Program-made: the position numbers and the translations under genes
Shown: positions 1 through 5,037 of the stretch, one piece after another
Layout of the letters: each line of letters begins with the position of its first letter
How positions within the stretch are numbered: the stretch's first letter is position 1
Notes under the pieces: model-generated
Seen by the model: the letters and a program-made list of their open reading frames with translations, nothing else
What the model was told of the DNA's origin: nothing
Databases searched by the model: none
Origin: a virus
Lineage: Duplodnaviria; Heunggongvirae; Uroviricota; Caudoviricetes
Direction: 5' to 3' (one strand)
DNA length: 5,037 nt
Virus record (IMG/VR): IMGVR_UViG_2740892234_000006

Positions 1-1
1 C

Positions 2-235
2 CGATTTGATGAACGCAATATTCACAAGCAATGCGTGGTGTGCAACCAACATAAAAGCGGAAATCTCGTTCCGTATCGCGTCGAACTGATTAACCGCATC
101 GGGCAGGAAGCAGTAGACGAAATCGAATCGAACCATAACCGCCATCGCTGGACTGTCGAAGAATGCAGGGCGATCAAGGCGAAGTATCAGCAGAAACTTA
201 AAGACCTGCGAAACAGCAGAAGTGAGGCCGCATGA
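2..235 (+). CDS. ninG: NinG (Rap-like) protein, C-terminal part; 5' end lies upstream of the window
   Basis: Frame is open from position 2 to the TGA at 233-235 (the ORF track shows only the M-initiated part 35-235). C-terminal sequence ...[13 protein letters not shown]...NHNRHRWT...[19 protein letters not shown] matches my recollection of lambda-family NinG. Stop overlaps the next start (ATGA), as in nin regions. Confidence 0.7.
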
Positions 236-426
236 CGTTCACAGTAAAAACCATTCCTGACATGCTCGTTGAGGCATATGAAAATCAGACCGAGGTAGCC
301 AGAATACTGAACTGTAGTCGCAACACGGTCAGAAAATACACTGGCGATAAAGAAGGGAAAAGACACGCTATCGTCAACGGTGTTCTTATGGTTCACCGCG
401 GATGGGGTAAAGATACTGATGCGTGA
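232..426 (+). CDS. ninH: NinH, small DNA-binding protein of the nin region
   Basis: 64-aa [61 protein letters not shown]..., close to lambda NinH as recalled ([24 protein letters not shown]...). Position between ninG and Q is the canonical order. Confidence 0.85.
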
Positions 427-853
427 TATCCGGCAGGTTCTTGAGCGCTGGGGGGCATGGGCGGCAAATAACTATGAGGATGTTACATGGTCGCCCATTG
501 CTGCCGGATTTAAGGGACTGATCCCCGAAAAAGTAAAATCACGTCCACAGTGCTGTGACGATGATGCGATGGTGATATGCGGGTGCATAGCCCGCCTTTA
601 CCGGAACAATCGCGATCTGCATGACTTGCTGGTTGATTATTACGTGTTGGGGGAGACGTTCATGGCGTTGGCACGGAAACATGGGTGCTCTGACACCTGT
701 ATAGGTAAACGCCTTCACAAAGCGGAGGGGATTGTTGAAGGCATGCTGATGATGCTGGGAGTGAGGCTTGAGATGGATCGGTATGTTGAGCGTGAATTGC
801 CGGGAGGGAGAACCTCTGTATTTTATCAGCGAAAAAATAGTTTACGATCGTAA
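419..853 (+). CDS. Q: Late-gene antitermination protein Q (short, 144-aa type as in phage 21/933W-like lambdoids)
   Basis: ORF track gives 380-853, but 380 is GTG. ATG at 419 overlaps the ninH stop (ATGCGTGA) and gives a 144-aa product [24 protein letters not shown]... with Cys-rich segment [18 protein letters not shown]. Followed by an AT-rich region, terminators and tRNAs as in Stx-phage Q regions. Start could be 380 (GTG); family subtype is from recall. Confidence 0.85.
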
Positions 854-900
854 AAATCTGCATATCATGATAAGAGTGGTTACATTGCCACGCAGTCGAA

Positions 901-923
901 CCCGCCGATGCGCGGGTTTTTTT
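901..923 (+). terminator. Intrinsic terminator-like hairpin 47 nt after the Q stop
   Basis: CCCGC (901-905) / GCGGG (912-916), 6-nt loop, then T7 (917-923). Confidence 0.55.
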
Positions 924-959
924 GTACCCCGAATCCTGTGAGCTATACGGAAAGTACAC

Positions 960-1100
960 AGAAAGGAAGGTGCGACCGTAATTAATAACAAAATCTTAAA
1001 AATCGCATATAGCACTATTAGTTTTCTAAATATTGTATATTTTAAGTATTGCAGGATAACCCTGTAACGAAGTTTGCGTAACAGCATTTTGCTCTACGAG
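960..1100 (+). promoter_or_regulatory. Candidate location of late promoter PR' and Q-utilisation (qut) site; exact -35/-10 not resolved
   Basis: AT-rich intergenic stretch between Q and a strong terminator, holding several weak sigma70-like hexamers (e.g. TTTTCT 1022-1027, TATATT 1036-1041, TAAGTA 1043-1048). In lambdoid phages PR' lies just downstream of Q and yields a short tR'-terminated RNA. Placement is inference. Confidence 0.3.
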
Positions 1101-1103
1101 TTT

Positions 1104-1132
1104 GCCAGCCTCCCCCAGTGGCTGGCTTTTTT
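1104..1132 (+). terminator. Strong intrinsic terminator, candidate tR'
   Basis: Perfect 7-bp stem GCCAGCC (1104-1110) / GGCTGGC (1120-1126), 9-nt loop, T6 (1127-1132). Confidence 0.7.
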
Positions 1133-1140
1133 ATGTCCGT

Positions 1141-1254
1141 AGCGTCAAAGCAGCAATGGCGCTAGGGCGTCGTGCAATTGGCGTTGAGCTGGAGAGCGGG
1201 CGTTTTGAGCAGACGGTCAGGGAAGTTCAGAATGTAGTCAGTCAGAACGGATGA
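1141..1254 (+). pseudogene. Remnant of the C-terminus of a DNA methyltransferase (no start codon)
   Basis: Frame open from 1060 to the TGA at 1252-1254 with no ATG/GTG start. Translation ...SVKAAMALGRRAIGVELESGRFEQTVREVQNVVSQNG* resembles the conserved ...GRRxIGxEL C-terminal motif of N6-A/N4-C DNA methyltransferases. Too short and start-less to be functional. Confidence 0.5.
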
Positions 1255-1256
1255 TA

Positions 1257-1285
1257 TTGCAGAATTAGTTACGTACCGTTATTAT
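1257..1285 (+). promoter_or_regulatory. Candidate sigma70 promoter for the tRNA cluster
   Basis: TTGCAG (1257-1262), 17-nt spacer, TATTAT (1280-1285), then a GC-rich stretch CCTGCGCCC before the mature tRNA 5' end at 1295, as is typical of stable-RNA promoters. Confidence 0.45.
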
Positions 1286-1294
1286 CCTGCGCCC

Positions 1295-1370
1295 GGCCCT
1301 TTAGCTCAGTGGTGAGAGCGAGCGACTCATAATCGCCAGGTCGCTGGTTCAAATCCAGCAAGGGCCACCA
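1295..1370 (+). tRNA. ileZ: tRNA with anticodon CAU, Ile2 (lysidine) type; alternatively elongator Met
   Basis: 76-nt cloverleaf: acceptor GGCCCTT/AAGGGCC, D arm GCTC-AGTGGTGA-GAGC, anticodon loop CTCATAA, T arm GCTGG-TTCAAAT-CCAGC, discriminator A, encoded CCA. Near-identical to E. coli ileX as recalled; an ileZ-like gene is known downstream of Q in Stx phages. Confidence 0.85.
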
Positions 1371-1377
1371 TCACATA

Positions 1378-1454
1378 CCGCCATTAGCTCATCGGGATAG
1401 AGCGTCAGCCTTCGAAGCTGGTTGCGCGGGGTTCGAGTCCTCGATGGCGGTCCA
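1378..1454 (+). tRNA. tRNA-Arg, anticodon UCG (decodes rare CGA/CGG)
   Basis: 77-nt cloverleaf: acceptor CCGCCAT/ATGGCGG (unusual C1-G72), D arm GCTC-ATCGGGATA-GAGC, anticodon stem TCAGC/GCTGG, loop CTTCGAA, T arm CGGGG-TTCGAGT-CCTCG, discriminator T, CCA. Confidence 0.8.
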
Positions 1455-1467
1455 TTATCTGCACACT

Positions 1468-1513
1468 GCGTTGTTAGCTCAGCCGGACAGAGCAATTGCC
1501 TTCTAAGCAATCG
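1468..1513 (+). tRNA. 5' portion of a tRNA-Arg(UCU) copy, cut by the N run
   Basis: GCGTTGT-TA-GCTC-AGCCGGACA-GAGC-A-ATTGC-CTTCTAA-GCAAT-CG then Ns. Identical to the 5' half of the tRNA at 1569-1645 except for one D-loop substitution. Confidence 0.55.
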
Positions 1514-1523
1514 NNNNNNNNNN
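1514..1523. other. Run of 10 N (gap or masked bases) inside a tRNA copy
   Basis: Directly visible; flanks belong to two different tRNA types. Confidence 0.95.
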
Positions 1524-1555
1524 CTGGCGGGGTTCAAGTCCCCGATGGCGGTCCA
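1524..1555 (+). tRNA. 3' portion of an Arg(UCG)-like tRNA copy (T arm and acceptor 3' strand) following the N run
   Basis: CGGGG-TTCAAGT-CCCCG-ATGGCGG-T-CCA. The acceptor 3' strand matches the Arg(UCG) tRNA at 1378-1454, not the 5' fragment before the gap, so the two fragments are from different tRNA types. Confidence 0.5.
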
Positions 1556-1568
1556 TTATCAGCATCAT

Positions 1569-1645
1569 GCGTTGTTAGCTCAGTCGGACAGAGCAATTGC
1601 CTTCTAAGCAATCGGTCACTGGTTCGAATCCAGTACAACGCGCCA
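1569..1645 (+). tRNA. tRNA-Arg, anticodon UCU (decodes rare AGA/AGG)
   Basis: 77-nt cloverleaf: acceptor GCGTTGT/ACAACGC, D arm GCTC-AGTCGGACA-GAGC, anticodon stem ATTGC/GCAAT, loop CTTCTAA, T arm ACTGG-TTCGAAT-CCAGT, discriminator G, CCA. Confidence 0.9.
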
Positions 1646-1659
1646 TATTTATTTACCAG

Positions 1660-1680
1660 GCTCGCTTTTGCGGGCTTTTT
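1660..1680 (+). terminator. Intrinsic terminator closing the tRNA cluster
   Basis: GGCTCGC-TTTT-GCGGGC hairpin (one T.G wobble) followed by T5. Confidence 0.65.
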
Positions 1681-1924
1681 ATTACAGGAAAGACACTGGA
1701 CAGTGAAATGTTAAATGCCTCACAATTCAGGCAGTTGATGATTGTCTGGTTGACGGAGAGTTGTTAAAAAAGTTTTGCATGGTGAATCCCCCTGAGCGGA
1801 GGGGCGACTGGTGACGGTATAATCTCTGATTATCAAAACGAGAATGACGAGGGTTTAGTGGCACCGGGCTGAACTCACCGGGAGGCACCCGGCACCATGC
1901 AATGGCACATAGCGCCACTCTCCA

Positions 1925-1948
1925 GCCCCTCTCCGGAGGGGCTTTCTT
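1925..1948 (+). terminator. Intrinsic terminator-like hairpin inside leader copy 1
   Basis: Perfect 7-bp stem GCCCCTC/GAGGGGC, loop TCCG, then TTTCTT. Directly followed by A6 and a second hairpin GCCCGCG...CGCGGGC (1961-1982), which reads as a terminator on the - strand. Confidence 0.5.
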
Positions 1949-2051
1949 ATGGACAAAAAAGCCCGCGCTGGGAGACGCGGGCGGCAAGGAATAAACAATG
2001 AAACGTGAAGTAATATTTCAGCTGGCGAATAATACCCTATAGTAATCACTC

Positions 2052-2073
2052 TGCGCAACTGCGCGACCTTTTT
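2052..2073 (+). terminator. Weaker terminator-like hairpin with T5 inside leader copy 1
   Basis: TGCGC-AACT-GCGCG stem then TTTTT. Homologous to the stronger copy-2 hairpin at 3979-4004. Confidence 0.4.
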
Positions 2074-2187
2074 CGAATTGCGGGCTGTAGTCTCCCTTCT
2101 GCCATTGTCCTGTAACTTCCGGACTTCAGCCCGCTCCTTATTTTACTCACAATATTATCCCGGCCGGGAGGATTCATGGCATTTAAA

Positions 2188-2197
2188 NNNNNNNNNN
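2188..2197. other. Run of 10 N cutting a DUF1737-type gene after its 4th codon
   Basis: Directly visible; downstream flank is a terminator resembling the one at 1660-1680. Confidence 0.95.
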
Positions 2198-2199
2198 TT

Positions 2200-2224
2200 G
2201 GCTCGCTTTTGCGGGCCTTTTTTT
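2200..2224 (+). terminator. Intrinsic terminator
   Basis: GGCTCGC-TTTT-GCGGGCC (7-bp stem, one wobble) then T7. Nearly the same sequence as the terminator at 1660-1680. Confidence 0.7.
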
Positions 2225-2276
2225 GTATCTGCGTTACACCATTAACTAATAAATCGAGTGCTTATCAGGAGGCTAT

Positions 2277-2501
2277 GTGAAAAAACTGATGGTGACGATT
2301 GGTCCGTTCGAAACAGAAGTTAGTTTTCGTGTTGTTCAGGGGGAGAGTGTACTTGTTGAAGATGTATTTCATGGAAAATCAACAGGTCCTTATGTAAAAG
2401 AATATCTTATCGACGCCACGGATGAAAATATTGAGGTGGTGTACGATTCCGTCAATCACCCTGATTTGATCATTAAGGCAAAATTGAAGCCACTTTATTG
2501 A
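2277..2501 (+). CDS. Hypothetical small acidic protein (74 aa), no recognised family
   Basis: ORF with GTG start 4 nt after AGGAGG (2267-2272); alternative ATG at 2289. Product MKKLMVTIGPFETEVSFRVVQGESVLVEDVFHGK... has about 12 acidic and 8 basic residues. Lies between two intrinsic terminators. Confidence 0.5.
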   Translation: MKKLMVTIGPFETEVSFRVVQGESVLVEDVFHGKSTGPYVKEYLIDATDENIEVVYDSVNHPDLIIKAKLKPLY

Positions 2502-2553
2502 TCTGACCGGGAGCAATCATAAAATATCTCTGGGTACCCACAAGGAGATAAAT

Positions 2554-2763
2554 ATGTTTGTTTCTGAAGTGTTAATGGAAGATAAGGACAACAAAGGATG
2601 GGTTAAAGGTTGGGCTGTGGTAAGAAGCTCGCCCTGGCATCTTGTTGGGGTTTTTGCGACAGAGGAAGACGCAGAAACGGAAGCAAGAAAGATGGGAGAT
2701 AAGTACGAGGTTCACTATGGCTCGCATCGAACAGGAAGTGATGATTTTGTCTGGGGGGAGTAA
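2554..2763 (+). CDS. Hypothetical small acidic Trp-rich protein (69 aa), no recognised family
   Basis: ATG preceded by strong RBS AAGGAG (2542-2547, 6-nt spacing). Product MFVSEVLMEDKDNKGWVKGWAVVRSSPWHLVGVFATEEDAETEARKMGDKYEVHYGSHRTGSDDFVWGE has about 14 acidic and 8 basic residues and 4 Trp. Followed by a terminator at 2798-2820. Confidence 0.6.
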   Translation: MFVSEVLMEDKDNKGWVKGWAVVRSSPWHLVGVFATEEDAETEARKMGDKYEVHYGSHRTGSDDFVWGE

Positions 2764-2797
2764 CAGTCGTTTAACCCCAGAATAATCCCGTAACTGA

Positions 2798-2820
2798 GGT
2801 CGCTATTGGCGGCCTTTTTT
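2798..2820 (+). terminator. Intrinsic terminator
   Basis: GGTCGC-TATTG-GCGGCC (6-bp stem, one wobble) then T6. Followed by GTATCCGCG, similar to the GTATCTGCG linker after the terminator at 2200-2224. Confidence 0.65.
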
Positions 2821-2952
2821 GTATCCGCGCCACGCCCGGCGCATATCAACCACAGAGCCTTTCGGGGGTGAGCTTACGGAGTGGTCAGTGTGACTTTCTC
2901 TGTGGGCAGATCGCTCCCGGGCGTTGGCTCACCCACCCAAAGGAACGTCACG

Positions 2953-3111
2953 ATGTTTGGTATTTTTGGTAAAAAAAGCCCGCAGAGCGGCAACGGAAAT
3001 TAAAAAGTTTGAAAAACGCGATCTGGCACAGGTGGTGATTAACGCCGCCTACCTGGTGGCCTATGCAGATGGTGAATGTGAGGCTTCCTAGAAAGCGAAG
3101 ATCGAACAGGT
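2953..3111 (+). pseudogene. Degenerate partial copy of the TerB-like gene (start codon present, then frameshift and in-frame TAG)
   Basis: ATG 2953 with RBS AAAGGAA gives MFGIFGKKSPQSGNGN* (stop 3001-3003). The following ~120 nt are ~90% identical to 3122-3243 but in a different frame, consistent with an extra A in the A7 run at 2971-2977, and carry TCC TAG (3086-3091) where the downstream copy has TCA GAG. Could also reflect low-quality contig-end sequence. Confidence 0.45.
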
Positions 3112-3121
3112 NNNNNNNNNN
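3112..3121. other. Run of 10 N between two partial copies of the TerB-like gene
   Basis: Directly visible. Confidence 0.95.
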
Positions 3122-3136
3122 GCCCGCCGAGCGGCA

Positions 3137-3535
3137 GTGGAAATTAAAAAGTTTGAGAAACGTGATCTGGCACAGGCGGTTATTAATGCTGCCTATCTGG
3201 TGGCCTATGCAGATGGTGAATGTGAGGCTTCAGAGAAAGCGAAGATCGAGCAGATCTTGCGTAACCAGCCTGCGTTGTCCGCGTTTACGTCAGAAATTAA
3301 TGCGATTAGCGCAACCATTATCGGTCAGCTGGATACGAACTTTAAAATTGGTCGTCGAGCGGCATTGCGTGAAATTGAAGATGTGAAACACGATACGCGT
3401 GAAGCGGAAGATGTGCTGGATGTGGCGGTGGCCATTGCGGAGGCAGACGGCGAAATTGAGCCGGAAGAGCGCAAGGTGCTGGAAGAGATTGCCGGTGTTC
3501 TGGGTCTTCGTCTGGAGAATTACCTGTTACGGTAA
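3137..3535 (+). CDS. TerB-like (tellurite-resistance TerB family) acidic protein; 5' end uncertain because the frame is open back to the N run at 3121
   Basis: ORF ...EIKKFEKRDLAQAVINAAYLVAYADGECEASEKAKIEQIL...AVAIAEADGEIEPEERKVLEEIAGVLGL... contains two A-x-ADGE-x-E repeats typical of TerB-family domains, as recalled. The true N-terminus is probably MFGIFGKK..., as in the upstream degenerate copy. Confidence 0.6.
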   Translation: MEIKKFEKRDLAQAVINAAYLVAYADGECEASEKAKIEQILRNQPALSAFTSEINAISATIIGQLDTNFKIGRRAALREIEDVKHDTREAEDVLDVAVAIAEADGEIEPEERKVLEEIAGVLGLRLENYLLR

Positions 3536-3860
3536 AACTGCGCCTGACTGTGGCTGCACTCCTGCTGTTTCTGGTGGTGATGGTGGATTTCACCAGCAGA
3601 ATCATGTCGGTGCTGGCGGATGGGGTGCTGGTCTGCGGCATTATGGTATTGCTGTGGCCGGTGATAAAAAGAAACAGCCTGCATAATGCTTGATTTTTTT
3701 ATTTGCTGTTTATTAAAAATACTACTGCATGGTGAATCCCCCTGTGCGGTGGGGCAATCAGCAAGAAGGAATATGGGGTAATCGCGGATTCAGGTGCTGA
3801 TACTGAATTCACCGGGAGGCACCCGGCACCATGCAAGAAAAAGAATGTGCATGCAAACAT

Positions 3861-3886
3861 GCCCCTCTCCGGAGGGGCATTTTTTA
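3861..3886 (+). terminator. Intrinsic terminator-like hairpin inside leader copy 2
   Basis: GCCCCTC-TCCG-GAGGGGC then ATTTTTT. Followed by A6 and hairpin GCCCGAA-TGGG-TTCGGGC (3899-3916), which reads as a terminator on the - strand. Confidence 0.55.
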
Positions 3887-3978
3887 TGGGTAAAAAATGC
3901 CCGAATGGGTTCGGGCAATAGCATGAGATACTGATATTGTTGTGTTGTTATCGTGTGGATTTTAACCAGGGTTTATCA

Positions 3979-4004
3979 GGCTGCGCAACTGCGTGGCCTT
4001 TTTT
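3979..4004 (+). terminator. Intrinsic terminator inside leader copy 2
   Basis: GGCTGCGC-AACT-GCGTGGCC (8-bp stem with two G.U wobbles) then T6. Confidence 0.6.
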
Positions 4005-4100
4005 CATTTCTTGGGCTGTAGTCCCCGTGTGTCATTCAGGCTTCCGGACTACAGCCCACTCCATATCTGATTTAATACACTATCCCGGCCGGGAGGAATA

Positions 4101-4155
4101 ATGACATTTAAACATTATGATGTTGTCAGGGCGGCGTCGCCGTCAGACCTTGCGG
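4101..4155 (+). CDS. 5' fragment of a DUF1737-type gene (nanS-p paralogue), cut after 18 codons by the N run
   Basis: RBS GGGAGGA then ATG; MTFKHYDVVRAASPSDLA... matches the N-terminus of the downstream gene (MSIKHYDVIRAASPSDLAEK...). Confidence 0.5.
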
Positions 4156-4165
4156 NNNNNNNNNN
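4156..4165. other. Run of 10 N cutting a DUF1737-type gene after 18 codons
   Basis: Directly visible; the last 29 nt before the gap are identical to 4347-4375 in the downstream nanS-p gene. Confidence 0.95.
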
Positions 4166-4208
4166 ATTTCTGTTTTTCTCAAACTATCATCGTTATCCCT
4201 TTATTTTC

Positions 4209-4235
4209 GGCTGCGCATGGCGCGGCCTTTTTTTT
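4209..4235 (+). terminator. Intrinsic terminator
   Basis: GGCTGCGC-ATG-GCGCGGCC (8-bp stem, one wobble) then T8. Confidence 0.65.
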
Positions 4236-4321
4236 ACGACCAGCCACTGGCAGATGGTCATCCTGTGATTTGATTCCGCTTCCGGCTTTTTAACTCTGTT
4301 CCTCTACACGGGAGAAATTCG

Positions 4322-5037
4322 ATGTCGATTAAACATTACGATGTTATCAGGGCGGCGTCGCCGTCAGACCTTGCGGAAAAGCTGACACACAAACTGAAAG
4401 AGGGCTGGCAGCCATACGGCGGACCGGTTGCCATTACGCCGTACACACTGATGCAGGCGGTGGCTATTGAAGGAGAGCCACAGGTCGGCCCTTCATCTGA
4501 GCCGGATTGGTACTACGTCATCGTACTGGCCGGGCAGTCCAATGCCATGGCTTACGGTGAAGGGCTTCCGCTGCCGGATTCATACGATGCTCCGGATCCG
4601 CGCATTAAACAGCTGGCGCGCCGCAGTACAGTGACGCCGGGCGGGGCTGTCTGCAGATATAACGATATTATTCCGGCTGACCACTGTCTGCATGATGTGC
4701 AGGATATGAGTACGCTGAATCATCCGAGGGCTGACCTGAGCAAAGGGCAGTACGGCTGTGTCGGCCAGGGTTTACATATTGCCAAAAAACTGCTCCCGTA
4801 TATCCCGAATAACGCGGGGATCCTGCTGGTACCATGCTGTCGTGGTGGTTCGGCATTTACCCAGGGCGCGGAGGGGACATTCAGCGAGTCCACGGGGGCC
4901 AGTCAGGATTCGGCACGCTGGGGAGTGGGCAAGCCGTTATATCAGGATCTGATTTCCCGCACAAAAGCGGCATTGCAGAAAAATCCCAAAAACGTTCTGC
5001 TGGCCGTCTGCTGGATGCAGGGTGAGTTTGACATGAG
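4322..5037 (+). CDS. nanS-p: Prophage sialate O-acetylesterase, NanS-p-like (N-terminal DUF1737 domain plus SASA esterase domain); 3' end beyond the window
   Basis: ATG 4322 with RBS GGGAGA. Frame 2 stays open to the window end, which is why it is absent from the ORF track. N-terminus MSIKHYDVIRAASPSDLAEKLTHKLKEGWQPYGGPVAITPYTLMQAVAIEGE is DUF1737-like; the GQSN motif (4532-4543, ...VLAGQSNAMAYGEG...) is the catalytic-serine signature of SASA-family esterases. This gene class sits downstream of stx2 in Stx phages (recall). Confidence 0.8.
   Translation, partial: MSIKHYDVIRAASPSDLAEKLTHKLKEGWQPYGGPVAITPYTLMQAVAIEGEPQVGPSSEPDWYYVIVLAGQSNAMAYGEGLPLPDSYDAPDPRIKQLARRSTVTPGGAVCRYNDIIPADHCLHDVQDMSTLNHPRADLSKGQYGCVGQGLHIAKKLLPYIPNNAGILLVPCCRGGSAFTQGAEGTFSESTGASQDSARWGVGKPLYQDLISRTKAALQKNPKNVLLAVCWMQGEFDM

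Follow-up and report, generated by a model that had tools for sequence, protein, structure and literature searches.

Moron slots in the late regions of lambdoid prophages

The closest known systems include the Stx2a phage 933W/Sp5 (AF125520), in which Q is followed by pR'-qut-tR', ileZ-argN-argO, stx2AB, STnc100, AsxR, and nanS-p (L0105). Sy et al. (2020; PMC7547250) have reported a StxS_L of 258 nt that is cleaved by RNase E within GUAUU, between GU and AUU, at +173. Tree et al. (2014; PMC4104026, Fig. 4C text) have described moron CDSs 3' of pR' with convergent sRNAs before a conserved ORF; Sakai prophages with such sites are Sp3, 4, 5, 9, 10, 11, 15, and 17. The same study reported the function of AgvB as an anti-GcvB sponge. 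Zhu, Shabalina and Storz (2026; bioRxiv 10.64898/2026.05.13.724894) have reported PasD/STnc100 and PasA/PasC-TerB synteny groups of EPEC/EHEC prophages, and nanS-p is known from both Stx and non-Stx prophages (PMC10462455). Stx-type phages with an empty slot have also been deposited, namely TL-2011a (JQ011316), PPwrbA_EH2201/EC3734, vB_EcoP_phi296/315/367, and Lahn2.

In the window, the whole stretch of 5,037 nt analysed here, the Q-to-nanS-p interval is the pR'-proximal moron slot of 933W-family lambdoid prophages in its toxin-free form. The architecture is real and already known, and slots with convergent sRNAs in stx-negative prophages were described by Tree et al., Sy et al., and Zhu et al. 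An earlier note had offered the region as a comparator for moron swapping; it is not a fresh one, since both the insertions 3' of pR' and the empty-slot records precede it. As in Sakai Sp10 and Sp17 and at related moron sites, a moron CDS 3' of pR' is followed by convergent sRNAs and a conserved phage ORF, with AgvB equal to the Rfam consensus; there is no essential difference, and the window contributes allelic variants only. As in the PasD/STnc100 groups, an STnc100-family RNA lies upstream of a sialate esterase gene with TerB, Q, and tRNAs nearby.

The Q-to-nanS-p interval and its stx status

The window is divided into five pieces, p0 to p4, by four stretches that each consist of exactly 10 N (1514-1523, 2188-2197, 3112-3121, and 4156-4165). 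The features of p0 and p1 are as follows.

2-235, plus: NinG, C-terminal part, truncated at the left edge of the window (Pfam PF05766, E 2.3e-31; annotated NinG in L001, L120, L121)
232-426, plus: NinH (PF06322, E 1.4e-37)
380-853, plus: antiterminator Q, 933W type (PF06530, E 1.4e-50; reference annotations)
841-868, plus: late promoter pR' (promoter scan, TTTACG-16-TATCAT; 933W feature transfer)
875-1132, plus: StxS-type terminated late leader, predicted, about 258 nt (933W record, sequence motifs)
882-889, plus: qut (933W feature transfer)
898-919, plus: first terminator-like hairpin of the leader (terminator scan, 933W annotation)
1046-1050, plus: GUAUU RNase E motif of the leader (motif and distances read from the sequence)
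about 1104-1132, plus: terminator tR' (933W annotation)
1141-1254, plus: DNA methyltransferase remnant, C-terminal fragment (RefSeq pseudogene at the equivalent site in L001, L002, L003)
1257-1285, plus: pT promoter (933W feature table)
1295-1370, plus: ileZ (ARAGORN, Rfam)
1378-1454, plus: argN (ARAGORN, Rfam)
1468-1513, plus: 5' 46 nt of argO, end of p0 (ARAGORN, Rfam, 933W feature table)
1514-1523, no strand: gap 1, 10 N
1524-1555, plus: second argN allele, 3' part, start of p1 (block comparison)
1569-1645, plus: argO (ARAGORN, Rfam)
1658-1677, plus: post-tRNA terminator
1749-1954, plus: STnc100/PasD-family sRNA gene, copy 1, TL-2011a type (Rfam RF02076, 158.3 bits; gathering 47)
about 1955-2022, minus: candidate convergent sRNA (terminator 1982-1961; fold z-score -3.3)
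about 2029-2058, minus: AgvB/AsxR-type promoter of this candidate (block conserved in the promoters of AgvB and AsxR)
2176-2187, plus: first 12 nt of nanS-p, TL-2011a type, end of p1 (TL-2011a locus 3575-3586, the annotated CDS start)

[quoted passage not shown] Over positions 1-1513, identity is 99.1% with 933W and 100% with TL-2011a, an stx-negative phage, and the same two values hold for the DNA of Q. By RefSeq convention Q would start at 419 rather than 380. The coordinates of pR' and qut were carried over from the 933W record features with an offset of 1500. The methylase remnant matches PHROG DNA-methyltransferase families (E 2.8e-38), and the tRNA gene with the CAT anticodon is annotated as tRNA-Ile/ileZ in the matching records. 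Since Q ends at 853 and nanS-p (DUF1737 + SASA) starts at 4322, 853-4321 is exactly the Q-to-nanS-p interval. The absence of toxin genes asserted earlier was borne out by tblastn with 933W Stx2A/B, which matched 933W itself perfectly and found neither stx nor an stx remnant in the window (best E 1.6).

The window resembles 933W in NinG, NinH, Q, pR', StxS leader, methylase remnant, and tRNAs, in the order of terminators and pT, and in a right flank of STnc100, convergent anti-sRNA, and nanS-p, which in 933W follows stx2B. Unlike 933W, it has no stx2AB, and the slot is empty or holds either TerB-DUF3927 or orf74-orf69-TerB-DUF3927. In addition, identity in the right flank is only about 75%, and where 933W has AsxR as its anti-sRNA, there is AgvB or a variant without a name.

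From argO to nanS-p (1646-2187), six empty-slot records match the window at 100%, and Lahn2 covers 91% of this segment at 99.8%. It is possible, though rather unlikely, that this empty-slot copy, made up of p0 and p1 and of the TL-2011a type, was once an Stx2 phage and underwent a clean deletion of stx2AB, as opposed to a lineage that never bore the toxin. The near identity of the left flank to 933W would suit a deletion, as would the sequence from about 1706/1720 onward, which is 90–92% identical to that directly 3' of stx in VT1-Sakai and O145-associated Stx2a phages; loss of stx or of Stx phages has been recorded (PMC7175801). However, tblastn found no remnant, and the divergence of the right flank means that this is not a simple deletion from 933W. 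The empty junction common to the six records and Lahn2 fits a stable lineage, and the present data do not show in which direction the change went.

Probable composite structure of the window

The remaining pieces, p2 to p4, hold the following features.

2188-2197, no strand: gap 2, 10 N (nanS-p start on its left, post-argO terminator on its right)
2198-2826, plus: RM13516-type cassette, start of p2
2200-2217 and 2796-2816, plus: cassette terminators (terminator scan)
2277-2501, plus: orf74 (hypothetical protein in RM13516)
2554-2763, plus: orf69 (hypothetical protein in RM13516)
2953-3111, plus: TerB pseudogene allele, 5' part, end of p2 (extra A at 2971, TAG at 3089)
3112-3121, no strand: gap 3, 10 N
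3122-3535 (ORF 3137-3535), plus: TerB-family gene, start of p3 (PF05099, E 1.7e-13)
3550-3693, plus: DUF3927 small hydrophobic protein (PF13064, E 5.7e-16; PHROG 1470 'TciB-like')
3701-3891, plus: STnc100/PasD-family sRNA gene, copy 2 (RF02076, 139.4 bits)
3892-3953, minus: AgvB anti-GcvB sponge sRNA (RF02702, 96.5 bits; gathering 56)
3978-3999, plus: terminator (scan; AgvB promoter on its minus strand)
4101-4155, plus: second nanS-p allele, first 55 nt, end of p3
4156-4165, no strand: gap 4, 10 N
4166-4321, plus: RM13516/H19-type region upstream of nanS-p, start of p4 (reference matches)
4209-4227, plus: terminator upstream of nanS-p (terminator scan)
4322-5037, plus: nanS-p sialate O-acetylesterase, 5' part, DUF1737 + SASA (PF08410, E 6.6e-16; PF03629, E 1.8e-10)

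Sequence comparison indicates that the window is very probably a draft-assembly scaffold in which several paralogous prophages of a single genome have had their contigs interleaved and joined by 10-N spacers. The cargo described in the earlier note as a mosaic of small genes, a TerB-like gene, and leader elements is thus largely an artefact and not one contiguous locus; the five pieces derive from the late regions of paralogous prophages, of which there are at least three or four. Exact-match blocks were found to TL-2011a (1-1513, 1585-2187), to O145:H28 RM13516 (1527-1656, 2198-2976, 3122-3520), and to MFDS1001074 (3779-4155). Most of 4166-5037 is 100% identical to L128 and L002. In matching reference records nanS-p is annotated 'SASA family carbohydrate esterase'.

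It is very improbable that the window is instead a genuine, recombination-reiterated slot whose Ns are short unsequenced stretches. Such a locus would hold a hybrid tRNA, a TerB fragment and then TerB, STnc100 in two units, and an intact nanS-p preceded by two stubs of its 5' end. The high mosaicism of lambdoid late regions speaks for it, and natural recombinants between such modules are common, which counts against the scaffold reading. L027, a metagenome contig, carries two tandem STnc100 copies 3' of TerB-DUF3927, which shows that compound slots occur. The pseudogene allele of TerB is real and widely distributed (89 IMG/VR contigs). In E. coli H19, which matches 2850-3111 at 100%, the allele carries the annotation 'internal stop', and p2 could therefore have arisen by natural recombination and need not be a chimeric contig.

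Against a contiguous locus, all four breakpoints sit at exactly 10 N, the 100% blocks change reference at or near the gaps, and successive pieces re-cover the same reference coordinates. At gap 1, p0 (TL-2011a locus 1501-3013) and p1 (2926-3586) overlap by 88 nt, and the 88-nt 'tRNA-Arg' at 1468-1555 is an argO-5'/argN-3' hybrid spanning the gap. At gap 2, p2 begins at RM13516 locus 2197, the equivalent of window 1657. Gap 3 is flanked by two TerB alleles of the same codons that are 90% identical. At gap 4, the RM13516 equivalent of window 4166 lies 18 nt past that of window 3834. The ends of p0 and p3 lie exactly 30 nt past the last SNP relative to the next piece, which is k-1 for a de Bruijn graph with k = 31; this signature is seen at just two of the eight ends that the pieces have inside the window, which counts against the scaffold reading.

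Among 5,426 complete E. coli genomes the order of the window does not occur, and coverage of at least 80% at one place was found nowhere (best 78%); the order is likewise absent from the fetched IMG/VR contigs. The allele combination of p1, with 1527-1656 of the RM13516 type and 1585-2187 of the TL-2011a type, reaches at most a 97.4% match in the complete genomes and is present in no IMG/VR contig searched. The empty-slot records are contiguous and lack the orf74, orf69, TerB, DUF3927, and AgvB that the scaffold places after them. On the scaffold reading, concatenation of pieces produced the duplicates of STnc100 and of the 5' part of TerB, as well as three starts of nanS-p and the 'tRNA-Arg' of 88 nt, and the TerB-family gene lacks its first 8 codons because of gap 3. 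That the N runs mask 10 real bases per site, as the genome_contigs collection describes for a few stretches, has almost no probability, since masks of the same length would leave the flanks colinear in the references, whereas these jump back by 88 nt at gap 1 and by 135 nt at gap 3, and at gaps 2 and 4 they pass to another module.

Cargo and sRNA genes

The products of orf74 and orf69 belong to PHROG 2571 and 4280, families of unknown function, and TerB to PHROG 632 ('tellurite resistance', moron category). We infer that TerB-DUF3927 is probably a module for lysogenic conversion or for stress/exclusion, in which a small membrane protein accompanies a TerB-fold cytoplasmic protein.

The 'leader elements' of the earlier note are prophage sRNA genes already known, two of STnc100 and one of AgvB; an amino-acid-operon leader was rejected at 26.8 bits for Phe_leader against a gathering score of 55. 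Copy 1 of STnc100 has its equivalent in TL-2011a and 3' of stx2B in 933W. The 3' half of copy 2 is of the MFDS1001074 type, with 3779-4155 100% identical to L001, which carries AgvB at the same place; AgvB matches the Rfam consensus at 62 of 62 positions. The minus-strand sRNA at 1955-2058 is a candidate by inference only, and its predicted transcript (about 1955-2022) matched no Rfam family.

Source loci and proposed working

Each real locus behind the scaffold has simple cargo. Locus C, identical to TL-2011a, would comprise Q, pR'/StxS, the methylase remnant, ileZ-argN-argO, an empty slot, STnc100, and nanS-p. Locus B, as in O145:H28 RM13516, would carry tRNAs, orf74, orf69, TerB, DUF3927, a truncated STnc100, and nanS-p. 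Locus A, as in strain MFDS1001074, would carry tRNAs, TerB, DUF3927, STnc100, AgvB on the minus strand, and nanS-p. Locus D would be the same as A or B except that its TerB has decayed, as it has in strain H19. Loci of the C, B, and D types are found on separate contigs whose names share one IMG taxon number, which speaks for the scaffold reading.

The working of such loci may be proposed by analogy with 933W/Sp5 (Tree et al., 2014, PMC4104026; Sy et al., 2020, PMC7547250; Zhu et al., 2026, bioRxiv; PMC10462455). In the lysogen, pR' would fire constitutively and RNA polymerase would halt at tR', yielding a StxS-type RNA, and the tRNAs would be transcribed from their own promoter, pT. The STnc100/PasD-type and AgvB-type sRNAs would be separate Hfq-binding transcripts, with GcvB sponged by AgvB. 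Upon induction, Q would load at qut and the polymerase would read through every plus-strand terminator. The content of the slot, stx2AB in 933W and TerB-DUF3927 here, would then be co-transcribed with nanS-p and the lysis genes.

Probable Composite Nature of the Scaffold

The linear order of the window is very probably a scaffolding artefact. Four runs of exactly 10 N divide it into five pieces (1-1513, 1524-2187, 2198-3111, 3122-4155, and 4166-5037), and at each gap the sequence before the run is repeated after it at 87–92% identity. Velvet-type scaffolders write 10 N if the estimated gap is below 10. The pieces were mapped onto finished sequences and the exact-match blocks were listed.

Assignment of window segments to other sequences
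1-1513 and 1585-2187: 100% identical to TL-2011a (JQ011316) and continuous there, where the first and second pieces overlap by 88 nt
1527-1656, 2198-2976, and 3122-3520: 100% identical to Escherichia coli O145:H28 RM13516
2977-3111: part of a TerB pseudogene allele
3779-4155: 100% identical to strain MFDS1001074
4166-5037: nearly identical both to RM13516 and to L128-type IMG/VR contigs, which have the H19-type TerB allele (from E. coli H19)

The first and fourth pieces end exactly 30 nt past the last base that distinguishes each of them from the next piece, and these ends (1484-1513 and 4126-4155) exactly match sites in the following piece (1585-1614 and 4347-4376, respectively). Such a 30-nt suffix is the outcome of a k = 31 de Bruijn graph where paralogous paths converge. 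In the 88-nt "tRNA-Arg" predicted by ARAGORN at 1468-1555, the 5' half of argO is linked through 10 N to the 3' end of an argN allele. Across 5,426 complete E. coli genomes, coverage of the window at any one place stays below 80%; the best values, 74–78%, are reached at simple loci of the MFDS1001074 or RM13516 type. Loci of the TL-2011a, RM13516, and H19 types occur on different contigs sharing an IMG taxon number (e.g., 2526164666, 2526164689, 2778261453, 2648501392, and 2537561944), and one genome can therefore supply all the pieces.

Natural recombination was considered as another source of the mixed pieces. For the third piece it is possible, since its tail alone is natural and occurs in H19; as a whole this piece reaches at most 99.1% identity and the fourth 98.9%, with sub-blocks 100% identical to separate references. 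A natural origin of the second piece was rejected, because its combination of an RM13516-type head with a TL-2011a-type tail occurs in none of 2.9 million IMG/VR contigs and reaches a maximum of 97.4% in the 5,426 complete genomes. The idea that the Ns are same-length masks over real bases was discarded, as the flanks are colinear in no reference. Assembly of paralogous segments is thus the preferred reading. The parts of the cargo (moron) slot, which lies between the tRNA block and STnc100/nanS-p in 933W-type late regions, were not found contiguous on one molecule in window order, being separated by 10-N joins with overlapping paralogous flanks. The mosaic cargo described in the earlier note is consequently very probably not real and largely reflects 10-N joins of paralogous prophage pieces.

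Late Region to the Left of the Slot

Features upstream of the cargo
2-235: NinG (sequence reading and annotation)
232-426: NinH (sequence reading and annotation)
380/419-853: Q antiterminator (PF06530, E 1.4e-50)
841-868: pR', a sigma-70-like promoter (promoter-scan hexamers), at the place where 933W has its annotated pR'
882-889: qut (feature of the 933W record)
898-919 and 1104-1132: hairpin terminators, the first from the scan; terminator features of the 933W record map here
1141-1254: C-terminal remnant of a DNA methyltransferase gene
Thereafter: pT (the tRNA promoter), then ileZ, argN, and argO (ARAGORN and Rfam; PGAP and 933W annotations)

The Q gene lies directly upstream of pR'/qut and the intrinsic terminator tR', and the DNA from Q to tR' is 99–100% identical to 933W and TL-2011a. 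The ileZ-argN-argO block is located between tR' and the cargo; ileZ has the anticodon CAT and is annotated as tRNA-Ile, and the first gap cuts argO, with a second allele after it. Sy et al. (2020, PMC7547250) have described StxS_L as a 258-nt RNA with an RNase E site, GU|AUU, at +173. In the window, distances read from the sequence place about 258 nt between pR' and tR' (~875 to 1132) with GUAUU at 1046-1050, and this stretch is 99–100% identical to the 933W-type region. Upstream of the tRNAs, similarity between RM13516 (1-1500 of the retrieved locus) and the window does not begin until 862, two hypothetical genes on the minus strand replacing NinG-NinH-Q, and H19 carries a different Q of 230 aa after RusA. 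The tRNA/cargo block is therefore accompanied by Q alleles that differ, or by none.

The proposed working of the locus transfers facts from the literature to the window by sequence identity. The promoter pR' is constitutive, and its transcript is terminated at tR' in lysogens to give StxS (PMC7547250). After induction, Q would render the polymerase terminator-resistant, and the slot cargo, nanS-p, and lysis genes would be co-transcribed. The nanS-p product is a sialate O-acetylesterase, encoded downstream of stx and also in non-Stx prophages (PMC10462455).

Every element that the earlier note named is present by sequence reading and mechanical annotation, and its recognition of a Stx-phage-type late region was right, but this architecture is already published. 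Tree et al. (2014, PMC4104026) have reported the moron slot with convergent sRNAs in Sp5, which carries stx2, and in the stx-negative prophages Sp3, 4, 9, 10, 11, 15, and 17. Zhu et al. (2026) have reported that STnc100/PasD is syntenic with Q and the esterase, and PasA/PasC with TerB. Records of Stx-type phages with an empty slot have also been deposited. Overall, the toxin-free slot, the tRNAs, StxS, STnc100/PasD, AgvB, and nanS-p are all in the literature already, and there is little new biology in them.

Real Loci and Borders of the Slot

Four real arrangements are proposed behind the window. They are what remains once mis-incorporated branch tails are removed, and each is attested on finished DNA.

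Arrangements proposed behind the window
Locus A (MFDS1001074): tRNAs, TerB, DUF3927, STnc100, AgvB (minus strand), nanS-p
Locus B (RM13516): tRNAs, orf74, orf69, TerB, DUF3927, truncated STnc100, nanS-p
Locus C (TL-2011a): NinG, NinH, Q, pR'/StxS, methylase remnant, ileZ-argN-argO, terminator, STnc100, nanS-p; no cargo CDS
Locus D (H19): as A/B, but TerB is decayed and Q differs

Positions 1646-2187 of locus C are identical in vB_EcoP_phi296/315/367 and PPwrbA_EH2201/EC3734, and Lahn2 matches 91% of the segment at 99.8%. The left border of the slot is the post-argO terminator (window ~1658-1683), and the right border is the start of the STnc100 module (~1706-1720), from which point the sequence again resembles Stx1 and Stx2a phages. 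TL-2011a has nothing in the slot, other prophages have TerB-DUF3927 or orf74-orf69-TerB-DUF3927 there, and 933W has stx2AB; the order in 933W is tRNAs, stx2A, stx2B, STnc100 at 75 nt downstream of stx2B, AsxR (minus strand), and nanS-p.

Cargo Genes

The interval 853-4321, in which the earlier note placed a toxin-free cargo, runs exactly from the Q stop to the nanS-p start.

Protein-coding features of the cargo and right flank
2277-2501: orf74, small ORF, function unknown
2554-2763: orf69, small ORF, function unknown
3122/3137-3535: TerB (PF05099, 51.3 bits vs. gathering 24.4)
3550-3693: DUF3927 mini-membrane protein
From 4322: nanS-p (DUF1737 and SASA, Pfam)

The absence of the toxin was borne out. 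A tblastn search of the window with Stx2A and Stx2B of 933W gave a best E of 1.6, and both genes were recovered perfectly on the 933W control. The sequence thus represents a toxin-free relative and not a Stx-converting phage.

The Pfam score of TerB exceeds the gathering threshold, which places it in the TerB family. In PHROGs, TerB is assigned to "tellurite resistance" and DUF3927 to "TciB-like," both "moron" families; NCBIfam offered no useful names, and nothing useful was found in the literature on "TL-2011a," "PPwrbA," or "TciA/TciB." The predicted pairing of a cytoplasmic TerB-fold protein with a two-helix membrane peptide suggests a role in envelope stress or exclusion. A simple promoter scan gave no evident promoter of their own for TerB-DUF3927, so that their expression is probably due for the most part to Q read-through.

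A second TerB allele, at 2953-3111, is frameshifted by one additional A at 2971 (homopolymer A7 instead of A6) and carries a TAG in frame at 3089. The TAG-bearing 41-mer of this pseudogene allele is found in 89 IMG/VR contigs, and the A7 frameshift is present in 30 of the 31 TAG-allele contigs whose gene start could be located. The allele also occurs in E. coli H19 (4108-4536 of the retrieved locus), where RefSeq annotates an "internal stop." This pseudogene is widespread and stably inherited.

The two copies of an imperfect direct repeat of ~20 nt (2214-2233 and 2810-2829) flank the orf74-orf69 cassette; the repeat has the form GGCC-T6/7-GTATC-Y-GCG and is made of the tails of two intrinsic terminators. 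In the MFDS1001074-type locus, which is without the cassette, the post-argO terminator runs directly into the TerB upstream region. Cassettes may be swapped by recombination at this repeat.

Small RNA Genes at the Right Border

The right flank was checked with Rfam on the window, 933W, TL-2011a, MFDS1001074, and RM13516, and with Pfam. It consists of an STnc100-family RNA, a convergent anti-sRNA, and then nanS-p.

RNA features at the right border
1749-1954: STnc100/PasD (RF02076), 158.3 bits
3701-3891: STnc100/PasD (RF02076), 139.4 bits
3892-3953, minus strand: AgvB (RF02702), 96.5 bits vs. 56, 62/62 identical to the Rfam consensus
1955-2058, minus strand: candidate convergent sRNA of the TL-2011a-type copy, with an AgvB/AsxR-type promoter and terminator

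The two STnc100 matches (gathering 47, model positions 1-206) and AgvB account for the "leader elements" of the earlier note, which are known sRNA genes; the AgvB match includes the hairpins and terminator of the Rfam model. The amino-acid-operon leader (Phe_leader) scored 26.8 bits vs. 55 inside an STnc100 match and was regarded as noise, as were other sub-threshold Rfam matches within STnc100. A GcvB mimic on the plus strand at 4056-4234 (28.1 bits vs. gathering 42) was also rejected; the match runs across the 10 N at 4156-4165, which makes it a product of the join.

Tree et al. (2014, PMC4104026) have shown that AgvB, an Hfq-binding sponge of GcvB with its own transcript, binds the GcvB seed, relieves dppA repression, and aids growth in bovine rectal mucus. 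STnc100/PasD RNAs have been reported as prophage sRNAs that are expressed and associate with Hfq, their function being unknown (Zhu et al., 2026; PMC12370729). In a metagenome-derived IMG/VR contig (IMGVR_UViG_3300014529_000109), tandem STnc100-family copies lie at 5801-6007 and 6285-6490, between DUF3927 and nanS-p. Either compound slots are natural, or this contig is chimeric too.

The candidate sRNA occupies the AgvB/AsxR position in the TL-2011a-type copy, and its promoter (-35 TTGCGC, 18-nt spacer, -10 TATTAT) is conserved with AgvB/AsxR. Its body (1955-2022, ~68 nt) is unrelated to AgvB or AsxR and has a fold z-score of -3.3, with its own terminator at 1982-1961; no Rfam family was found for 1955-2058. 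The candidate may belong to the unnamed EcOnc RNAs of Tree et al. or may be a sponge that is so far uncharacterised. A more speculative proposal, which we consider rather doubtful, is that the right border of the slot is a conserved promoter-plus-terminator socket with interchangeable anti-sRNA bodies, 1955-2022 possibly being a third sponge/sRNA with a different target.

Implications

Draft scaffolds of EHEC/EPEC-like genomes can stack paralogous prophage segments into exotic-looking mosaic pseudo-loci, and where diverged repeats lie on both sides of a run of exactly 10 N, the run should be read as a join and not as sequence. The comparison that survives is a tidy and already published illustration of how cassettes replace one another in the stretch from the post-argO terminator to STnc100, and the terminator-tail direct repeat hints at the mode of this exchange at the slot.

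Follow-up and report, generated by a model that had tools for sequence, protein, structure and literature searches.

An apparent tRNA gene duplication beside a scaffold gap very probably represents alternative alleles of the known ileZ-argN-argO cluster of lambdoid prophages

The window, i.e. the whole stretch of 5037 bases that was analysed, very probably holds one copy of the known ileZ-argN-argO cluster, and the partial duplication seen in it would be an artefact that arose when the alleles of at least two prophages were placed in series. The initial annotation had proposed an Arg(UCG)-Arg(UCU) unit that is repeated in tandem, with a chimeric copy between the two arginine tRNA genes. The copies were found to be alternative alleles of one stretch.

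ARAGORN predicted three intact tRNA genes in the window, which are listed here with the sources for each.

1295 to 1370, plus strand: ileZ, a tRNA-Ile2-like gene with anticodon CAU and encoded CCA (ARAGORN, Rfam, ileZ of 933W, ileX of K-12, RefSeq).
1378 to 1454, plus strand: argN, tRNA-Arg(UCG), with C1-G72, U73 and encoded CCA, allele A (ARAGORN and Rfam; 100% identical to E. coli O111 11128).
1569 to 1645, plus strand: argO, tRNA-Arg(UCU), with encoded CCA (ARAGORN, Rfam, argO of 933W, argU of K-12).

These coordinates and anticodons agree exactly with those given in the initial annotation. The Rfam tRNA scores are 72.5 bits for the CAU gene, 53.6 bits for the Arg(UCG) gene and 71.7 bits for the Arg(UCU) gene, and the check by prediction software that had been suggested recovered all three cloverleafs with both ARAGORN and Rfam, with the anticodons as read. 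Clusters of the 933W type were defined by the order CAU-UCG-UCU on a single strand and by spacers of 7-9 and 13 nt. In the window, ileZ, argN and argO have the order CAU, UCG, UCU on one strand, and the spacers are 7 and 13 nt after the overlap described below had been collapsed. The label “Met”, which ARAGORN gives to the CAU tRNA, is derived from the anticodon alone.

The proposal that the CAU tRNA is Ile2-like is borne out by its identity to ileX of E. coli K-12 (68 of 76 positions) and by RefSeq, in which the matching CAU gene is labelled tRNA-Ile. Judging from its sequence, the body of the tRNA resembles ileX and ileY, unlike the elongator or initiator Met tRNAs. The acceptor stem, GGCCCUU/AAGGGCC, has kept both C4-G69 and C5-G68, which are reportedly determinants for TilS; one pair of the stem is changed on both sides relative to ileX, i.e. 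from C6-G67 to U6-A67. The identity elements for the E. coli ArgRS are A20 and C35, the D-loop being numbered after E. coli tRNA-Arg. C35 was read directly in the sequences of argN and argO, and by analogy an A would occupy position 20 in the two D-loops, AUCGGGAUA and AGUCGGACA.

For comparison, the three genes were aligned with those of phage 933W (AF125520.1). The fractions of identical positions are 76/76 for ileZ, 74/77 for argN and 75/77 for argO, and the alignment from pR′ through ileZ has no indels and a single mismatch. The GenBank record of 933W annotates pR′, qut, pT, ileZ (AUA), argN (CGH; CGG?) and argO (AGA; AGG?), the question marks on CGG and AGG decoding being the depositors' own. 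Of 5426 finished E. coli genomes, 3062 have a match to the cluster, and as many as 13 copies occur in a single genome. In 30 of 30 cases among the matches listed, it spans 340-348 bp, versus 441 in the window, and comprises one tRNA-Ile and two tRNA-Arg genes. By its sequence, the trio is thus the already known ileZ-argN-argO rare-codon cluster, because the 933W record annotates it and thousands of E. coli genomes carry it. A full-text search of the literature returned nothing relevant that uses the names ileZ, argN or argO for tRNAs of Stx phages.

The window is the late-control region of an E. coli lambdoid prophage. The order of its features is NinG, NinH, Q, pR′, qut, two terminators, a methylase remnant, pT, the tRNAs, a terminator, STnc100 and the start of nanS-p. 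The following features around the cluster were assigned, partly by reference to 933W and to a finished locus of E. coli O111:H- 11128 (L001).

380 to 853, plus strand: the gene for antiterminator Q (157 aa), the late-gene activator upstream of the tRNAs (open reading frame; length and position as in Q of 933W; RefSeq “antiterminator Q family protein” in O111 11128).
841 to 868, plus strand: pR′, putative late promoter (933W annotation by gap-free alignment, identical sequence; promoter-like match at 841-868).
882 to 889, plus strand: qut, the Q-utilisation site (position as annotated in 933W; locus L127 and the window are offset by 300 and have no indels here).
898 to 926, plus strand: intrinsic terminator tR′ downstream of pR′ (hairpin at 898-919 and a T run; “possible rho-independent terminator” in 933W).
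1103 to 1132, plus strand: second terminator-like hairpin upstream of the tRNAs (GCCAGCC...GGCTGGC followed by T6; 933W annotation, identical sequence).
1141 to 1254, plus strand: C-terminal remnant of a DNA methyltransferase, pseudogene (RefSeq pseudogene in O111 11128, L001 4882-4995).
1257 to 1285, plus strand: pT, putative promoter of the tRNA genes (annotation by the 933W depositors; one mismatch in the stretch).
1658 to 1685, plus strand: intrinsic terminator after the tRNA cluster (hairpin at 1658-1677 and a T run; 933W has a terminator at the same place).

A consensus promoter scan of the window did not recover pT. The nanS-p gene, which encodes a SASA esterase, begins at the end of contig 2 (the coding sequence starts at L001 5816, and contig 2 corresponds to L001 5167-5827). 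The cluster is thus located between Q, pR′ and qut on one side and late-region cargo (stx or nanS-p) on the other.

The apparent fourth tRNA lies between the two arginine tRNA genes and is built as the initial annotation had described it, i.e. from the 5′ half of an Arg(UCU) tRNA, ten N and the 3′ end of an Arg(UCG) tRNA. More precisely, the 5′ 46 nt of argO (1468-1513) are followed by the N run (1514-1523) and by a 3′ part of argN (1524-1555). The features at this place are as follows.

1422 to 1483, plus strand: arm A, 62 nt, from the variable loop of argN to position 16 of argO, delimited by the first and last bases that differ from allele B.
1468 to 1513, plus strand: the allele A version of the first 46 nt of argO, with which contig 1 stops (100% identical to O111 11128).
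1468 to 1555, plus strand: the chimeric “fourth tRNA”, not a gene (predicted by both ARAGORN and Rfam although it includes the N run).
1514 to 1523, no strand: gap 1, a scaffold join of ten N, behind which the sequence resumes 88 nt further back in the reference.
1524 to 1584, plus strand: arm B, 61 nt, comprising the argN 3′ part (1524-1555), the spacer (1556-1568) and the first 16 nt of argO, from a second prophage type.

ARAGORN calls the chimera as an 88-nt “tRNA-Arg(UCU)” that includes the ten N, and Rfam gives it 40.9 bits. The two differences in the T arm of the right-hand argN fragment that had been noted earlier are both present: G57 of the loop is replaced by A, and U63 of the stem by C, which turns a G.U into a G-C pair. 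To these has to be added a difference in the variable loop, which reads CTG-G in the fragment versus TTGCG. The two 13-nt spacers had been described as near-identical, which does not hold, as only 9 of 13 positions agree. When the overlap is collapsed, ARAGORN no longer calls a tRNA at 1468-1555. The chimeric fourth tRNA is an assembly artefact and not a gene.

The window consists of five contigs that are joined by four runs of ten N, at positions 1514, 2188, 3112 and 4156. The best match in a finished genome spans only about 3430 bases, compared with the 5037 bases of the window. Three of the gaps are flanked by imperfect repeats, i.e. 88 nt with 92% identity at gap 1, 132 nt with 90% at gap 3 and 55 nt with 91% at gap 4, and at each of them the end of the left contig reappears inside the next contig. 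Behind gap 2, the next contig begins again at the terminator that follows argO. Contig 1 (1-1513) corresponds to L001 3742-5254 of E. coli O111:H- 11128 with 99.9% identity, and contig 2 (1524-2187) maps to 5167-5827 of the same locus, so that the two contigs overlap by 88 nt on one finished locus. At gap 3 the flanks step back by 132 nt, and the contigs jump between two prophage types. That all four runs have exactly ten N would also fit 10-base masks over continuous real sequence. However, a mask of ten bases would leave the flanks colinear, and therefore the N runs are joins; given the step-backs at gap 1 (88 nt) and gap 3 (132 nt) and the jump between prophage types, the idea of masks was rejected as barely credible.

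The two arms differ at six aligned columns. In finished genomes, both are preceded by ...GAAGCTGG (to 1421 in the window) and followed by CGGACAGAGC..., and the intact argO of the window is composite, with 1569-1584 coming from arm B and the sequence from 1585 on being common to allele A. To the left of the gap, allele A is 100% identical to O111 11128, argN included. The segment 1524-1600 (77 nt), which contains arm B, agrees at every position (100%) with the single cluster of strain 2013C-3264, and its identity to the cluster in the second prophage of O111 E2855 is 98.7%. The latter strain carries both allele types, in two prophages that are 1.3 Mb apart. In 2013C-3264, the arm B allele is followed downstream by two small open reading frames, a TerB-family gene, a DUF3927 gene and nanS-p, which is the content of contigs 3-5 of the window. 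The reads therefore included two or more prophage types, the pieces of which alternate along the scaffold: arm B and the content of contigs 3-5 correspond to 2013C-3264, and contig 1 to O111 11128.

The positions of the contig ends are equally informative. Behind its last allele-specific base (1483), contig 1 continues for exactly 30 nt, and these 30 nt are repeated at 1585-1614. The end of contig 4 shows the same 30-nt pattern relative to contig 5, so that two of the four contig ends carry the signature; it is absent at the ends of contigs 2 and 3 against the alleles compared. In a library of 120 viral contigs and the finished loci, the copies vary at the position 31 nt from the end of contig 1, with C in 94 and T in 15 of them, and do not vary at the neighbouring positions. 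Each of the four contigs that follow a gap begins directly behind a 30-mer, with a base that is different in another allele. As background, 4.0% of the window positions follow a branching 30-mer, which gives a chance of about 2.5e-6 that all four starts have this property. The contig boundaries are the signature of nodes of a de Bruijn graph with k=31 that were printed serially with a minimum gap. The assembler was probably “Velvet-like, k=31, minimum gap 10 N”, as the 30-nt overlaps would fit the behaviour of that program.

When 1514-1614 was deleted, i.e. the N run, arm B and the second copy of the 30 shared nt, the collapsed sequence of 2086 nt had two mismatches to O111:H- 11128. Both are near position 50 and none is in the tRNA region, and ARAGORN predicts three tRNAs in this sequence.

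The following course of events would account for these observations. The source genome, or less probably the sample, would contain two or more lambdoid prophages, whose copies of the cluster differ slightly. An assembler of the de Bruijn type with k=31 would have kept both versions of the differing stretch of 61-62 nt. The scaffolder would then have set the upstream sequence with arm A and the 30 shared nt before arm B with the shared part of argO and the downstream sequence, with ten N between them. The true locus would be 1-1513 joined straight to 1615 onward.

The same artefact could also have arisen from alleles of two co-sequenced strains, or of a mixed culture or sample, since the graph signatures show only that two alleles were in the read set. 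This origin appears unlikely. Finished genomes of the EHEC type routinely carry multiple copies of the cluster, up to the 13 mentioned above, the chromosome of O111 E2855 contains both allele types, and all five contigs fit two prophage types that are known to coexist.

A real tandem array, ileZ-argN-argO-argN′-argO′, in which the gap hides the junction from argO to argN′, could also be read from the sequence on either side of the gap, and short-read assemblers do break at tandem repeats. It would, however, require that junction, which is in no contig: in the window there is only N at that place, and a search with two patterns for the 3′ end of argO followed by the 5′ end of argN, with 0-30 nt allowed between them, returned 0 cases in IMG/VR viral contigs, JGI metagenome contigs and GTDB genome contigs. 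In contrast, the normal junction from argN to argO, which served as the control, was found in at least 120 viral contigs, exactly once in each. Every finished genome inspected also has a single argN-to-argO junction, and one unit is present in all finished genomes among the matches listed. Arm B travels with the cargo of contig 3 in another prophage type. The other gaps show the same overlaps or step-backs and the same starts at branch points, which one local duplication cannot explain, and the collapsed overlap reproduces a finished genome.

One observation that a real tandem could accommodate is that the combination of arm B with the downstream sequence of allele A is unseen in finished genomes; no exact match was found in the viral, genome and metagenome collections either, where a 152-nt string of contig 2 was looked for, and the best matches had 98.9-99.1% identity. 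This combination is consistent with a chimeric path through the graph, and also with a strain-specific recombinant. Taken together, a real tandem is very improbable, and the tandemly repeated unit proposed initially gives way to two alleles of one cluster.

A viral contig with two clusters 2.6 kb apart (L098) was considered as a precedent for a real duplication and was rejected: the matching finished genomes have a single cluster, and of the query, which is about 2926 bases long, the match spans about 2565 bases. The double cluster thus appears to stem from a similar fault of draft assembly.

The C1-G72 pair that had been noted in the Arg(UCG) tRNA is real and was read from the acceptor stem, 5′-CCGCCAU/AUGGCGG-3′, which is followed by U73 and CCA. 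C1-G72 is uncommon among E. coli tRNAs and is a typical feature of tRNA-Pro; the initiator tRNA has C1xA72. C1 is invariant over the 26 argN alleles examined; the search pattern with which the copies were gathered itself prescribes G72 and U73. The cloverleaf is paired in 99.6% of the cells over the 26 alleles, and the allelic variation is in loops or changes G-C to G.U. Covariation lends no support to the fold, because none of the 26 alleles has a pair that is changed on both sides, i.e. a double compensatory change. C1-G72 appears to be a fixed trait of argN, a gene that has been in the databases for decades, and it is no peculiarity of the window. The base before C1, at position -1, is A in 84 of 84 intact copies, and it could pair with U73. 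It is conceivable, and in our estimate distinctly improbable, that C1-G72, U73 and A(-1) together mark an unusual 5′ maturation, with an acceptor helix of 8 bp as in tRNA-His, or an unusual charging. If this were true, argN may not simply be another Arg isoacceptor.

To address the demand for the cognate codons, we compared codon frequencies (per 1000 codons), the prophage of a finished relative (O111) and stx2AB of 933W being used in place of the source genome.

38 core genes of K-12: ATA 3.0, AGA 1.1, AGG 0.7, CGA 3.4, CGG 4.0.
35 early/regulatory genes of the O111 prophage: ATA 14.9, AGA 15.3, AGG 7.4, CGA 10.2, CGG 8.4.
30 late-region genes of the O111 prophage: ATA 7.1, AGA 8.0, AGG 5.3, CGA 5.2, CGG 9.3.
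stx2AB of 933W: ATA 36.8, AGA 14.7, AGG 4.9, CGA 4.9, CGG 7.4.

In stx2AB, ATA represents 68% of the Ile codons. A codon-usage analysis had been suggested as a check, and AUA, AGA, AGG and CGA were indeed found to be enriched in the genes of the O111 prophage and in stx2AB versus the K-12 core genes. Together with the near-identity to the genes annotated in 933W, this enrichment of cognate codons upholds the initial description of the genes as a phage tRNA cluster for rare codons. The richness of the prophage and of stx2 in these four codons agrees with the accepted role.

Sequence, identity to known genes, gene order and codon bias are observations; for expression, modification and charging of the tRNAs, knowledge of these families leads to the following expectations. 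The cluster would lie on the Q-dependent late transcript and may in addition have its own promoter, the putative pT; therefore, the tRNAs would be expected to rise on induction of the prophage, by Q-dependent read-through and perhaps from pT. The host TilS would convert C34 of ileZ to lysidine, which would enable decoding of AUA. With its UCG anticodon, argN would supply decoding of CGA and CGG, and argO may top up the scarce argU-type tRNA for AGA and AGG.

Biologically, the cluster adds little, as it has been annotated since the 933W genome and is present in thousands of E. coli genomes. The main consequence of the analysis concerns draft scaffolds, in which repeats that touch an N run should be treated as unmerged alternative contigs, and not as copy-number variation, until shown otherwise. 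ARAGORN and Rfam/Infernal both call the chimera across the gap, and therefore automated annotation over-counts tRNA genes. The same artefact inflates the window from about 3.4 to 5.0 kb, with apparent duplicates of the TerB-family gene and of the start of nanS-p.

Compared with known systems, the cluster is closest in layout to that of 933W and related Stx/lambdoid prophages, which have the same three genes in the same order, spacing and strand. As in 933W, it follows Q, pR′, qut, two terminators, the methylase remnant and pT. In contrast to 933W, it is followed by the STnc100 sRNA and nanS-p, as in O111 11128, and not by stx2AB, and a few allelic bases differ. With ileX of K-12, in which CAU is read as lysidine-AU, and with argU (UCU), ileZ and argO share the anticodons and the predicted decoding of AUA and AGA, whereas argO is identical to argU at only 57 of 77 positions. 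A further difference from these two host tRNAs is that argN has C1-G72 and U73. To our knowledge, K-12 is devoid of a UCG isoacceptor and reads CGA with an ICG tRNA and CGG with a CCG tRNA, and therefore argN would add an anticodon that is absent from the host.

False tandem alleles that flank scaffold gaps are said to occur in eukaryotic draft assemblies. The likeness to the window is close: two copies with 92% identity abut an N run, the flanks are common, and collapsing restores the reference. In contrast to the eukaryotic cases, the alleles of the window are most likely paralogous prophage copies and not diploid haplotypes, and the repeat is only about 90 nt long.

Lastly, phage-borne tRNAs match codons that are commoner in the phage than in the host, according to Bailly-Bechet et al. 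2007 (cited in PMC7946995). The tRNAs of the window resemble phage tRNA sets in general in this respect. They differ in forming a small set of three genes, in a temperate phage and beside a toxin or cargo locus, rather than a large set of the kind found in virulent phages.

The window (1-5037) is a chain of five short contigs, joined by four runs of 10 N (gaps 1-4), that originate from at least two prophage types. It exceeds the matching region in any finished genome, which spans about 3430 bases, by about 1.6 kb. The joins and the elements distributed among the contigs are as follows:

1514-1523, 10 N (gap 1)
1749-1954, + strand, STnc100 small RNA family, copy 1 (158 bits), contig 2
2176-2187, start of nanS-p (SASA esterase), first occurrence
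2188-2197, 10 N (gap 2)
2924-3091, TerB-family gene, left copy
3112-3121, 10 N (gap 3)
3137-3535, TerB-family gene, right copy
3701-3891, + strand, STnc100 small RNA family, copy 2 (139 bits), contig 4
3892-3953, - strand, AgvB, an anti-GcvB small RNA (96.5 bits), contig 4
4101-4155, start of nanS-p, second occurrence
4156-4165, 10 N (gap 4)
4322-4376, start of nanS-p, third occurrence

The three nanS-p starts represent different alleles, each of which adjoins a gap or lies close to one, and these apparent duplicates are a product of the scaffold. The two TerB-family copies, one on each side of gap 3, are 90% identical across 132 nt; the left copy contains an in-frame TAG, and the right copy has GAG at the equivalent place. 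This pair looks like an artefact of uncollapsed alleles, as does the duplication in the tRNA region, and one of the two alleles is perhaps a pseudogene belonging to another prophage. Both STnc100 copies and AgvB are located 3′ of the tRNA cluster. These small RNAs are split between contigs 2 and 4 and, therefore, probably originate from two different prophages.

Among the 120 viral contigs listed, the middle gene, flanked by ileZ and argO, is degenerate in about one third of the clusters (L008, 2719-2818, and 39 other contigs), and neither ARAGORN nor Rfam yielded a tRNA call for it. The 5′ and 3′ ends of argN are retained, the anticodon region is replaced, and a G tract varies in length from 5 to about 14 G. 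Such pseudo-argN alleles are widespread in the population. Contig L098 carries two tRNA clusters (9756-10012 and 12355-12604) separated by 2.6 kb, with the degenerate argN in the first. The double cluster is probably another draft-assembly misjoin because the matching finished genomes contain only one cluster.

Three further variants were each seen in a single viral contig:

L018, 2133-2209, argN with the anticodon UCU instead of UCG
L078, 13661-13737, argN with the anticodon GCG
L066, 7134-7209, ileZ position with the anticodon read as CGU

These changed anticodons could be real shifts or else sequencing errors in draft genomes.

In all 84 intact argN copies examined, C1 is preceded by an A (window position 1377), which could pair with U73 (1451) to yield an acceptor helix of 8 bp. 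The argO alleles differ at position 37 (window position 1605), directly adjoining the anticodon: the window and E. coli O111:H- 11128 have an A (CTTCTAA), whereas phage 933W and E2863 have a G (CTTCTGA), a difference that could affect the modification of base 37.

Follow-up and report, generated by a model that had tools for sequence, protein, structure and literature searches.

The window, by which we mean the entire 5,037-nucleotide stretch analyzed here, comprises five segments (S1 to S5) joined at four runs of N (J1 to J4), and the features of both are collected in Table 1. Pfam searches identified NinG, NinH, and Phage_antitermQ domains in S1, TerB and DUF3927 domains in S4, and DUF1737 and SASA domains in S5. 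The lambdoid late region found here is defined by a Q antiterminator, a tRNA cluster behind it, and a DUF1737/SASA esterase (PF06530, PF08410, and PF03629), and the annotation of five reference loci (L001 to L005) agrees with this assignment. The underlying locus is an ordinary lambdoid Q-tRNA-TerB-esterase region.

Table 1. Segments, joins, and other features of the window
Feature	Start	End	Strand	Description
S1	1	1513	+	ninG 3' end, ninH, Q antiterminator, methylase remnant, tRNA(CAU), tRNA-Arg(UCG), 5' 46 nt of tRNA-Arg(UCU)
Methylase remnant (S1)	1141	1254		Partial gene
J1	1514	1523		10-N join within tRNA-Arg(UCU); right side is 3' end of tRNA-Arg(UCG)
S2	1524	2187	+	Three parts: type-B start, shared node, type-C remainder
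S2, first part	1524	1584		Type-B allele of tRNA-Arg(UCG) 3' end and spacer
S2, shared node	1585	1656		Shared 72-nt node: 3' two-thirds of tRNA-Arg(UCU) plus 11 nt
S2, remainder	1657	2187		Type-C intergenic DNA, STnc100-like RNA, first 12 nt of DUF1737/SASA esterase gene
STnc100 (S2)	1749	1954		Rfam
J2	2188	2197		10-N join 12 nt into DUF1737/SASA esterase ORF; right side is terminator-like sequence normally behind tRNAs
S3	2198	3111	+	Type-B prophage; terminator-like sequence, two small ORFs, 5' 159 nt of TerB pseudogene allele
Small ORF (S3)	2277	2501		74 aa
Small ORF (S3)	2554	2763		69 aa
J3	3112	3121		10-N join in 5' part of TerB gene; same 132 nt restart past gap at 90% identity
S4	3122	4155	+	Type-A prophage; intact-allele TerB from codon ~11, DUF3927, STnc100-like RNA, first 55 nt of second DUF1737/SASA esterase
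AgvB-like sRNA (within S4)			-	Rfam
J4	4156	4165		10-N join 55 nt into second esterase ORF; third esterase start at 4322
S5	4166	5037	+	Type-B prophage; 156-nt upstream region and 5' 716 nt of third DUF1737/SASA esterase gene (nanS-p-like); gene exits window

The initial annotation had reported four N runs of exactly 10 bases, each cutting a repeated element. A count of the sequence recovered the same coordinates and found no other N in the 5,037-base window, and the element cut is a tRNA at J1, an esterase start at J2 and J4, and TerB at J3. The repeat ahead of the last gap, given previously as 29 nt, is exact and is 30 nt long (4126-4155 = 4347-4376). The 3' end of S1 is also an exact 30-nt repeat (1484-1513 = 1585-1614). 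Four runs of 10 N each share one conventional fixed length, as scaffold gaps do, and their equal length is a product of how the record was made, not of chance or biology.

The closest relatives of the segments were found among prophages of types A, B, and C. S1 is 100.0% identical to Escherichia phage TL-2011a (locus L004) over 1513 nt and 99.3% identical to L001 (type A); judged by this difference, it is probably part of a type-C prophage like TL-2011a, and it may be two copies collapsed into one consensus. S2 matches O111/O45-type prophages at 99.1% over its full length, with its first 120 nt 100% identical to L001/L003-type loci compared to 94% for type C, and its start (CTGGCGGGG) is one base off every reference allele. 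Identity is 98.5 to 99.1% between S3 and O145:H28, O26, and other prophages, 98.8 to 98.9% between full-length S4 and L001, CD45, and others, and 100% between S5 and strain 2013C-3264 (99.2% for L003). In L001, S1 and S4 are neighbors, with S4 223 nt behind S1; in L003, a single prophage contains both S3 and S5, and S2 is intact in a further type, represented by L004 and L005. Within the single finished genome of 2013C-3264, the best matches to S3, S4, and S5 lie at 1.004, 0.747, and 0.585 Mb, respectively. S5-like sequence has a median copy number of 2 per genome and a maximum of 14, and these modules are therefore multicopy.

The spacing of the junction flanks was measured in 163 uninterrupted reference loci, with a negative distance denoting flank overlap. 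The implied gap was -91 or -92 nt at J1 (150 of 150 loci), -134 nt at J3 (47 of 47), and -205 to -211 nt at J4 (29 of 29). For J2, the first 34 loci contained both flanks in 0 cases, the left flank only in 11, and the right flank only in 13, and among all 163 loci both flanks were present in only 4, where the right flank lies 1.8 kb upstream of the left one, in reversed order. A spacing of +10 nt was seen in 0 cases among the 163 loci, so that the flanks in relatives are not apart by the length of the gap as written, nor are they collinear with exactly a masked length between them. Flank identities are also reciprocal, with one side at 100% and the other at 88 to 94%, and the reverse, indicating that the left and right flanks derive from different copies of the repeat.

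Among 5,426 finished E. coli genomes, not one contains a collinear copy of the window or reaches 80% coverage of it, and the best places in these genomes cover 74 to 78% of the window, packed into ~3.4 kb; as lambdoid phages are mosaic, the lack of a collinear known genome is not strict proof that the arrangement is absent. Each of J1 to J4 as written, with any 10 bases allowed at the Ns, was searched for in 2.9 million viral contigs (IMG/VR) and had no match, and alignments of the as-written junctions end exactly at each N run. By comparison, the predicted true continuations matched at least 120 (the J1 continuation) and 13 IMG/VR contigs. An exact marker for S2 was found at 8 viral-contig loci, all free of Ns and none matching the whole window, and had 0 matches in genome contigs; a marker for the end of S3 was found at 11 metagenome-contig loci, also all free of Ns.

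When the segments are de-interleaved, continuous relatives are recovered. S1 joined to S2 from 1615 to 2187 is identical to TL-2011a at 2086 of 2086 positions with no gaps, and S2 from 1524 to 1656 joined to S3 is collinear with L027 (O145-type prophages) at 99.2%. At J1, the real continuation of S1 is thus predicted to be position 1615. At J2, the two sides appear to be alternative branches off one shared node, S2 leading to type C and S3 to type B, and the start of S3 is the base at which it first departs from the S2 path, after shared sequence ending in CATATTTATTTAC. The flanks of J3 (2978-3109 and 3122-3253, 90% identity) are two alleles of the same ~132 to 134 nt of TerB, and a tandem duplication of TerB would therefore be false. 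At J4, S4 probably continues as S5 from 4377, and the upstream neighbor of S5 would be S4-like sequence to 3834 plus 17 nt. A safer reading of the record is therefore S1 to S2 from 1615, S2 (1524-1656) to S3, S4 (3122-3834) plus 17 nt to S5, and S1 followed at a distance by S4. We also considered S2 as a natural recombinant that brought a type-B tRNA allele into type-C downstream DNA, and no reference has this combination. All 7 mismatches of type-C references to S2 fall in its first 88 nt, and from 1615 S2 has 0 mismatches to TL-2011a. It is more likely, though not proven, that S2 was mis-threaded through the shared 72-nt node.

The positions of the segment ends bear on how the joins arose. 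The last allele-specific base is 1483 in S1 and 4125 in S4, and each of these segments ends exactly 30 nt beyond it. The left ends of S3 and S4 coincide with the first allele-specific base of each, which in S4 is the first base past a shared A-run, and the S2 start lies within 1 to 4 nt of such a base. The ends thus lie at repeat boundaries and fit a de Bruijn graph with k = 31 (k-1 = 30), although three of the eight are off the simple k-1 rule: S2 and S3 at their right ends (2187 and 3111, respectively), and S5 at its left end, which lies 17 nt beyond the branch.

Flank distances, reciprocal identities, non-collinearity, restored paths, and k-1 ends all support the earlier proposal that contigs broken at repeats were joined with fixed-length gaps. 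The window is very probably part of a draft-assembly scaffold that interleaves at least three similar prophages of one E. coli-like genome, and it would exceed any real locus by about 1.6 kb. The source would be an E. coli-like genome, assembled in draft from short reads, with at least three lambdoid prophages whose late-regulatory modules are near-identical (Q antiterminator, tRNA trio, optional small ORFs, TerB/DUF3927, and DUF1737/SASA esterase). We infer a de Bruijn graph assembler, with k most likely 31, that would have split the region into five contigs where paralogous copies merge or diverge, after which a scaffolder could have ordered the contigs by their position on the common prophage backbone. 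Distance estimates would have been negative or very small, and the presumed rule of writing any gap under 10 bp as 10 N would have set every join to the minimum spacer, 10 N. The outcome would be the interleaving of S1 (type C/A), S2 (type B, shared, and type C), S3 (type B), S4 (type A), and S5 (type B). Archives count runs of at least 10 N as gaps, and Velvet-type assemblers, by the convention of the Velvet manual, write 10 N for any gap with an estimated length below 10 bp. A literature search for the 10-N convention returned no citable statement, only irrelevant uses of the phrase. The window resembles such Velvet-type minimum gaps in its identical 10-N runs, its joins at repeat boundaries, its negative implied distances, and its k-1 = 30 ends, and differs from them in the three inexact segment ends.

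A related explanation is that a tool such as a contig mover or pseudomolecule builder placed the contigs along a reference genome or prophage, with fixed 10-N spacers and without read-pair scaffolding in the assembler. The segments do lie in strictly increasing backbone order (starts in L003 at 4001, 4567, 4697, 5476, and 6206), and all spacers are of equal length. However, separately exported contigs normally bear a k-1 shared prefix in assembler output formats, and S3 and S4 lack one, which points to graph nodes joined inside the assembler and makes reference ordering improbable. The practical result is the same for reference ordering as for scaffolding within the assembler, in that the local order is unverified.

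Two further readings take the written order as real, and we regard both as barely credible. In the first, the Ns replace exactly 10 real nucleotides each and the nested partial duplications of the tRNA, TerB, and esterase start are true. One public collection is described as masking a few stretches by N runs, and lambdoid prophages recombine and often carry partial genes, such as the methylase remnant of S1. This reading would nevertheless require an 88-nt tRNA hybrid, predicted to be non-functional, and it offers no biological rationale for the exact 30-nt end signature; it is also contradicted by the absence of 10-nt spacing in the 163 loci, of the as-written junctions in the IMG/VR contigs, and of collinearity in the finished genomes. 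In the second, a real composite locus, recombination among resident prophages would have produced the tRNA-Arg hybrid, a TerB fragment beside a full TerB, and three esterase starts, with the Ns standing for 10 bases per joint. The same junctions were not found in independent uninterrupted genomes, neither among the finished E. coli genomes nor in IMG/VR. Concatenation of whole-assembly contigs in arbitrary order with 10-N spacers, which would make neighbors positionally unrelated, is equally far-fetched: it accounts for the fixed spacer length, but an arbitrary or size-sorted order does not predict five consecutive short segments from the same 3- to 4-kb prophage module in backbone order. Exact masking, genuine duplication, and arbitrary concatenation were all rejected on this evidence.

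Under the preferred reading, interleaved contigs from at least three prophages, the duplicated pieces of tRNA, TerB, and esterase start are artefacts rather than biology, because the N runs join contigs of different prophages. In finished loci, the tRNAs number three rather than four, and TerB is present once. The fourth tRNA was called across Ns by both ARAGORN and Rfam, and an exact look-up of the 5'-truncated 132-aa TerB ORF returned no record. The suggestion that duplications, pseudogene calls, and order in this stretch are partly artefactual held for the fourth tRNA, the TerB fragment beside the full TerB, and the two truncated DUF1737 starts, all of which are interleaving artefacts. It did not hold for the frameshift and stop in the S3 TerB fragment (A7 frameshift; TAG at 3089-3091), which are a genuine natural allele; the identical allele occurs in L014, L022, and L024, and assembly error was ruled out by this identical sequence in independent uninterrupted contigs. 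The artefact matters as a quality flag only, in that annotators would wrongly assign to a single prophage a fourth tRNA gene, a tandem TerB, a second copy of the STnc100 sRNA, and two esterase pseudogenes cut short. Between 1424 and 4376, neither the order and copy number of genes nor the pseudogene calls should be relied on.

The frame of the locus is that of the Stx-type lambdoid late/moron region (ninG-ninH-Q, ileZ-argN-argO tRNAs, stx or other cargo, and nanS-p esterase), with which the window shares NinG, NinH, Phage_antitermQ, three tRNA species, and a DUF1737 plus SASA esterase. Phages 933W, VT2-Sakai, and Min27 carry stx2AB in the same frame, whereas the window has no stx genes, its cargo instead being TerB/DUF3927, two small ORFs, or nothing, depending on the prophage copy. 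The stx-negative phage TL-2011a (JQ011316.1), from the O103:H25 strain of the 2006 outbreak in Norway, is alike in S1 and in S2 from 1615 to 2187, and S3, S4, and S5 are foreign to it. The published genome of that strain is a 454 contig assembly (PMC3293862) and so does not tie the strain to this scaffold. A literature search under the name TL-2011a found no paper. In phage JLK-2012, TerB/DUF3927 are named TciA/TciB.

The only N in the 5,037 bases of the window are four runs of exactly 10, as reported in the initial annotation; we refer to the joins at these runs, 5' to 3', as J1 to J4 and to the segments between them as S1 to S5. The runs were correctly described as lying where a tRNA, a DUF1737 gene start and a TerB-like gene are truncated: J1 interrupts a gene for tRNA-Arg(UCU), and a tRNA-Arg(UCG) 3' end comes next; J2 cuts a DUF1737/SASA esterase ORF after 12 nt; J3 breaks a TerB gene in its 5' part, after which TerB starts anew (repeat family D1); and J4 cuts a second esterase ORF after 55 nt (repeat family D4). 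The end of S1 is an exact 30-nt repeat (1484-1513 = 1585-1614). The repeat before the last gap is also exact, as claimed, and spans 30 nt rather than 29 (4126-4155 = 4347-4376).

We placed the 120-nt flanks of every N run on 163 reference loci (1.43 Mb in total) and recorded the implied distance, the flank spacing that collinearity would demand. For J1, both flanks were found in 150 loci, with an implied distance of -91 or -92 in all; the values were -134 in all 47 such loci for J3 and -205 to -211 in all 29 for J4. The J2 flanks occurred together in 4 loci, with the right flank ~1.8 kb upstream of the left (-1784 to -1845), and singly in others (left only in 68 and right only in 23 of 163). 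An implied distance of +10 was never found for any junction in the 163 loci or in the smaller locus sets tested. Flank identities were reciprocal, with one side at 100% and the other at 88-94% in both directions, so each junction brings together different copies of a repeat. A direct pattern test (two 20-nt ends separated by any 10 bases) agreed with the flank distances: in 2.9 million viral contigs, J1 to J4 as written had 0 matches each, against at least 120 for S1 with its predicted true continuation and 13 for the type-B path predicted to continue into S3 (types A, B and C are similar lambdoid prophage types told apart by alleles and cargo).

By megablast, the window had matches in 3,613 of 5,426 finished E. 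coli genomes. No place in these 5,426 genomes covered 80% of it, and the best places held 74-78% within ~3.4 kb, compared with 5.0 kb in the window. Modules of this region are highly multicopy: 1,615 genomes have S5-like sequence, at 7,616 places in all (median 2, maximum 14 per genome). Sequence comparison indicates that the segments come from different prophage types. Type A (L001, CP106929) has S1 (99.3%) and S4 (98.8%) with 223 nt between; one type B prophage (L003, O145:H28 RM13516) has the first 157 nt of S2, S3 (98.5%) and S5 (99.2%); and in type C, including O111:H- 11128 and phage TL-2011a, S2 is intact at 99.1% and the tRNAs pass directly into the esterase gene. In finished genome 2013C-3264, the best matches to S3, S4 and S5 lie in three separate prophages, at 1.004, 0.747 and 0.585 Mb. 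All 10 of 10 long records with the exact 69-aa S3 ORF share one order (antiterminator, 74 aa, 69 aa, TerB, DUF3927, esterase) and have a single, intact, 143-aa TerB. Annotated finished loci contain at most three tRNAs each, versus four in the window.

De-INTERLEAVING restores real sequence in alignments of the rejoined paths. Once the Ns and the 5' 91 nt of S2 are taken out, S1 + S2 (1-1513 + 1615-2187) was identical and gapless over 2086/2086 positions to phage TL-2011a (JQ011316.1). S2 (1524-1656) + S3 was collinear at 99.2% with O145:H28 strain 16003, the only gap being an A7/A6 run in TerB; L003 was collinear with S4 (3122-3834) + 17 nt + S5, and L001 with S4 + S5 (4377-4450). In the junction regions as written, alignments end exactly at each N run. 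The restored paths thus show 1585-1656 to be a shared node of 72 nt. It is entered from the end of S1 or from S2 1524-1584 and left through S2 1657-2187 or through S3, and S2 appears to thread it in the wrong pairing. Given the complete match to TL-2011a, the source genome has a very close relative of that phage's Q-tRNA-esterase region. TL-2011a is stx-negative and comes from the O103:H25 strain of the 2006 HUS outbreak in Norway; the published genome of that strain is a 454 contig assembly, which does not tie the strain to the window (PMC3293862).

The 3' ends of S1 and S4 both lie exactly 30 nt past their last allele-specific base (1483 C/T and 4125 G/A, respectively). S3 starts at the first base departing from the S2 path after the shared ...CATATTTATTTAC, S4 at the first base 3' of the shared TerB A-run, and S2 1-4 nt from its branch point; the S2 end, S3 end and S5 start (17 nt past the branch) deviate from the simple rule. 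From this asymmetry of ends we infer k = 31 de Bruijn graph nodes written consecutively within a scaffold. Node sequences of such a graph look asymmetric when Velvet-type assemblers write them serially in a scaffold, and these assemblers write estimated gaps of <10 bp as 10 N; a literature search for this 10-N rule found no citable statement. The proposal that contigs broken at repeats were joined by fixed-length gaps, supported by the distances in 163 loci, the 0 matches as written and the restored paths, is very probably the right interpretation. The feature is an assembly artefact above ordinary prophage biology, and its use is as a warning: gene order, copy number and pseudogene calls in 1424-4376 are unsafe at face value.

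The fourth "tRNA" is an interleaving artefact, with 46 nt from the 5' part of one tRNA-Arg(UCU) gene joined to 32 nt from the 3' end of a tRNA-Arg(UCG) gene, and automatic annotation would add it as a spurious gene. The same applies to the TerB fragment beside the complete TerB, both truncated esterase starts and the apparent STnc100 duplication. The individual alleles are real. The initial suspicion that duplications, pseudogenes and order were partly artefactual therefore holds for the tRNA, the TerB duplication and the esterase starts and fails for the S3 TerB, a real pseudogene allele. Its A7 run is a +1 frameshift relative to A6 in intact alleles. Assembly error as the source of the frameshift and TAG is ruled out by the same sequence in independent, uninterrupted metagenome contigs (100% in L014 and L024, 99% in L022), and this TerB is a circulating pseudogene allele. 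With at least two TerB alleles, two tRNA-cluster alleles and three esterase 5' ends, the source genome has at least three prophages.

Coordinates of segments, N runs and features in the window
Feature	Position	Strand	Details
S1	1-1513		5' of J1
Methyltransferase remnant	1141-1254		Between Q and tRNAs; site-specific DNA methyltransferase C-terminal fragment, ~37 codons
tRNA with CAU anticodon	1295-1370		ARAGORN label Met
Hybrid tRNA	1468-1555		88 nt across N run; ARAGORN tRNA-Arg(UCU); Rfam tRNA 40.9 bits
J1	1514-1523		10 N
S2	1524-2187		Between J1 and J2
STnc100 (RF02076)	1749-1954	+	Rfam; two matches score 158 and 139 bits (gathering score 47)
J2	2188-2197		10 N
S3	2198-3111		Between J2 and J3
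Small ORF, 74 aa	2277-2501		No Pfam family above threshold
Small ORF, 69 aa	2554-2763		No Pfam family above threshold
TerB 5' fragment, S3	2953-3111		A7 run; TAG at 3089-3091
J3	3112-3121		10 N
S4	3122-4155		Between J3 and J4
STnc100 (RF02076)	3701-3891	+	Rfam; second of the 158/139-bit pair
AgvB (RF02702)	3892-3953	-	Rfam full-length; 96.5 bits (gathering score 56)
J4	4156-4165		10 N
S5	4166-5037		3' of J4

The window is late-regulatory DNA of E. coli prophages that are lambdoid and Stx-phage-like, with Pfam families NinG, NinH, Phage_antitermQ, TerB, DUF3927 and DUF1737+SASA, ARAGORN calls of tRNA(CAU), tRNA-Arg(UCG) and tRNA-Arg(UCU), and Rfam matches to an AgvB-like sRNA and, at two places, to STnc100-like RNA. 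Stx2a phages such as 933W, VT2-Sakai and Min27 have the same frame with stx2AB as cargo; in contrast, stx is absent from the window. Each STnc100 match lies ~210-220 nt 5' of a DUF1737/SASA esterase start codon, and the two are copies from different prophages, type C for S2 and type A for S4, rather than a tandem pair. The S4 match to AgvB, a prophage-encoded anti-GcvB sRNA, has STnc100 on one side and the esterase start on the other; at the paralogous S2 position (~1955-2040), the sequence differs and Rfam gave no match.

The tRNA that ARAGORN calls Met is labelled tRNA-Ile by RefSeq in four loci (L001, L002, L003 and L005); it is presumably ileZ-type, with CAU read as Ile after lysidine modification. 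The methyltransferase remnant is a RefSeq pseudogene in the same four loci, and L034 has a complete 352-aa N6_N4_Mtase at the equivalent place. We also found that type-B prophages conserve the small ORFs as a pair, with the tRNAs on one side and TerB on the other, that S3 occurs at full length in only 91/5,426 finished genomes, and that the exact 69-aa protein is present in 7,653 blocks indexed in a public assembly collection.

Follow-up and report, generated by a model that had tools for sequence, protein, structure and literature searches.

Two very probable alleles of a described convergent small-RNA cassette of lambda-like Escherichia coli prophages, set side by side by a draft scaffold

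Tree et al. (2014) described, in E. coli prophages, a convergent pair of small RNAs (sRNAs) that has the moron site on one side and the nanS-p esterase gene on the other. One of these RNAs, AgvB, mimics the targets of GcvB and titrates it, an antagonism that has been shown in E. coli O157 Sakai (Tree et al. 2014). On the opposite strand, the Sakai homologues of STnc100, namely EcOnc05, EcOnc06 and EcOnc27, are Hfq-bound RNAs of 177-247 nt, detected by Hfq CRAC and Northern blotting in EHEC and also found in STEC vesicles. In EPEC, RIL-seq has provided a further sRNA candidate, E2348C_1409.E2348C_1408.IGR, which is 182 nt long and starts with AGCGGGCTGAAGTCCGG. STnc100, AgvB and the EcOnc08/21/42 RNAs are already catalogued, even if the sRNA genes of the cassette are unannotated in most phage and genome records.

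The DNA analysed here (the window) is a stretch of 5,037 nucleotides from a Caudoviricetes record (IMG/VR IMGVR_UViG_2740892234_000006), in which NinG, NinH, Q, tRNAs, TerB and DUF3927 are followed by a DUF1737 plus SASA gene. An earlier note on this DNA had proposed a duplicated, structured leader of about 400 bases, a candidate sRNA or cis-regulatory module upstream of DUF1737-type gene starts. Two homologous collinear stretches are indeed present at about 1749-2187 and 3701-4112, with 77% column identity, and both precede DUF1737-type starts; the full ORF, which begins at 4322, contains DUF1737 and SASA (Pfam). The family membership, anatomy, conservation and covariation established below indicate that each copy is very probably an allele of the known convergent cassette of the lambda-like E. 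coli prophage late operon, and not a new candidate module.

The duplication itself has a different origin from the one first assumed, which was a duplication within one locus. The window consists of five contigs, with N-run joints at 1514-1524, 2188-2198, 3112-3121 and 4156-4165. At three junctions the following contig restarts within a near-duplicate of the sequence just before (repeat families D1, D2 and D4; in D4, the DUF1737 start at 4084..4155 is 91% identical to 4322-4376). After the 2188-2198 gap, the next contig begins again some 540 bases earlier, with the post-tRNA terminator (D6), and a chimeric tRNA at 1468-1555 is the product of one contig junction. In complete genomes, contig 1525-2187 is found with 99.1% identity in the order two tRNA-Arg, module, esterase, while contigs 2199-4155 follow the order tRNAs, two ORFs, TerB, DUF3927, one module, esterase. 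Each allele sits in a different prophage late region of complete E. coli genomes, and the arrangement of the window occurs in none of the 5,426 that were checked. A true 2-kb duplication is thus rejected: the two copies are alleles of two different prophages, joined by a draft-assembly scaffold, and they lie 2 kb apart because short repeat-derived contigs have been strung together. The original observation is real but ordinary, as it reflects two versions of a described cassette placed next to each other. Genuine tandem copies of STnc100 do occur in other phage contigs, with spacings of 484 nt and about 253 nt.

On the + strand, both copies carry an sRNA gene of the STnc100 family (Rfam RF02076, curated gathering score 47 bits). 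The gene of copy 1 (1749..1954), whose terminator stem at 1924-1943 is followed by a T-rich tail, scores 158.3 bits (E 1.3e-36), and that of copy 2 (3701..3891), with a terminator stem of 9 pairs at 3859-3880, scores 139.4 bits (E 9e-32); both align with the whole model (1-206 of 206). Both copies have the location downstream of the moron site, the terminator and the convergent partner in common with STnc100 and EcOnc05/06/27, and nothing essential differs from the family; the STnc100 body is also matched by the EcOnc05, EcOnc06 and EcOnc27 Northern probes in reverse complement. What separates the two window copies is the sequence of the variable central hairpins and of the linker, a difference of the kind seen among family members. 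Among 55 distinct sequences, covariation is seen at pairs 93-107 (AU/GC/UA/GU), 89-111 (GC/AU) and 10-132 (GC/GU/AU), as well as at the terminator pair 172-185 (CG/UA), and the closing helix reads CAUGGUG/CACCAUG, GUGGUG/CACCAC or UGUGAUG/CAUCACA in distant phage copies.

An unusually invariant multi-helix core of this kind (GCAUGGUGAAUCCCCC...CACCGGGAGGCACCCGGCACCAUGC), with covarying helices, might also be expected of a cis attenuator, a riboswitch-like leader of the late genes from which the short RNA would arise as a terminated by-product. In agreement with this, STnc100 is oriented as the late operon and always has a terminator after it. However, Hfq binds and stabilises the RNA in EHEC, RIL-seq in EPEC has found partners for the related PasD, and the next ORF of type I modules is separated from STnc100 by a convergent gene and a second terminator. 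Moreover, environmental phage contigs hold tandem arrays of self-contained STnc100 units, each with its own terminator and placed upstream of tRNA genes, unlike a leader. We regard attenuation as improbable, and most of the roughly 400 bases that had been labelled leader or cis-regulatory are independent sRNA genes.

The - strand gene of copy 2 is AgvB (3892..3953; Rfam RF02702; EcOnc01a/b in Tree et al. 2014), with its terminator stem at 3917-3898. It scores 96.5 bits against a gathering score of 56 and is consensus-identical at 62/62 positions, and the published 60-nt AgvB is matched exactly at 3953-3894, with the 5' end at 3953. The GcvB R1 target mimic CACAACA lies in the 5' variable region, the conserved 3' 42 nt and the terminator are present, and the gene is convergent with the STnc100-type gene, between the moron site and the nanS-p-type ORF, as in Tree et al. 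(2014). Sequence, mimic, terminator and relative position being identical, no difference from published AgvB was detected in copy 2, and an anti-sRNA of the kind that the earlier note mentioned for prophages of pathogenic E. coli, near this position, is here at 3953-3892. Relative to the AgvB start mapped by 5'-RACE (Tree et al. 2014), the promoter is placed at 3959..3988 on the - strand, with a -35 box TTGCGC (3988-3983), an 18-nt spacer and a -10 box TAAAAT (3964-3959). AsxR (RF02703; EcOnc03) has the cassette position and the conserved 3' 42 nt in common with AgvB, but in the window element the 5' variable region is that of AgvB; the AsxR model reaches 43 bits at 3894-3942, below its gathering score of 63, and has no match at the corresponding position of copy 1.

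In copy 1 the - strand encodes an EcOnc08-type sRNA segment (1955..2027), convergent with STnc100, with a terminator stem at 1982-1961 (8 pairs, 7 of them G-C) and a T-run to 1955. This strand is identical to the Hfq-CRAC peak of Sakai Sp4 EcOnc08 at 69/74 positions (93%), and segment 2034-2119 to EcOnc21, also from Sakai Sp4, at 77/86 (90%). A probable long RNA of the EcOnc08/21/42 type would span 1955..2135, its 5' end carrying an inverted repeat. Indeed, the EPEC locus is 95% identical to window 1868-2186 over 320 bases, the start of the 182-nt EPEC RNA corresponds, by manual comparison, to about 2135, and the terminator is the same as that of the copy 1 RNA. EcOnc08/21/42 and the EPEC candidate share with copy 1 both this terminator and the location antisense to the esterase leader; RNAs of this type are without an Rfam family. 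By analogy with the mapped AgvB 5' end in the paralogous copy, we infer a promoter for a short RNA at 2029..2058 (-35 TTGCGC at 2058-2053, 18-nt spacer, -10 TATTAT at 2034-2029). In addition, a consensus scan finds a promoter-like site, ATGCCA-17-GATAAT, at 2154..2182 on the - strand, which shares bases with the start codon of the esterase gene and with the stretch immediately preceding the Shine-Dalgarno (SD) sequence; its predicted start near 2147 would fit the 5' end of the 182-nt EPEC RNA. The sizes disagree: a putative form starting from the inferred promoter would have ~68 nt, the EPEC RNA has 182 nt, and the Sakai Northern shows ~271 nt.

Structured, terminated small RNAs are thus encoded on both strands, and the back-to-back hairpins of the earlier note are terminators: region 1640-4340 holds 13 terminator-like sites, as compared with 2.7 expected from shuffles. 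The earlier note had further read three hairpins as kept by compensatory changes. All three are found where it placed them and covariation does appear in larger alignments, for STnc100 and for the inverted repeat, but the three examples are unequal in weight. In particular, the hairpins next to the A-run (GCCCGCG/CGCGGGC at 1961-1982, GCCCGAA/TTCGGGC at 3899-3916) are the terminators of two non-identical sRNA genes and not one hairpin undergoing compensation.

Another example belongs to a hairpin, H1. Copy 1 has it in a weak form, TGCGCAACTGCGCG, with 5 pairs and a T-run behind it (2052..2075, +), a terminator-like site very similar to the one that ends type II STnc100 relatives, GGCTGCGCATGGCGCGGCC+T8. 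In copy 2 it is a terminator hairpin, AGGCTGCGCAACTGCGTGGCCT, followed by T6 (3978..4005, +), with 9 pairs, 6 of them G-C, in the scan. Across 52 leaders, 83% of H1 cells are paired. The pair G2053-C2064 of copy 1 does face G3983.T3994 in copy 2, a G-C to G.U change. In 83/83 modules the invariant CTGCGCAACTG hairpin, a + strand terminator, has within it the -35 box of the - strand gene, and the promoter geometry (TTGCGC, 18 nt, TAAAAT or TATTAT) is likewise present in all 83. The CTGCGCAACTGCG block is conserved at least partly because it holds this -35 box. PasA, considered as a possible + strand RNA ending at H1, was rejected: it is a - strand RNA that is homologous to EcOnc51/52 and has its place between the genes for the esterase and the holin.

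Between H1 and the esterase gene lies an inverted repeat, which in copy 1 spans 2080..2134 (arms 2080-2093 and 2121-2134) and in copy 2 spans 4012..4058 (arms 4012-4024 and 4046-4058, a perfect 13 bp, folding at -28.0 on the + strand and -25.2 on the -). The remaining quoted example, C2081-G2133 against T4012-A4058, is real, but it is an end pair that appears as C.A in close relatives, an outcome of the mosaic joining of an AgvB-class cassette to either inverted-repeat type. The sRNA-gene model does not explain this hairpin of the nanS-p leader, which is the only part without a published description. It is followed by a mini-hairpin that would sequester the SD sequence, CCCGGCCGGG in copy 1 (2159..2187, +; SD GGGAGGA 2166-2172, DUF1737 gene ATG 2176, first 4 codons, contig end), with its counterpart in copy 2 (4084..4155, +; SD GGGAGGA 4091-4097, ATG 4101, first 18 codons, contig end). 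In this mini-hairpin RNAalifold pairs 126-137, and variants alter mainly the loop. A search for cis-regulatory families gave no Rfam match at E <= 1 in 1985-2175 or 3954-4055, and a weak GcvB match at 4056-4234 (overlapping 4056-4100) is an artefact: an N-run lies within it, and intact homologues do not show it. As a canonical terminator the inverted repeat is rejected, its loop being too large and most types being without an adjacent T-run; no convincing + strand promoter directly upstream of it was found by consensus scan and inspection.

The 3' half of each copy (2045-2178, 3975-4103) may instead be a cis-acting leader of the esterase/lysis mRNA, in which the inverted repeat would control processing (e.g., by RNase III), stability or translation and the sRNA genes would be mere neighbours. 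The inverted repeat persists across some 7 sequence types, and 9 pairs are changed on both sides versus 3.7 in shuffles (0/500), a control that ignores the relatedness of the sequences, with 0-3 in slid controls. It shows 78 G.U cells against 9 A.C cells, RNAalifold gives -15.9 on the + strand and 0 on the -, and the folding energies of the divergent types are -20 to -23 kcal/mol for the + strand and only -2.5 to -12 for the -. The G.U pattern favours a + strand RNA, the esterase leader, over the documented - strand RNA, and the loop-centred variants of the SD hairpin point in the same direction. However, the independent lineages are few, a hand count of column events narrows the contrast to roughly 11 G.U against 5 A.C, and in the commonest type the two strands do not differ in how well they fold. 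Furthermore, this hairpin is exactly where a documented - strand RNA begins, the leaders of other nanS-p-like genes are AT-rich and unrelated, and SD accessibility is unremarkable (0.31-0.53 in single-sequence folds). A cis-acting leader is thus a tentative reading, possible and not likely. Slightly more doubtful is the proposal that the 47-55-nt inverted repeat is an undescribed hairpin of the late-mRNA strand, with H1 acting both as + strand terminator and as -35/upstream region.

The same conserved blocks could in principle act as DNA, as linkers for recombination between mosaic phage modules, as palindromes bound by protein or as cruciforms. Mosaic structure is plain in the alignment, as the two inverted-repeat types joined to AgvB-class cassettes illustrate, and variable segments are flanked by invariant blocks (the STnc100 core, TGCGCAACTG, the SD). 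On the other hand, the helices survive changes on both sides and include G.U pairs, which are not symmetrical in DNA, and the homologues have documented transcripts, so that we hold DNA-level function to be very improbable. Coding is rejected, small proteins having next to no probability: mechanical ORFs of 30-86 aa overlap both copies, but they are not common to the two, the alignment gaps of 15, 7, 5, 2 and 1 nt are not confined to multiples of three, and the conserved blocks are hairpins and terminators.

A third, different leader stands at 4166..4321 on the + strand, where the 3' end of an EcOnc04-type STnc100 relative (4166-4236) comes first and is followed by the stretch leading into the full-length esterase gene (ATG 4322). 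Only about the last 70 nt of this RNA are present, as the contig starts there; they include the terminator at 4209-4227 plus T8, and at 4166-4182 they match the EcOnc04 Northern probe in reverse complement. The EcOnc04 type is a sub-type of the group of EcOnc13, known in EPEC as PasD1/PasD2. RNAs of this type terminate with GGCTGCGCATGGCGCGGCC+T8 immediately before the esterase gene and have no convergent partner. EcOnc13/PasD proper scores 38-41 bits, below the STnc100 threshold, whereas the EcOnc04-like form, represented by an intact homologue, reaches 98 bits. A DUF1737-domain search returned only six Escherichia-type loci and so added little diversity.

Taken as the described cassette, each copy would run from the moron site, with its tRNAs, stx or other cargo, to the nanS-p-type esterase gene. 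An STnc100-family sRNA with its own intrinsic terminator occupies the + strand, directly followed by the back-to-back terminator of a second small RNA on the - strand, AgvB in copy 2 and an EcOnc08/21/42-type Hfq-binding RNA in copy 1; H1, the 13-14 bp inverted repeat, the small SD-sequestering hairpin and the esterase gene complete the array. In the lysogen, the sRNAs would be transcribed from their own promoters and bound by Hfq, while the tandem + strand terminators, H1 included, may stop sRNA transcription before it reaches the esterase and lysis genes; once the prophage is induced, Q-modified polymerase would read through the whole cassette. Expression, Hfq binding and AgvB function are here taken from the literature on homologues, whose small transcripts are documented in EHEC (Hfq CRAC, Northern) and in EPEC (RIL-seq).

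Beyond correct annotation, the finding matters little, and the remaining biology, namely the role of the esterase-leader hairpin and the dual terminator/promoter use of H1, is modest. Were the tentative reading of the hairpin true, the inverted repeat would be a processing, stability or translation element of the nanS-p/lysis transcript, and its complement the 5' end of an antisense EcOnc08/21-type RNA, making one 130-bp segment functional on both strands and coupling late-operon read-through to anti-sRNA shut-off. A practical lesson is that multi-prophage genomes assembled as draft scaffolds can fake local duplications. As for the strain, the window sequence shows that it has AgvB, together with two or three genes of the STnc100 family and an RNA of the EcOnc08 type, and such prophage regulators can rewire core sRNA networks in pathogenic E. 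coli, for example that of GcvB and amino-acid uptake.

Each of the two structured leaders, copy 1 (~1749-2187) and copy 2 (~3701-4112), begins with a + strand sRNA gene of the STnc100 family. Rfam STnc100 was matched at 1749-1954 with 158 bits and at 3701-3891 with 139 bits (gathering score 47). The Northern probes that Tree et al. used for EcOnc05, EcOnc06 and EcOnc27 are, in reverse complement, found within the STnc100 body. STnc100-type RNAs of near-identical sequence are abundant and Hfq-bound in lysogens (Tree et al.). The core (1777-1900, 3727-3834) is a multi-way junction in which an 8-bp closing helix is joined by a 2-nt linker to a first hairpin, while a 5-bp hairpin directly abuts the 3' strand of the closing helix. 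This layout, beside phage tRNA genes, is loosely cloverleaf-like; tRNA detectors made no call on the core in either copy. Among 55 distinct sequences several helices are kept through changes on both sides, and in distant copies the closing helix varies compensatorily (GUGGUG/CACCAC, UGUGAUG/CAUCACA). In environmental viral contigs (comparison loci L205:380-1030, L213, L232:4436-4994 and L201), 2-4 STnc100-like units follow one another in tandem, repeating every ~253 nt, each unit having its own terminator; the L205 array adjoins a tRNA gene.

A second sRNA gene converges on the first from the - strand. In copy 2 it is AgvB (3953-3892, 96.5 bits), identical to the Rfam consensus; it also matches the 60-nt sequence in the literature without a difference. 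Tree et al. give data from Hfq CRAC and Northern blots, and they show that AgvB antagonises GcvB; the RNA of identical sequence is abundant and Hfq-bound in lysogens, and it derepresses GcvB targets. The - strand of copy 1 matched no Rfam family; it is identical at 69 of 74 positions to the Sakai Sp4 peak EcOnc08 and, further upstream, at 77 of 86 to EcOnc21. EcOnc08/21/42 are listed as one RNA of ~271 nt (Tree et al.), and a homologous 182-nt RIL-seq sRNA candidate is known from EPEC (Pearl Mizrahi et al. 2021, PMC8550237, Table S6), whose 5' end, AGCGGGCTGAAGTCC..., maps to ~2135 in the window. A promoter-like site on the - strand (ATGCCA-17-GATAAT, 2182-2154) overlaps the esterase start codon, being built from the reverse complement of that codon and of the sequence just upstream of the SD. 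Transcription from it would begin near 2147 and yield an RNA antisense to the esterase leader. Such a start agrees with the 5' end of the 182-nt EPEC RNA; in that case the EPEC RNA, too, would run antisense to that leader.

The window is the late-regulatory region of a lambda-like E. coli prophage. NinG, NinH and the Q antiterminator (419-853) are followed by two terminators, a methylase fragment and tRNA genes, then by two small ORFs, a TerB-family gene, a DUF3927 gene and, from 4322, a DUF1737+SASA esterase of the nanS-p type. The two strong terminator hairpins downstream of Q lie at 855-930 (gtcgaacccgccgatgcgcgggttttttt) and 1100-1135 (gccagcctcccccagtggctggctttttt), the former probably ending the short PR' transcript. 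The two small moron ORFs (2277-2501, 74 aa; 2554-2763, 69 aa) are bracketed by terminators at 2200-2217 and 2796-2816; no significant Pfam family was found for either, and complete genomes have both as conserved hypothetical proteins. Four N-runs interrupt the window (1514-1524, 2188-2198, 3112-3121, 4156-4165). Beyond three of the gaps the sequence resumes within a near-duplicate of what immediately precedes the gap (repeat families D1, D2 and D4), and beyond the one at 2188-2198 it resumes ~540 bases back, at the post-tRNA terminator (repeat D6). At the first junction two tRNA-Arg genes are fused, one contributing its 5' half and the other its 3' half; ARAGORN calls the resulting chimera, which spans the gap, as one 88-nt 'tRNA-Arg' (1468-1555). 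The N-runs, the restarts and the chimeric tRNA thus show that the window consists of five short contigs strung together.

This bears on the duplicated leader described in the earlier note. The two stretches do align, with 77% column identity, and every hairpin quoted for them sits where it was placed. The copies are, however, not really 2 kb apart, as complete genomes carry one module (STnc100-family gene, convergent sRNA gene and esterase leader) per arrangement. In particular, the contig at 1525-2187 is found at 99.1% identity in complete genomes, e.g., O111:H- 11128, in the order tRNA-Arg x2, module, esterase, and the contigs at 2199-4155 correspond in strains CD45 and UTME-9 to tRNAs, two ORFs, TerB, DUF3927, one module, esterase and holin. 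A 2.75-kb query aligned over a span of only ~1.85 kb in the records that matched best, which means that both copies had hit one single module. Contig order and short match span together show the duplication to be a scaffolding artefact that set alleles from different prophages side by side; comparing the copies as paralogues stays valid. Among N-free contigs, two STnc100 genes lie 484 nt apart upstream of one esterase gene (L141:780-1720; ~11 other loci, including L145, L150, L157, L096 and L114, have two-copy arrangements) or 2.1-2.4 kb apart; the copies in L147 are separated by a long reverse-strand ORF resembling an inserted mobile element. The sRNA gene is thus duplicated locally in nature, but not in this window.

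Modules were gathered from IMG/VR by three exact-motif scans, from complete genomes and from six Escherichia loci. This gave 81 distinct modules of 507 nt, or 83 when the two window copies are counted. They are clearly mosaic and group at 5% distance into 32 clusters, with - strand cassettes of an AgvB/AsxR/EcOnc03 class, an EcOnc08 class and a third, minor one. In all 83, the - strand has TTGCGC separated by 18 nt from a second box, TAAAAT in 40 modules and TATTAT in 43; this pair can be read as a promoter since in copy 2 the -10 box lies 5 nt upstream of the 5'-RACE-mapped AgvB start. On the + strand, the hairpin H1, which is the CTGCGCAACTGCG hairpin of the earlier note, precedes a T-run, with 9 pairs in copy 2 (3978-3999) and 5 in copy 1 (2052-2065). 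Terminator-like sites number 13 in 1640-4340, against 2.7 expected from shuffles. H1 and its T-run are nearly identical to the terminator, GGCTGCGCATGGCGCGGCC+T8, of the type II sRNAs, i.e., STnc100 relatives directly upstream of the esterase. This likeness suggests that an ancestral terminator may have gained a terminator-plus-anti-sRNA cassette on its upstream side, or else that a deletion may have given rise to type II. The third leader (4166-4321) has this strong terminator at 4209-4227 and no convergent partner; at the start of the last contig (4166-4236) stands the 3' end of an STnc100 relative of the EcOnc04 type, which belongs as a sub-type to the PasD/EcOnc13 group. A weak Rfam GcvB match at 4056-4234 (28 bits, E 0.0024) crosses an N-run and is missing from intact homologous loci, and was thus rejected as a concatenation artefact. 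Many nanS-p-like genes, e.g., in E. albertii (L126, L128, L132, L133 and ~40 other loci), have an unrelated AT-rich leader (...TTTTTCAGATGGTGGAAAGAACCATG) without H1, inverted repeat or adjacent anti-sRNA.

Retained pairing with changed sequence, which the earlier note took as a sign of selection on structure, holds in larger alignments (55 STnc100 and 52 leader sequences). The three examples in that note do not count equally. The hairpins beside the A-run terminate two different genes, so their "compensation" is not one hairpin evolving. The C-G to T-A change at the end of the inverted repeat (2080-2134, 4012-4058) is seen between the copies, but the pair is C.A in close recombinant relatives. 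In the CTGCGCAACTGCG hairpin, whose invariant part is the -35 box of the putative - strand promoter, the change is from G-C to G.U. Among the 52 distinct leader sequences 86.8% of cells are paired, and 9 pairs are changed on both sides, against 3.7 in shuffles (0/500) and 0-3 in slid controls; a smaller set gave the same picture. The signal lies mostly within the inverted repeat, whose outer helix is 95% paired. Three observations favour a hairpin on the + strand: 78 G.U cells against 9 A.C cells, far better folding of divergent types on +, and an RNAalifold consensus on + only (-15.9 vs 0). The evidence for an RNA hairpin on the late-mRNA strand is suggestive, since the signal comes from only ~7 lineages and a - strand RNA already on record starts at this hairpin.

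Collectively, catalogued sRNAs cover the whole finding, because copies 1 and 2 and the third leader all relate to them. The elements are already known and named, and their arrangement has been in the literature since 2014 and was taken up again in 2021 and 2026; most phage records leave the sRNA region unannotated. The only undescribed items, both minor, are the conserved esterase-leader hairpin and the shared terminator/promoter element. Transcription of each sRNA in the lysogen would start at a promoter of its own and end at its own terminator, with H1 as a second barrier that may shield the esterase and lysis genes from read-through. After induction, Q-modified polymerase would read through and run into the - strand promoter.

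Follow-up and report, generated by a model that had tools for sequence, protein, structure and literature searches.

Comparative evidence for a conserved RNA stem-loop in the leaders of prophage nanS-p genes

Late-gene region and anatomy of the nanS-p leaders

The window, i.e., the whole 5,037-nt stretch analyzed here, is a late-gene region of a lambdoid, Stx-type prophage on a draft scaffold. It carries, in this order, the antiterminator gene Q (recognized by a Pfam Phage_antitermQ match), a tRNA cluster, two STnc100 genes together with a minus-strand AgvB gene, a TerB-family gene, and three DUF1737-type starts. Four runs of exactly 10 N (1514-1523, 2188-2197, 3112-3121, and 4156-4165) sit at the edges of repeated sequence, namely tRNA-Arg, the nanS-p 5′ end, and the TerB-like gene, which indicates that prophage repeats have been collapsed in this scaffold and that adjacent pieces of the window may not be contiguous in the actual genome. 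A scaffold gap falls within the 88-nt "tRNA-Arg" at 1468-1555, which is an artefact. Two TerB-family reading frames on the + strand (2924-3091 and 3137-3535) are 90% identical over 132 nt; the first is broken by a stop and a scaffold gap, and the second is intact (132 aa; Pfam TerB, 1.7e-13). Two perfect 10-bp palindromes, TACGATCGTA (843-852) and TATCATGATA (863-872), lie 10 bp apart, in a stretch that overlaps the 3′ end of the Q gene and continues just past it, where PR' and the Q-utilisation site are expected.

In Stx phages, nanS-p directly follows stx1 and stx2; EHEC genomes can contain as many as 10 copies of this gene, which enables the strains to feed on O-acetylated mucin sialic acids. 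The genes that an earlier note on this DNA had termed DUF1737-type do encode a DUF1737-type N-terminus, but they are really the 5′ ends of full-length nanS-p (DUF1737+SASA+DUF6645). Two such paralogues, hereafter copy 1 and copy 2, start on the + strand at 2176-2178 (ATG; Shine-Dalgarno [SD] sequence GGGAGG at 2166-2171) and at 4101-4103 (ATG; SD GGGAGG at 4091-4096), and are truncated by the gaps at 2188-2197 and 4156-4165, respectively. Among complete homologues, matching leaders precede NanS-p esterases of 616 to 662 aa with the DUF1737+SASA+DUF6645 architecture, and a leader identical to that of copy 1 (L149) is followed by a 536-aa NanS-p-type ORF with a DUF1737-type N-terminus.

The intergenic blocks preceding both paralogues are rich in sRNA genes. 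Two full-length copies of STnc100 (RF02076) occupy positions 1749-1954 and 3701-3891 of the + strand (158 and 139 bits), and one hairpin-bearing leader follows each of them, an arrangement that fits the "convergent sRNA" module (Tree et al. 2014). The anti-GcvB sRNA AgvB (RF02702) gives a strong, full-length Rfam match on the minus strand at 3892-3953 (96.5 bits), with a putative promoter made up of a -10 box TAAAAT (3964-3959) and a -35 box TTGCGC (approximately 3988-3983). Where copy 2 has AgvB, copy 1 has a different candidate sRNA (1950-2030, minus strand) with a predicted folding energy of -19.7 kcal/mol (z -2.5), a strong terminator made of a stem at 1982-1961 and T6, and no match in Rfam.

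Both nanS-p leaders contain a 13-bp inverted repeat. The geometry described in the earlier note was reproduced by sequence inspection and a repeat finder: in copy 1, GCGGGCTGTAGTC at 2080-2092 is complementary to GACTTCAGCCCGC at 2122-2134 across a 29-nt spacer with one mismatch (T-T, 2088/2126), and in copy 2 the arms at 4012-4024 and 4046-4058 form a perfect 13-bp repeat with a 21-nt spacer. The compensatory outer pair was likewise found as described, the C-G of copy 1 (2081/2133) corresponding to U-A in copy 2 (4012/4058). As RNA, copy 1 gains one more pair, a G.U at 2093/2121, so that the repeat finder, folding, and covariation delimit a 14-nt 5′ arm including this closing pair (2080-2093, + strand) and a 3′ arm at 2121-2134. 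The pyrimidine-rich apical loop between them (2094-2120) is variable in length and sequence among variants. Folding supports both arms of copy 2 on the + strand as well. Markov simulations predict only 0.09 inverted repeats of this kind (13 bp, at most one mismatch, spacer of 3 to 40 nt) per window, which places the repeat beyond chance. The two leaders of the window are homologous (81% over 72 nt). From 5′ to 3′, their common anatomy comprises an intrinsic terminator, a U/A-rich linker of 6 to 9 nt, a G+C-rich lower stem of 8 bp, separated by a U.U mismatch or small internal loop from an upper stem of 5 to 6 bp, a variable, pyrimidine-rich loop of 13 to 29 nt, and, between the stem-loop and the SD and ATG, a variable spacer of approximately 24 nt with A/U- and C/A-rich stretches.

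Covariation, strand polarity, and distribution of the stem-loop

Leaders for comparison were gathered by anchoring only on the coding start or on the SD plus start, and the repeat itself was not a selection criterion. This approach collected 54 distinct leaders of the hairpin type. Among 33 distinct hairpin variants, double-sided, pairing-keeping changes were found in 10 of the 14 pairs and 88% of the cells were paired, all variants coming from related, recombining Escherichia/Shigella prophages, in which independent substitution events are fewer than sequences. Examples of compensatory change are G-C to A-U and G-C to U-A (both in L140), A-U to G-C together with UxU to C-G (L087), U-A to G-C (L300), and G-C to A-U (L332). 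The covariation score amounted to 0.240 versus 0.147 in column shuffles, with none of 500 shuffles reaching the observed value, and sliding the partner positions brought it to 0.09 or less. A 29-sequence alignment of full leaders gave an agreeing covariation picture, and RNAalifold predicted the helix independently, with no prior input of the pairing. Single changes in the stem were strongly biased to wobble-compatible ones, and the U.U mismatch position is unpaired in 27 of the 33 variants. The earlier note had named a lack of conserved pairing in wider alignments as an outcome that would speak against a functional repeat; pairing is instead kept across the 33 variants.

Thermodynamic predictions point in the same direction. 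The copy 1 stem-loop folds at -22.6 kcal/mol (z -4.3 against dinucleotide shuffles) and that of copy 2 at -28.0 kcal/mol (z -6.4), and the same hairpin fold is predicted in every variant, the stem persisting while the loop diverges in length and sequence. The pairing is strand specific. Cells with G.U or U.G pairs number 38 versus 3 with A.C or C.A, which is the polarity of the nanS-p mRNA, and in the most divergent variants the + strand folds far better than the other strand, as in L086 (-22.8 versus -5.8 kcal/mol), L126 (-23.2 versus -12.3 kcal/mol), and L098 (-30.4 versus -21.4 kcal/mol). In homologous leaders the arms are spaced by 13, 21, or 29 nt or by intermediate lengths. Collectively, the variable spacer, the G.U excess, and the better folding of the + strand indicate that the conserved object is a single-stranded, + sense nucleic acid. 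Mitomycin C induces nanS-p together with stx2a (PMC10462455), from which we infer that the leader is transcribed in the + sense and that the RNA is a late mRNA. A coding role was rejected: ORFs over the repeat are not conserved, and the differences in loop length are not multiples of three, which argues both against coding and against a fixed spacing of half-sites. As judged from these patterns of sequence variation, the inverted repeat is a + sense RNA stem-loop maintained by selection in the nanS-p leader.

Scanning 807 kb of prophage DNA with a covariance model built from the variants (R1) gave exactly one strong match at each locus, in every case approximately 40 nt upstream of the nanS-p ATG; the occurrence of the hairpin elsewhere in the prophages was thus rejected. 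The leader was found in 1185 of 5426 complete E. coli genomes ahead of SASA/DUF1737/DUF6645 esterase genes, with a median of 3 and a maximum of 10 copies; the E. coli copies number 3828. In 933W, VT2-Sakai, H-19B, Shigella phage 7888, and GER2, this leader separates nanS-p from the gene for the Stx B subunit. A simple pattern search for GCGGGCTG-N20-50-CAGCCCGC in viral contigs produced mostly chance matches in unrelated contigs and one further true copy (L289).

Two other types of nanS-p leader are devoid of the hairpin, which is therefore not essential for expression of the gene. As stated in the earlier note, the nanS-p start at 4322 lacks the arrangement; it has a different leader and gives no covariance-model match. 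The + strand segment at 4166-4236, ATTTCTGTTTTTCTC...GGCTGCGCATGGCGCGGCCTTTTTTTT, follows an STnc100-like 5′ domain as 3′ tail and terminator in hairpin-less leaders (L009, L011, and others), and probably represents a relative of STnc100 of the PasD type, with direct read-through into the nanS-p copy at 4322. A third leader type (L002, L003, L091, L092, and others) is A+T-rich, hairpin-less, and ends in AUGGUGGAAAGAACCAUG; in this sequence, base pairing of AUGGU with ACCAU could bridge the SD-like GGAAAG, and many of the ORFs that it precedes are only 57 to 72 aa long, corresponding to DUF1737 alone.

Possible roles of the stem-loop in the nanS-p message

The element lies immediately downstream of transcription termination signals. 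In copy 2, a strong intrinsic terminator (3978-4004, + strand; 9-bp stem, T6; -14.9 kcal/mol, z -4.7) precedes the stem-loop and overlaps the putative minus-strand AgvB promoter; its T-run is the A-tract upstream of the AgvB -35 box on the opposite strand, and a single sequence may thus serve as terminator on the + strand and as promoter or UP-like DNA on the minus strand. The homologous element of copy 1 (2052-2073, + strand), just upstream of the stem-loop, is a weak terminator-like hairpin with a T-run (5-pair stem, -7 kcal/mol). The 6-nt single-stranded linker between terminator and stem in copy 1 includes GAAUU (2075-2079, + strand), a motif match to the RNase E consensus RN|WUU, of which the pentamer GUAUU is cleaved in StxS (PMC7547250). 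GUAUU, GAAUU, or GUUUU occurs in the linker of 33 of 39 distinct leaders, although so short a motif is expected by chance at about 1 in 64 per position and more readily in U-rich sequence, and linkers of the copy-2 type lack it.

These features suggest, as the most likely role of the + sense stem-loop within the Q-dependent late transcript, that of a determinant of nanS-p mRNA stability or processing, a proposal for which we see about even chances. Q-modified polymerase would read through the intrinsic terminator directly before the hairpin, and endonucleolytic cleavage in the linker, at the RNase E-type motif, would then leave a nanS-p mRNA segment that begins a few nucleotides before a stable hairpin. 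Such a 5′-terminal stem-loop could shield the message from 5′-end-dependent decay, as ompA-type 5′-terminal hairpins do, and could insulate the RBS from the highly variable "moron" and sRNA sequences upstream.

The first alternative is translational gating, in which a UCCC/GGGA mini-hairpin over the SD, anti-SD-like CU-rich sequences, or both would damp or condition NanS-p translation; we regard it as rather unlikely. It builds on the perfect 10-bp palindrome CCCGGCCGGG, which is present at 2159-2168 and 4084-4093 and overlaps the SD in both copies, as the earlier note had observed. As RNA, the segment could form a weak 4-bp UCCC-GGCC-GGGA hairpin over the first half of the SD in copy 1 (2158-2169, + strand; approximately -5.4 kcal/mol) and its equivalent in copy 2 (4083-4094, + strand; -5.2 kcal/mol). 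However, the palindrome is unexceptional as such: the window contains 5 perfect 10-bp palindromes against 5.2 expected from Markov simulations, so that on its own it is not beyond chance and its recurrence reflects the homology of the leaders. Its center varies among variants (CCCGACCGGG, CCCGCCCGGG, CCCTGCCGGG, CCAGGCCGGG, CCCGCCAGGG, and CCCGGAAAGGGG), which argues against selection on the palindrome as DNA. The corresponding RNA hairpin has loops of 4 to 6 nt and energies of -5 to -7 kcal/mol among variants, and the segment folds no better than shuffled sequences (z +0.2 and +0.4).

Comparison of the leaders provides arguments on both sides of translational gating. The CCC is retained in 49 of the 54 distinct leaders amid variable flanks, while the 4 to 6 nt between CCC and GGG and the upstream spacer vary freely; in L301 a C-to-U change retains a U.G pair, in L201 the helix is extended to 8 bp (-10.9 kcal/mol), and both RNAalifold and minimum free energy folds draw the mini-hairpin. 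Anti-SD-like CUCCC, CCUCC, and CUCC also occur, either within the large loop or directly 3′ to the stem. Conversely, the third pair is broken in five distinct leaders (CCA, or G8 to A), the leader alignment contains no compensatory change in the palindrome, where the invariant SD side leaves none to arise, and the predicted share of SD paired to the nearby CCC differs between variants, from 0.01 to 0.83 (0.05 for the copy-1 type). Consistent occlusion of the SD was rejected on account of this wide variation in predicted accessibility. Moreover, the large covarying stem-loop ends 31 to 32 nt upstream of the SD and leaves the RBS outside. Of the RBS-sequestering RNA structure proposed earlier, the inverted repeat thus stands as a covarying stem-loop, but its placement speaks against sequestration. 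The palindrome, the one feature that reaches into the RBS, is an ordinary chance-level feature, not an operator, and at most a weak 4-bp hairpin that slightly damps access to the SD; such a hairpin, predicted from CCC...GGG pairing, is possible given the retention of CCC in most leaders, which is the sole indication of a function.

A second alternative is that the hairpin has no present function and is a decaying terminator or a remnant of a module boundary, conserved through recent shared ancestry and block recombination. Closely related Escherichia/Shigella prophages are the source of all examples, the hairpin is missing from other nanS-p leaders, and it lies at a mosaic junction beside the variable moron region. 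Against this, double pairing-keeping changes affect most of the pairs, single changes are wobble-biased, and the stem is kept while loop length and sequence diverge; the short loop and U-tract of a terminator are missing, and the terminator scan has no entry for it. We consider this explanation doubtful.

A comparably small probability attaches to a composite riboregulatory leader, in which terminator, hairpin, C/A-rich spacer, and SD mini-hairpin would act together and make NanS-p dependent on RNA processing or on a trans-acting RNA. In one candidate circuit, GcvB would pair with CACAACAUUAU immediately before the SD, and AgvB, the neighboring anti-GcvB sRNA, would relieve this pairing. The spacer of copy 1 (2148-2159) has CACAAUAUUAUC, and many related leaders (e.g., L103, L109, and L143) have CACAACAUUAUC. 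This motif resembles the GcvB-target mimic CACAACAAUAUC of the neighboring AgvB, and approximately 11 bp could form with the R1 region of GcvB. The predicted duplex energies of GcvB with the C/A-rich spacer correspond to z-scores of only -0.7 to -2.4, and leaders of the copy-2 type do not have the motif. GcvB targeting of the spacer is thus only a lead from duplex predictions. The hairpin as a binding site for a trans-acting factor is a further rival for its role.

Cleavage by RNase III at the hairpin, which would detach the nanS-p message from the moron and sRNA sequences upstream in the late transcript, appears improbable. The location between cistrons of a polycistronic late phage RNA, the conserved internal U.U mismatch, and a helix stability well above background all suit this enzyme. 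However, the helix has only 13 to 14 bp with a loop of 13 to 29 nt, whereas typical E. coli RNase III substrates offer a coaxial helix of approximately 20 bp (about two turns).

Finally, the arms as half-sites of a DNA operator for a dimeric regulator, the other reading offered in the earlier note, are very hard to sustain, whether the target be nanS-p or the divergent promoter of an AgvB/AsxR-type sRNA: the sequence is symmetric and the repeat is located upstream of the putative minus-strand AgvB promoter, at approximately 60 to 105 bp from it, but the arm spacing differs by 8 and 16 bp, arm sequences vary with only complementarity kept, G.U-type changes that pair on the + strand alone break the DNA symmetry (L086, L087, and L300), and a promoter scan detected no + strand sigma-70-like promoter in the leader. 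Variable spacing and strand-specific wobble pairs are together a clean discriminator between an RNA hairpin and a protein operator. The scan yielded only a weak minus-strand match over the ATG, and a + strand promoter within the leader was rejected accordingly. This sigma-70-like match (ATGCCA-17-GATAAT, 2182-2154) spans the nanS-p start codon and the palindrome, and by eye has a counterpart in copy 2 (ATGTCA-17-GATAGT); it is either a chance match or a potential source of antisense transcription through the hairpin.

Relation to known RNA elements

A conserved structured leader suggests that nanS-p expression is shaped post-transcriptionally, beyond Q antitermination alone. Should mRNA stability or a processing boundary be determined by the hairpin, the amount of esterase that accompanies toxin production would be affected, and the hairpin would represent a compact, portable leader element. 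If the GcvB/AgvB circuit were true, the mucin-sialic-acid esterase of more than 1000 pathogenic E. coli genomes would be tied to a prophage anti-sRNA circuit.

No Rfam family covers the leaders, for which the best lenient matches scored 10 to 16 bits against gathering thresholds of 37 to 90; a GcvB match at 4056-4234 (28 bits versus a threshold of 42) spans a scaffold gap. Convergent sRNAs between the moron and a "conserved hypothetical ORF", which is nanS-p, have been described (Tree et al. 2014, PMC4104026), and a preprint relates PasD to STnc100 and places the esterase gene between PasD2 and PasA (Zhu et al. 2026). Neither report describes the leader hairpin, and no description of it was found in the literature searched. 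Among entries EcOnc01-33 in Table S2 (Tree et al. 2014), no Hfq-bound sRNA is listed at the expected position of the hairpin, in a screen that left out sites within 100 bp of a CDS (PMC4104026).

The prophage sRNA module at the PR' moron site (STnc100/EcOnc27/PasD plus AgvB/AsxR/EcOnc03) shares the intergenic block from the moron (stx) to nanS-p with the hairpin, which nevertheless lies outside those sRNAs, beyond the + strand terminator and on the upstream side of the AgvB promoter. SD-sequestering hairpins and RNA thermometers resemble only the palindrome, whose UCCC pairs with the GGGA of the SD in predicted folds; unlike them, it has merely 4 bp worth approximately -5 kcal/mol, no covariation, a shuffle-level fold, and inconsistent occlusion. 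Intrinsic terminators, such as those at 3978-4004 and 2052-2073, are likewise G+C-rich inverted repeats in intergenic regions of the late operon, but they have loops of 3 to 8 nt rather than 13 to 29 nt, and the nanS-p stem-loop is followed by UCCUUAU.. or UCCAUAU.. instead of a U-tract; the terminator scan did not list it, though it listed the neighboring terminators. The intercistronic RNase III hairpins of T7 and lambda are similarly located between cistrons of phage late or polycistronic RNA, a likeness to which the conserved internal mismatch of the nanS-p hairpin adds, whereas its helix of 13 to 14 bp is shorter than is typical and its apical loop is large and variable. In the hairpin type of the ompA 5′ untranslated region, as in the nanS-p leader, a stable stem-loop lies a few nucleotides from the likely 5′ end and tens of nucleotides before the SD, with no part of the RBS inside it. 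The two differ in that sequence similarity is absent and that the nanS-p element is internal to a long polycistronic phage transcript, for which processing must be assumed. The nanS-p hairpin is thus apparently an undescribed representative of a familiar type, the conserved cis-acting leader stem-loop, with a function that is probably ordinary but placed in a medical context.

Follow-up and report, generated by a model that had tools for sequence, protein, structure and literature searches.

Anti-sRNAs of Lambdoid Prophages

As described by Tree et al. in 2014 (PMC4104026), AgvB was defined as EcOnc01a/b, an Hfq-bound RNA of about 60 nt present in two copies in Escherichia coli O157:H7 Sakai, in the prophages Sp10 and Sp17. 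The evidence obtained in Sakai comes from Northern blot, RLM-RACE and CRAC, together with EMSA, competition assays in rectal mucus and a dppA-GFP reporter tested with compensatory mutants. AgvB is an Hfq-binding RNA that competes with the dppA mRNA for the same site, forms a duplex with GcvB and relieves the repression of dppA by GcvB without appreciably lowering the GcvB levels, as supported by compensatory mutations, and the deletion of both copies resulted in a lower translation of DppA and a lower competitiveness in bovine terminal rectal mucus (PMC4104026). In addition, 82 unique AgvB-GcvB hybrids were detected in vivo by RNase E CLASH (PMC5286369).

AgvB is an Hfq-binding anti-sRNA of approximately 60 nt that EHEC-type E. 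coli carry in their lambdoid prophages, within the late region. It is transcribed opposite to the phage late operon and ends at a Rho-independent terminator placed back to back with that of an STnc100-type sRNA. The CA-rich 5' end (AUAACAACACAACA), which is unstructured, imitates the CACAACA-type sites of GcvB target mRNAs and, with the help of Hfq, pairs with the G/U-rich R1 seed of GcvB in a stable duplex. The seed is then occupied without destruction of GcvB, and the repression by GcvB of targets such as dppA is relieved.

A related activity is seen in SroC, derived from the gltIJKL mRNA, and in 3'ETS-leuZ, where, as in AgvB, the activity of an Hfq-dependent sRNA is restricted by its pairing with a target-like site. 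However, SroC is an mRNA-derived RNA of the core genome, whereas AgvB, a primary transcript of prophage origin, blocks the seed, and there is no sequence homology between them. SroC reportedly triggers the decay of GcvB.

Closer to AgvB are AsxR (EcOnc02, RF02703, from the Stx2 phage Sp5) and EcOnc03 (from Sp9), which have in common with it the promoter region, the slot, convergent to an STnc100-type sRNA, and a scaffold of about 42 nt (GUAUCUCAUGC..UUGCCCGAACCCAYUCGGGC plus a U tail). Thus, the three RNAs were described as having a conserved 3' region of about 42 nt and a variable 5' region of 14-18 nt (PMC4104026). Their 5' modules differ from that of AgvB, being CGAUUAUUAAAACGA in AsxR, which targets the FnrS terminator loop, and CGAUAAAAAUGACAAUGCAA in EcOnc03. 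An antisense RNA of about 271 nt from Sakai Sp4 and Sp15, EcOnc08/EcOnc21/EcOnc42, likewise follows an STnc100-type sRNA in this slot, but it differs from AgvB in terminator hairpin, body and length, and is without the GcvB-complementary tract.

Identity of the Minus-Strand RNA

The window, that is, the whole stretch of 5,037 nt that was analysed (IMG/VR virus record IMGVR_UViG_2740892234_000006), had been read in an earlier note as a possible source of an AgvB-like anti-sRNA on the minus strand. This reading is borne out and can be sharpened, as the minus strand at 3953..3892 is, judged from its sequence, almost certainly the gene for AgvB (EcOnc01), and not merely AgvB-like:

3892..3953, minus strand: assigned AgvB anti-sRNA gene, 62 nt, with its 5' end (C) at 3953 and the 3' U6 at 3897..3892

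The Rfam scan of the window placed RF02702 (AgvB) on the minus strand at 3953..3892 with 96.5 bits and an E-value of 1.5e-18, covering model positions 1-62/62, where the gathering scores are 56 for this family, 63 for RF02703 (AsxR), 42 for RF00022 (GcvB) and 47 for RF02076 (STnc100). The RF02702 consensus is equalled at every base of this segment, with zero mismatches. Moreover, when the Sakai loci were fetched directly from the genome (NC_002695.2) as the reference for comparison, the window copy presented 62/62 identity both with AgvB1 from prophage Sp10 (1941920-1941981, minus strand) and with AgvB2 from prophage Sp17 (3486386-3486447). The identity extends to the 50 nt upstream, which are the same in the window, Sp10 and Sp17. 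The coordinates given for AgvB in Table S2 of PMC4104026 (1941783-1941835) agree with the Sp10 position after a +137 assembly-version offset, the same offset being found for AsxR and EcOnc03. The fold, the GcvB-complementary 5' segment, the prophage slot and the orientation are also the same as in AgvB1 and AgvB2, the sole difference being the host strain and the prophage backbone; the flanks of the window AgvB have about 96-99% identity to various non-O157 and O157 prophages.

Regarding AsxR, RF02703 gives 43 bits at the AgvB site, below its gathering score, and this match is driven by the shared 3' scaffold alone. The 5' module of the window RNA is unlike that of AsxR, and no FnrS-complementary module is found in it. 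The alignment against AgvB, AsxR and GcvB, which the earlier note had proposed, resulted in an exact match with AgvB, a sub-threshold one with AsxR and the assignment of a 12-mer to GcvB nt 71-82, as can be seen below.

At least 611 complete E. coli records, with O157:H7, O145, O103 and O111 among them, have the 86-nt stretch around AgvB at 100% identity, and AgvB is an accessory trait, carried by around one-eighth of the complete E. coli genomes. No RefSeq annotation lies over AgvB in any of the 40 complete-genome matches listed. The element itself is already known, having been described in 2014 and being present in Rfam, and this copy adds no new biology. With regard to its activity, we infer that the AgvB copy of the source strain would be expressed and act like Sakai AgvB.

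GcvB Seed Match and Predicted Pairing

The candidate had been recognized through a 12-nt tract matching the R1 seed of GcvB. As reference for GcvB, a 206-nt sequence adjoining gcvA in the O157:H7 strain PV15-279 (L002:1201-1406) was used, which scores 199 bits against Rfam RF00022 and is found, as a 206-nt query, in 5426/5426 complete E. coli genomes. The R1 sequence given in the earlier note agrees with this verified GcvB, and the 12-nt match is kept upon proper alignment: TGTTGTGTTGTT, at 3938-3949 on the plus strand and inside ATTGTTGTGTTGTTATCGTGTGG, equals GcvB nt 71-82, in the R1 region, and is the longest word common to the plus strand of the window and GcvB. The minus strand carries the C/A-rich complement, followed by a hairpin and U6, as had been pointed out, and the segment predicted to pair is slightly longer than the tract:

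3938..3951, minus strand: GcvB-binding segment (predicted pairing), AgvB nt 3-16, AUAACAACACAACA, containing the CACAACA motif, the GcvB-target consensus (PMC4104026)

The pairing prediction suggested in the earlier note was run by RNAcofold and gave 14 consecutive pairs between AgvB nt 3-16 and GcvB nt 71-84, with a ddG of -16.2 kcal/mol. The duplex between the 5' 22 nt of AgvB and GcvB reaches -19.4 kcal/mol, compared to -12.5 +/- 2.7 for shuffles, of which 17/1000 were as good; this significance is moderate because CA-rich shuffles often still pair with the repetitive GU-rich R1. These two calculations replaced an unconstrained RNAduplex run of the full AgvB against the full GcvB, which was discarded, as its whole-molecule duplex of -41 kcal/mol is meaningless.

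It could be argued that the 12-nt match is due to chance and that the hairpins are mere bidirectional terminators between phage genes, with no functional RNA being made, as G/U- and C/A-rich tracts of low complexity can match randomly and the region is dense in terminators (13 found in the window, 2.9 expected). However, TGTTGTGTTGTT occurs once in the window, against 0.04 occurrences expected from dinucleotide shuffles with one mismatch allowed, and the match to be explained is not of 12 nt but of 62/62 nt to a characterised sRNA plus its promoter region, and hundreds of genomes belonging to different serotypes have this sequence at 100% identity. A chance match, whose probability is negligible, is effectively refuted by the identity to AgvB1 and AgvB2.

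Fold, Terminators and Promoter

The predicted structure of the AgvB of the window leaves nt 1-21 unpaired in both the MFE and the centroid folds and has an energy of -13.7 kcal/mol, with a z-score of -3.75; RNase structure probing agrees with the predicted AgvB fold (bioRxiv 10.1101/2021.04.25.441314). The structured part is formed by two hairpins, followed by the U tail:

3920..3932, minus strand: small central stem-loop of AgvB, AGUAU-CUC-AUGCU, in the Rfam consensus structure and the MFE fold

3892..3917, minus strand: Rho-independent terminator of AgvB from the terminator scan, with an 8-bp stem-loop TGCCCGAA-CCCA-TTCGGGCA at 3917..3898 and U6 at 3897..3892

3978..4004, plus strand: late-operon terminator from the terminator scan, hairpin at 3978-3999 followed by a T run

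The central stem-loop is part of the 3' scaffold and is conserved in AsxR and EcOnc03, and the 3' end is of the Hfq type, having a terminator and a U tail. The tract had been described as flanked by terminators, which agrees with the terminator scan on both strands: on the minus strand, 3917..3898 followed by U6, and on the plus strand, 3978-3999 followed by its T run, and 3859-3880. The plus-strand terminator at 3978-4004 is conserved in the two copies of this region present in the window (repeat family D9), named copy 1 and copy 2.

Upstream of the 5' end, a promoter can be read from the sequence, at a site that is absent from the list of the promoter scan:

3959..3988, minus strand: putative AgvB promoter, -35 TTGCGC at 3988..3983, an 18-nt spacer, -10 TAAAAT at 3964..3959 and 5 nt to +1 at 3953

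The putative hexamers are a weak match to the consensus (8/12 positions), but AgvB, AsxR and EcOnc03 have a conserved TTGCGC...GGTTAAAAT core in their upstream regions. Transcription of AgvB probably starts from this putative promoter of its own, TTGCGC-18 nt-TAAAAT, and the 5' ends of the Sakai RNA were mapped by RLM-RACE (PMC4104026). The stem of the plus-strand terminator at 3978-3999 contains the -35 element.

Prophage Context and the STnc100 Partner

The window combines sequence from at least two lambdoid prophages in a reference-ordered scaffold, and its apparent tandem duplications are assembly artefacts. Runs of ten N at 1514-1523, 2188-2197, 3112-3121 and 4156-4165 divide it into five contig pieces with ends that, in reference coordinates, overlap each other (e.g., 2978-3109 and 3122-3253; 4101-4155 and 4322-4376), and at no single location of a complete E. 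coli genome was more than 80% of the window found. Consequently, the wider surroundings are in part artificial; the scaffolding does not affect the AgvB locus, which lies wholly inside one piece (3122-4155).

The anti-sRNA faces an STnc100-type sRNA, which is found twice in the window:

3701..3891, plus strand: STnc100-type sense sRNA, copy 2, RF02076 with 139.4 bits, terminator at 3859-3880

1749-1954, plus strand: STnc100-type sense sRNA, copy 1, RF02076 with 158.3 bits

Copy 2 is the convergent partner of AgvB, with its terminator at 3859-3880 abutting the AgvB 3' end, and has 95-96% identity to the stretches beside Sakai AgvB1 and AgvB2. Both copies correspond to the sense members of the convergent sRNA pairs, in the class of EcOnc05/06/27, such pairs having been described downstream of PR' by Tree et al. 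(PMC4104026).

A tandem arrangement of the two copies is rejected, as complete genomes place the pieces in separate prophage architectures. The piece with copy 1 is matched at 100% identity by prophages such as those of O111:H- 11128, in which it is located directly between the tRNAs and nanS-p, while the pieces with TerB, copy 2 and AgvB follow an O145/O157-type layout; therefore, the copies represent the same slot of different prophages. Neither can copy 1 be regarded as an AgvB sibling with a swapped seed. Its minus strand at 1955-2031 has 96% identity to Sakai Sp4 1179937-1180013, a segment that, with the Table S2 coordinates taken as they stand for Sp4, would coincide with the Hfq-CRAC peak EcOnc08. 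The terminator scaffold that it was thought to share with AgvB is also another one, since its minus-strand hairpin, GCCCGCG-TCTCCCA-GCGCGGGC at 1982..1961 plus U6, differs from that of AgvB and belongs to a different RNA, a homologue of EcOnc08.

As seen by Pfam, the window encodes NinG, NinH, antiterminator Q, TerB, DUF3927 and a DUF1737+SASA esterase of the nanS-p type. Its order of Q, tRNAs, TerB, DUF3927, STnc100, AgvB (antisense) and nanS-p agrees with that of Sakai Sp10, namely Q, tRNAs, TerB, STnc100, AgvB (antisense) and the esterase gene ECs_1961, and is also found in other complete genomes. The location is the one published for AgvB, which lies in the late part of a lambdoid prophage, downstream of Q/PR' and on the strand opposite to the late operon, convergent with a sense sRNA and upstream of a nanS-p-like ORF.

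Other elements of the window can be described on their own. The tRNA cluster at 1295-1645 (+) contains a CAU-anticodon gene (tRNA-Ile/ileZ in RefSeq), Arg-UCG and Arg-UCU, according to ARAGORN and Rfam, and the Arg-UCU gene is doubled only through a scaffold join, the copy at 1468-1555 containing an N run. The TerB-family ORF occurs in two versions on the plus strand, 2924-3091 and 3137-3535, the former having an in-frame TAG end (3089-3091) just ahead of an N run; the equivalent in strain 2313 is a RefSeq pseudogene with an internal stop. After TerB, a DUF3927 mini-ORF is located at 3550-3693 (+). Further upstream, the region 380-1141 (+) has 96.5% identity to the Q and PR'-tR' region of the Stx1 prophage Sp15 of Sakai, with a tR'-like terminator at approximately 1100-1133. 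As this region of Sp15 encodes the StxS sRNA (EcOnc15; PMC7547250), a StxS homologue is probably also present in the window by sequence similarity, although the stx genes are absent.

Modular 5' Seeds on a Shared 3' Scaffold

The comparison between the two copies had led to the suggestion of a swappable seed module. The idea itself is real, having already been published for AgvB, AsxR and EcOnc03, but copy 1 does not serve as the comparator, as it stands outside the scaffold group. Among 120 IMG/VR loci with the terminator scaffold, only four kinds of 5' module occur: the AgvB type (57), the EcOnc03 type (21), the AsxR type (16) and a fourth type (21).

This fourth module, CGAUUAUAAAAAUGUAUAUCUCAUGCUG..., is placed on the promoter and terminator scaffold of AgvB/AsxR/EcOnc03 (21/120 loci, e.g., L115, L121 and L025) and is not among the three types that Tree et al. 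aligned from Sakai in 2014. Stx1a-converting phages and phage BP-4795 present near-full-length matches of 84%, a value that refers to the overall match and not to a module assignment.

A search for the 20-nt AgvB-type terminator pattern in species-representative genomes of 185,579 species found it absent, except for two chance-looking matches, in a Myxococcales MAG and in Xanthomonas pisi, which seem unrelated. Such a distribution would fit a terminator scaffold that is an accessory trait and is restricted to certain E. coli prophages.

The module counts also bear on whether the minus-strand RNA acts mainly in cis, by antisense or convergent-transcription interference with the late transcript and the nanS-p leader, its pairing with GcvB being incidental. 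Such a role would fit the perfect complementarity of AgvB to the late-operon transcript crossing it, the overlap of its -35 element with the sense-strand terminator and the presence of antisense RNAs in the same slot of many lambdoid prophages. However, the compensatory mutations and the dppA reporter in the Sakai double deletion (PMC4104026), as well as the CLASH hybrids (PMC5286369), show a trans effect through GcvB. In addition, the AgvB-type 5' module is invariant in 57/57 IMG/VR copies while the relatives on the same scaffold bear other modules, which points to selection on a trans-acting seed. A mainly cis-acting RNA is then very unlikely, even though a cis function could exist in addition to the pairing of AgvB with GcvB.

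The Plus Strand

The plus strand had also been considered as the source of an RNA over 3892-4004, ending at the terminator at 3978-4004, whose G/U tract would repress CA-rich GcvB targets as a mimic of GcvB. The 12 nt in common with GcvB R1 and the good plus-strand terminator that follows them at 3978-3999 would suit such an RNA, and the late transcripts antiterminated by Q must cross the site, so the tract should exist in RNA during lytic growth. However, beyond the 12-mer there is no similarity to GcvB, and Rfam gave no GcvB match at 3892-4004. The promoter scan found no promoter-like site on the plus strand between the STnc100 terminator (3880) and the tract (3938), and in the predicted plus-strand fold the G/U tract is paired with AAUAGCAU, and not single-stranded. 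A different GcvB hit from Rfam, at 4056-4234 (+), was set aside as chance or artefact, as its 28 bits are below the gathering score of 42 and it spans an N run and a T-rich terminator.

The published CRAC peaks follow the same pattern. The Hfq peaks of the sense strand are located upstream and converge on the anti-sRNAs without overlap, as in EcOnc27/EcOnc02 and EcOnc28/EcOnc03 (PMC4104026), and Table S2 of PMC4104026 has no sense-strand peak at the anti-sRNA position of Sp10, whose rows, EcOnc01a and EcOnc11, are both antisense. One sense-strand peak of Sp17, EcOnc06, would map inside STnc100 when an assembly-version offset of around 128-137 nt, itself estimated, is applied. Thus, promoter scan, fold, Rfam and CRAC peak lists offer no support to a plus-strand mimic, which is extremely improbable.

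A distinct idea concerns the late transcript itself, which after induction and antitermination by Q would be a perfect complement of AgvB carrying a GcvB-R1-like tract and could titrate or destroy AgvB or bind CA-rich GcvB targets. On the sequence considered here, this has a very slim chance of being correct; if true, the action of the late transcript on AgvB or on GcvB targets would switch the GcvB regulon of the host between the lysogenic and the lytic states.

Biological Significance

The gene recovered from this window is left unannotated by RefSeq in the 40 matches listed, and reading from the sequence alone was able to recover AgvB correctly. As for its role, AgvB gives EHEC an advantage at the bovine colonisation site. 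It is the founding example of a phage-encoded anti-sRNA, in which a horizontally acquired RNA reprograms GcvB, a regulatory RNA of the core genome that acts on amino-acid and peptide uptake.
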